Shown here one piece after another: positions 1 to 64,000 of a stretch of 64,000 nt of DNA. Within the stretch, counting starts at the first letter, position 1; each line of letters starts with the position of its first letter. A model generated the notes under the pieces. The model had not been told where the DNA came from and searched no databases. It saw nothing but the letters and a program-made list of their open reading frames with translations. The DNA lies in contig CM126202.1 in assembly GCA_052327205.1 (NCBI GenBank), positions 351,540,001-351,604,000 on the forward strand, in the 5' to 3' direction. The DNA comes from Somniosus microcephalus (Eukaryota). A program made the translations under genes and the position numbers.

Positions 1-983
1 CAATGGTCGAGAAGACGCGGTACTGCGCGATCTGGTTGACCATATCAGCTATGCGGGGGAGTGGGTAGGCGTCCAGCAGGGTGTAGCGATTTATTGTCTG
101 GCTGTAGTCGATGACCAGGCGCTGCTTCTCGCCAGTCTTAACGACCACAACCTGGGCTCACCAGGGGCTGGTGCTGCCCACAATAATCCCTTCCTTCAGG
201 AGCCGCTCCACTTCGGTTTTAATGAAAACTCTGTCCCCGGCACTGTATCGCCTGCTCTTTGTGGCGATGGGCTTACAGTCGGGGGTGAGGTTAGCAAACA
301 GTGGGGGGTGACTCTGAGTGTGGAGAGGTTGCACCTGGTGTGCGGCGGGCAATTTGGGAGCTGCTGGCTGTGGACTGTGAGTGGGGGAAGGGGTCCACCG
401 TACGCCATCGTAACACTTTTAAGGTGGCACTGAAAATCTAACCCCAGCAGGGCGGCAGCGCAGAGGTCGGGCAGGACCAGAAGTTTAAAATGATCGTACA
501 CGGTCCCGTCTACTACGAGTGTCACTACGCAGTAGCCGCCGATGTCTGCCGACTGGGACTCGGCGGCCATAGAAATCCGCTGGTGCGCAGGCAGGACTGG
601 GAGAGAGCAACGCCGCACCGTGTCGGGGTGGATGAAGCTCTCCGTGCTCCCAGAGTCAAAAAGGCAGATTGTATCGTGGCCATTTACCTTAATGTCCATT
701 GTGGAACTGGCCAGCTGGTGCGGTCTCGCTTGGTCCAGCGTAACGGATGCCAGCGTAGGGGTCGGTGTGTCGCTGCGGGTATCAGATGAGGCGGTGTTGG
801 GGGCCTGCTGCGTTCCGGCTGTCGTCCAAGATGGCGGCGTCCATGATCCCCCATGTGGCTGGAGGCGTCCAAAATGGCTGCTGTACCGGTGGTTCGCACA
901 TGGCCGGGGCGGCCCAAGATGGCGGCCCGCATGGCCCACACGCGGCGCTGCTGGGGTTCGGGGTGGCTTTGGCCCTGCAGACG

Positions 984-1727
984 TTAGCGTAGTGTCCCTT
1001 CTTCCCGCAGCCCGAGCAGATCGCGTTTTTCGCCGGGCAGCGCGCTCTGGGGTGTTTTGCCTGGCCACAGAAGTAGTATTTCTGGCCTTGGGACACTGCT
1101 GCGGTAGTTGGGCCGTGGCTGGGGTGGCACGGCGCTATGAGGTGGTCCTACCGTGTCCCAGGCTGTCATTCCCCGCGGCATCCACGGTGCAGAGGAGTAG
1201 GCATCCATGCCCTGGTAGGCTGCATCCAGTGATAGTGCGAGTTCAGAGGCCTTGTTGAGGTCGAGGTCACTCTGCTCCAACAGTCGCTGTCGGGTGTAAT
1301 TGGATCTGTGGCCCGCGACAAAAGCGTCCCGGATAAGTTCCTCTGTGTACACGGCAGCCTTTACATCCTTACAACCACAGGCCCGGCCAAGCACAGACAG
1401 TGCCTGAAGGTATTCCACGGTCGATTCCCCAGGTTGTTGTTTACGACTCCCCAGAAGGTGCCTGGCGTACAGTTCGTTCACTGGGCGCGTGTACTGGTCC
1501 TTGAGGAGCTTGATAGCGTCCGCGTACGAGGTCGCGTCTTGGATGACCGAGTACACTCGGTGGTTCACTTTGGAGGTCAGGACATCCAGTTTGTCCTTGT
1601 CCGATTTGATTGCTGCGGAGGCGGTCAGGAATTTTTCGAAACACTTAAGCCAGTGAGTAAACTTGGTGGATGAGTCCGCCTCCCGATGATCTAAGTCCAG
1701 GCATGCTGGTGTGAGGATCTTCTCCAT
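984..1727 (-). pseudogene. Gypsy gag ORF (frameshifted before the zinc knuckle)
   Basis: RHLLGSRKQQPGESTVEYLQAL and LIRDAFVAG...TRQRLLE are typical Gypsy gag motifs. Confidence 0.85.
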
Positions 1728-1749
1728 TATAAAATTTTGTTAATAAAAT

Positions 1750-1951
1750 TGATGCGCTATCAATTACTCATAAAAGACTGAGAGTTAAGAGAGTAACTAA
1801 AGGCTTTTATTAACAAAAGAATGAAGGTCGACCGGTCCAGAATACAAAGGGGGCTGGGGAGCAGTCACCTTTATACTAGGACTTGTGGGAGGAGTCAGCC
1901 GAGGCATGTCCAGGCATGTACACAGTGGAATACAAACAGTGGTTTACCACA
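1750..1951 (-). repeat. 5' LTR (202 bp) of the Gypsy element
   Basis: Minus strand reads TGTGGTAAACC...AGCGCATCA (TG...CA), with TATAAA near 1870-1875 and AATAAA near 1806-1811; gag ATG is 22 nt downstream. Confidence 0.8.
1902..1921. promoter_or_regulatory. p53-family response element in the LTR
   Basis: AGGCATGTCC-AGGCATGTAC: two RRRCWWGYYY half-sites, zero spacer, 19/20 match. Confidence 0.55.
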
Positions 1952-3722
1952 TTAGCTAATATACCAAAGTACTTCAAGCCAATATCTTTCTAATTTTCTC
2001 TAAGGAACATGATGAATAGAAGTTTTGTCACAATTCAAATGATTATAATTTTGTAGGTGCAGCATGGCAAGCTAAACCAGGCCCACAGATGACGTGGCTG
2101 CCATAACACTAATTCACCGTGGTATTTTTTTTCAATCATGGTAGTGTTACCGTAGAATCTACAGCAGTGACTTTATGCTATTGTTTAATGTTCAAACCTG
2201 CTCCATAGTTTATAGTTTAAGGTGAATGATCTGATAGAATGCTTATTCCTCTGCTGGACTCGGGGAATATGAGGGAGCTGGTACCAATTCCAGAAGGCGA
2301 TTACAGTTATGGTTTCTGTTCAGTCCCTGGCCAAGGCTACATTACCAGATACTGTGTGTATGAAGTCATACTTTAGTTTGTAGAGAGCAAGGGCTCACTT
2401 GCAGATGTGGTCTTTGGCAAAGTAAAGGCTAAAAACATGACAATAACTATGGAATTTATGAAGACTGCAATTCCCCATTGTTCACATGCCCATAGTATGG
2501 CATTCTGTAGGACACAGAACTTTAGATGTTAGGTGTATCATGCCTTTTTTTTTTTGAGAGGAGAAGCATGTACAGCTGCCTGAGTTTCATGGGGAGTCTT
2601 TGGTTGGATCTGGATGATAGATTTTCTACATTAAAGGTGATATATAAATGCATGTTGCAAAAAAAATGACCACAAACATGCAGGGCACATGTGAGTGCCT
2701 GTTTAGTTTACGTCTTTTTCTGAATCACGCCAAAGTGGGCAGTCATGTCATTGAGTAATAAATTTTACAGTCTTAACTGTTCTAATTGTTAAACCCTGTG
2801 GATAAGTTCAGATGATGGTCCCATTTTATACTTTAATGCAATCCATCCATGATGACTGCATACTTTGAAATGTTCCATGGAGAAAAAAAATTAACTTTTT
2901 TGTTACGGGAAAATTAAGTGTACAGCTGCAAGGGGTGCAGTGAATTCCTGTACCTTTAACAGATTGTTGGAGGAATAGTTGAGGGAAACTTTTTATTTGC
3001 TAATTTTTGTCTCACCAGTCTGGCATTCTTTGAGACTTCTGTCAAGTAGATTGACACAGTTTTATAGGATAAACTAATTTTTATTCCCTCTTAAGGCAGA
3101 CTACAGATGGCAGTGTTATTTACCAAGATCGTTAACTTGACAATATTCGTATAATTTTGATGAAATGCCTGTGCAAGTTGAACCCAATTGGATTTGGTAA
3201 CGATGTATTTTTGTAGATCATTTATATTGCTTGTGGATCAGTTGATACGCTGTTCGTGTTGCAACTGATGAATCTATGATAAGTAGAAGTTTTACGGAAG
3301 TTGAGGAATATGTTCATAATCGAATACAAGTGGTCAAACCAAGAGCAGCAAGTATAATGGAAAAAAAGTTTGTGATATAAATGTGGCAGCAGTAAGTTTT
3401 TGTAGACTGGAAGTGTACACAGAGGTAACATTTTTAATATATAGGTTTGCCACTTGACATTAAATGGACTACTTTTAAAACTGAAATTGCAGTTTTTGCA
3501 TGTCATTGATTTGCATTGTGTGGGGGGAATGATGAAAGCAGATTTTCATCATTGCACTAAAAACAAAACCGGTTTGCGGGGATTAAAAGGAAAGACTGAT
3601 GCAGATATAACGTGAAATAAATACACCGGTTGTGTTTACCCCGGCAATACTTTTAATAACAAAGCTTAACTTGTTATGTATTTTGAAATGTCTGCTTTCA
3701 CGTTTTACATGATTGCTTATAG

Positions 3723-3869
3723 GCAATTCAGAAAGGTAATACAGAAGTAGCAAGAATACATGCAGAAAATGCAATCCGGCAAAAGAACCAGTCCATCAAC
3801 TTTCTGCGAATGAGTGCCAGAGTGGATGCTGTGGCAGCGCGTGTTCAGAGTGCAGTTACAATGGGCAAG
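3723..3869 (+). CDS. CHMP1B: CHMP1B coding exon (first in window; upstream exons lie outside it)
   Basis: AG|...|GT, 147 bp; [49 protein letters not shown] matches vertebrate CHMP1B. Confidence 0.96.
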
Positions 3870-4079
3870 GTAATGGACCTTTCTGATATCTACATCCAAG
3901 TTAGCATACTTAGATGTGAGCCAATAGAAAAATATTTCAAAGTATTAGAAATGTCATATTTAACTTGGTGTGCGTGTTCCATTTTTGAATATCAGGATGG
4001 GAGCAATGACAGTCTTGCATCTCTGCTTTAATGGATGTCCACTGAGAAGTGGTCCCTCAATGGCATTGTATAGTGAATC

Positions 4080-5500
4080 AGCCTTTGTTATCTGCCGCCT
4101 CCCAAATCTGTGCCCACCTTGTACATGGTTCCCTCCAGTTTGAATCACTCCAGTCAGGTTTCCCTGAAAAGGCCCTAACCAAAGTCACAAATTACATCCT
4201 CTGTGACTGTCTCTTCGCAACATCTCATTCGACCACACCAGCCTCGTCCAATGCCTCTCCACCATTCTCCAGCTTAGCGGGACTGCCCTCACTTGGTTCC
4301 ACTCTTGCCTGTTAAATCGTAGCCAGAGTATCTCCAGCAATGCATTCTTCTCCTTCCCCTGCATAATACTATGGAATCCTTGATCCTTGTACTCCTCCTC
4401 CTCCTCGTCTACATGCTGTCTTTTGACGATGTCATCCACAAACATGAGGTCAGGTTCCATATGTATGCTGATGACACCCAGCACTACCTCTCCATCCCCG
4501 TTCTTGACCGTTCCCACTGCCTCTGTGTTGTCAGATTGCTAGTCTGACAACCTGCCTTGGATGGGCTACAGTTTCCTCCACTTTAATATTGGGAAGACTG
4601 CAGCCATTGTCTTCGGCCCCCCCACCACAAACTTTATTCCCTTGCCATTGATTCAGTCCATCTCCCTGGTCAGTGTCTCGGGCTGAACAAAATTTTTCAC
4701 AACCTCACCATCCAATTCAACCCCAAGCTGAGCTTCAAACCCCTATCCTCTATCATTAAGACTGCCTACCTCCACCTCCATAACATTGTCTGCCTGCCTG
4801 AGCCTTTGCCACCTCCATACTCAAGTAGTACAATGCTATCCTGGTCGGTGCCTCATCCTCCACCCGCTGTGAACTTCAGCTAATCCAACACTCTGCTGCT
4901 GGTATCCTGTCCTTTACCAAGTCCGGCTCACCCATCACTCCTGTCCTTGCTGACCTGCATTGGCTCCTGATCCTTCAATGCCTCACATTTAAAATTCTTA
5001 TCCTTGTGCTTTGATTCCCTTCATGGGCTTGCATGTCCCTATTTCAGTAACTGCCTTCAGCCCTACAACCTTCCTCAAATTCTGTTCTTCTGACTCTGGC
5101 CTTGTATGCATCTCCTCCCACTTCACTCTACCTTTGGCAGCCAAGGTGTAGCCATGCCTTCAACCACCTAGGCCCCACGCTCTGGAATTCTCTCCCTAAA
5201 CCCCTCCAGATCTGCACATACCTCTCCTCCTTTAACACCCATCAGCCCTGTGTTCGCTGACCTACATTGGCTCCCACTTTGGCAACACCTCGATTTTTAA
5301 AAATTTTCATCCTTGTGTTCAAATCCATCCCTATCTCTCTAACCTCCTCCAGCCCTACAACCCTCAGATCTCTGTGCTCCTCCATTTCTGGCCTCCTGCT
5401 CATCACTGATTTTCTCTCGCCATTGGCAGCCGTGCCTTCAACTGCCTAGACCCTAAACTCTGGAATTCCCTCCATAAACCTCTTCGCCTCTTACCTCTAT
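4080..5500 (+). mobile_element. Degenerate L2 LINE 3' portion (two tandem 3' segments), continuing at 7879-8155 after a CR1 insertion
   Basis: TATGCTGATGACACCCAGCACTACCTC (YADDTQ.Y, L2-type RT); LHWL segment repeated near 4950 and 5260; TTTGACCAAGCTTTTGGTCACC 3' hairpin after the CR1. Confidence 0.75.
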
Positions 5501-7878
5501 ATACGGGATGGTTTCCTGGACCAATATGTCGAGGAAACAACTACAGATCAGGCCATCTTAGACTGGGTATTATGTAATGAGAAAGGATTAATTAGCAATG
5601 TTGTCGTGCGAGGCCCATTGGGGAGGAGCGATCATAATATGATAGAATTCTTCATTAAGATGGAGAGTGAAGTAGTTGACTCAGAGACTAGGGTCCTGAA
5701 TTTAAATAAAGGAAACGATGATGGTATGGGCCGCGAGTTGGCTAGGATGGATTGGGGAACGTTACTTAAAGGGTTGACAGTGGATAGGCAATGGCAAACA
5801 TTTAAAGGTCGCATGGATGAACTACAGAATTTGTTCATCCCTGTTTGGCATAAAAATAAAACAAAAAAGGTGACTCAACCGTGGCTAACAAGGGAAATTA
5901 GGGATAGCGTAAGATCCAAGGAGAGGACATATAAATTGGCCAGAAAAAGCAGCAAACCTGAGGATTGAAAGCAGTTTAGGATTCAGCAAAGGAGGACAAA
6001 TGGATTAATTAAGAGGGGGGAAAATAGAATATGAGAGTAAGCTTGCTGGGAACATAAAAACTGACTGTAAAAGCTCCTATAGATATGTGAAGAGAAAAAG
6101 GTTGGTGAAGTCAAGCGTAGGTCTCTTGCAGTCAGAATCAGGGGAATTTATAATGGGGAACAAAGAAATGGCAGACCAATTAAATACATACTTTGGTTCT
6201 GTCTTCACAAAGGAGGACACAAATAACCTTCCAGGGATGTCGGGGAACATGGGGTCTAATGAGAGGGAGGAATTGAATGAAATCAGTATTTGTAGGGGAA
6301 TGGTGTTAGGGAAATTGACGGCATTGAAGGCCAATAAATCCCCAAGGCCTGATAATCTACATCCTAGGGTACTTAAGGAAGTGGCCCTAGAAATAGTAGA
6401 TGCATCTTCCAAAATTCTATAGACTCTGGAATAGTTCCCATGGATTGGAGGGTAGCTAATGTAACCCCACTATTTAAAAAAGGTGGTAGAGAGAAAACGG
6501 GGAATTATAGGGCGTAAGCCTGACATCGGTAGTGGGGAAAATGCTAGAGCCCATTATAAAAGATGTAATAGCAGAGCACTTGGAAAACAGTGACAGGATC
6601 GGACAAAGTCAACATGGATTTACAAAAGGTAAATCGTGCTTGACTAATCTACTGGAATTTATTGAGGATGTAACTGGTAGAATAGATAAGGGAGAACCAG
6701 TGGATGTGGTGTATTTGGACTTTCAGAAGGCTTTAGATAAGGTCCCGCATAAGAGATTGGCTTGCAAAGTTAAAGCACATGGGATTGGGGGTAAGGTACT
6801 GACTTGGATAGAGAACTGGTTGGCAGACAGGAAGCAAAGAGTTGGAATAAACGTGTGTTTTTCCGAGTGGCAGGCAGTGACTAGTGGGGTACCGCAGGGA
6901 TCGGTGCTAGGACCCCAGCTATTCACAAAATATATATTAATGATCCAGATGAGTGAACTAGATGTAATATCCAAGTTTGCAGATGACACAAAGCTGGGTG
7001 GGCATGTGTGCTGTGAGGAGGATGCAGAGAAACTCCAGTATGATTTTGGCAGATGCAGTATATAATGTAGATAAATGCGAGGTTATCCACTTTGGTGGCA
7101 AAAACAGGAAGGCAGATTATTATCTGAATGGCAATAGATTGGGAAAAGGGGAAGTGCAAGGAGACCTGGGTGTCCTTGTGCACCAGTCGCTGAAGGTAAG
7201 CATGCAGGTGCAGCAGGCGGTTAAGAAGGCAAATGGTATGTTGGCCTTCATAGCGAGAGGGTTTGAGTACAGGAGCAAGGATGTCTTGCTGCAGTTGTGC
7301 AGGGCCTTAGTGAGACCACACCTTGAGTATTGTGTGCAGTTTTGGTCGCCTTATCTAAGGAAGGATGTTCTTGCCATGGAGGGAGTGCAGCGAAGATTCA
7401 CCAGACTGATACCTGGGATGGCAGGAATGACGTATGAGGAGAGATTGGGTCGATTAGGCTTATATTCGCTAGAGTTTAGAAGAATGAGGGGATCCCATTG
7501 AAACTTATAAAATTCTAACAGGACTAGACAGACTAGATGCAGGAAGGATGTTCCCAATGGTGGGGGAGTCCAGAACTAGGTGTCACAGTCTAAGGATAAG
7601 AGGTAAGCCATTTAGGACTGAGATGAGGAGGAATTTCTTCACCCAGAGAGTGGTGAACCTATGGAATTCTCTACCACAAGGCAGTTGAGGCCAACTTATA
7701 TTAAATATATTCAAGGAGGAGTTAGATATATTTCTTAAGGCTAAAGGGATCAAGGGATATGGGGAGAAAGCAGGGACAGGGTACTGAATTTGGATGATCA
7801 GCCATGATCTCATTAAATGGCGGAACAGGCTCGAGGGGCCGAATGGCCTACTCCTGCTCCTATCTTCTATGTTTCTAT
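5501..7878 (+). mobile_element. 5'-truncated CR1 LINE (ORF2 remnant with frameshifts)
   Basis: [60 protein letters not shown]; single 3' stem-loop and TTCTATG-type tail. Confidence 0.95.
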
Positions 7879-8155
7879 CCTCCTTTAAGTCGCTCCTTAA
7901 AACCTACCTTTTTGACCAAGCTTTTGGTCACCAGTCATAATAACCCTTTGTGATAGCGCTCCTATGAAGTGCCTTGGGAGGTGCTATATAAATGCAAGTT
8001 ATTGTTGAAAACTCACCTTTGACCAAGCTTTTGGTCACCTTTCCTAATATGTGCTCCTTTAACTCAGAATGCATTTTTTTTAATTATGCCTCTATGAAGC
8101 ACCTCGGGACGGTTATCTACATTAAAGACACTATACAAATACAAGTTGTTATTGT
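7879..8155 (+). mobile_element. L2/L2-tailed SINE 3' ends (two tandem)
   Basis: TTTGACCAAGCTTTTGGTCACC twice, each followed by a CTATA.AAAT.CAAGTT.TT.TTG tail. Confidence 0.6.
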
Positions 8156-8272
8156 GAGCCTTATATTTTATCTAAATATTTGGCCAGAACAGCAGGTGAT
8201 GTATGCTAGTTCTTTTCCATATGTGGAATACAGAATTTGTTCCAAGTGTGTGACATAACCCGACCCTAAATA

Positions 8273-8566
8273 CAGGAAACCTTGTGTTATCCGGAGGCTA
8301 AATGTCCGGCCAGCTCGAGCCACTGGCAAAAATCAGGAGCTGTTTTTTTTCTTTTCGTTGCTTTTTTCTCAACAGGCAAGGTCTGTAGCTAAGCTTCAGC
8401 TAGAGACGCTACAGAGACGCTTGCCGACTGTTTAGAACAGGGTTTGTTGATTCTCACGGAGCTGAAAATCTCTGTATGCTTCAACATTAGCGCTGGAGTG
8501 TCCAGCAGTTTTGAGGGAACGGCAACAGCTCGGTCCCGTCGGTGCCGGATAGCACAAAGTTTCCTG
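8273..8566. mobile_element. Tc1/mariner (pogo/Tigger-like) MITE
   Basis: TA|CAGGAAACCTTGTGTTATCCGG ... CCGGATAGCACAAAGTTTCCTG|TA; ~22-bp TIR, TA TSD; inverted second copy at 20596-20934. Confidence 0.85.
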
Positions 8567-9097
8567 TATCTTGTCAGGAGTCCAAACAGTTTAAAATACA
8601 TTGTGCAGTAGTTCTTGCCATTACTGTTTGCCACTTCCCCATTCTGATTGGCCCTAACACACTGGGGCATCAACTGTGCAAGTCAAACCATCTTGCTGGG
8701 GCCGCACAACAAATTACTGCAAAATTCACTCAAAGATGCAGAACATAAGCAAGATAGAGGCCAACAAATCTCTCATAAAATCACGATTCTTATTAGTACC
8801 CACATATTCCTTCACTCCCTTATTTGATCAAACTGCAAACTTGTCATCAGTGGTGCTAGTACATATTATTGCATGATGTACAATAACAAAAAGCTATTGT
8901 GTCCAACCAGACTTCCACTCACAATGCAAGTTTCTTTAACTTGTAACTATATGACATGAGCTATACCCTTGCAATGTATGTGTTCATATAAAGGATACGA
9001 TATATGGAACTGCTGAGTAGCAGCTTTGCTGCACAGATTGATTATGATTATGAATTATTTTCTGCATTTAGCCAAATTGTCACTTTTTTTGTTTTAG

Positions 9098-9166
9098 GTA
9101 ACCAAATCTATGGCAGGAGTTGTCAAATCCATGGACATCACCTTGAAAAGCATGAACCTGGAAAAG
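9098..9166 (+). CDS. CHMP1B: CHMP1B coding exon
   Basis: ttttag|GTAACC...GAAAAG|gtacc, 69 bp, VTKSMAGVVKSMDITLKSMNLEK. Confidence 0.96.
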
Positions 9167-9701
9167 GTACCTTTTAACCTAGACGACTTTAGTTCAGTAA
9201 CCAGTCATTGTAGCTGTGTCTCTCAAAGAAGGCCAGCTTTTAGTTACTAATTTTAAAAATATTGCATTCAAACTAAAATGGATTTGTAACTGTCGCTATG
9301 TTTTTTTGTGTATGTATAATTTTCATATCTCAGTTTAATTGTGGGAGTTCCTTCAACCAATGAGACTGTAGAACCAGAGCCCATTTTTCCCTTCAATCAG
9401 ATCCTGGAACTGGGAGCTAATTAGATCCCAGAATCATTCTTTGTCTCATTTGATTAACCTTTTGGTGACTGAACCAATCACATTCTGCCAAAAGAAAATT
9501 TGTGTGCTACATCAGACATGATTGTTGTTCACCTATCCCACAATATACTTCTGAAAATTGACATTTATAACACACTAAATATCTGTAAAAAGCATAGCCT
9601 AGCTGATGGTTTTGATCCAAATTGCTTGCAAACAGCAGCAATATAATTTGAGTGAAAGCCTGAATTTGATTCTGTAGATTTGGAAGTAGACGCTATCAAT
9701 A

Positions 9702-10487
9702 GGGAACGGTAACATAGTGGTTATGTTACTGGACTAATGATCCAGAGACATGAGTTCAAATCACACCACGGCAGCTGGGGAATTTAAGTTCAGTTAATCA
9801 AATAAATCTGGAATAAAAAGCTAGTATAAGTAATGGTGACCATGAAACTATCGATTGTCGTAAAAACCCATCTGGTTCACTAATGTTCTTTAGGGAAGGA
9901 AATCTGCCGTCCTTACCTGCTCTGGCCTGTATGTGACTCCAGACCCACAGCAATGTGATTGACTCTTAACTGCCCTCTGAAATGGCCTAGCAAGCCACTC
10001 AGTTGTAATAAACCGTTACGAAAAACAATAATAAGAATAAAACCAGACTGACCATCCGGCATCGACCTAGATACCAGCTACGGACACGACAATGGCACAA
10101 CCAGCCCAGTCGACCCTGCAAAGTCCTCCTCGCGAATATCTGGGGACTTGTGCCAAAATTGGGTGAGCTGTCCCACAGATTAGTCAAGCCTGATGTAGTT
10201 ATACTCACAGAATCGTAACTTTGTCAATGTCCCAGACTCCTCCATTGCCATCCCTGGGTATGTCCTGTCCCACCGACAGACCCATCAGAGGTGGCGGCAC
10301 AGTAGTATACAGTCGGGAGTGGCAATCCTCAACATTGACTCTGGACCCCATGAAATCTAGTGGCTTCAGGTCAAGCATGAGCAAGGAAACCTGCTGATTA
10401 CCACCTACTGCCCTCCCTCAGCTGATGAATCAGTACTCCTCCATGTTGAACACCACTTGGAAGAAGCACTGAGGGTAGCAAGGGCAC
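9702..10487 (+). mobile_element. tRNA-derived head joined to the 5' end and endonuclease region of a non-LTR retrotransposon (RTE-X-like; clade uncertain)
   Basis: A-box-like TAACATAGTGG (9710-9720), B-box GAGTTCAAATC (9752-9762); downstream ANIWGLVPKLGELSHRLVKPDVVILTES resembles an APE endonuclease N-terminus. Confidence 0.7.
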
Positions 10488-10499
10488 TACTGGCCGAGA

Positions 10500-11018
10500 G
10501 ATTGAAGTCCTCCACCCAGAGTACATTCTGTGCCCTTGCTACTCTGTGCTTCTTCCAAGTGGTATTAAACATGGAGGAGTACTGATTCATCAGTTGAGGG
10601 TGGGTGGTCGGTGGTAATCAGCAGGAGGTTTCCTTGCTCATGCTAGACCTGAAGCCATGAGATTTCATGGGGTCTGGAGTCAATGTTGAGGACTCCCAGG
10701 GTCACTCCTTTCTGACTGTATGCCACTGTGCCGCCACCCCTGATGGGTCTGTCCTGCCAGTGGGATAGGACATACCCAGGGATGGTGATGGAGTTTGGGA
10801 CATTGGCTGAAAAGGATGATTCTGTGAGTATGACCGTCAGGCTGTTGCTTGACTAGTCTGTGGGACAGCTCTCCTAATTTTGGCACAAGTCCCCAGATGT
10901 TGGTGAGGAGGACTTTGCAAGGTCGACCGGGCTGGGTGTGCCGTTGTCGTGTCCGTAGTCGGTGCCGAGATCGATGCCGGGTGATCTGTCCGTTTTTTTA
11001 TTGTTTTTCGTAGCGATG
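10500..11018 (-). mobile_element. Inverted second copy of the same LINE endonuclease region
   Basis: Reverse complement aligns by eye to 10018-10487; ORF MPKLGELSHRLVKQQPD. Confidence 0.8.
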
Positions 11019-11019
11019 A

Positions 11020-12072
11020 GTGGTATGTAACAGTCTCATCACACAAGTGCCAGGCAATGACTATCTCCAACAAGAGAGCGTCTAACCACCACCCCTTGAC
11101 ATTCAACGGCATTACCATCGTCGAATCCCCCACCGTCAACATCCTGGGGGGTGGTCACCATTGATGGACGCTACAGATGCATTCGCACCCGTACGACCAG
11201 ATTTAGGAACAGCTTCTTTCCCAGGGCTGTCATCCTACTGAACTCCACAAATAAACTCTCAAGCCTGCACATCTGCCAATGCACTTTATTATGGTTATGT
11301 TTGTTAATGTATTACAAGCCAAATGTATGTTGAATGTTTAAATGTCTTAATCTAAATGTACACTCTCGGGAGCCGCGCAAGCCTACATTTCGTTGTACTG
11401 CACTTGTGCACTAACAATGACAATAAAGTTGATTATGATTATGAACTGGACCAGCCACATAAATATTGTGGCAACAAGAGCAGGTGAGATGCTAGGTATT
11501 CTGCGGTGAGTGTCTCGCCTCCTGACTCCCTAAAACCTTTCCACCATCTACAAGGCACAAGTCAGGAGTGTGATGGAATACTCTCCATTTGCCTGGATGA
11601 GTGCAGCTCCAACAACACTCAAGAAGCTTGACACCATCCAGGACAAAGCAGCCCGCTTGATTGACACCCCATCCACCACCATAAACATTCACTCCCTCCA
11701 CCACCAGCACACCGTGGCTGCAGTGTGTACCATCTACAAGATCTACTGCAGCTGCTTGCCAAGGCTTCTTTGACAGCACCTCCCAAATCCACGACCTCCA
11801 CCACCTAGAAAGACAAGGGCAGCAAGCACATGGGAACACCATCACCTCCAAGTTACACACCATCCTGACTTGGAAATATATTGCCATTCCTTCATCGTCG
11901 CTGGGTCAAAATCCCGGAACTTGCTCCATAACAGCACTGTGGGAGTACCTTCACCACACGGACTGCAGTGGTTCAAGGCAGCTCACCACCACCTTCTCGA
12001 GGGCAATTAGGAATGGGCAATAAATGCTGGCCTCGCCAGCAACGCCCACATCCCACAAACACATAAAAAAAT
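11020..12072 (+). mobile_element. 3' end of the RTE-X-like LINE, interrupted by a Rex1 fragment
   Basis: YKAQVRSVMEYSPFAWMSAAPTTLKKLDTIQDKAARLI; 3' end GGGCAATTAGGAATGGGCAATAAATGCTGGCC plus A-rich tail; related copies at 22021 and 46652. Confidence 0.8.
11165..11443 (+). mobile_element. Rex1/Babar LINE 3' fragment
   Basis: GRYRCIRTRTTRFRNSFFPRAVILLN C-terminal motif; AATGACAATAAAG followed by a (GATTAT)n tail; host LINE resumes on both sides. Confidence 0.75.
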
Positions 12073-13039
12073 ATATAATCCAGCCATTAATAAAACTTTT
12101 CACCCAGACAAAATTGCATAGGCTTTGAGCACTAGCTCTATTATGATTGAACCTGTCAGATGTTCTCATTCCATTTCTATGATAGGTTTGTTGATATCTG
12201 GCTTTTATACCTCTCCAGTGAATGACGCTCATAAATAGAATAAAAGATTGTGGTGGAAGCAGTCTATAAGAATTCCAGGATTCAGAAAGTCAAGGCCTCC
12301 TTTCCAGAGTGTACAAAATAAAACATTATTCATGTTGCCTTCTTGAAGACAATGTAGTCATTGTAAAAGTTATTGTTTGACCAGACATATTTCATATACA
12401 AAAGGGGCGAGGTGCAAAAAAGGCCACCTTGTATTGATGATTTCTTGTGTGGAGATATCAGTTGCATGTAAAAGTGAATTGCCAGACCCAGTAGAATGTA
12501 GAAAAATGTCAGATACACCTCCAATTATTGATACACTGTCCAAGTGAATAGGGAGACTCCATAGAGGACAGGAACTGCAGTATTTGAAAGGAAAATAAAA
12601 ATTGGTTTTGGGGATGGAGATACTGTGACACTGCTATTCCATTACCATCCAAGGGAGCATGAATCTGGGAAGATGATAGAATAACAATTCATGACATTAG
12701 TCCAGAAAGGTAGGCTGTTTAAATATTTCAGCCCAGTGCAAAGTTGCATTCTATTGTATGTGAAAGCGATTAATTGAATTGCTTGAATATGACTGGAAAT
12801 ATACAATGGGAATACTTGAAATCAGTATCGAAGACAGAAAAGGAAATTTCTGTAAAAGACTGACTCTTTATCTAGCAATAGTAAGAGAAGGAAGGGACCA
12901 TCCAGCACCATCCTTTCAAAGCCTGTATAGAATGCAAGGATAGAGCTGCAGATTCAAGGTTTTTGGATTTGGTCCATCTGAATAGGAATAAGTCTTAAAA
13001 AGGATGGCAGATGAGGGGGGTGGGTGTTCCTAAGATATA

Positions 13040-14395
13040 GGCCTAGAAATTCAGTTGCTTGCGCCAGCCGGTAGCGCCTTAGGAGGAGGAGGAGATGTTG
13101 GGCGCTAGGCGGCTAGCGGCCGGGCACAGCGCGATCTGCGCCTCTCCCCAACTTCACTAGAGATTTAGCGTCAGCGCACAGTCTTTGCGCGCGCTCAGCT
13201 GCGCGCGCAGATCCTGACGTCATTTCATCGTGCAACGCCCTTTGTGCGCCCCAAACCGGAACTTCAGTGGCGCCGCCCTTCTTTGCGCCTGGTGCCCCCA
13301 GCGACTGGTAGAGGGGAACGGTTCCCAGTCGCTGCAGGGTGCAGGGGGCGCTATTTAAAGGGGACTCCTCCTGCATTATAAGTGACAGCCATTTTGTGCC
13401 AATCCTTCTGTGTGTGAGACAAAGGCAGAGAGCTTTCTGCTTTGACTCAGCGCTCGCACAGGTACTTCTGGCTTCAGGCCAGAGCTTTGCACTTGGATTT
13501 CACTTTCAGTGCCATAGCCTTGAGTCGCCACATATACTGTAATGGGGGCTACAATGGGTGGAAACGTTGGCTTTCTGCATTGCATTCAAAGGGATCAGAG
13601 ACGCCGTGAGAGAGTGCCAGTCATGGCCAGACGGAGAAGGGCCAACAAGTGTCGGCACAGGAGGCCTTACCCACCCAGGGTATACCGCCAGCAGCTCTCG
13701 TATCTGAACATGTCTGAGGAGCAGTGTGTTCGGAGGCTGCGATTCAGAAGGGAGGTGGTCACTGAGATCTGCCACCTGCTTTGCAGAGATCTGCAGCCAC
13801 AGCTGAGGAGCAGGACGTCTCTGTCGGTGGCAGTGAAGGTGACGGTGGCTCTCAACTTCTATGCCACCGGCTCCTTCCAATCCGCTACTGGGGACATTGC
13901 CAACATCTCCCAGTTCGCGGTACATTGCTGCATCCGACAGGTGAACAATGCCCTTTTCAGAAGGAGACGTCAGTACATCTCCTTCCCCATGACCCTGGAC
14001 AAGCAGCAAGAGCGTACAATGGGATTTGGAAGAATAGCGGGCTTCCCCAGGGTCCAGGGCGTAGAACTGATGAACCAGCATTGGTCAGGCCTTGCTTCAG
14101 GGCTGCAATGCGCAGGGCATGGCAGCCAGACAAGTCCACCCTCCCCCTTTAAGAGTTGACCGGCGCCAGAGTGTCTGCCGTCAATCAGCAACTCGCCGCA
14201 CCTGTGCTGCGCCCGCCCTCGGGGGTATCGCCCCCGGACCGCCGGCTTAGCGCCTAATGATAGTCGTGCATCGCCTGTTTTAGTGCAGCAGCAACCTCTT
14301 AGGGCGATGCGACTGAATATCGGCGAAGGTGGCGCGAACTTTAGCGGCTACCCGACTGTAGCGCCCCGAACGTGGCTATACTGAATTTCTAGGCC
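13040..14395 (+). mobile_element. PIF/Harbinger internal-deletion derivative
   Basis: TIR GGCCTAGAAATTCAG / CTGAATTTCTAGGCC, 3-bp TSD ATA, Harbinger transposase fragment inside. Confidence 0.92.
13542..14159 (+). pseudogene. Truncated Harbinger (HARBI1-like) transposase N-terminus
   Basis: RRLRF, VTVALNFYATGSFQ, GDIANISQ, F.RIAGFPRVQG; homology stops just before the IDCTH/IDGTH catalytic Asp. Confidence 0.88.
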
Positions 14396-15106
14396 ATAAT
14401 CTTGTATCTTTATATTCTAATAATTAAAATGCATGTCGTTTTTTGTTGTATCCTGGCAGAGCACAACACTGGCTTTAACGTCTGTTACGGAAACCAGTCA
14501 GTTGGAAATAGCAGCACATCTGAACATAATGAAACTTGTGTTCCTGACCAGCAGCTCTTATCCCATGTGTATTCTGGTTAGCCCACTTAGCAGCCAGGAA
14601 CAAATCAAAGGGAAGAGAAATCATCCCATTGGCATCCACTGAGGATCTAAACTAGAGAGGAGGGAGGCAGTAGAATTTTATGAAGCAACCAAGAAATTAC
14701 AGTATGTGCAAAAGGACAGGACTGTGGCAGAAATTTAATACAGTTTAGAGGTGCCAATAAAGATGATGGAATTTTAATAGCAAAAATTTAAACTACAGAT
14801 CAGATTTCAAAAATTATTTTTTCCCCCAATCTTAAGTTTGATTGAATCATGTGGAGATAGCATCATTACAGACATGGATGAGGATGCTCACTTTGAATCC
14901 GTGCAAGTCTCTAGTAAAAGAAATAGAACAACAAATAGTAATACATTTAATTCTGTGCCAACCTGTGTGGTACATCAAGTTACAGAAAGAAAGAAATGGG
15001 TGCATGGAGATCTTTTCTGCAGTAATTTGTGCCTTCCTGAGTGCTTTTAAATTGCTTCAGTGGAGGTCCAGACAATTGTAATGCAATGTTATTAACTCTC
15101 TTGCAG

Positions 15107-15214
15107 ATTTCTGCTCTAATGGATAAGTTTGAGCACCAATTTGAGACATTAGATGTGCAGACCCAGCAGATGGAGGACACCATGAGCAGCACCACAACTC
15201 TAACCACACCACAG
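15107..15214 (+). CDS. CHMP1B: CHMP1B coding exon
   Basis: ttgcag|ATT...CAG|gtgagg, 108 bp, ISALMDKFEHQFETLDVQTQQMEDTMSSTTTLTTPQ. Confidence 0.97.
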
Positions 15215-15420
15215 GTGAGGGACAGATGCCATTGGCATTTTAGTGATGGAGTGGACCAAGTATGTGCGATATGATACAGATAATGGATGTCTTTTTGAGG
15301 ATCTATTGGAACGACAAAACTAAATGATAGAAAAGGTTCTCATTTGCTATTACAATAATGGTGAAAGCTCAGCTTGTGGCCTATATCCTTCCTGTTATGT
15401 TTGATTATTCTAGGTTGCAA

Positions 15421-15480
15421 ATCATAGAAATTTATGGCACAGAAGGAGGCCATTCGACCCATTGTGTCTCTGCCGGCCAA
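15421..15480 (-). mobile_element. Very short CR1 3' tail
   Basis: ATCATAGAAATTTATGGCACAGAAGGAGGCCATTCGACCCATTGTGTC resembles the reverse complement of a CR1 3' stem-loop and tail. Confidence 0.55.
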
Positions 15481-16120
15481 AAAAAGTAGAACAAAAAGTT
15501 CTATTTGTGAACTGTGTATAAAATATTAGATATGTAACTAAAACTGAGTGAAGCCAATTGGCTAAATGAGTCCATCATTTAGGTAGCAATAGCTGCATTG
15601 GAGCCTTGGCATTGTCCACATTCCTGCAATATGATTGCTGTGTCTTTTCAGTCTGCTGTTAATGACTTGTTGCAGTTATCACCAGTGGTAATGCTATTTT
15701 TCACTTGATAGTAGCACGGTATTAGCAAAATGGAGACTAGCTTGCTGGTGATGGCTTTCACAAGTATGAGATATCTACCATTTGTGATTTCCAGTGGAAG
15801 GGTCTTTCCTTAGAACGTGTTGTCACTGTAGAGAGGGAATGGAATGAATGCATGCCCTGTATATTCTAAAATGCAGTGATTCATGCTTGTGTGTCTTCTA
15901 GCCTCCTATGACTTGCTGCTCTACTGGACAGTAAATATGTAATTTACTCTCGTACATCGCTATAAGAATATAAGGATCTCAAACTGATGAGACAAAAATA
16001 GCCATTGATTAGTGGAAAGTTTTAGCACAGTCTGCATGTACAATGAAGTAGAAGCAATTTCAACATAGCCAACCTCAGCAATGACCTTGGAGCTGATGCT
16101 AAAGTTGAGGGGTGTCCCAC

Positions 16121-19100
16121 AGAGTCATAGTCATAGAGTTATACAGCACAGAAAGAGACGCTTTGGCCCATCGTGTCCACACCGGCCATCAAGCCCTGTC
16201 TATTCTAAGCCCATTTTCCAGCACTTGGTCCATAGCCTTGTATGCTATGGCGTTTCAAGTGCTCATCTAAATGCTTCTTGAATGTTGTGAGGGTTCTTGC
16301 CTCTACCACCCTTTTAGGCAGTGAGTTCCAGATTCCAACCACCCTCTAGGTGAAAAAGTTTTTCCTCAAATCCCCTCTAAACCTCCTGCCCCTTACCTTG
16401 AAACTATGCCCCCTGGTTATTGACTAAGGGAAAAAGTTCCTTTCTATCTACCCTATCTATGCCCCTCATAATTTTGTACACCTCAATCAGGTCCCCCCTC
16501 AGCCTTCTCTGCTCTAAGGAAAACAACCCCAGCCTGTCCAGTCTCTCTTCATAGCTGAAGCCCTCCAGCCCAGGTAACATCCCGGTGAATCTCCTCTGCA
16601 CCCTCTCCAATGCAATTACATCCTTCCTATAGTGTGGCGACCAGAACTGCACACAGTATTCCAGCTGTGGCCTAACTAGCGTTTTGTACAGCTCCATCGT
16701 AGCCTCCCTGCTCTTATATTCTATGCCTCGGCTAATAAAGGCAAGTATCCCATATGCCTTTTTAACCACCTTATCTACCTGTCCTGCTGCCTTCAGGGAT
16801 CTGTGTACATGCACACTAAGGTCCCTCTGATCCTCTGTCCTTCCTAGGGTCCTACCATTCATTGTGTATTCCCTTGCATTGTTAGTCCTCCCAAAATGCA
16901 TCACCTCACACTTTTCAGGGTTAAATTCCATTTGCCATTGTTCTGCCCATCTAACCAACCCATCTATATCGTCCTGTAGCCTGAGGCTTCCCTCCTCACT
17001 ATTTACCACTCCACCAATTTTCGTGTCATCTGCGAACTTACTGATCATACCTCCTACATTCATATCTAAATCATTAATGTACACTACAAACAGCAAGGGA
17101 CCCAGCACCGATCCCTGCGGTACACCACTGGACACAGGCTTCCAGTCACAAAAACAACCAGGGGGCAAGCAACTTTAGATCTGGTCCTGTGTAACGAGAC
17201 AGGATTAATTAAAAATGTCCTAGTAAAGGATCCCCTTGGAATGAGTGACCATAACATGGTTGAATTCCATATTCAATTAGAGGGTGAGAAGGTTGGATCT
17301 CAAACAAGCATGCTAAGCTTGAATAAAGGAGACTATGAAGGTATGAGAGCGGTATTGAGTAGAGTGGATTGGGAAAATAGATTAATGGGTAAGACGATAC
17401 ATGATCAGTGGTGTACATTTAAGGAGTTATTTTACAACTTCCAAAAAAAATATATTCCACTGAGAAGAAAAGGGTGTAAAAGACAGCCATCCCTGGCTAA
17501 GTAAAGAAATTAAGGATAGTATTCGACTAAAAACAAGGGCATATAAGGTAGCCAAATCTAGTGGGAGGATAGAGGATTGGGAAAACTTTAAAAGACAGCA
17601 AAAGATAACAAAAAGATTAATTAAGAAAGGGAAGATAGATTATGAAAGTAAATTAGCAAAAAATATAAAAACAGATAGTAAGAGTTTTTATAGTTATATA
17701 AAAAGAAAAAGGGTGGCTAAAGTAAATGTTGGTCCCTTAGGATGAGACCGGGAAATTAATGGTGGGAAATATGGAGATGGCAAAAACACTGAATAAATAT
17801 TTTGTATCAGTCTTTACAGTAGAGGACACTAAGAATATCCCAACACTGGACAAACGGGGGCTATAGGGGGGGAGGAGCTAAACACGATCAAAATTACTAA
17901 GGAGGTGGTACTCGGTAAAATAATGGGACTCAAGGCGGATAAATCACCTGGACCGGATGGCTTACATCCTAGGGTCTTGAGGGAAGTGGCGGTAGGGATT
18001 GTGGATGCATTGGTAATAATTTTCCAAAACTCCCTGGACTCGGCAAAGGGTCCCGGCAGACTGGAAAACTGCTAATGTAACACCCTTATTTAAAAAGGGC
18101 AGTAGACAGAAGGCTGGAAACTATAGACCGGTTAGCCTAACATCTGTGGTAGGTAAAATTTTGGAGTCCATTATTAAGGAGACAGTAACAGGACATTTAG
18201 ATAATCATAATTTAATAGGACAAAGTCAGCATGGTTTTATGAAGGGGAAGTCATATTTGACAAATTTGCTGGAGTTCTTTGAGGAAGTAACATATAGGGT
18301 GGATAAAGGGGAACCAGTGGACGTAGTGTATTTAGACTTCCAAAAGGCATTTGACAAGGTGCCACACAAAAGATTATTGCTTAAGATAAAAAATCACGGG
18401 ATTGGGGGTAATATTCTGGCATGGATAGAGGATTGGCTATCTAACAGAAGGCAGAGAGTTGGGATAAATGGTTCATTCTCAGACTGGCAATCAGTAACTA
18501 GTGGTGTTCCGCAGGGGTCGGTGCTGGGTCCCCAACTCTTTACAATCTATATTAACGATTTGGAGGAGGGAACCGAGTGTAACATATCAAAGTTTGCAGA
18601 TGATACTAAGATGGGGGGGAAAGTAGTGAGTGAGGAGGACATAAAAAACCTGCAAGGGGACATAGACAGGCAAAAAGTGGGCAGAGATTTGGCAGATGGA
18701 ATACAATACTGGAAAGTGTGAGGTTATGCACTTTGGCAGGATAAATCGTAGAGCAAGTTATTATCTTAATGGCAAGAAACTGGAAAGTACTGAAGTACAA
18801 AGGGATCTGAGGGTCCTGGTGCACGAAACTCAAAAGGTTAGTATACAGGTGCAGCAAGTGATTAAGAAGACCAATGGAATGTTGGCTTTCATTGCTAGGG
18901 GGATAGAATATAAAAATAGGGAGGTATTGCTTCAGTTGTACAAGGTATTGGTGAGACCGCACCTGGAATACTGCATACAGTTTTGGTGTCCATACTTAAG
19001 AAAAGACATACTTGCTCTCGAGTCAGTACAAAGAAGGTTCACTCGGTTAATCCCGGGGATGAGGGGATGGACATATGAGGAGAGGTTGAGTAGATTGGGA

Positions 19101-20480
19101 CTCTACTCATTGGAGTTCAGAAGAATGAGAGGCGATCTTATTGAAACATATAAGATTGTGAAGGGGTTGGATCGGGTGGATGCGGGGAGGATGTTCCCGA
19201 TGATGGGTGAAACTAGAACTAGGGGGCATAGTCTTAGAATAAGGGGCTGCTCTTTCAAAACTGAGATAAGGAGGAACTACTTCACTCAGAGGGTGGTAGG
19301 TCCATGGAATATGCTGCCCCAAAAAGCTGTAGAAGCTACATCATTACATAAATTTAAAACAGAAATAGACAGTTTCCTAGAAGTAAAGGGAATTAAGGGT
19401 TACGGGGAGTGGGCAGGAATTTGGACATGAGTCTAGGTTTGGATCGGACATGGCCCTGTGGGTAGCGGAGCGGGCCCAGGGGCCGTGTAGCCTGATCCCG
19501 CTCCTATTTCGTGTGTCTAATTCTGTTAGATTCAGGAGATGGTTCTGTGATAGTAGATTGGCGGTTAGGATCAGATCAGCCATGATCTTATTGAATGGCG
19601 GAGCAGGCTCGAGGGGCCGATTGGCCTACTCCTGCTCCTATTTCTTATGTTCTTATAACCTTCGACCATCACCCTCTGCCTCCTGCCACTAAGCCAATTT
19701 TGGATCCAATGTGCCAAATTGCCCTGGATCCCATGGGCTCTTACCTTCTTGACCAGTCTTCCATGCGGGACTTTGTCAAAAACCTTACTGAAGTCCATGT
19801 AGACTACATCAACTGCACTACCCTCATCCACACACCTAGTCACCCCCTCGAAAAACTCAATCAAGTTGGTTAGACATGATCTCCCCCTGACAAAGCCATG
19901 CTGACTATCCTTGATTAACCCTTGCCTCTCCAAGTGGAGACAAATTCTGTCCCTCAGAATTTTTTCCAATAATTTCCCTACCACTGATGATGTTAGGCTC
20001 ACTGGCCTGTAATTCCCTGGTTTATCCCTACTACCCTTCTTGAATAATGGTACTACGTTAGCTGTCTTCCAGTCCTCTGACACCTCCCCTGTGGCCAGAG
20101 AAGTTCTGAAAATTTGTGTCAGAGCCCCTGCAATCTCCTCCCTTGCCTCACACAGCAGCCTGGGATACATTTCGTCTGGGCCTGGGGTTTATCCACTTTT
20201 AAGCCCCACTAAAACCGCTAGTACCTCCTCCCTCTCAATACTAATTTGTTCAAGTATATCACAATCCCCCTGCTTGATTTCTATGCCTACATCATCCTTC
20301 TCCATAGTGAACACAGATGCAAAATATTTATTTAAAACCTCGCCTACATCTTCCGGCTCTACACAAAGATTGCCACTTTGGTCCCTAATGGGCCCTACTC
20401 TTTTCCTGGTTATCCTCTTGCCCTTAATATACTTAGAAAACACCTTGGGATTTTTCTTTATTTTGTCCGCCAGTGTTTTT
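16121..20480 (-). mobile_element. 5'-truncated CR1 LINE split by a younger CR1 insertion
   Basis: RT ORF pieces 20189-20443, 19571-20170 and 16404-17168 are collinear; the sequence rejoins across a duplicated AACC. Confidence 0.95.
17160..19656 (+). mobile_element. 5'-truncated CR1 (same family as the full-length copy at 41079) with duplicated 3' stem-loop
   Basis: Near-identical to about 43664-46178; TSD AACC (17156-17159 / 19657-19660); (TTCTTATG)n tail. Confidence 0.96.
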
Positions 20481-20499
20481 TTGACTAGTCAAGCAACCA

Positions 20500-21110
20500 T
20501 ATAAACAGAAGATGCTGGAAATACTCAGGTCAGGCAGCATCCAGTAATGTTTGATTGGTGACCTATCGTCAGAACTGGAAAAAGTTACAGATGTACAGGA
20601 AACTTTGTGCTATCCGGCACCGACGGGACCGAGCTGTTGCCGTTCCGTCAAAACTGCCGGACAAACCAGCGTTAATGTTGAAGCATACGGAGCTTTTCAG
20701 CTCCCTATCTGGCAACAAACACTGTTGCTTAGCAACAGCTTCTAAACAGTCGGCCGTACCTTGGAAGCGTCTCTGTCGCTTAGCAACAGCTTCAGAGAGA
20801 CTTTGCAGAGCCTGACTGTTGGGGGAAAAAAAAAAGGCACGAGAAGAAAAAAAACCTAACAAAATGGCTCCTGATTTTTGCCGGTGGCTCGAGCTTGCTG
20901 GACATTTAGCCTCCGGATAACACACAGTTTCCTGTAACAGGTTTTCAGCAAGTGCACAGGCAGGGGAAGGGGCAGAAAGAACAAGAGGGAAGGTTTGTGG
21001 TAAGGTGGAAGGCAGAAGTGATTAAATGACAAAGGGATAATGGAACGAGTAAAGAAACAAAAGATGGGTCCAGAGGAGCTTTAAATGGCAACAGCAGAAT
21101 CATTGCCAGA
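20500..21110. mobile_element. Penelope-type terminal remnant with degenerate hammerhead motif, interrupted by a MITE
   Basis: AACAGAAGATGCTGGAAATACTCAGGTCAGGCAGCATC...TCGTCAGAAC is related to 23045-23146; the minus strand has CTGACGA but an altered GAAA. Confidence 0.55.
20596..20934. mobile_element. Tc1/mariner-type MITE, inverted relative to 8273-8566
   Basis: TA|CAGGAAACTTTGTGCTATCCGG...CCGGATAACACACAGTTTCCTG|TA. Confidence 0.85.
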
Positions 21111-21289
21111 GCAATTAGGCTCCAAACCTCATCATAAATTGCAGATTTTGTAGAGATGTAAATGTTTTACATTGAATTAAATTCAGTAATCTTCTAAGGA
21201 TGTTTGCAGATGAGTTTGTAACTATAAGTACACACACCATGTCTGTGTGCTTGCTCTGTTTTTAGATGCCTGAGGATACATTGTTAGTA

Positions 21290-21640
21290 TCAGCTTGGCT
21301 CGGTTGGTAGTGCACTCGCCCAAGTCAGAAGGTTGTAGATTTAAACCTCATTCCTGCAACTTAATCTCAGAATGTAGGCTGATACTTTAGATAAACTCAG
21401 TACTGTCACCTTGCTCAGGTGGACGCAAATGATCCAGTGGCCCTTTTTCCTTCAATCAACGCCACCAGAGAAAGCTGATCAGTTGCTCATCTATCTTGCT
21501 TGCCGTTTGTCGGACCTGGCTGTGCGAATATTAGCTGTCTTGTTTGCTTGCAAAACAATAATGACTTCTTCAAAAGTAATTCGTGTATTATTTTGGGATG
21601 CCCTGAGGATATAATTTGCACTGTATAAATGCAAGATCTT
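21290..21640 (+). mobile_element. Degenerate tRNA-derived SINE (DeuSINE-like, L2-type tail)
   Basis: TCAGCTTGGCTCGGTTGGTAG head; CTGTATAAATGCAAG tail. Confidence 0.55.
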
Positions 21641-21687
21641 TTTTAGCATTCTATACTCCAGTTTATATTTCATTTTTTTTCTTCCAG

Positions 21688-21731
21688 CACCAAGTGGATT
21701 CACTGCTGCACGAAATGGCTGATGAAGCTGG
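21688..21731 (+). CDS. CHMP1B: CHMP1B coding exon
   Basis: ttccag|CAC...GCTGG|gttagt, 44 bp, HQVDSLLHEMADEA(G); phase 2 matches the next exon. Confidence 0.95.
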
Positions 21732-21874
21732 GTTAGTATGGATGCATATTAGTATGGATGCATATTTTCTTGAGGTTTTTGATGATGCAGAGTTCATGTT
21801 TAAGTACTGCCCTCTTATGGTGTGACTGTGACTTAGACTTTGAACTGATGTTCCATTTGTTTTCAAACCCCCTC

Positions 21875-23044
21875 TGTCAGCCTTGGCTCAGAACCAAAAT
21901 GTTGTGGGTCCACGCCCCACTCCTGAGACTTGAGCGCATAATCTGGCTGACACTTCAGTTTAGTTCTGAGGGAGGTGCACTGGGGTTCCCCTGATGTCCT
22001 GGCCAACATTTATCTCTCAACCTTCCCTCCATCATAAGGTCAGAAGTGGGGATGTTTGCTGATGACTGCACAGTGTTCAGTTCTATTCGCAACTCCTCAG
22101 ATAATGAAGCAGTCCATGCCCGCATGCAACAAGACCTGGGCGACATTCAGGCTTGGGTTGAAAAGTTGCAGGTAACATTCGTGCCACACAAGTGCCAGGC
22201 AGCAACTATCTCCAACAAGCGAGAGTAACTGCTGCACCTTGACATTCAACGGCATTACCATTACCATCCTGGGGGGTCACCATTGACCAGAAACTTAACT
22301 GGACCAGCCACATAAATACTGTGACCACAAAAGCAGGTCAGAGGCTGGGTATTCTGCAGCGTGTGTCTCACCTCCTGACTCCCCAAAGCCTTTCCACCGT
22401 CTACAAGGTGCAAGTAAGGCGTGTGATGGAATACTCTCCACTTGTCTGGATGAGTGCAGCTCCAACACTCAAGACGCTTAACACCATCCAGGACAAAGCA
22501 GCCTGCTTGATTGGAGCCCTATCCACCACCTTAAATATTCATTGCCTCCACCACCGGTGTACCATAGCTGCAGTGTGTACCATCTACAAGATGCACTGCA
22601 GCAACTCGCCAAGGCTTCTTCGACAGCACCTCCCAAACCCGTGACCTCTACCACCTAGAAGGACAAGGGCAACAGCTGCATGTGAACACCACCACCTGCA
22701 AATTCCTCTCCAAGTCACACACCATCCTGACTTGGAAATATTTCGTCGTTCCTTCATCGTCGCTGGGTCAGAATCCTGGAACTACCCCCAACAGCACTGT
22801 GGGAGTACCATCACCACACGAGTGCAGCGGTTCAAGAAGGCGGCTCACCACCACCTTCTCGAGGGCAATTAGGAATGGGCAATAAATGCTGGCCTTACCA
22901 GCGATGCCCACACCTCAGGAACGATTAAAAAAAACACTAAAACTGGTTATCTGGTTATTTAACTCGTTGCTCTTTCTGGTACTTCATTGGCTGTGAAGTG
23001 CTTTAGGACGTCCTGAGAGTTTGGAGGGTTCTAAATAAATTCAA
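21875..23044 (+). mobile_element. tRNA-SINE split by an RTE-X-like LINE 3' fragment (22021-22935)
   Basis: SINE head TGTCAGCCTTGGCTCAG at 21875; FADD and MEYSPLVWMSAAP motifs in 22046-22644; SINE body and tail resume after 22935. Confidence 0.7.
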
Positions 23045-23146
23045 AAATAAAAACAGAAAATGCTGGAAAAACTCAGCAGGTCAGGCAACATCTGTGGAGA
23101 GCGAAACAGAGTTAACGTTTCAGGTCAATGACCTTTTGTCAGAACG
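23045..23146 (-). mobile_element. ~100-nt Penelope-type retroposed unit with a minimal hammerhead motif
   Basis: Flanked by perfect 15-bp direct repeat TCTAAATAAATTCAA (23030-23044 / 23147-23161); minus strand GTT-CTGACAA-AAGGTCATTGACCT-GAAA-CGTT-AAC. Confidence 0.75.
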
Positions 23147-23164
23147 TCTAAATAAATTCAAGTT

Positions 23165-23670
23165 CATTTGAGTTTTTCAAAATAGGTTTTCTGCTCTTCT
23201 GCTCTGAATGTTCTATGCAAGATAATTATGGATGAGGTAGGCCATTGTACCAAAAATCCTAATGTTCCCCTTTCAGCTGCCTGTTTTGTTTTGAAGATTC
23301 CCAGATTTCTGCCTCCACTGCTCTTCCTGGAAGTCTGATCACACATTTTATCATTCCTAAATTTATCTTTTACTAGTTTGAACATGTGTCCCCTTGGTCT
23401 ACTCTCGTGATTTAATTTCAAGTAGCATTCCAGATTTACCTCCTTCACTCCCTTAACTACCTTGTATATCTCTAATAAGATCACTTCGCAAACACCTTTC
23501 CCTAAGCTGAAAAGCCCAAGTTCCTTCAGTCTTTCCTCATAACTTGACCTTTGATGCCAGGGACCAGCCTGGTGGCTTCCTCCCGCACTTGAATGTCTCA
23601 GTTATATCACTGCGACCAGAACTGGCAGCAGTACTTGTGGTGTGGTCTGACCAGAGCACAGCACAGCTTA
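23165..23670 (-). mobile_element. Old CR1 3' fragment
   Basis: LLEIYKVVKGV...ESRPRGHMFKL remnant of the CR1 ORF2 C-terminus. Confidence 0.65.
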
Positions 23671-25634
23671 ATAAAGTGGAACATCAATATTTAATCTACA
23701 ACTAATTTTGGCAAAGAACAGTATAATGTTTTGTATGACATGATCTGTTAGCCTCTTGGGAATAATATTCTTTAACTGGCAAAGGATAGTTTTTTGATTT
23801 TTTTCACTCTGTGGGTAGTTTTACTGTAACGCAAGTATTATTCCATTTACTTGCAATTGGTACATTAGAATGTTTTTCACTGACTCACTGAGTTCTTCTA
23901 ATCTGCTTTTAATTTCCTATTTTACCTAAAACTATGTTTTGCTAATTATTGCAAATTACAGTGCAGATACTTGCACATGTTTCTGGTACCATTTGGAAAA
24001 ATGGCTTGTAATGTCAATTCTGCACCATGTCGGTAGGGAATATATTTCCCTCTTGAAGTATTTTTTTTATTAAGCCCACCATTATTAAAACAGATGCTGA
24101 TCTTAGTTTTGATTTATTATGTATATTCTCATTATTTAAACTTGATGCCTTTCACTTCACTGAACTTGCTGTGGAGGAGACTTTGTGTTAAAGGACTGCA
24201 GTATATCTCGGTTTGGCACCTGGAATTATAAAGTGGAGAAAAAGAAGTGTGATGACAGATGGCTAATTTGTGTCCTGCTGTCGCCCGATGGAAGTAGACA
24301 TTTGTATTTTTAATCTAGTGTGCATTCTTCTGACCTACCGACCATTGCGGAAGTGTGCAAAGAAGCCCCAGTGATTTGTGGTCAAGTTTTACTATGTTTT
24401 CTGTTTCAGGACAAAGTTACTATAACCCCATTACTGTTTAAAGGCTGAGGTGTTTTTCCGGCGAATATGGTCGCCGTGTGGCAGTGGTATGGCACCTGAA
24501 CTGTGTGGCACTGAGATGCTACAGGTCCAGTGCAGACTGCTCCTGCCTCCTGGGGTAATGATGCAAGATCAGTGCAATCTGTCAATTTCCTGCTTATGAT
24601 TAATTCTCTGGATATTCTGTCGGGACAGGGAAATCAATTACTGCTGGCTGGGCTGACGTGCAGTAATAAAATATAGAAACATTTGCTCTGTGCAGACGCA
24701 GCTAGTGGCTGCTTCAGTGAATTTCTGGCATATTGGCAGATTTATTGTCACTGTCTCATAAGTAGGCTTGATGTGTGTAATTGAAATTCATTTAAAGACA
24801 TTTCAAGTTCGTGCAATATTCAGATATGCTATTAAGGTGGCTAGTTATAATGGACACCCCATTCAGTAATCTTTTTTTTTAAAGTTCTGGGCTCGTAGGA
24901 ACTTGAAACGTATTTCAAATGTTACTATTAATAAATGAATCTTCATGGGGTCTAATGCACCATTTAATTGCAGAAGCAAAATCTAGTTTGAAAGTGGCAT
25001 TTTTTTGCTGCTTACAGAAGGAAAGAGATCTGATTGCTGACTTTAATTTACTATTTTTTTAACATGATGCTGAGATTTACTAAAGCCATTTTGTTTTTGC
25101 TAAACTCATGCATTCCATGATTGTATTCAGCATGTGGTGCAGCCACCATGCCAATAACTTAGCATTGAAGTGAAATGTTGCAACTTAACCTAGCTTTAAA
25201 AGAGCGCCATCTCCTGTATTAGTGACTACATAACATGCCCTGCTACTGCTGTAAACCAAAAGAGCTTGTTGCTCAGGCAATGCATTTCACATATATATGC
25301 ACCCACATGATGTGCAAAGGAATCTCGAGTCCACTAATACCTTGAGTGTCAATTTGTGCTTTTTAAAAAAAATTAAGAATAGCCTGGTGTTGGGCACATT
25401 TTTCAAATTTATAGAATAGTCTGTATTTAGGGGCCCAACTCAATGAGCTAAATTCACTTTTTTTCCTAACTGCCATAGTGTTCTGTCTCTGCATGGTTAC
25501 AGCAATGAACCCCATCTGATAATTAAACTGAGTTCAAAAGTGGTGGTCACTTCCATTGTGCTTCTAAAATTCCAAACTCGAACTGAGTTTCTTTTAAAGT
25601 AAACTTCCAATGGTATGGCCACTGTTCTAATAAA

Positions 25635-25733
25635 GGTTCTGACAAAAGGTCATTGAGCTGAAACGTTAATTCTGTTTCTCTCTCCACAGATGTTGCCTGA
25701 CCTGAGTGTTCCCAGCATTTTCTGTTTTTAGTT
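25635..25733 (+). mobile_element. Penelope-type unit with hammerhead motif, sense to CHMP1B
   Basis: GGTT-CTGACAA-AAGGTCATTGAGCT-GAAA-CGTT-AATT...CAGATGTTGCCTGACCTGAGTGTTCCCAGCATTTTCTGTTTT; reverse complement of the 23045 unit. Confidence 0.72.
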
Positions 25734-25773
25734 CTATGAGCAAAGTCTAATGTAGGGTGTTTTTTTTTTCTAG

Positions 25774-25846
25774 CCTTGATTTGAACCTGCAGCTTCCTGA
25801 AGGCCAAATGGGATCAGTTGGTGCCAGTGTGGCATCAGCAGAACAG
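25774..25846 (+). CDS. CHMP1B: CHMP1B coding exon
   Basis: ttctag|CCTT...CAG|gtaaaa, 73 bp, (G)LDLNLQLPEGQMGSVGASVASAEQ. Confidence 0.95.
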
Positions 25847-26084
25847 GTAAAATACAGCAACATTATTTTTGTGTATTTAACTATATACAGTACCTGATTC
25901 TCATTATACTGTACGGTACTTTATTTGGAACTGAAGAGTTACTGACTACAGCACTTTCTTCATTTTGGACTAATGGTTTTTTTAAACTGCTCCCTGTCAT
26001 TTTACTAGATTGTTTATTGATCTGTATAATGCATGGGTGCTAAGTCCGCCTCACACTGATAACATCTGTGCTGGAAACCAGACG

Positions 26085-26435
26085 ATGCAATTGGTTGCAA
26101 GCTGACCTTTTATCTCTGGAGCTTGGAGTCAGTACAGCCCTGACTGTTCAGTTGAAAATCTGATGTCTATGAATCCCATGTAAAACAGGATTAGGTAGTC
26201 TCAATTCAATTGCTGGTGGGATAAGGCCCATAACTTCTCACAATTTGGCAGAGACTAGCTGTCCCACAAAGGCTGCAGCAATAGTTTATAGAGGAAGTGG
26301 AAGCAAAGCGCATTGGTGCAAGGAGGCTGCTGTTCTGAAGCTGTGGTTAAGACATATTGTTGGTGCAGCGCAGATGGCGATGAAGTCTGTGTCTAGTTTA
26401 TGGTATACCTGACCTGGGAGAGAGTGCTTCTTGCC
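26085..26435 (+). mobile_element. Ancient LF-SINE-like element
   Basis: Blocks GCTGACCTTTTATCTCTGGAGCTTGG, ATGTAAAACAGGATTAGGTAGTCTCAATTCAATTGCTGGTGGG and GGTTAAGACATATTG resemble the LF-SINE consensus as recalled; not aligned computationally. Confidence 0.5.
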
Positions 26436-27834
26436 AGCATTGCTCACCCTTCAGATCTGTGTTTCATAAGTTGACGGTCACAATGCCCATGAATACTTCC
26501 ACTTGCACACAGATTAACCTTCACTGCATTGCTGAGATGATTGGTACCAGAAAGATCATGGCCTCGAGTCCCTGCTGTAGATTCTGTGGTGTTGTATGCC
26601 AGGAGAACATTTGTGCAAGGGGAACATAGAACGAGGAGAGCAGATCCTGTGCCCATAATCTGCAGGGTTACAGTTCTGTGGTTTGCTGCATTGTGTGTGC
26701 TGAGTGCTTGTGCCCATGTTTTACTTCAGCCATATTAGGGTCACCGATTTCATGTGAAAACATAAGTGAAGACCTTGCACAATTCGACAGGATTTGCCCA
26801 CGGTTTTCTCACTTGCCTTTCACATCCATTTGGAATAGGAGCAAGAGAAGCTCCATGGGTGAAGGAGCATTTAAATTGCCGTGGGATTTGTATTTTTTGC
26901 AGTGTTTGCAGTACAGTATTTTTATTGGACATTTTTTATCATTCTAAAATTTGAGAAATATTGGGATAATTTTATTAAAATCAAAATAAGTTGCTTTTTG
27001 ATTGCCTCAGTCTATACAGTATTTCATAGTTGATCTTGGTACAAGATGAAAGGCATGCGAGGCACATCAGACACCAAACCTTACCTGCAGACCTTAGTAC
27101 ACCTACCAGCTAGTGACCAAGTACAACTGCCTCAGCTTGCTGTGGATCAGCAGGGAGCCAGTTACAGAGCTTTGCTATCTGCAGCATGGACACCCGCAGC
27201 CATGTTGCAATGTATAGATAGCATTGCTTAGTGGTTGACTAGGTCATCACTGTCCTCAACTGTTACCCCTGTGGCTCAGTCTCAGCTCGCACCCACTCCA
27301 GCACTGTAAACTCCTTTCCTACTGAACAGCAGTAGAAGTTTTACCTCCCCACACCCGCCATCTCCCAAATTGTGCCCACTTACCTTTCGGTGGTTTTCCC
27401 TTTAAACATGACATCAGATTTTCTTCCTGGGCCACTGTGTGCAAGGAGTGTAGGGGGGAAATGAGAATTCTGACTGTCTAATAAGGTAATTCCATTTTTA
27501 TTTGCACCCGAGTTGTGCCTGTAGCAATCCAAGCAATATTTGAAAGGTTGTTACTCACCTTACCTGTATTACAGTTTTTGTTTTGAAGAGCCACTAGGTG
27601 GTGTGTCAGAGTGGGAAATGCCAAAATGCTGCCCATTTCAACATTATTAAAATGCTAATCCCTAGGGATCAATCAGATTGAGTTGGGGAAATTTTCATTA
27701 CATACATTTGCCCTCTTGGCAGTGAGGTGAGCATCTGTGAGAATCAAAGCATGGCAAATAAGAGGAAAGGGATTTAGTATAATGCTAAACTGTAGTGATC
27801 CTAGGCAAATTCCGTCATTTTTAAAATATTCATT

Positions 27835-28208
27835 TCAGGATATGGGTGTCGCAGGCAAGGCCGGCATTTATTGCCCTAGATGCCCTAAGAAGGTGGCGTG
27901 GGCTGCCGCCTTGAACTAGTGCAGTCCAGGTCTGTCGAGGTTTTGATATAACTGGCTTGCTGGGCCACTTCAGAGGGGAGCTAAGAGTCATTCACATTGG
28001 TGTGAGACAAGTCACATATAGGCCAGACTGGGTAAAGGTGGCAGGTTTCCTTCTCCGTTGAATTTTTACGACAATCTGACAACTCACGTTTTTTTTTAAT
28101 TTCGAGATTTTTGAAAAAAATTAAATCAATTTCTCAAACGGCCATGGGTGAGTTTGAACTCGAGATCTCTGGATTACTCATCCAGTAAGATAACCATGCT
28201 GCTGTACT
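27835..28208 (-). mobile_element. tRNA-derived SINE sharing head and tail with the RTE-X-like family
   Basis: Minus strand TGGTTATCTTACTGGA...GAGTTCAAACTC head like 9702; tail GGGCAATAAATGCCGGCCTTGCC like 12016. Confidence 0.7.
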
Positions 28209-28312
28209 CTTCAACCCTTGAAAGCTTAAATGTGCCATAGACTGAAATATTTTCATATTACTTTTTAATGCAATTAACTACTGAATTAATTCAATTCCAT
28301 TGCTTTATACAG

Positions 28313-28357
28313 GATGACCTTTCCCAAAGACTTTCAAGGCTCCGAGATCAAGTGTAA
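28313..28357 (+). CDS. CHMP1B: CHMP1B last coding exon (MIM1 helix)
   Basis: tatacag|GATGAC...GTGTAA; DDLSQRLSRLRDQV*. Confidence 0.96.
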   Translation, partial: DDLSQRLSRLRDQV

Positions 28358-29310
28358 AGACGAGAAGAAAATTATTGGCCTTACTATTCTGGGAATGATT
28401 TCCTGGTTTTATATATATATATATCCATATGGAAAAAAATAACTCTCTAGTGTTGCATAGCATATTGGGATTTTCTTTGTAGTATAGTCACTGGTACACT
28501 GTCACCAACAGTGTCAATGTTCAGAAGTAAACCTATAAGATGGTTAATACATTGTCATGCACATACTTTCCTTCACTATCTTTTGTACAGCACATTTCCC
28601 AGTATAAACTGGGAATCCCAATTTTTTTTTGGAAAAAAAATTCAGGTGCACTTTTCTATCTGAAAGAAGTTGTCCATGATCTGTGTGTGTTGAGGCAGTT
28701 TTCTCTCTCAAATGTATTATAATTTTACTATTAAAAATTGTATCTTAAATATTCAGATTACATCGAGCAAAACAAGTCTGGATTAAAAGATGATTGAAAA
28801 TATTTTTTGTATTATGGTATGTTTACCCTATTTTCACCACACCGTGGAAGGTCTTGGCTTTTAATCTGCTTTTAATTTAATATGGACAGATGTTTCTGTA
28901 GTTGCTAGAATGGTCTCTGACTATTGTAAAATGTAATCTATTTATGGAGCTTGAACAAGACTGTTCATTTTTATGAGATGTAACCTGAATGGGGAGGGGT
29001 ATAAAATGAGCACTATTGTACTAAATCTCCTGATGATCACACACTGATTGCAGGGCTTGTGTGTCTGTATGGGAATTTCATGTCGGTTTGATTTTTATTC
29101 TGGGTTTCTTCCGTTGTACTCTGACCCCCACAATTAAAGGTTCTTTGAGCCAAAATGTGTGCATTACTGTGCATTGAAACCATTCTCACCCATTTGGAAT
29201 CTTCCTCTGACAACAGGCATTCATTTAAATTGCAGGCCTAATTTTCTAAGGGGACAGTGACTTTTTATTTAATAGGAGCAGTGGAATAAACTTGGCAATT
29301 TAAAAGCAAA
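28358..29310 (+). other. CHMP1B: Probable CHMP1B 3' UTR (end uncertain)
   Basis: AT-rich sequence with no recognisable repeats after the stop; candidate signals ATTAAA (~28730, ~28782, ~29133) and AATAAA 29285-29290. Confidence 0.5.
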
Positions 29311-29593
29311 AGGGTTAATAGAATTGAGATTTTGTTTAACTTTATCCCAACCTGCCATTTTCTTGTTGCTTGCTGCAATGCAAGTCCACCAACTAACTGA
29401 TATGATTTCCCCTGTGATTTTGCTGATTAGAAGCTGAAGTGGAATTTGTAACATTTTTGTGGGAGAGTGGTGCATGGACTAGTGATTTTGCCCTTGCCCT
29501 GCCATTTCTTAAATAATAACCTGGAGGACATTAGAATGGTCTTCTCTGCACGGGCTTTCTTTTCTTTTTAATTTACTTCCCTCAGCAAACATT

Positions 29594-30298
29594 GGCCTAA
29601 AAATTCAGTATAGCCACTTTTGGGGCGGTAAAGTCGGGCGGCCGCTAAAGTTTGCGCCCGGCGCAAAGTCGAACCCCCTTCGCCGATATTCAGTTGCATC
29701 GCCCTAAGAGGTTGCTGCTGCGCTAAAACAGACGATGCACGACTATCATTAGGCGCTAAGCCGGCAGCCCGGGGCGCTAACACCGGAAGTTGGGCGCAGG
29801 GCAGGTGCGGCGAGCTGCTGATTGCCGGCAGACACTGGCTCCGGTGAGCTCTTAAAGGGGGAGGGTGGATTTGTTTTTTTGAAAGGCCGAGACTAGGGGG
29901 GGGCTTCTCTCGATCACTTTGTTATGTGGTACCGGTCTCCTCCTCCTCCCAAAGAAGGAGTGTTGCAAAACGGCTGCCGTTTCTACTGCAGGAGTGCCCT
30001 TTAATTTGCGCTCCCCGCGGCCAGCATCGGCTGAGCACCGTTCGACTCAACAGTCGCTAGGGCCGCCAGGCGCACAATGGGGCGGCGTGAGTGAAGTTCT
30101 GGTTCCGGGCGCACAAAGGGCGTTGCACGACGAAATGACGTCATGATCTGCGCGTGCAATGACTTTGCGCCGGCGCTAAATGTCTACTGAAGTTGGGGCG
30201 AGGCGCAGATCGCGCTGCGCCCGGGCGCTAAGCACCTAGCGCTCGAGATCTACTCCTAAGGCGCTAACGGCTGGCGCAGCCAACTGAATTTCTAGGCC
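29594..30298 (-). mobile_element. Non-coding Harbinger derivative, same family as 13040-14395, opposite orientation
   Basis: TIR GGCCTAAAAATTCAG / CTGAATTTCTAGGCC, TSD ATT; both subterminal arms align with the 13040 copy. Confidence 0.9.
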
Positions 30299-30309
30299 AT
30301 TGACTCGTG

Positions 30310-30655
30310 CTGGATATGGCTCTACTGTTTCTAGCCCAAATAGCCATTCTTCACACGAGCTGTGTGCATTGGCAGACTGTACGTGGGAGGCATCGTCCCA
30401 TCCTTGCCTGATGTCAACAGCTGTGCACTTTCCAGCAGGGTTCACTGGATAGCGATTGGAATCCGAAACTTAGGCTGACTTCCCCCCCCCCCCTCGCAGC
30501 GTAGGGCAGAGAGACCAATTGTCATGCCCCAACCCGTGCCTCGACTGGGAGGAATTATCTGAAGGCTGACCAAGGATCGATCTTCAGACTCTGGTCTGTA
30601 AGATTCTGTTCTACTCTGGGCAGTGCCTTTACCCACAAGGCCATTGAAGGGGTGG
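30310..30655 (-). mobile_element. Ancient tRNA-derived SINE (tentative)
   Basis: Minus strand TGGCCTTGTGGGTAAAGGCACTG A-box-like head and degenerate B box. Confidence 0.4.
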
Positions 30656-31499
30656 CATGCTCTTTGACTTACGGATCTGGCTTTAAGATCTGGAATTGTT
30701 TCCTAGCTAATTGCACATGCATTTCTGTCATCACTTGCGTACAATTACTGCAGCATGTGTTTCCAATTTTAATTTACACAAGGAACCAGCTCTTCCTTTT
30801 CTAATCTTCACTTGTAACAACATGCAGATCAGTGTAAATTCATTTTGAGCATTGTAATTGAAGTAATCCTTTTTATTAAGTTTAATTTCTATTCATGCAG
30901 TACTGATGTGATCAAAGCTGCTAAGTTTGTTGAGCAATTTATCTTGCAGTAATTTAAAAACCATGCTTTTGTTTGCTTTGTAATTCACTTAAGCTTGCCT
31001 GGAATATTAAGGCAAATAGCATTTTATCGGCCATAAACTGACAGTTTAAAAAGCACTTCTGTTTTAGCAACCATATTTTACACCGCCTGCAATAATGTGA
31101 AGTCTAGCTATTCCTGCCTGTTCCTCTAGCCTTGCAGCTTGACTTGGTCTCCTAATCCGCTTGCTACTGGCCGGCTTTGTCGATCAACCTCTTGGTAATT
31201 ATGCAATTGAAATCCTTGAGAAGCTTCTGTCTCGATGGTACTTGGGGGTCATTTCAAACTGAAGCATGAAAAGAAAAACGGGCGTTGCATTTATATAGCA
31301 CTTTTCAGCCAATGAAGTATTTTTGATTTTGCTTCCCACCAGCCATTTAAATTAAGAGCTGACTTCTGTGAACTTCACTGGTAACCATAAGACAACAAGC
31401 ATTGCTCCATGTATGTGATTGAATATGGAGATGCAGAGCTCTGCCACCAACTCCCAGCTCCACAGGTTCCCTGCTTTTAACAGTCTGTGTTGGTTTTGC

Positions 31500-32095
31500 T
31501 TAGACATTTACAGCATAGTTGGATGCAATTTTGCCTATCGTATGTAATGGCTCTTTTCTCGAGAAATCCCAAACTACTCCTGCCCTGTTCTTTCTCCATA
31601 ACTCTGTATTTTCTGCTTCAAATATTTATTCAATTTTCCCTTAAGAAGCAATTGTCTCTCCCCCAACTATTCCCTGTGGCAAAGCATTCCATATTCCCAG
31701 CAATTTTCTACATGATAAAATTTCTTCCAACTCTTCTCACTTTAAATTGTTGATCCCTTCATCACTGACTTGGAGAACAGAGGAAATAACCTTTCCCTAT
31801 TCACCCAATAAAAGCCCTTCATAATTAAAAGAAAAATCTTAATTAAATCTCCCTTCGACCTTCTCTGCTCCAGTGCAAATAATCCCAGTCTATCCTCTAT
31901 AGTTTTCCATCACTAGCATTGTCCTGGTGAATCTCGGTTGTACAGACTCTAATGCTTTAATTTTCATTTATAGTGGGGTGGCCAAAACTGCATGCAGCAT
32001 TCTTAGCTGTAGCCTAACCATTGTCTTGTACAAATTTATCCTCCTCTCTTTGCTCTGTCCCTATTTATAAAACTAAAAATGCCATTGGCAATTTG
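31500..32095 (-). mobile_element. Old CR1 3' fragment
   Basis: Minus strand GTTAGGCTACAGCTAAGAATGCTGCATGCAGTTTTGGCCACCCCACTAT resembles VRP.LEYC.QFW.P.Y. Confidence 0.6.
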
Positions 32096-32099
32096 CATT

Positions 32100-32486
32100 A
32101 GAAGCGAACTTGCATTTGTATAGCACTTTTCATGACTGCAGGACATCCCAAAGTGCTTCACAGCCAATGAAGTACTGTTGAAGTGTAGGATACATGACAG
32201 CCAACCTGTGCACAGCAAGCTCCCACAAACAGTAATGTGATGTTGACTAGATAATCTGTTTTAATAATAAAGGTTGAGGGATAAATATTGGCCAGGACAC
32301 CAGGGAGAACTCCCCTGCTCTTCTAAGAAATAGGGCCATGGCCTCTGTTTAACATCTCGCCCAAAAAAGGCACCTCTGACAGTGTAGTATTGCACTGAAG
32401 TGTCAGCCTATATTTTGTGTTCAGAGACCTGAACCCACAACCTTCTGACTCAGGCGGGAGTGCTACAGCTGAGCCACGGCTGACAC
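32100..32486 (-). mobile_element. tRNA-derived SINE (DeuSINE-like)
   Basis: Minus strand TGTCAGCCGTGGCTCAG head, GGGTTCAGG B-box-like sequence, GTGCTATACAAATGCAAGTT tail. Confidence 0.7.
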
Positions 32487-32489
32487 ATT

Positions 32490-33216
32490 GAGACAGATTT
32501 TGCTGTCAAAATAACGGTGCGGCTATGGCGCTCGCCGTTATTTATATGTACAGCAACTTCAAGCGAGGAACAGTTGCGCAGTTAAACTCGTATCTAAAAG
32601 TTGATGGCTTGAGTTACGCTGCTCCGCCATTAGCTTTGTGAAAATGGCATTTCGCTGTCTGCCTGGCGTGAAGCTGCTGTATATGCGCGGTAGATACAAA
32701 CTAAACTCGCCATAAAAAGTCACGTCTTGTCATTACAAGCGTAAGTACCTTTTAACAATGCAATATGTGCTAATTACTGCCAATCAACACCTGGCACCAA
32801 AAATTAACTATTACAAGTGTGAAGTCTCATTCCTTCAAGTTGTAATTGCTAGAGATTTTTTTTTTAATGTCAAATTAAAAATGTAACAACTTTTTTTACT
32901 TTGCAGTTCTCTTTCTCTCAATCCAATCTTTTTTTCCCTCTCTTTATCCCTATTTCTGTACCTGATTTGACATTGAATCTACCGACTCTAATTCACCCTC
33001 CTCAGTCTTTGCACTGTTAATTTCACAATCCTTCAATCTGATTGGTTAAGGAAATACGCAGTTGCTTGTCCTGTTCACTCAGTTCCCAGGTGCTCCATTA
33101 TCAGCTCACACTTCCAGCAACTTGCGGTGCAAAAATGTTTAACTCCTAAACGTGAATGAACAAGTTTAACTAATGGCAGTCGCCATTAGATGCCCTGCGA
33201 CAGCAAGATGTGGGCC
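32490..33216. mobile_element. Non-autonomous DNA transposon (Harbinger-like MITE)
   Basis: Imperfect TIR GAGACAGATTTTGCTGTC / GACAGCAAGATGTGGGCC; flanks ATT / AAT. Confidence 0.55.
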
Positions 33217-35544
33217 AATAGTCTTATTAGCACACCTTCTGTGCCAATGTGTGATCTCTGTGACCTCTGAATGAGAAGCATTAATTGTTGCAGTTTTCTG
33301 CTGTGGAATCTCACCTGCTCGGTAGTAGGTTGAGCCAGTTCTGGTTAATTTAGTTTACATAAGCCAGCCCTTACAGCCAGTAGTGGTTGGAAACTTTCAT
33401 CTCAATAGTCAGGAAGGTGAAAGGGATTGAACCCACTGTATGATCCAGTCCTTTTGAAGTTTGCTGTTGAATTTGTAACTTATGAGCAGATTTGGAATGA
33501 GGATCTGTGTAAGATTAATATTGCCAATGTCCCACAATTCAATCATGCCGCACTTATGCTAAGTTTCACTTAACTGGATTATGCTTAGTCTTCCTACTAA
33601 ATGTAAAATTGGAACTTTTTCATTATCTATGAAATAGAAGGTTTTTTTTGGGGGGGGGAGGCTGATGGATTTTTGAGAGAGACTGTAAATCAGTAATCTA
33701 ATCCAAGGCATCCAATAACATCAAGAACCACAAAAACAAAGCTCAAATGGTTTATAAGTCATCTGAACCCTGAGATTAAGTTACTGCCCTGAACTCGATA
33801 GTTGATTTTATTTATGTGGGTATGTAAATGTATGTGTGTATTGTTTCAATGTATATGGAAGTCTTAATTTGAGGTTCTGTACCTATCGTAACTAAATCCG
33901 TACATTAATTGTCCGCATGCCTGCATATACTTAATGCTGTTACTGTAGACTTATCAGTCTGTAGCTTTTGTGTCAAACTGATAGAGGCTTTAAGGTAAGA
34001 TCTCAAAATATAAGCCATTTATTCAAATAAGGTTAAATTGGCAATCCTAGAAGCTGTTTGTAGAACTATATATATAGCTTGCACCTTGAGTCAGCATCCT
34101 TTAGGAACTGATCTTAGTTCTAAAGAGCTTTTCAGTGAAGCCAGAAAACTGCTTTATAAAATAGCGCCCATGTACTTCACTAAATTGTCACCGATATATT
34201 TCTTTGGTTTAAAGCTCTGCTCCCCACCCCCCATATTTAATAGTTTATGACATCTTGAGACAATTGCTCGTCAATGTCAACACAATTCCAGACCTTAGTG
34301 CTTTTTTGGAGGTTCCTGTTTGTGTGAACAGTAGGCACTGATAGGCTGGCAATAAATAAAGCCTTTCATTTCTAAGGAAGACATGATCCACATCCTGAGG
34401 CTGTAGATTAAATGACAGTTGTAATCTTTGCACTGTAGCCCTCCTTAAGAATATGTTCACCAGATGGCGGGAAGAAGCAGCTTTCCTGCTCCTGGCAGTT
34501 TCTGATCTGTATTACTTCATGTTTTTCAAAGCTTCAAGCTACATCAAAAACAAATGCAAAGCCTTTTTGAGCATGATACAAAACTCACAGATTCATTTTA
34601 AGCCTTGAATTCACTTTTAGTGGTCTGAGTAAAGTGCATATTATAAGCACTGTTGAGGTATTGCAAGATAAAGTCTGTGTGCTTGCATCTATTATACTTT
34701 TAAAAGTATGATTTTATATATTTTGCAAATTACAACATGGAATCACTTATAATGGTAGCTTTTTGCTTTGCTTAGCTATTTAGATGGAAATGAGCCAATT
34801 AACCTATTGAGGGCAGTAATAATATTCCTTTACCACATGTTGAGCTCCAATTCAAGAATTAGTGTAATTTAAGAATCTGTATTTTTAAATGAATTCTACA
34901 ACATTATTTTCAGCATTATACATTTACAGAAAATGCTACACTGGCTGATGTATCATTTTAAAACTCCAAATTCCCTCCTCCTTCAGAGATTGAAATCTTT
35001 CCGAAACAGCATTGGTGAGTTGTCTCCTTGTTTGAACAAGAAAGCACCTAACTGCATCAAGGACTATGGGCTTCCTGAGCTTTAGAGTAAGAGATGGAGG
35101 GAGAGTGAGGTGCATAGGCTTTGACCATGTGTTGGGTTTCGATGGTGTAAACGTCATGCTGAAGCTCACGCAGTTTCTAAACTTTCTCTGAACCCGCAGA
35201 TCAGATTACACCCTTTAACTGATTTATTATATAAAACCTACACTTTGTTTAATGTGAAAAGACAATATGCCCACCGTGTCTTGCTTTGAATGATGGAACT
35301 GTGGTCCACAGACGGATGCTCTAATGTATGGTCAAAGCAGTGTGAGCTATTGCAATCTCATAGAGCATTGGAAGGACACTTACAGACTCCCATGTTGTAA
35401 GCTTTATTCTTTGGGAGCAATTTAACTGAGACTTTAAAACAAAGAGAATGCATTGCTAGTTTTATTCCTTTAAGAAGAATGGGTTATGACAAAGGTGGTG
35501 AATTTTTTCTGTTAAGTGTAATAAAGCAATTGAGTGATAAATTG

Positions 35545-36824
35545 TTGAGGTAAATTCCATAATACCTGCGGGAAGCTACTTGACGGGAGAGCAGGTCAGA
35601 GTTCGGGCTACAGCACTGTAATGGCGATTTCCTAACCCGTCTTCCCATCGATCAATGATCCCCACTGGGATTTACCCAATTTTTCCTTCTTGCTTTAAAT
35701 CCTATAGGGATGGAAATGTTGTCCAGCAGCAGCAGAAAAAAGTAGCGTAAGGAAAATTCACAGTGCAGGCGATAGCAAAGACCAGTTGGTGAATTGAAAT
35801 TGATAAATCTTGAGATGCCAAGTCTAAAGGGGAGAGCCAAGATTCAGCACTTTGCTGTCTTGTGTAATCCTCAGAGGTTTCTCCCCCAGTTCAGTTGGAG
35901 GTATCCGTTATCTTTTATCCAATATATTGTTGATTAAAGATAAGGGTAAAGGGCATTTCTGAAAAGGGGAGAGCCAGTGCAAAACTTTGGCTTTATTTAG
36001 TTCCAAACTTGCTCTGTGTCTTAAGTTGTTACTGTGAAGTTAGGAATCACAGACTGGATCCTGAGGAGACCTTGCGCAGACTTTCTTCACACCTTATCCT
36101 CTCTTTTTTCGTCCTTCTCTCTCATCCTACACACTCTACGTGACAAACTGCAGCTCTTTCACTAAATGGAGGCCAGCCTTACTGAAGATGCGGTGTTAGT
36201 TGATCTGACCCTAGCAAACACCTGATCACAGACTGGCACCACATGTACTTTAGAGGGTAGACCAGAGCAGGGGTATTCACGCAGTGACTCCCTGGCCACA
36301 AGTGTGCAGGAGCTAGGGCAGAGAGATAGGGTGCTAAAGATGACATCACATTCTAGCACTGCTGCAGAGGACTCAGATGCTGACTTCAAGGGCTCAGGGT
36401 ACCAAAGAAGGCTGATCGGCATACAGCGTGCAATGGTAGGTGCTCCGGGCCCCCTGCCACCGAGCTTGCACACACTGGCTCTGAGCATAGAGGAGCCTAG
36501 CTCTAACGTGTCGGGGCTTCGCACAGAGCCTGGAGACCAGCGAGTGGTCAGCTCCATGAACGCGACAGTGGAGTACAATGATGGAGCCTCGGGTAACAGC
36601 TCTGACAGCTTCCATGGCAGCTCACGTTGATTCCCATTAAAGCTCAAACAGTTGCCATCTTGGCTTTGGGGGCTAATATTGACCGGGGCTTCTAGAGTGT
36701 CACATCACTCTTGACTCCATTGGAGAAGCACCTGCTGCCCTCTGAGAGCACACCTATTCCTCCACCACCCACTCCACCCGTACCCTTGTTAGTGCCACAC
36801 AGCAAGCTGGGCCAAACTGATGCT
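35545..36824 (+). mobile_element. Degenerate probable Harbinger remnant (second-ORF-like region), interrupted by Gypsy; may continue at ~47060-47260
   Basis: GC-rich decayed coding-like sequence of a type seen in such elements; no clear motif. Confidence 0.3.
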
Positions 36825-37158
36825 TGTTGTGTCTCAAGGGGTTTTATACCCTTACCTATATAACAATTAAGAAGGACTCCGGGGTGGAGAGTTTAGTTAA
36901 CGGCCATTTTATTTACAATATGCTTCTTCACTCAATGCACTACATTTCCCATAGTGCATTGCAAATCACCACTATGGTATCCCATGTGGGACAATTCTAA
37001 TACACATTCAAAATACACAACATATTTCCTCCCCCTTAAAATAGAATGTCCACAAAACAGAATAACTGAAAATGACTATAACTTTGGAAGAGAGAGTAGA
37101 CTGCCTCTACATTCTGCTAACCCTGGGGATTATTCTGCCCCATGCACACAGGTTAGCA

Positions 37159-40100
37159 CTAACTGTAACTAAGGCGTGCTGGAGGCTGCCTTTCTCTTTG
37201 GGGGTAACGCCTAGTCTCAGGAGCAGGCTCTGGCTGGCTCTCCCGTGACCCTGCAGGTGTGGCTTCCTCCCTCGATGGCACAAGAGTGGATGGTGCCTCC
37301 GTCTCAGGGTCGGACGACCAGTCCCTGCTGGAGCCCCCAGCAGGTCCTTGATCCTCTGTTTCTTGGGTTACCTGTGGTGACTGTCTTGGCAGTAACTGGT
37401 CTACATGCCATCTCCATGTTCGGTCGTCTCCGGTGCGGACTCGGTATGAAACGGGGCCCGTCTTTAAAATGACCGTAGTCGGGACCCACCACTCCGGGGT
37501 GGTGTAGTTACGCATGAGGACTTTGCCCCCCACCACAAAGTGTCATTCTTTGGACCTCTGAGCTTGTCTGCTGACTTGATCCTGCTGATTGGCGTGCACC
37601 ACTGCTTCTGTGGACGTTGGCCTCAGCAGGTCAAGGCGTGTCCGTAGCTGCCTTCCCATGAGTAGGTAAGCAGGAGATGCTCCAGTCGTAGCATGAGGCG
37701 TGTTTCGGTATTTCAGCAAGAAAGCAGTCAGACGCTGCTTTAGAGGAGCATCACTTCTTGCCGCTTTCAACGCGTGTTTCAGCGTTCTGACAAATCTCTC
37801 CACCAATCCATTCGTGGATGGATGCTAAGGTGCGGAGAACGTGTGCTGGATTCCATTGCTCTTGAGGAACTCCTCCATCTCCTGGGACGTGAACTGTGTT
37901 CCATTGTCAGTTACGATCTGCTCCGGCAGACCAAATCGCCCGAACATCTCTCTCAGAGTCTCGATGGTTTTCTCCGTAGTGGTAGTGGACATTACTGCAA
38001 CCTCCGGCCATTTGGAATGGGAGTCCACCGCGATCAGGAACATCGCTCCTTCCACTGGTCCTGCGAAGTCCAGATGGATCCGTTGCCACGTTGTCGCCGG
38101 CCATTCCCATGGATGCAGTGGCGCTGCTCTTGGAATATTCCTGGTTGTCTCGCATGATGGGCATGATTTTGCTGCAACTTCAATTTCATGATCCAGACCG
38201 GGCCACCAGCAGTAACTTCGTGCCAGCTCCTTCATCCGGACAATACCACAATGTCCTGAGTGCAGCTCGTTGAGGACATGTTTCCGCAGCTTTGGTGGTA
38301 TGATCACTTGCATGCCCCAAAGGAGGCATCCTGACGTGACAGACAACTCCTTCCCTCTTGACAGGTAAGGTAGGAGCTCAGGTGGTGCATCTGACACCCG
38401 TGATCCATCTCCTCGCATCACCCGATCCAGCACCTTGGATAGCGTAGGGTCCACTCTGGTCTCTTTCTTGACCTGCCGGGCCGTGACAGGGGCGTTGCTC
38501 ACCATGTCAAAGTAGAAAATCTTCTGCTCACAGCCTTCGGAGGGCACAGGCAGCGGAAGTCTTGACAATCCGTCCGCATTGCCATGTGCTGCTGACCTCC
38601 GGTATTTGATGTTGTAATTGTGAGCGCTTAACATCAGTGCCCAGCGCTGCATCCTGCACGCTGCCAGGGAGGGTATTCCTGTGTGTGGATCAAAGATCGA
38701 TGTCAGAGAACGATGATCCGTCAGCAAGGTGAATTTCCTTCCGAACAAGTAGTGATGGAACTTTTTGATTCCAAAGATGATGCCCAAAGCCTCTTTTTTG
38801 ATCTGCGGGTATTTCACCTCCGCCTTGCTCAGGGACCTTGACGCAAATGCAATCGGCTTCTCTTCGCCTGAGGGAAAGATGTGGGACACGACTGCGCCGA
38901 CGCCATAAGGCGACGCGTTACAGGCCAGCTGAATCTGCAACGACGGGTCAAAGTGCGTCAACACTCTGGGGTCAGTCAAAGCTGCTTTGGCTTTCTTGAA
39001 TGCAGCTTCGCACTCCTTCGTCCACGCCCAGGCCTTGCCCTGACACAGCAACTCATGTAATGGCTTCAACAGTGATGCCAGCTGTGGAATAAACTTTCCG
39101 TAATAGTTCAGGAGACCTAAGAATGACCGCAGCTGGCCGACATTTGTAGGTGCAGGAGCGTCGGCAATGGCTTTCACTTTCGACAGTGCTGTGTGTAGGC
39201 CATCCGCGTCGATGACATGGCCTAGGTACTCCACTGATGGCTTGAAAAATTCGCATTTGTCCTTGCGAATGCGTAAGCCATATTCTTCAAGTCTTCCCAG
39301 TGTCTTCATCAGGTTCTGCAGATGCTCGTTGTCATCCTTTCCTGTGACAAGCATATCGTCGAGATAACATTGTACCCCTGGAATGCCGCTTAAGATCTGG
39401 TCCATAGCCCGCTGAAACAATGCTGGTGCTGACGTTATACCAAAGGGTAGGCGACAGTACCTGTAGAGGCCCTTGTGGGTGGTGATGGTGAGGTACTTCT
39501 GTGAGTCCTCTTCTACATGCATCTGCAAGTAGGCTTGGCATAGATCAAACTTGCTAAACTTCTGACCGCCTGCTAGACCCGCGAAAAGATCTTCAATGAT
39601 GGGGAGGGGGTACTGTTCAGCTGAGAGAACAGGATTCACTGTTACTTTGAAATCTCCACATAAGCGAACCGCGCTGTCACTCTTCATCACTGGTACCACG
39701 GGCGTGACCCACTCACTGTGCGAAACCAGCACCAGGACCCCTATCTTGACCAGACGCTCCAGGTCAGCCTCCACCTTTGGTCTGAGGGCGTAGGGAATGT
39801 TCCTGGGCTTCAGGAATCGTGGCTGGCTGTCAGGCTTCACCTTGAGTTTGACCGTAATCCCCTTCATACTCCCCAATTCTCCGTCAAAGACAGCCGCATG
39901 CTTTGTCAACACTGCCGCTATCCCCGCCTCTTCGACTGACACCGCATTCACTTTTTTCCAATCCAGATGAATTTTCTCCAACCATGGCCTGCCCATCAGG
40001 GATGGATAGTCACCCTTGACCACGTAAACTGGCAGCATCACGGTTTGTCCATTAAGCTCCACCTTGACCTCCGTCTTACCCAGCATTGGGACTGTTTCCC

Positions 40101-41077
40101 CAGTGTAGGTCTTTAAGATGAGCTTGGCCGGCGTCAGTGATAGATGGTTCAGTTTTTCTTTGAATAGCTTCACTAAAATCAAGGAGACAGCGGCTCCCAT
40201 ATCCAGCTCCATTTTGACCAGTATTCCCTCTAGTAGTGGAGTGACTCCATAGCCTGATGAGCCTCCATTCACCGTTAACACATGGAGATTCAGCTCCCCA
40301 TCAGAGTCTGTGTCACTGTCTTCCTGTTCTTGTTTCACCATGTGTAGGTTTTTCTTTTTAGAACGCCAGTTGGATGTGTTTCCTTGTTTGTTTTTGTGTG
40401 TCTCTGTGTAGGATTGTTTGCTTTGCCCTTTACACAAACGTTCAATGTGTCCTTTCTTTTCACATTTCCGACAGGTCAGGTCTTTACACCAACAGTCCGA
40501 TGGCTGATGACCTGACCTTCCACATCTGTAACACTCTCTGGCGCCCCTTGCATGCTTATCCGGTGTAGCTGCTACCCTGTGCACTCTAGTTGCAGCCCCC
40601 AGCAGCTGTGCATCTTTAGCTGCTAACTCCATAGACACAGCGAGCTCCACTGCTGATTTAAGCATCAGTTTGTCAGTCGTGAGCAAGCGCTTCTGTGTTG
40701 CTTCACATCTTAATCCACACACAAACCTATCACGGACAGTGTCATTTAGAGTTTCACCAAACTCACAATGCTCAGTTAGCTTCTTTAGCACTGCAACATA
40801 TTCGGCTATGGACTCACCCTCCCCTTGGTTTCATTTGTGAAACCTGAACCTCTCGGCAATCAGCAGCGGCTTGGGTGTGAAATGTGTTTCTAAAACTTCC
40901 ACAATCTGATCATATGTCTTAGCGCCGGGCTTATCCGGGTGCATCAAACTCCGTAATAAGCCAAATGTTTTTGCTCCGATCACACTGAGGAACGTCGTCA
41001 CTTTCACGTCATCTTTAATGCCATTTGCAGTCACGAAAAATCCAAAACGCTCTGTATAAGCACTCCATTGCTCTGCC
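37159..41077 (-). pseudogene. Gypsy gag-pol single reading frame (ATG at 46219, beyond the CR1)
   Basis: CCHC knuckles, protease LDMGA, RT YLDD, RNase H, integrase HHCC and DDE; one frame throughout with three in-frame stops (40831, 37825, 37543). Confidence 0.95.
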
Positions 41078-41205
41078 GAGCAGCGCGGCAGAGTGACTAC
41101 AAGAGGCCCCAGAGGCTCAGGTAGGCCTCAGTGCGGCATCGGCAGCGGCGGGAGGCGGAGCAGCGCGGCAGAGCGACTACAAGAGGCCCCAGAGGCTCAG
41201 GTAGG
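41078..41205 (+). repeat. 80-bp tandem repeat (1.6 units) at the CR1 5' end
   Basis: GAGCAGCGCGGCAGAG(T/C)GACTACAAGAGGCCCCAGAGGCTCAGGTAGG at 41078 and 41158. Confidence 0.9.
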
Positions 41206-41994
41206 TGTTCCAATCTCAGGCAAGGAGAGAGGTAAAAAGTATTCAAGGTGTGACGTCACCACAAAACAGGTAGGTGATTGGTTGGAGTATTTCTCTCATT
41301 TTAAAACTTTAAGTCTGTGGTTTATAGTTTTTAAGGTTGCTGTGGTGTACCAGGGACAGTTTGTAAACCAGTGCCCTTAAATATATCATTTAACTGTAGT
41401 GAAATTGGTGGGATTCATTTAATTTTAATTAATTAGTTAAAGGGTAAGTGCGAGTCATCAAAGAGTGCTGTGAGTTTGGGTAAGAGTGAGAGTTCTTTAA
41501 TTGTTATTTCTCTTTAAATCATTCTTGATAAGATTACTTTAAGCAGTTTAAGTAAAGGGGAAAAGTTAAATATTTGGGATTCTGTTGGTTTAAGAAGAGT
41601 AAAACAAGGTTACACTGCAGTAGGAGTAAATTGGCACAGCAGGCAGTGGAAACCAGTTTTCTAACCAATCAGCAGGGGTGACTCATTTGGCTGTAAACAA
41701 ACAAACAGTATAAAAAGACCAGTCCTAGTGCGAGCAAGCACTGAGTGCAAGTCATCAAAGATTGCTGTGAGTTAGGGTAAGTGGGGTGTTAGGTGCTCTT
41801 TTCAAACTTTAACTCTGTGGGTTGTAGTTAATAAGGCCTTTCTGGTGCAGAGTGACTGTTGGTAAACCATTTAACTGGTGTAACTAGAGGGATTGATTTA
41901 ATTTAAATCCAATTAATTAAAGGGGATACTAGCATCTAAAATCGGGCAGAGGGTGTCCATAACTAACAATAAAAAATTTAATTAATTACATAGA

Positions 41995-42948
41995 ATGGAG
42001 CAGGTGATGTGTTACTGTTGCAAGATGTGGGAGCCAGTGAACCCCATTGAGGCTCACGGTGATTACGTCTGTGACAAATGTCTGCTGCTATAGGAACTCC
42101 AGCTCCATGTTGATGAGCTGGAGTCTGAGCTTCAGACACTGCGACACATCAGGGAGGGGGAGAAGTATCTGGACTCTGTGTATCAGGAGGTGGTCACACC
42201 TATGAAGTTAAGTAATTCAGATGTAGCCCATGGTCAGGGACAGGACGGTGTGACTACGAGTGAGGCAGGTACGGGGATCCAGGAGGTAGAGCTGGAGGAG
42301 CCGCAGCACTTGCTCTTGACCAACAGGTTCGAGGTTCTTACTCCCTGTGGGGACAGGAGCAGGGACTGCAGGGAGGATGAGCAACCTGGCCACAGCACCG
42401 TGGAACGGGGGGCCATTCAAGAGGGGGGAGTAAATAGAAATGTTGTAGTGGTAGGGGATAGTATTATTAGGGGGATAGATAGAGTTCTCTGCAGCCGAGA
42501 GCGAGAGTCCCGAAGGCTGTGTTGCCTACCCGGTGCCAGGGTTAAGGACATCTCCTCTGGGCTGGAAAGAAACTTGCAGTGGGAGGGGGTGGATCCAGTT
42601 GTCGTGGTCCATGTTGGTACAAACGACGTAGATAGGACTAGGAAGCCGGTTCTGTTAAAGGAGTATGAGCAGCTAGGGGTCAAATTAAAAAACAGAACCT
42701 CAAGGGTAATAATCTCTGGATTATTACCTGAGGCACGAGCGAATTTGGCTAGGACAAATAAAATTAGAGAGTTAAATGCGTGGCTCAAAGACTGGTGTGG
42801 GTGAAATGGGTTTTGCTTCCTGGGACACTGGCACCAGTACTGGGGCAGGAGGGAGCTGTTCCGTTGGGACGGGCTTCACTTGGCCAGTGCTGGGACTAGA
42901 GTCCTGGCGGATCATATAACTAGGGCTGTAGAGAGGGCTTTAAACTAA
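41995..42948 (+). pseudogene. CR1 ORF1 (zinc finger, coiled coil, SGNH esterase) with two in-frame stops
   Basis: MEQVMCYCCKMWE...CDKC; VVGDSIIR, CLPGA, VHVGTND, DGLH motifs. Confidence 0.9.
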
Positions 42949-43119
42949 CTAGTCGGGGGGGAGGTTCCTAGAGAGCAAATAATAAAAATGACAACAGAGA
43001 AGGTCATAGACTTAGGTAGCAGTGGGGAAATTAAAAACCAGAGCATGTCAGGAAGGGGCAGAAGGTATGGAGTAAAAGGTAAAGTAATAAAAAGGGCAAA
43101 AGCAGGAACTAAGTGTCAC

Positions 43120-45944
43120 AAAACATATTTGAAAGTTCTCTATCTGAATGCATGTAGCATTTGTAACAAAATAGATGAGTTAATGGCACAAATAACTACA
43201 TATGGGTATGATCTTGTGGCCATTACAGAAACATAGCTGCAGGGTGACAATGCCTGGGAATTAAACATACCAGGTTATTTAATGATCAGGAAGGACAAGC
43301 AGGAAGGAAGGGGAGGTGGGGTGGTTATGTTAATAAAGGAAGGAATCACTAATACAGAGAAATGATATTGGGTCAAAAGATCAGGATAATGAAACAGTTT
43401 GGGTGGAGGTAAGGAATAATAAGGGGGAAAAAACACTAGTGGGCATAGTCTATAGGCCTCCTGTTGGATGGAGTTGCAACTCTGTTGGACGGAGTATCAA
43501 TCAGGAAATAGTTGAGGCTTGTAATAAGGGAACATCTATAATTATGGGGGATTTTAACTATCATATTAATTGGACAAATCAAATTGGGCAGGGCTGCCTT
43601 GAGGATGAGTTCACTGAGTGTATTAGGGATGGGTTTCTTGAGCAGTATGTAACTGAACCGACCAGGGGGCAAGCAACCTTAGATCTGGTCCTGTGTAACG
43701 AGACAGGATTAATTAAAAATGTCCTAGTAAAGGATCCCCTTGGAATGAGTGACCATAACATGGTTGAATTCCATATTCAATTAGAGGGTGAGAAGGTTGG
43801 ATCTCAAACAAGCATGCTAAGCTTGAATAAAGGAGACTATGAAGGTATGAGAGCGGAATTGAGTAGAGTGGATTGGGAAAATAGATTAAAGGGTAAGACG
43901 ATATATGATCAGTGGTGTACATTTAAGGAGTTATTTTACACCTTCCAAAAAATATATATTCCACTGAGAAGAAAAGGGTGTAAAAGAAAAGACAGCCATC
44001 TGTGGCTAAGTAAAGAAATTAAGGATAGTATTCGACTAAAAACAAGGGCATATAAGGTAGTGAAATCTAGTGGGAGGATAGAGGATTGGGAAAACTTTAA
44101 AAGACAGCAAAAAATAACAAAAAGATTGATTAAGAAAGGGAAGATAGATTATGAAAGTAAATTAGCAAAAAATATAAAAACAGATAGTAAGAGTTTTTAT
44201 AGTTATATAAAAAGAAAAAGGGTGACTAAAGTAAATGTTGGTCCCTTAGAGGATGAGACCGGGAAATTAATGGTGGGAAATATGGAGATGGCAAAAACAC
44301 TGAATGAATATTTTGTATCAGTCTTTACAGTAGAAGACACTAAGAATATCCCAACACTGGACAAACAGGGGGCTATAGGGGGGGAAGGAGCTAAACACGA
44401 TCAAAATCACTAAGGAAGTGGTACTCGGTAAAATAATGGGACTCAAGGCGGATAAATCACCTGGACCTGATGTCTTACATCCTAGGGTCTTGAGGGAAGT
44501 GGCACTAGGGATTGTGGATGCATTGGTAATAATTTTCCAAAACTCCCTGGACTCAGCAAAGGTCCCGGCAGATTGGAAAACTGCTAATGTAACGCCCTTA
44601 TTTAAAAAGGGCAGTAGACAGAAGGCTGGAAACTATAGACCGGTTAGCCTAACATCTGTGGTAGGTAAAATATTGGAGTCCATTATTAAGGAGACAGTAA
44701 CAGGACATTTGGATAATCATAATTTAATAGGACAAAGTCAGCATGGTTTTATGAAGGGGAAGTCATGTTTGACAAATTTGCTGGAGTTTTTTGAGGAAGT
44801 AACATATAGGGTGGATAAAGCGGAACCAGTGGATGTAGTATATTTAGACTTCCAAAAGGCATTTGACAAGGTGCCACACAAAAGATTATTGCTTAAGATA
44901 AAAAATCACGGGATTGGGGGTAATATTCTGGCATGGATAGAGGATTGGCTATCTAACAGAAGGCAGAGAGTTGGGATAAATGGTTCATTCTCAGACTGGC
45001 AATCAGTAACTAGTGGTGTTCCGCAGGGGTCAGTGCTGGGTCCCCAACTCTTTACAATCTATATTAACGATTTGGAGGAGGGGACCGAGTGTAACATATC
45101 AAAGTTTGCAGATGATACTAAGATGGGAGGGAAAGTAGTGAGTGAGGAGGACATAAAAAACCTGCAAGGGGACATAGACAGGCTAAGTAAGTGGGCAGAG
45201 ATTTGGCAGATGGAATACAATACTGGAAAGTGTGAGGTTATGCACTTTGGCAGGATAAATCGTAGAGCAAGTTATTATCTTAATGGCAAGAAACTGGAAA
45301 GTACTGAAGTACAAAGGCATCTGGGGGTCCTGTTGCACGAAACTCAAAAGGTTAGTATGCAGGTGCAGCAAGTGATTAAGAAGGCCAATGGAATGTTGGC
45401 TTTCATTGCTAGGGGGATAGAATATGAAAATAGGGAGGTATTGCTTCAGTTGTACAAGGTATTGGTGAGACCGCACCTGGAATACTGCATACAGTTTTGG
45501 TGTCCATACTTAAGAAAAGACATACTTGCTCTCGAGTCAGTACAAAGAAGGTTCACTCAGTTAATCCCGGGGATGAGGGGATGGACATATGAGGAGAGGT
45601 TGAGTAGATTGGGACTCTACTCATTGGAGTTCAGAAGAATGAGAGGCGATCTTATTGAAACATATAAGATTGTGAAGGGGTTGGATCGGGTGGATGCGGG
45701 GAGGATGTTCCCGATGATGGATGAAACTAGAACTAGGGGACATAGTCTTAGAATAAGGGGCTGCTCTTTCAAAACTGAGATGAGGAGGAACTACTTCACT
45801 CAGAGGGTGGTAGGTCCATGGAATATGCTGCCCCAAAAAGCTGTGGAAGCTACATCATTACATAAATTTAAAACAGAAATAGACAGTTTCCTAGAAGTAA
45901 AGGGAATTAAGGGTTACGGGGAGCGGGCAGGAATTTGGACATGA
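43120..45944 (+). pseudogene. CR1 ORF2 (APE endonuclease and RT), with a stop and frameshifts
   Basis: LYLNA..I.NK, AITET, VYRPP, GDFN, SDHN; 508-aa intact RT part 44418-45944. Confidence 0.95.
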
Positions 45945-46651
45945 GTCTAGGTTCGGATCGGTCATGGCCCTATGGGTAGCGGAGTAGGCCCAGGGGCCGT
46001 GTAGCCTGATCCTGCTCCTATTTCGTGTGTCTAATTCTGTTAGATTCAGGAGATGGTTCTGTGATAGTAGATTGGCGGTTAGGATCAGATCAGCCATAAT
46101 CTTATTGAATGGCGGAGCAGGCTCGAGGGGCCGATTGGCCTACTCCTGCTCCTATTTCTTATGTTCTTATGTTCTTATGTTTCATCAAATGGTCCAAACG
46201 CTCCGGTTAGCATAGCCATTTTGTTATTTTTTTTTTTCTTTACAGTCCTTTTCCTCCACTTCGTTTCACTGTATCATTACTCTCCCCCTTCTTATTTGTG
46301 TAACACACGAACCGCCACCTTTACGAGGCGATTGCATCAGCACTAAACTGCGGGCACGCCATTAAGAAAACACAGGAACTTCTTACTTTAAACATCGCCG
46401 ATTCCAGTGCAAAGTGATGCGCAAGTCCGTCGTCCTCGTCACCAGTTTTGTTGTGTCTCAAGGGGTTTTATACCCTTACCAATATAACAATTAAGAAGGA
46501 CTCTGGCGTGGAGAGTTTAGTTAACGGCCATTTTATTTACTATGTGCTTCTTCACTCAATGCACTACATTTCCCATAGTGCATTGCAAATCACCACTACG
46601 GCATCCCATGTGGGACAATTCTAATACACATTCAAAATACACAACAATGCT

Positions 46652-47060
46652 ACAGTCTAACAATCCATTCCCTTCACCACCGGTGCACCGTGGCTGCAGT
46701 GTCTTATCTACAGGGTGCACTGCAGCAACTCACCAAAGCTTCTTTGACAGCACCTCCCAAACCCACAAACTCTACTATCTAGGACACGAGCAGCAGCCGC
46801 ATGGGAACACCATCACCACTAAAATACCCTCCTAAGTCACACACCATCCTGACCTTGACATATATCGCCATTCCTTCATCGTCGCTGGGTCAAAATTCTG
46901 GAACTCCCTACCTTACAGCACTGTGGGAGTACCTTCACCACATGGACTGCAACGGTTCAAGAAGGTGGCTCACTACCACCTTCTCAAGGGCAACTAGGGA
47001 TGGGCAATAAATGCTGACCTTTTCAGTAATGCCCATATCCCGAGAATGAATAAGAAAAAG
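46652..47060 (+). mobile_element. RTE-X-like LINE 3' fragment
   Basis: Aligns with 11690-12070 and 22530-22935. Confidence 0.75.
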
Positions 47061-47284
47061 TCTGCAGCCAGGCTTTCAAGGCCCAGAGCTGCCCCAGGTT
47101 GCTCACCTTTGCCATTTGAAGTGTCCTCACTGCAAGCTTAGCAGCAACCCATCTCCAAAGCTGTAGCCACTGGGGTCAACTTCATTGGAGCACGAGGATA
47201 GGTAAGTGAGCACACAAGACAGGCACTAAGGTGTTGCCCAACGGTGATTCTTAATTATTCCTGTTAAATATTATACACAGATGG

Positions 47285-47525
47285 AATTAGGAACATAGGA
47301 ACAGGAGTGGGCCATTCAGCCCCTCGAGCCTGCTCTGCCATTCAGTTAGATGATGATTGATCTGTACCTCAACCCCAATTACCTGCCTTTGCTCCATATC
47401 CCTTGATATCCTTACCTAACAAAAATCTATCGATCTCAGTCTTGAAAGTTAAAATTGTCCTAGGATCTACAGACATTTGGGAGAGAGAATTCTAGATTTC
47501 TGCTCTCCTTTGTGTGAACAGTGCT
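47285..47525 (-). mobile_element. Short CR1 3' end
   Basis: AGGAACAGGAGTGGGCCATTCAGCCCCTCGAGCCTGCTC is the reverse complement of the CR1 stem-loop. Confidence 0.8.
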
Positions 47526-47911
47526 TCATGACATCAGCGTATTCATGCAGGTCACATTGGTAAAATAGGAACAGACTAATATGATTCTGAAACTCAACAA
47601 GAAACTAATCGGACCATGAAAGTGAAAGCAAGAAGAACTGAGGGAGTTCCAGAATATGATGCAGAGACTGGTGTCGGGAGGATCCATGGCGACAGACCCG
47701 CAGCCTATCCGGCTTAGTTTGGTGTTGTAAAGGATGACTCTGGACGGTGATGTGGGGGTGAACTTTCTGGCCTTCGAATGACATGCAGAGCAAGAAAACT
47801 GGCCAAAAGAACAGTGGGCAGGGATAGTGGCTAACTTTTTGATAGGACACACCTAAAAGGCAAACTTTGACTTTGAACTGAGGGATGCAGATGATTACCA
47901 GAGGTGGAAGG

Positions 47912-50900
47912 TGTTATGTTCATTAATAACTAGACATTCTTATTATGAACAGCTAGCTTCTAGCTAGTCATTTATTCAGTACATGTTCTCTAGGTACAGC
48001 ATCTGTAGAGATTCAGCATGTGTACTTCTGTGTGCAGGCAGCCATCTTGACTACTGCCTTCTGGGTAGCCTAGTGCATCATGGATAGTGTAGTCTTAAAC
48101 ACATACAACTATATACACGGCAATACAGCTCTACGGCTCCATCTAGTGTACCACTCTAGAATGACATGTTATTGATCATTACATCCCCCTTTCTTTGAGG
48201 TTAAACAAAATCAATATCAATCAACTTACAAGAAACATGATAAAGAAGATATCAGTAACAATTTTGTTAGTGCTCTATAAACATAAACATTTTCACAACA
48301 GTCAACACATTTTCAAAGCTTTACTTTATACTCAAAGATTAAGTCTATCAGGCTTTTTTACTTCATGTGTGGATCTTCTCAGCACGGGTAAGTCTGATGT
48401 GTTTGCATGAGATTGTTCTGGTGGTGATTGACAAGATTCAGTTGCGGCATTGTCATCAATCTGCTCTTGGATAGTTTCTTGTGTCTTCAGGAGGGAACGG
48501 CGGTTCCTCCTGAGAATCTGTCCTTCCTCAGTTCTAACAGTGTATGACCTTGGTCCTACTTCCTCAAGAACTGTAGCTTTCCTGTTCCATGCATCTGGAT
48601 CCTCAATCCTGACAACATCATCCCTTGTCAATGGTTTTAGAGTTTTGGACGACTTGTCATAGTAAGATTTCTGTTTCAGCTTTAACAGTTGAATTCTCTG
48701 TCTTAGTTCCTTACTTTGCTTTTCTTTTGCACAGCAGGGTAGCGTGGTGTGCAACTTGCGACCCATTAGTAGTTCAGCAGGTGAAGAACCAGAGTCTAAA
48801 GGTGAGGCTCGGTAGCTCAGCAGGGCGAGATAAGGATCAGACTTGCCTTCTGTCGCTTTCTTCAGTAGCTGCTTGAGAACTTGAACACCTTTCTCTGCCT
48901 TACCATTTGACTGAGCATACAAAGGACTGGATGTGATGTGCTGAAAGTCATAATGTGCTGCAAACTGTTGCCACTCCTTACAGTTGAAGCACGGACCATT
49001 GTCGCTAATGGCAATCCTGGGAATTCCATGTCTGGCGAAGATGGATTTCACATGCATTATGACACTGCTTGCTGATGTGCTTGAGAGCAGCGCCATCTCA
49101 GGATAGTTAGAATAGTAGTCAATCACTATTAGATATTCTTTACCATTCAAATGAAAAAGGTCCATACCAACCTTTTGCCATGGTGCTGTTGGTATGTCAG
49201 CTACTATCATTGGTTCCTTTGCTTGTTTGTTTTGGTGTTTCTGACATGTCTCACATTTGCCTATCACGTTCTCAATGTCCTTATTTATGCCAGGCCAATA
49301 AACAGTGTCTCTTGCTCTCCTTTTGCATTTTTCAATTCCGAGGTGTCCCTCATGGATCTTTTTGAGCATGTCTTGACGTAGAGCCTGTGGAATGACTATT
49401 CTGTTCTGTTTTATTAATAGTCCACTTACGACACTCAACTCTGACCTTATGTGAAAGTATTTTGGACAGGAACCTTTTGGCCAACCATGATGAATGTTCT
49501 CTATAACTGTTTGTAACACTGTATCTTTTACTGTTTCTTCTGCTATTGGCTTTGATTTTCTGTCTGACATGGGCAGCGCAGCAGTGACCATACTCACATG
49601 AACATCCACGTCTTCTTCAATAGAGCTCACATGACTCATTGTGGGTGCTCGGGATAGTGCATCTGCTAACACTATGTATTTGCCTGGTGTGTAGATCAGT
49701 TCAAAGTCATATCTTTGCAGCTTCATCATGAGTCATTGAATCCTTGGAGACATCTCATTCAGATTTTTTTTTATGATGGCAACCAGTGGGCTGTGGTCTG
49801 TCTCAACTGTGAAGGTGGGAAGTCCATATATGTAGCCATGGAACTTTTCTAATCCAACTACCAAGCCTAGACATTCCTTTTCAATCTGGGCGTATCGACA
49901 CTCAGTATCAGTCATAGACCTGGAGGCATAGGCAACAGGCTTCCAATCTTCACCCTCTGCTTGTAGCAAGACCGCGCCTAGGCCATCCTTTGATGCATCC
50001 GTTGACACTTTGATTCTCTTTGTTGGGTCAAAGAAGGTGAGTACAGGTGTGGTTGTCAGCACTGTTTTGAGATTCATCCACTCTTGTTCATGTCTTTCTG
50101 TCCATGTGAACTCATTTGTTTTATGTAGCAGGTCTCGCAGACAGGTTGTCTTGGCTGACAAGTTAGGAATGAACTTTCCAATGAAGTTTATCATCCCCAT
50201 GATGCGTAGCACTCCTTTTTTTCAGTGGGTCGGGGCATGTTGAGTATGGCGTTTACTTTTTCCATATCTGGCTCTATTCCTTTACCAGATAGATTATCTC
50301 CTAGGAAAGTGACTTCCTCGACGCCAAACTGACACTTGGCTTTGTTGAGCTTCAATCCATTCCGGCGTATGCTCTGTAGCACTTTAGTCAGTCTGTCATT
50401 GTGTTCTTTCAGTGTGGAGCCCCAGATGATGATGTCATCAACATAGACCCGAACTCCTTCCAGACCTTCAATTATGTGTTCCATCGCTCTATGAAAGATT
50501 TCAGATGCAGATATTATCCCGAAAGGCATTCTGAGGAATCAGTACCTGCCAAATGGTGTGTTGAAGGTACAGTATTTGGTGCTCTCTTCATTCAGTTTTA
50601 GTTGCCAAAATCCTTGTGAGGCATCAAGCTTTGTAAAGTATCTGGCACCTGACATTTCACTGGTGATTTCTTCTTGCTTGGGAATCTGGTAGTGTTCACG
50701 TTTTATGTTTGCATTTAAGTCCTTTGGATCCATGCATATTCTTAGATCATTGTTCTTTTTCTTTACACATACCATGGAGTTAACCCAGTCTGTTGGCTCT
50801 TCGACTTTCCTGATGACTCCGTGTGGTCATTCTGTCCAGTTCTTTCTTGAGCCGGTCATGCAGGGGTGCTGGAACTCTTCGTGGAGCATGTACCACTGGC

Positions 50901-52584
50901 TGAGCATCCTCCTTTAGCTGGATCTTGTAAGTGAATGGTAGAACTCCAAATCCTTTGAACACATCCTGGAAATTACTCACTGCATAATCCACTGAGTCAT
51001 CTGGTCTGCTTATGGCACAGTTTATACGGTAGACTCTCTTGACCAGTTCTAAGTCTTCACAAGCTTTGTCACCTAGTAGTGAATCAAGTCCTTCAGCCAC
51101 AACAGAAAACATGAGATGATGCACTTTGTCTTTGACTGTCACTTTAAGTCTGCATACACCTAAGCTATCTATTTTCTGTCCATTATAGTTCTTCAGTAGT
51201 ACTGACTTTTTCTGTATTTTGGGCTTTTCTTTCATATTTTTAATGTCACTCATACTGATTAAGTTTGCTTTTGCCCCAGTGTCTAGTTTCAATGTAACTA
51301 ATGCTCCATTTACCTGCAGTGGGATCATTCATTTGTCCTCTTTTACTGCATTAACTTTATGTTCAGCATTGTTTATTCCTGAGGGCTGCACATTTTCTGT
51401 ATCCTTTTCTATATTGTCACATGACACCATTCCTACAAAAAATGCCTCACTTAAATCAGTGTCTTCAATCACATTGACTTGGACTTGTTGCCCTTTCTTT
51501 GTTTTTACTTTTGAAAAGCATTGTTTGACAAAGTGATTCTTTCCATGACATTTTGTGCACATTTTCCAAACGCTGGGCATTGTTTTAACTGGTGTTTGTA
51601 ACCACAGCGTTTACAATTAAAAATTTCATCCTTCGATTGCTTTTCATTTCTGTTCTGCCCACGTTTCTTTCCTTTGTAGGACACAGCACCAACAGCAGCA
51701 CTGACTACAATCGCATCATTATTAATTTCACTGAAAGTTTTCGCATGCTTTTGAGCTAGCTCACTGGCTTGGCATATTTTCACAGCATTTTCCAATGTTA
51801 GTTCGGTTTCTCTCAACAGATGTTCCCTGACCCTTTTATCCTGAATACCAAACACAATCTGGTCACGAATCATGGACGCTTTCAGTTCAGAGAAATTACA
51901 TGTCTGTGCTTTCAGTTTCAGATCGGTCACAAAGCTATCAAAAGTCTCATTTTGCTGCTGTGTCCTTGAACAGAACACGTATCTTTCATAGGTCTCATTC
52001 TTTTTGCGAGAACAATGTGTATCAAATTTCTTTAGCACATCGTCTAAATTTTCTCTGTTCTCCTCTGGATTAAATACAAATGTATTAAATACCTCTATCG
52101 CCTGCGGGCCTGCAACCGTGAGCAGCAACGCTATTTTCCTTGTGTCTGGCTTCGTACTGAACCTGATGGCAGCAATGTAGAGTTCGAATTGTTGTTTGAA
52201 AGTCCGTCAATTGTAGTCGACATTCCCCGTGAGATTCAAAAACTCCAGTGGCTTCAAATTCTCCATGCCGCGTTTCACAATCTTCAGCAGAACTTCACCA
52301 ATCCTGGTACCATGTTATGTTCATTAATAACTAGACATTCTTATTATGAACAGCTAGCTTCTAGCTAGTCATTTATTCAGTACACGTTCTCTAGTTACAA
52401 CATCTGTAGAGATTCAGCATGTGTACTTCTGTGTGCAGGCAGCCATGTTGACTACTGCCTTCTGGGTAGCCTAGTGCATCATGGGTAGTGTAGTCTTAAA
52501 CACATACAACTATATACACAGCAATACAGCTCTACGGCTCCATCTAGTGTACCACTCTAGAATGACATGTTATTGATCATTACA
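47912..52584 (-). mobile_element. Complete Gypsy LTR retrotransposon (degenerate ORFs)
   Basis: 272-bp LTRs 47912-48183 and 52313-52584 (6 differences by eye), TSD GAAGG, PBS TGGTACCAGGATTGG (52298-52312, tRNA-Leu(TAA)-like), PPT next to 48184. Confidence 0.97.
48332..52266 (-). pseudogene. Gypsy gag-pol with several frameshifts and stops
   Basis: gag (SMIRDQIVFG), protease LDTGA, RT YVDD, RNase H TDASK, integrase 48332-49729. Confidence 0.93.
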
Positions 52585-52594
52585 GAAGGAGGAA

Positions 52595-52705
52595 ATCCTG
52601 GCCCCTACTGGGGTAACCCCCAGGGTGAGAGATCCTTGCCTGTACTGGAGTGACCCCCAGGGTGAGAGATCCTGGTCCGTACTGGGGTAACCCCCATGGT
52701 GAGAG
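52595..52705 (+). repeat. 37-bp tandem repeat, three copies
   Basis: ATCCT.G.C..TACTGG.GT.ACCCCCA.GGTGAGAG three times. Confidence 0.9.
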
Positions 52706-53129
52706 CTCAACGGTTTGAAGCTTGGGCTTATGAGTTGGGGATACCCTCACGATCACAGATATATGACTTGATACACCTAGCTCGGCGATGGCTGCATATC
52801 GAGACAAATCACAAGGTGAAGCTCGTGGAGCTGCTTGTCATACAACATCTACTGCAACATGTTAACCTGCTATTGTTGTGATGGGTTAGAATGTATTGCA
52901 AGATAATGTCCTAACATTGGGGAAACTATGGGCTGTAGTCTGGGAAACCAGAACTCAGCCTTGGAGAGGATTATTTGATTAGTATAGTGCAAACCATGAT
53001 CCATGTGGAGGCCACCCATTTGATTTTAAAGCCCATAAACATAAATGGTAAAGAGGTCACTGCACTGATTGATTCCAGTAGCGCCATGACCCGCCAATCT
53101 GGTCCGACCTTTCTGATTACTTCATGGAA

Positions 53130-53232
53130 AGTGGAGTTGAGGTAGAAAATCAGGCATGATCTTATTGAATAGTGGAGTAGGCTCGAGGAGCCATATGGCC
53201 TACTCCTGCTCCTATTTCTTATGCTCTTATGG
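53130..53232 (+). mobile_element. Short CR1 3' end
   Basis: CATGATCTTATTGAATAGTGGAGTAGGCTCGAGG..CCTACTCCTGCTCCTATTTCTTATG. Confidence 0.85.
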
Positions 53233-53890
53233 GTTCAAAACAGGACATGTTGTGTGCATGGCGATGTGCAGTATTACCCTACTACTATCGAGACTTTAGA
53301 GTATGATGAGAATTCAACGTGATACAGAGCCAGTTTATACCCCTAAGGGGCAAGAGCTCTACTTGCCAAAATAAAAAGCCACGAACAACTAAAGAGGCAA
53401 GAGACAGAATAAAATTAAAAGAAAAAGCATACAAAAATGCAAAATCCAGCACAGATCCTGGCAACTACGAGAGATAAAAGACCAACAAAAGGTGACAAAA
53501 CAGATAGTAAGAGCTACAAAAAGGGAGTATGAAAAGAAACTTGCAAGGGATATCAAAATCAACACAAAAATGTTTTACAATTATATTAGGAAAAAGAGGG
53601 TGGTCAGGAGAAATGTTGGCCCCTTGAAAACTGATAATGGTGATATTGTCAATGATAAAAAGAAATGGCGGATATGTTGAATAATTACTTTGCGTGAGTA
53701 TTTACAGTAGAGGATGAGGATAGCATGCCAGAAATTCCAAGGAAACTAATATAAGAACGTAAGAACATAAGAAATAGGAGCAGGAGTAGGCCAATCGGCC
53801 CCTCGAGCCTGCTCCACCATTCAATAAGATCATGGCTGATCTGATCCTCACCTCAAATCTTCTATCACTCTCCATCCCACCCGAACCCAT

Positions 53891-54009
53891 GTGACCTCCC
53901 GGGAGAGGCGAAAAACCAGATAAAAAACCCAATGGCCAATTTGGGAGAAAAAATCTGGGAAATTCCTCTCCGACCCATCTAGGCGATCGAAACTCTTCCA
54001 GGAGATCAC
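53891..54009 (-). other. Structured RNA element (double U-rich internal loop, ENE-like) in the CR1 3' UTR
   Basis: Nested stems GUGAUCUCCUGG/CCGGGAGGUCAC, GAGAGG/CCUCUC, CCAGAU/AUCUGG and CCCAA/UUGGG separated by opposed U-tracts; folded by eye. Confidence 0.6.
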
Positions 54010-54871
54010 TCTGTCCCTATATTTTCTACAGTACTTACCTTCTGTAAAGGCAATCTCCACCCCAGCCAGGAACAGGAATAAAACCATCTCCTGAAATCTA
54101 ACACAGAATTAGAACACAAGAAGTAGGAGCAGAACCAGGCTACACGGCCCCTGGGCCCGCTCCACTACTCACAGGGCCATGACCATTCTGAACCTAGACT
54201 CATGTCCAATTTCCTGCCCGCTCCCCGTAACCCTTAATTCCCTTTACTTCTAGGAAACTATCTATTTCTGTTTTAAATTTATTTAATGATGTAGCTTCCA
54301 CAGCTTTCTGGGGCAGCAAATTCCACAAATCTACCACCCTCTGAGTGAAGAAGTTTCTCCTCATCTCAGTTTTGAAAGAACAGCCCCTTATTTTAAGATT
54401 ATGCCCCCTAGTTCTAGTTTCACCCATCATTGGGAACATCCTCACCGCATCCACCCGATCAAGCCCCTTCACAATCTTATATGTTTCAATAAGATCGCCT
54501 CTCATTCTTCTGAACTCCAATGAGTAGAGTCCCAATCTACTCAACCTCTCCTCATATGACCACCCCCTCATCCCCGGGATTAACTGAGTGAACCTTCTTT
54601 GTACTGACTCGAGAGCAAGTATGTCTTTTCTTAAGTATGGACACCAAAACTGTATGCAGTATTCCAGGTGCGGTCTCACCAATACCTTGTATAACTGCAG
54701 CAATACCTCCCTGTTTTTATATTCTATCCCCCCTAGCAATAAAAGCCAACATTCCATTGGCCTTCTTGATCACTTGCTGCACCTGCATACTAACTTTTTG
54801 AGTTTCATGCACCAGGACCCCCAGATCCGTTTGTACTACAGTACTTTCCAGTTTCTTGCCATTAAGATAAT

Positions 54872-55636
54872 GGCCCAGACCTTGGTGTCGGGGGCTTGCC
54901 GCGCGTGCAAGCCCTCGATCTGCACTCACCCTGCGCGCTGACATCTGAAGCCCGGGCCTGCTTGCATTTCTTGTCACAGGCCCGGTTCAAATGTCAGCGC
55001 GCAGTGCTTACCTGATCCAGCGGCGTAGTTAGTGCGATGTGCCAGCTGGGATCAGGTGAGCACTGTACAACCAATCAGGGGAGGGGAAGGTTCATTCATG
55101 AGTTTGAGAGTAAGAACTGTCAAACTCATGAAAACTACGGGGGCCCAAAACACTATTTAAACTTTAAATACAAATTTAAAAAACATCCCAATCATTAAAT
55201 TAAGTATAAATAAGTTAAAAAAAATAATTTAAACAATAATTTTTTTTTTTGAAAAAAATAAATTTTTAATAAAAAGGGTCTAAAACTAAACTTATCTTAT
55301 TGTAGATTCTTTAAAATAATAAACCTGTGGGAAATTTTTTTCTAAATTACACTAAAACACCACTTACCTGTAAAAATAAATACTTACGTGTGCTTTTTAC
55401 AAGCGTAAAGACCGGAGGCCTTTACACATGCGCAAATCCCCCAAAAAGGAGGAAATCCAAGATGCACGCGCTGCCCCCTACAGCGCACGTGATAGCCTCT
55501 TCACCTCTTGGGTTAGAGGAGAGGAAATGCCGGTTTTCAGCGCATGCGCTGTGCATGCTGAAAACCGGCATTTCCTCCGGCCAGACGCGTGAGTACCCCT
55601 TCCGTACTCACGCGTTTGGGGAGGAATTTCTGCCCC
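54872..55636. mobile_element. Non-autonomous DNA transposon (Harbinger-like MITE)
   Basis: Clean insertion in CR1 with 3-bp TSD AAT; ends GGCCCAGACCTT / GGAATTTCTGCCCC; GC-rich arms, AT-rich core. Confidence 0.8.
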
Positions 55637-55859
55637 AATAACTTGCTCTATGATTTTTCCTGCCAAAGTGCATAACCTCACACTTTCCAGTATTGTATTC
55701 CATCTGCCAAATCTCTGCCCACTTACTTAGCCTGTCTATGTCACTTTGCAGGTTTTTTATTCTCCTCACTCACTACTTTCCCTCCCATCTTTGTATCCCT
55801 CCCATATTGAATCAGGGACAGGGACTCACCGAAACTAATGTAAGAAAAGTAACAGTAAT

Positions 55860-56102
55860 TGTGGTGTATGTAACCTGTTCCACCTTAAGAGAACTTAAGC
55901 CTGTTCCACCTTAAGAGATGTACTACTTTCTCTGGCTGCTGTATACGTAATACCGGTGGTGACCACCGGTATATAAGTATTGTGTAGTGATATTGTATTT
56001 AGTATAGTCCTGACTTCCAACTAGTAAAGACCTGTTGAACTTTATTCTTGTAGTCTGTGTCAGTAATTAATCTTAATACAACTGGAACACACAGACTTAA
56101 CA
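55860..56102 (+). mobile_element. Solo LTR (243 bp)
   Basis: TG...CA, 5-bp TSD GTAAT, TATATAA, AGTAAA; host CR1 rejoins across it. Confidence 0.9.
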
Positions 56103-58419
56103 GTAATGAAGAAAATAATGGCACTAAAGAATGCCAAATCCCCCAGACCAGATGATTCCCATCCCAGGGCTTTAAAGTAAGTAGGTAAGCACATTGCAGA
56201 TGCCCTAACTATAATATTCCAAAGTTCTCTCGATTCAGGAACCGTTCCTTTTGATTGGAAAATTGCACCTGTCACTCCGTTATTTAAGAATGGTGAGAGA
56301 GGGAAACCAGGGAATTATAGATTTGTTAACCTAATATCTCTTGTCAGGAAATTACTAGAGTCTATAATTAAGGATAGGGTGACTGAAAACCTTGAAAATT
56401 TTCAGCTGATCAGAGAGAGCCAGCATGGATTTTATGAAAGGTAGGTCATGCTTGACAAACCTGATTGAATTTTTTGAAGAGGTGACTAAAGTAGTGGACC
56501 GGGGAATGTCTATAGATGTTATTTACATGGACTTCCAGAAGGCATTTGATAAAGTCCCTCTTAAGAAACTGTTAGCTAAAGTTGAAGCTCATGGAATTGA
56601 AGGCAAATTATTGACCTGGTTAGGAAATTTGCTGAGCGGCAGGAGACAGAGAGTAGGGATAATGGGGAGGTCCTCTAATTGGCAGGATGTGACTAGTGGT
56701 GTCCCACAAGGATCTGTGTTGGGACCTCAACTATTCACCGTATTTATTAATGACTTAGATGGTGGGATAGAAAGCCATTTATCCAAGTTTGCCGATGACA
56801 AATAGCTAGACAGCATTGTAAGCAGCGTAAACTTACAAAGTGATATTAATAGATTAAGCGAATGGGCAAAACGGTGGCAAATGGATTTCAATGTAAGCAA
56901 ATGTGAGGTCATCCACTTTGGACCTAAAAAGGATAGAACAGAGTACTTTCAAAATAGTGAAAAGCTAGAAACAGTGGAGGTCCAAAGAGGCTTGGGGGTC
57001 CATGTACATAGATCATTAAAATGTCACGGACAAGTACAGAAATTGTTTAGATATTATTAGGGAGGAATGGGAGGAACAAAATAGCCTTCTTGGAATATGA
57101 AAGAACACATCCTGAAAGTGAGGGAGAGGGTGGAGACAGTCATTCCTACAGTAAGGGAAGACCTTGAAAAGGCCCAAGAAAAGCAATGGGTCTACTACAA
57201 TAACCAGGCAGGATATGCAACAGAGTGAGAGAGGGACAACATGTGAGCCACAGGCTTTTGAGAGCTCTGTATCTGCTATAGGAACACAGCTTTAAGAAAT
57301 TGTATAAAATGCCAGCATGACCAAGGCAAGGCAGTATAGCTGTAAGAAATCTTTAAAGACAATTAAAGTCAATCAAGAATGACTCCAGCCTGGAAGGATA
57401 AAAGTCAGGGAAATGGTTCAGTTGGGAGAGGTTGGAGCTGAGAGTGAGAATGCGTAGACTGGAAAGTAGTCCCTGATACTGTTTTGTTCATCTCTGCACT
57501 TAAAAACACAAATGCTGTGAGTGAATCACTTATTTTGAACATTAAGCTCTAGTCTGTGTGTCTAATTGGCCACTGGGTCCTAGGCCTGCTTCTGCGTGCT
57601 ACATAATATACACACACACAATGCTGTTGATTTTTCCCTAAGAGGTATCTTTTTATCATTTATTGTTTTTGGCAACTATATTTTTGTAATATTTCCATAT
57701 CTATATAAATATATATATGTATATAATATTTATAGTTATTTTCATGCATTGCAGCAGCACACAAATAGCAATATGATGCAACTCATTGGAACATCAGAAT
57801 TTATGGATAACCATAATTTTTGCTCCTCTGTGAAAAATCAGTTCCTTTGGTAATATGGAGGTATTTGGGTTATTGGAAAAACCTTTGAAGTTGCAAAATT
57901 AGTCTAGTTTCTTACATTTGGCTAAATTTTCCTCAAAAATAAAATTCATGTAAATTCTACTATTACCTAAGCAATGTCTCCCCCAACCTTACCTCCTTCT
58001 AAAATGACACTACATCGGTTTGTTGTGAGTATTAATGACCATTAGTTGTAAGTTAGAAATTCAGCCGCTTGCTCTATGATTAATATCATAATGAAAAGTC
58101 TCATTTATAAGATGTTTATTCTGAAGGTGACATTGGCTTGCTATAGAGAAGAAAAGGTTAATGTGTGAGGGAGACTGTAGGGAAACCCAATATATATATT
58201 TTAAAGTCGGTGCTGAGATGGTTTGTGCAGAACAGAAAAGTGGAACTGGTGGCCATAGTGATAAGCTAACGGAACAATAAGATAACCAGACTCGAAGAGT
58301 AATTTCTTCACACTTAGTTCTGCCAAATGTTGCAGTCGATACTGGCAGATTTCTGATTCAGGAACTGTACAGCGTTGGCACTGGGCAGGAGGAGATAAAA
58401 TTGGTTGAACAGGGTAAGT

Positions 58420-58550
58420 CCTGAACAAGATGGATAAGCGATATGGGAACATAGTGAGTAGCTGTGATTAGGACTATTTGCTCGTGTGGAGGGTAAACAC
58501 CAACATGGATTGGTTGGGCCAAATGGCCTGTTTCCGTATTGTAACATCGG
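58420..58550 (+). mobile_element. Short CR1 3' end
   Basis: GCTCGTGTGGAGGGTAAACACCAACATGGATTGGTTGGGCCAAATGGCCTGTTTCCGTATTGTA. Confidence 0.6.
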
Positions 58551-59717
58551 TGTATTTCGATGTAGGTCCTAAATGGTACAGCAACTTTGGTGATGAGTGA
58601 CCTTTGCTTGTTCCAAGCTTCTGTACAATACATTAATACCAAATTGGAAATGAATGCTCTTTAACTCCAACATGTTTTCTGATTTTGGCTTTAACCTTTC
58701 CAAAATGTATGAATTGAGATTGGTTGATTTAAGGTGCAGATTGTTAAATGCTATATTACAAAGTCACATTAAGATATGTATCTTGATTGCAGAAAGTGGA
58801 AAATGAGGACTGTGGTGTAACTGATATTGAGCTTCTATTAGAGTCACTGACAACTTTCTTTAATGCAAACACTGCCCAGACTCTGGTACTGATCTTCAGA
58901 GCTTTGGGTCATGTGTACTTGCAAATGAATGGGCTGGTTTGAAGTCGGAAGTGCAGACAAGCTGATGTGTTGGTGTTGACTCTCATTTATTTATTTGCTG
59001 CCCGGATAGCAAGTTAAAAGTCACGGTCATGTTCTTTCCAGCTGGTCTGTCTTATTTGTATTGCCTCCTGACTGTTCATAAATAAATAAAATGCCCATAC
59101 TTCAAGCTACACATTTGTAGTGCGAGCCAGCCATTAGCTCTTGAAAGCGATTTTAATGAGCTGGACCAAATGGATATGGAAAAACAGAGTCCCTCTTTTG
59201 AGACACACAAAGCCAAGTGCATCGGAGTGATGAAGTGTAAATACGCTATATTTACACCATAAAAACAACACTCCTGTGTGGCATCTTGATTCAAAATTTA
59301 GATGCCCATTGTCAAAATATGTCTGGCTGCATGGGGACCTTTTAATGACTTGATGAATGGTTCTTTGGAGTTTGATGGATGCCTATTTGACAGAAGACTG
59401 AATTTCTGTGTTCTCTTGTAATTTGCTGTGTGATGTGAATGACTTTAAAAGAATCAAAGAAATAGTTAGGATACATTGATACAAAGCATTGTTATTGAAA
59501 AATTCCTGGACAGTATAGTGATCTAAAGTAATCCAAATCAATATTCCAACATGCAGATCTGGATTAACTAGTCATTCATCTCATTACTGTTTGGGGATCT
59601 TGCTGTGCACAAAATGGTTGTCATGTTTGCCTATATCACTGTATTTCAAAAGTCATTTATTGACTTTGGGATGCCCTGAAAAATGTGATAAGACTTCATA
59701 AGTTATTCCTTGCATAC

Positions 59718-59816
59718 CTTCCCGCCCTCTCTCCCCTCCTTCCTTCCCTCCCTCCCCCGCCCCTAATTCCTTCCATCCCTCCCCTCCTTATTTCCTTCCC
59801 TCCCTCCCACCCCCTT
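59718..59816. repeat. C/T-rich low-complexity tract
   Basis: CCCT/CCTT runs. Confidence 0.8.
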
Positions 59817-60325
59817 TTGGATATCAATTCTGCATGTACAGAAGCTTAATAAAGCACTGAATGCAGCCTCATATTCTCAACAAGCCAGTGGTGGAAGTAT
59901 CTTTTTTTTCGGTTTACTACCGAGATGGCTAAGGATTTGGTGCAGTGAATATTTTATTAATTCTGTTACACAGTCACTGCTCCATCTGCCAACTTTTCCT
60001 GGTAATAAGGCCTGTAACAAAATGACAACATTCACAACTAAGCCAAACACTGGAAAATTCTTGAGTAATCTTCCCAGGCTAATCAAAAATAAATTCTCAG
60101 AAGGAGTTTCTATGGTTGAAGGAATCTTTAAACACAAATCTATACACATAAAGCAAACTGACTACAGATGTTACAGAAGCAACTATATACAGTATTTTAC
60201 AGAGTGAAACATATACTCTTTATAGTGAGACTAGTTATCCTCATAAATTTGGGTTTGATAAACAGTCAATATTAAAGGTACATTTCTCCAACAACATATT
60301 GGAAGGAAAATGGACAAGACACATA

Positions 60326-60922
60326 GGGGGAAAAATTGAATTGGTTTGTGCCTCTCGTTAGCGCCCCCTGGGAGGTTAGCGGCGGTGGCGGTAGCCGGTA
60401 GCGCCCCGCTTGCGCCCCAGCCGCAAACTTCCCTTGCGCCCCCTGACCTATCACTGGACGATCTGTGCGACAGGATCAGGGGGCGGTTTTGCAACGGCGG
60501 CGACGCTAGTTAAAGGGGCAGGTGTTGGTCGGCCATTTTTATTGTGGCTGACTGCCAGCACCTGCCCCCTTTCGCTTTTGTATGCGGGGTGCCGGCCGCG
60601 ATCACTCAGCCTGGCACTGCCAGGCTGTTTTCCCGGCACCCAACTCCCGGGTAGTCCGGCAGGGGCCCGGTGTGTGCAGGGGAGGAGGCCTGCAATGACA
60701 CAGCGCTATGTGCCGTCCACGCGTGGCGCTGATGGACATAGCGGCGTGAAATTCAGTAGTAGCGCCCAAGCAGGAGGGGGAGCACTTTCCAGTAGCACCC
60801 CACCTCCTGCTTGGGGTGCTACTACTGAATTTATGGCGGAGGGGCGCTAACTTTTTCGGGGCACTAAAATTGGCGCCCCGGCGACGTTAGTGCCTCAAAA
60901 GGGGCGCCACCCAATTTTCCCC
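60326..60922. mobile_element. GC-rich Harbinger-like MITE
   Basis: Ends GGGGGAAAAATTG / CAATTTTCCCC; many GCGCC/GCGCTA motifs; related to 61130-61816. Confidence 0.7.
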
Positions 60923-60934
60923 ACTCAATACTTA

Positions 60935-62165
60935 ACATGTTCAACCAAAGCAAGCAACAAAGCCGATTGAATTTTCAACTATTTAATTAAAACGTTAGAA
61001 TACAAGTCAGAGGAAGTCCTTGTCCCTTTCAGGTCACTGAGACAGAAGGGAGACATTCAAGTGCTGGAAGCTGTGCAGACAAGAGCCACAAAACTGCGAT
61101 AGTATTAGAATTATGAAGAGAGGCTTGGGGGGGGGGGGTGGAATTCAGTGGTGCCCTCTTTGGGTGCTAACTTCGCCGGGGCACTAATTTAAGTTAGCAC
61201 CCCTGCGCCATAAGTTCAGTAGTAGTGCCACAAGCAGGAGGCGGGGCGCTACTGAAAAGCGCTCCCCCTCCTTCTTGGGGCGCTATCAGTGAATTTCGCA
61301 GCACTACGTGCAACAACGCCACGCGTGACGGCACATAGCACCACATCAGTGTAGGTCTCCTCCCCCGATTAAAGGAGAGAGGCCTAGCGCTGCAATCACC
61401 GGGGCCCTGCTGCACCACTGGGGAGCGGGGTGCCGGATAAACAAGAGGAGTGCCGGGCTGAGCGGTCGCGGCCAGCACCCCACATACAGAGGTAAGAAGG
61501 AGCAGGTGCTGGCAGTTGGCCAAAAGAAAAATGGCTGCCCGGCACCTGCCCTTTAATTTGCGCCGTCGCTGCTGCCAAAACGCCCCCTGAACCAGTCGGA
61601 CATATCATCCAGCGATAGGCACAAGGGAAGTTTGATGTCATCACCGGCGGCGCAGGGCAGTGCCCCGGGGTGCTACCGGCCACCGCCGCCGCTAACCTCC
61701 CGTTGAATTTCGCGGGAGGTGTTAGCGGCATTGCGCCCAGGCGCTAGGGGCTTTGTGCTCCCTTAGCGAGCCCTGGGGGCGCTAACAGGAGGCGCAAAGC
61801 AACCCAATTTTCCCCCTTGGACTTTCAGCCGTGAAAGGAGGTGTCTGTAAGCTGATTTTACAGAGCTGTACACGATAGTGAACAGTACAGAAAAGATAAA
61901 TCTGGAGAAATATTTTAAATTACTAGAGTAGAACAGGGACACCGGTTCAAATGAGTAAAAGGCAAATTTCAGACTGATATGAGGAAATTTCACAAAGAGT
62001 GATTAACTTGGAATGGACTCATGGATTCAATAGTGGAAGCAAGGATCCTAGAATCATTTAAGAACCAATTGGTTTTGCAATGGAGGACTTTATGGTTATT
62101 CTACATAGATGAACTAAGATGGGCTAAATGGCCTTCTTTATCCATAGTAATCTTGTGACCTTGAG
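60935..62165 (+). mobile_element. Old CR1 3' fragment interrupted by a MITE
   Basis: EYKSEEVL, DIQVLEAVQTRATK and YEERL before the MITE; CR1 C-terminus and stem-loop after 61817. Confidence 0.6.
61130..61816. mobile_element. GC-rich Harbinger-like MITE, inverted relative to 60326-60922
   Basis: Ends GGGGGTGGAATT / CAATTTTCCCCC; reverse complement aligns in blocks with the 60326 copy. Confidence 0.75.
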
Positions 62166-62678
62166 AACAAGAATCTCCCTGTTCTACATGGCTCACTGAA
62201 GACCACAAATAAATAACTTTCCGGGCAAATCATAATGCTCATTTTTTAACCCCCCCGAACTGTAAATTCAGGAATACATCACACAAAGGAAAGAACCCAT
62301 GCCACAGCTGATAGGATAGTTTTATAGGTTTGCATTGCATAGAGCAGGAGGTTCAATTCCTTCTAGAGATTTATTTAACTCTTTACTGTATTTTTATTTT
62401 GTATTTACTCGAGCTTTATTTGCTTTTTGCCTGTGCCTTATATACATCTAGACAAAAGGCAGTTCATGAACTGCATTAAAGATGATGTTGGTGTATACCA
62501 GTCTAAACTATGTTATCTGTTGCAGTTCCAGCTCCCACTGTGTAATCTTTATTCCATATCTGGACCTCCTACATTTCATTTTTGAAGATATTTTTTTCAT
62601 GTCGTCCTCATCATCTTCCCTCTTTAAAACCTTCCTTTTTCTCAGTTACTTATATCAGTATAAAAGATACCTCACACC

Positions 62679-63838
62679 TGTAAGGGGGGGGTGGCGGGTG
62701 TGGCGTGTGCGCCCAGTCGGTTATGCCCCTGACTGTTTTGTGAGCGGTTCGAATCGCTCTGTAAGGGGTTTTTGCTAGGTCTCTCTCTGGTGAGACCTCT
62801 CTCTCTTTTGCACAGTAATTTACCGAGTGGTTTGACCCACTCACCCCTTAGGTTCTGTACACTGGACTTTGAGGCAGGAGCTACAATGCAGAGAATACTC
62901 TGTAGACCAAGTTTAATGAAATGAAGTGAAATTTTATTGCATAAAGGAAAAATTGAATGTAAGCCAATAAGGTACATGGGAGGGAAAAACAAATCATAAT
63001 ACAGTACTAACCAATATATCCACAGGCATATTATACTTTACAAGGTTCACCATGAAATAGGGAAACACACGGAACATCGAGGGACAACAACTCATTGTTA
63101 ATTATCCCCTAAAATGCCCACCCCCTAAACCTAGCTAGATTAGATTATGAGGGGCCAGAAACATGCTCACCAGTCCCAGATAGAAAATAGAGGTTTTGAA
63201 GTCTGCGTTTTGGTCCTCTCAGGCGTCCTGTCTCTACGTGGTCAGTGGAACGCAACGGGCTGCGACACACTCTTTTCTCCCTCGAGGTAATGGACACGGA
63301 CAGGCTGGATGTTAGCAGGCCTGGACGTCGGCGTGGAGAGAGCCCATCTGTTTGACCATGTTCATAAGGTTTCCTCTTGGAGGGTTGTCGTCTTCTCGTC
63401 TGGTCAATGGCCCGGGGTTTGTCGATGATCTCCCGATCGCTACCCCGGGTCTGGACGCTGACTCAACCTGAACCACCAATGGCTGCTCTGAGTCTTCAAA
63501 ACGTCTCCGATCCCAATCGTCTACCGAATCGTCTTCTTCTTCCGAGTCTGAGCGGCCTCTCTACCGAACCCGAACTCCTAACCGAACTGCACCTTCTTCG
63601 GACCCCCGAACGATCTCTCGAAAATGATCTCTACAATGCTCTTCTTGCTCTCCCGCACTGCTCTCTCTCCGAACTCGAACTCCTAATGGCTACCCCAGGT
63701 CTCCAGTTATACTTCTCATGGAGGCCCTTATCTCCGGCCATATCAAGGTTAGTATTTGTTTAAATTTTGGCGGGCTTGTAGCACAGAGGGGTAGTCATTG
63801 TTTTTAAAGTACTTTCGGGATGGCTGGTAACTGCCATC
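62679..63838 (-). mobile_element. Probable long LTR, interrupted by a CR1
   Basis: Sharp composition change at TG (62679); minus-strand AATAAA near 62933, TATA-like TATAA near 63707, CpG-rich middle; other end not visible. Confidence 0.45.
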
Positions 63839-64000
63839 TAAGAACATAAGAAATAGGAGCAGGAGTAGGCCAATCGGCCCCTCGAGCCTGCTCCACCATT
63901 CAATAAGATCATGGCTGATCTGATCCTAACCTCAAATCTTCTATCACTCTGCATCCACCCGAACCCATGTGATCTCCCGGGAGAGGCGAAAAACCAGATA
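63839..64000 (-). mobile_element. CR1 3' end with the ENE-like cassette (cut by the window end)
   Basis: Near-identical to 53760-53922. Confidence 0.92.

Follow-up and report, generated by a model that had tools for sequence, protein, structure and literature searches.

An RNA structure with two stacked U-rich internal loops in CR1 LINEs of a shark and of ray-finned fishes, a candidate clamp on A-rich RNA

Introduction

What could a compact RNA structure with two stacked U-rich internal loops contribute to a LINE that encodes no poly(A)? This question is raised by a module on the minus strand of positions 53891-54009 in a 64,000-nt stretch of Somniosus microcephalus DNA (the window). The original prediction had placed this module in the 3' UTR of a CR1 element and had likened it to double ENEs (dENEs). 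ENEs are known in viruses, in MALAT1-type lncRNAs, and in plant, fungal, slime-mould and stickleback retroviral elements (PMC7583470). Their described signature is opposed U-tracts between G-C-closed helices (PMC7583470, PMC8704770, PMC12707130, PMC13541005), and they lie mostly near 3' ends (PMC13541005). The parts of the review literature searched name no LINE among the listed ENE hosts. At the level of titles and abstracts, no description of an ENE-like element in CR1 was found; the supplementary lists of the primary ENE surveys could contain one.

Structure of the module

The minus strand of 53891-54009 carries the very letters quoted in the original prediction, and the 12-bp basal stem, the side hairpin and the two stacked internal loops proposed there are all present in the minimum-free-energy fold. 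The module is a three-way junction composed of the basal stem P1, an 8-nt linker, the side hairpin P2, and an arm made up of P3-P5 that contains both U-rich internal loops. On the minus strand, P1 pairs 53998-54009 with 53891-53902, P2 occupies 53971-53989, and the purine strand of P3 (53965-53970) pairs with 53903-53908, its G-C pairs closing the lower loop. The 5' strand of this loop (53959-53964) consists of AA, three U and C; its 3' strand (53909-53915) consists of five U and a CG dinucleotide. Next come the 6-bp middle stem P4 (53953-53958 with 53916-53921), the upper loop, in which five U, C and U (53946-53952) face six U (53922-53927), and the C-G-closed upper stem P5 of 5 bp with an 8-nt apical loop (53928-53945). 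Opposed U-tracts had been claimed for both loops. They are evident in the upper one (five U versus six U); the lower loop of the window copy is not a clean U-tract pair, because of the AA, three U and C on its 5' strand.

The fold of the module is non-random. Its free energy is -47.5 kcal/mol (z = -3.57), none of 200 shuffles was equally good, and the fold was retained in all three larger sequence contexts. The plus strand of the site has a fold of its own (z = -3.07, equalled by 2 of 200 shuffles), in which the G-U pairs are broken and which is weaker than that of the minus strand. Pair probabilities are 0.89-1.0 for P1 and about 0.7 for P4 and P5, which flank the upper loop. For P2 and P3 they are just 0.44-0.58 (about 0.49 for the purine strand of P3), and both helices are partly missing from the centroid. 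The stability of the enclosing 213-nt segment (53869-54081, minus strand) is unremarkable (z = -1.06; 29 of 200 shuffles as good). A descriptor of two stacked opposed-U loops, written once the element had been seen, matched one place in the window, the module site, none in 60 block-shuffled windows, and 2 of 20,000 shuffles of the module.

A small hairpin at 54033-54053 (minus strand) contains, as its 3' arm, a consensus 5' splice donor, AAG/GTAAGT, at 54041-54033. The sole run of at least four A in the 3' UTR of the window copy lies at 54022-54025 on the same strand; none occurs between the module and the element end. No poly(A) signal was found in the 3' UTR of the module-bearing CR1. The start of the segment (54051-54086) faintly resembles the 3' end of the module with its flank (53866-53918). 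An internal duplication of this 3' flank upstream was rejected, as 100 of 2000 shuffles scored equally.

The host CR1 and its sister copies

The placement in a CR1 3' UTR was upheld by protein matches and by Pfam domains on a sister copy. The module-bearing copy is 5'-truncated at about 54871 and retains the C-terminal part of ORF2 (54200-54871, minus strand). A near full-length sister CR1 (41078-46170, plus strand), which is 93.5% identical to it, encodes an esterase ORF1 and an ORF2 with endonuclease and reverse transcriptase; through this sister, the host can be recognized as a canonical vertebrate CR1 with a short-repeat tail. Among the 120 protein matches listed, elasmobranch proteins are the most identical named ones (63-69%), CR1 proteins of birds, turtles and coelacanth share about 40-55% identity, and other matches, not among the named proteins, reach 74%. 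By sequence, the host can be assigned to the elasmobranch-type CR1 LINEs.

The young 3' tail of the host (53757-53860, minus strand) comprises a stem-loop (about 53777-53815) and TTCTTATG-type repeats, without poly(A). Short-repeat ends instead of poly(A), as originally stated for CR1, were present in all seven CR1 tails examined; poly(A) tails in this group are described as unique to Zenon (PMC13343379). The distance from the module to the 3' end of the element is about 134 nt, close to the quoted value of some 140 nt without matching it exactly. The 3' UTR contains, in this order, a decayed tail copy (54111-54195, minus strand; 79% over 62 nt), a spacer, the 213-nt segment and the young tail. 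A decayed, older tail in tandem with a young one was observed here and also at 45944-46170 (plus strand), which suggests capture of another element's 3' end.

A second module-bearing copy (63839-64000, minus strand) shares 97.5% identity over 163 nt and is cut by the window end. Within its module part (63969-64000), the G-to-A change described originally was confirmed as the sole difference over 32 positions. As evidence for a preserved pair it is weak, because the pairing strand falls beyond the window end.

The module is optional in CR1, since a sister subfamily lacks it. Namely, the near full-length sister and a second sister copy (17157-19656, plus strand) are 97% identical to each other, and the same 213 nt are missing from both at the same junction. 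A 5-nt repeat, GATGG, is located close to both segment junctions. This repeat would fit a microhomology deletion, as one possible direction of change. In the simplest scenario, read-through would have produced a chimera whose first tail gave way to a second CR1 3' end bearing the module. The differences from the module-bearing copy that are shared by the sisters affect 10 codons synonymously and 10 non-synonymously out of 175. As a rule of thumb, roughly one in four would be synonymous under neutral change; the higher share suggests that both lineages were active.

These copies bear on the claim that the module is a 3'-end-capturing device or a required 3' signal. Recognition by the LINE reverse transcriptase, or capture of the element's own 3' end for priming, would suit the position of the module in the window, and stringent LINEs are described to recognize 3' structures (PMC4176376). 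Such a role is nevertheless very unlikely: the segment is missing from two of the three copies that span the region, one of them nearly full length, a separate tail stem-loop is common to both subfamilies, and in four fish consensuses the module is located at the 5' end (see below). The claim was not supported. Because two sister copies lack the whole 213-nt segment, the module is not regarded as a reverse-transcriptase signal. It shares with the tail stem-loops of stringent LINEs (UnaL2, ZfL2, CR1, and shark HER1/HE1) the property of being structured RNA in a LINE 3' UTR (PMC4316615, PMC4176376, PMC3747384), but the tail role belongs to the stem-loop at 53777-53815, and the module is located upstream, larger and dispensable.

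Several other elements were observed in the window. A Gypsy-type LTR retrotransposon frame of 1001 codons (37825-40830, minus strand), with zinc knuckle, reverse transcriptase, RNase H and integrase domains, is located directly upstream of the full-length CR1, whose 5' UTR (41075-41995, plus strand) contains internal tandem duplications. A broken Gypsy-type element (47912-52584) with pieces of protease, RNase H and integrase on the minus strand is flanked by 272-nt direct repeats, 97.8% identical and probably LTRs. An inverted repeat at 60370-61701 (71% over 589 nt) is possibly a fold-back DNA transposon, and shorter palindromes are present at 54931-55063.

The module in CR1 consensuses of ray-finned fishes

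The whole architecture was found in four CR1 consensuses, those of Albula (bonefish), Aldrovandia (halosaur), Megalops (tarpon) and Polypterus (bichir). They are rows 8, 9, 374 and 538 of Table S2 in PMC13343379, which lists 1,003 consensuses; a minority of its rows were viewed, each over its first 400 nt. A motif from the 3' flank of the lower loop matched 10 places, four of them with the whole architecture; motifs from the 5' flank matched 24 places and recovered the same four. The rows were judged by eye, without folding, and three of the four belong to related elopomorph teleosts. The flanks of the lower loop are partly selected, because the search motifs came from them; P1, P2, P4, P5 and the upper loop are independent of this selection.

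By-eye pairing of the helices was nearly complete. P1 is paired at 10 of 11 positions in tarpon and bonefish and at 10 of 10 in bichir and halosaur; P3 at 7 of 7 in tarpon and bichir and at 6 of 7 in bonefish and halosaur; and P4 at all positions (three in halosaur, four in each of the others). Three unrelated sequences form P4: CCAGAU/AUCUGG in the window, CCAC/GUGG in tarpon, and AAAG/CUUU in bichir. P5 is fully paired in bichir (5 of 5 positions), extended and bulged in tarpon and bonefish, and imperfect in halosaur. P5 shows two A-U to U-A swaps between the window and bichir; two-sided swaps occur in P3 too. In bichir and tarpon, P2 has a loop of 5 nt and a single bulged G; the bulged G is missing in halosaur, and in bonefish P2 is poorly formed. 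Read in this way, P1-P5 stay paired despite sequence change across shark/ray, bichir and three elopomorph teleosts.

The unpaired parts are also conserved. The upper loop has 5-8 U on each strand in all five sequences (the window and the four fishes), and the lower loop in all four fish rows has AA and four U facing four to five U and CG. In all five, P3 ends in G-C pairs and the linker between P1 and P2 opens with AA. P5 opens with two C-G pairs in four of the five, halosaur being mismatched at the second place. The apical part is unconserved in the fishes, ranging from 3 nt to a long arm. Covariation and conservation of the U-tracts, on whose presence among other copies the original prediction had been staked, were thus both seen by eye in the four fish consensuses. 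A kissing interaction between the loop of the side hairpin and the apical loop was considered and rejected; the apical loop of bichir has 3 nt and is unrelated, and the CC pairs inside P2.

The module is a real, conserved RNA structure. A neutral origin, by chance or from a decayed inverted repeat, would agree with its dispensability in the sister subfamily, the modest z-score of the 213-nt segment (-1.06) and the post hoc nature of the descriptor. The compensatory changes seen by eye in every helix across distant fish lineages, and the mere 2 of 20,000 module shuffles that match the descriptor, make it exceedingly improbable. We assign the same very low probability to an undescribed ribozyme or another catalytic or ligand-binding RNA. 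Its three-way junction, conserved bulged G and invariant loop flanks would be in keeping with such a role, and ribozymes are known in non-LTR elements (PMC8501958). However, no Rfam match speaks for it with E-values as high as 10 admitted, U predominates among the conserved nucleotides, and cleavage at the module would separate ORF2 from the tail. In Rfam as a whole, the window gave no match at the gathering threshold, and the best one over the module had 14.4 bits (E = 6.5).

In the fishes, the module lies some 100-300 nt from the 5' end of consensuses of 4.5-5.8 kb, and no CR1 tail follows it in the part in view. The site is taken to be the 5' UTR, with the orientation judged from other rows that open with ORF1. 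Four of the 10 ray-finned CR1 heads viewed contain the module; several of the other six are truncated. It was present in none of four coelacanth heads (first 400 nt, the 3' UTRs lying beyond view) and in none of the eight shark, ray or chimaera heads met, many of them truncated and likewise without their 3' UTRs in view. Further motif variants in the fish table revealed no new module among 20 of 47 occurrences. Frog and turtle CR1 3' UTRs presumably carry it as well. One Xenopus row has a short stretch before the tail that weakly resembles the 3' end of the module; nothing beyond this row was found in the available part of the amniote CR1 alignment, from which the authors had trimmed the relevant part of the UTR (PMC4316615). 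The squamate CR1 supplement, as far as accessible (PMC11303007), contained no occurrence of the motif.

Searches beyond CR1 collections were negative. In prokaryotic genomes, scanned for stray copies of vertebrate origin, three matches (L001-L003, position 2501-2537) to the 5' half of the motif were seen; they are considered chance matches because none has the 3' half or any similarity to CR1. Plasmid and phage collections contained no match to the module, and the texts of papers none to its motif. A covariance model built from the window copy detected no further full copy in the window or in the three prokaryotic loci; its next best match (E = 0.11) was the opposite strand of the module site.

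Splicing signals near the module

A comparable donor-bearing hairpin was recognized by eye in the halosaur and tarpon rows. By eye, donor-like words were also recognized upstream of the module in tarpon, bonefish and halosaur. Downstream of it, bichir, bonefish and tarpon have pyrimidine tracts, of which those in bichir and bonefish end in AG (likewise by eye). Donor-like words also occur near the start of several other vertebrate CR1 consensuses. Candidate binders of U-rich RNA are proteins of the TIA-1 or hnRNP C type. The module might thus be a regulator of splicing or retention, whose U-loops bind such proteins and which, together with the donor-masking hairpin, controls donor use without any triplex; full-length LINE RNA would be kept unspliced, or sorted between nucleus and cytoplasm. 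The consensus donor in the hairpin directly upstream of the window module, the signals around the fish modules and the 5' location suit this explanation. On the other hand, such proteins need U runs that are single-stranded, whereas the module offers opposed, symmetric loops within a conserved frame of five helices; the window copy has no acceptor downstream of the module; and words resembling a donor abound in CR1 5' UTRs without the module (11 loose matches in 41070-42000). Reporter protection from HUSH silencing is, in the accessible part of PMC8770142, not due to splice sites. We regard regulation of splicing as rather unlikely. Protection from HUSH by the donor of the module, also considered, is unsupported by the same source (PMC8770142).

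Comparison with known ENEs

The likeness to ENEs and dENEs was borne out: the architecture agrees with the definitions given in the reviews, as far as these are accessible (PMC7583470, PMC13541005). As in ENEs generally, an upper loop of five and six U is flanked by stems with pair probabilities of about 0.7, and G-C pairs stand beside the loops, as for A-minor contacts. As in dENEs, two U-rich loops surround a short duplex, P4, of 6 bp in the window and 3-4 bp in the fishes. The loop base carries an invariant 2-nt CG and an AA; the lower domain of dENEs is described as a 3-4-nt bulge and an interrupted A-minor stem (PMC7583470). The adenosine triad of dENEs and their pocket motif for the poly(A) 3' end, defined here by the wording of a review (PMC13541005), were not seen in the module, in which two conserved A are visible.

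With the dENEs of plant and fungal transposons, such as rice TWIFB1, the module shares, according to the available descriptions, the two U-rich loops around a short duplex, G-C closing pairs, a transposon host and perhaps a bulged irregular lower domain (PMC7583470, PMC12707130, PMC13541005). In contrast to dENEs, it resides in a vertebrate non-LTR element without encoded poly(A), forms a three-way junction with a side hairpin, has conserved AA and CG with no visible adenosine triad, and is 5'-located in bony fishes. The dinucleotide bulge of the KSHV PAN ENE sits on the 3' strand. Opposed U-tracts of about five, G-C-rich stems and a basal dinucleotide bulge are common to the PAN ENE and the module (PMC13541005), but the PAN ENE has a single loop and a defined poly(A) tail close by, while the module has two loops plus an additional AA on its 5' strand. 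The MALAT1 and MEN-beta ENEs share with it a vertebrate U-rich internal loop, which there serves triplex formation; they depend on an A-rich tract that is itself encoded and on a processing signal resembling a tRNA (PMC7583470), and no such downstream tract follows the module in the window copy. The ENE of Evade (Copia93), a fold-back with four U-tracts between ORF and retrotransposon 3' end, is reported to raise RNA stability and mobility (PMC12501189). Unlike the host of the module, Evade belongs to the plant LTR elements and possesses a polyadenylated end of its own.

The module is therefore dENE-like in architecture and may work like a dENE, yet we do not class it as one, because the adenosine triad and the pocket are unmatched, the evidence from its position points both ways and its function is a candidate only. 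The relocation between 5' and 3' ends was unexpected, and poly(A) is not encoded by the host.

Proposed function

The module is best explained as an ancient RNA structure of CR1 LINEs in jawed fishes, optional but kept by selection. By analogy with dENEs, we consider it slightly more likely than not that it is a conserved clamp on A-rich RNA, the clamped strand probably being poly(A) at the end of read-through transcripts. On entering both loops, this strand would build up two short U-A-U triple stacks, with some 3-4 triples in the lower loop and some 5 in the upper one. A-minor contacts on the closing G-C pairs would go with them, and the AA/CG bulge would be an end pocket. Since CR1 encodes no poly(A), the third strand is most likely poly(A) that a read-through transcript receives at its end in flanking DNA. 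Clamping would slow deadenylation and nuclear decay, and more template would therefore survive. Reverse transcription would still begin at the tail stem-loop and repeats, so that poly(A) would not be copied. CR1-like LINEs reportedly tolerate downstream polyadenylated sequence, as in work on eel UnaL2. Slippage on the repeats is mentioned in a review (PMC3747384). Because the sister subfamily spread without it, the module would be a booster and not a requirement. Counting against the clamp are the seven of seven tails without poly(A), the missing poly(A) signal, the 5' placement in four fish rows, the three U on the lower 5' strand in the window, an adenosine triad that was not seen, and the six of 10 ray-finned heads without the module.

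By eye, A-rich runs occur directly upstream of P1 in all four fish rows. They could serve as an internal third strand in a cis triplex, in which an encoded A-tract beside the module, as in MALAT1 or a pseudoknot, completes a self-contained compact fold; the AA that opens the linker in all five sequences would also fit. We think this improbable: the single A4 run of the window 3' UTR is not long enough for two loops, the A-runs vary in position, and these UTRs are AT-rich.

The 5' placement can also be reconciled with a clamp, in a joint reading that we hold to be rather doubtful, slightly more so than the splicing regulator and less so than the cis triplex. The module and the donor-masking hairpin would form a portable cassette, moved between 5' and 3' UTRs since the split of sharks and bony fishes. 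In bony fishes the module, lying in a 5' UTR intron, would clamp the far-end poly(A) of the 4.5-kb RNA. Only unspliced full-length RNA would then be looped, stabilized and kept for reverse transcription, and spliced RNA would be translated. If true, the ENE would be independent of its position and coupled to splicing, and its host would be a LINE without encoded poly(A).

Significance

Elements of the CR1 group make up 22-34% of shark and ray genomes (PMC13343379). The subfamilies with and without the module, together with its 5' and 3' placements, make the idea of a clamp directly testable. If true, the conserved clamp on poly(A) would add a cis-acting part to those known in a major vertebrate retrotransposon, and it would be relevant to the protection of RNA in LINEs without encoded poly(A). 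The many genomic copies could also stabilize host transcripts that end nearby.
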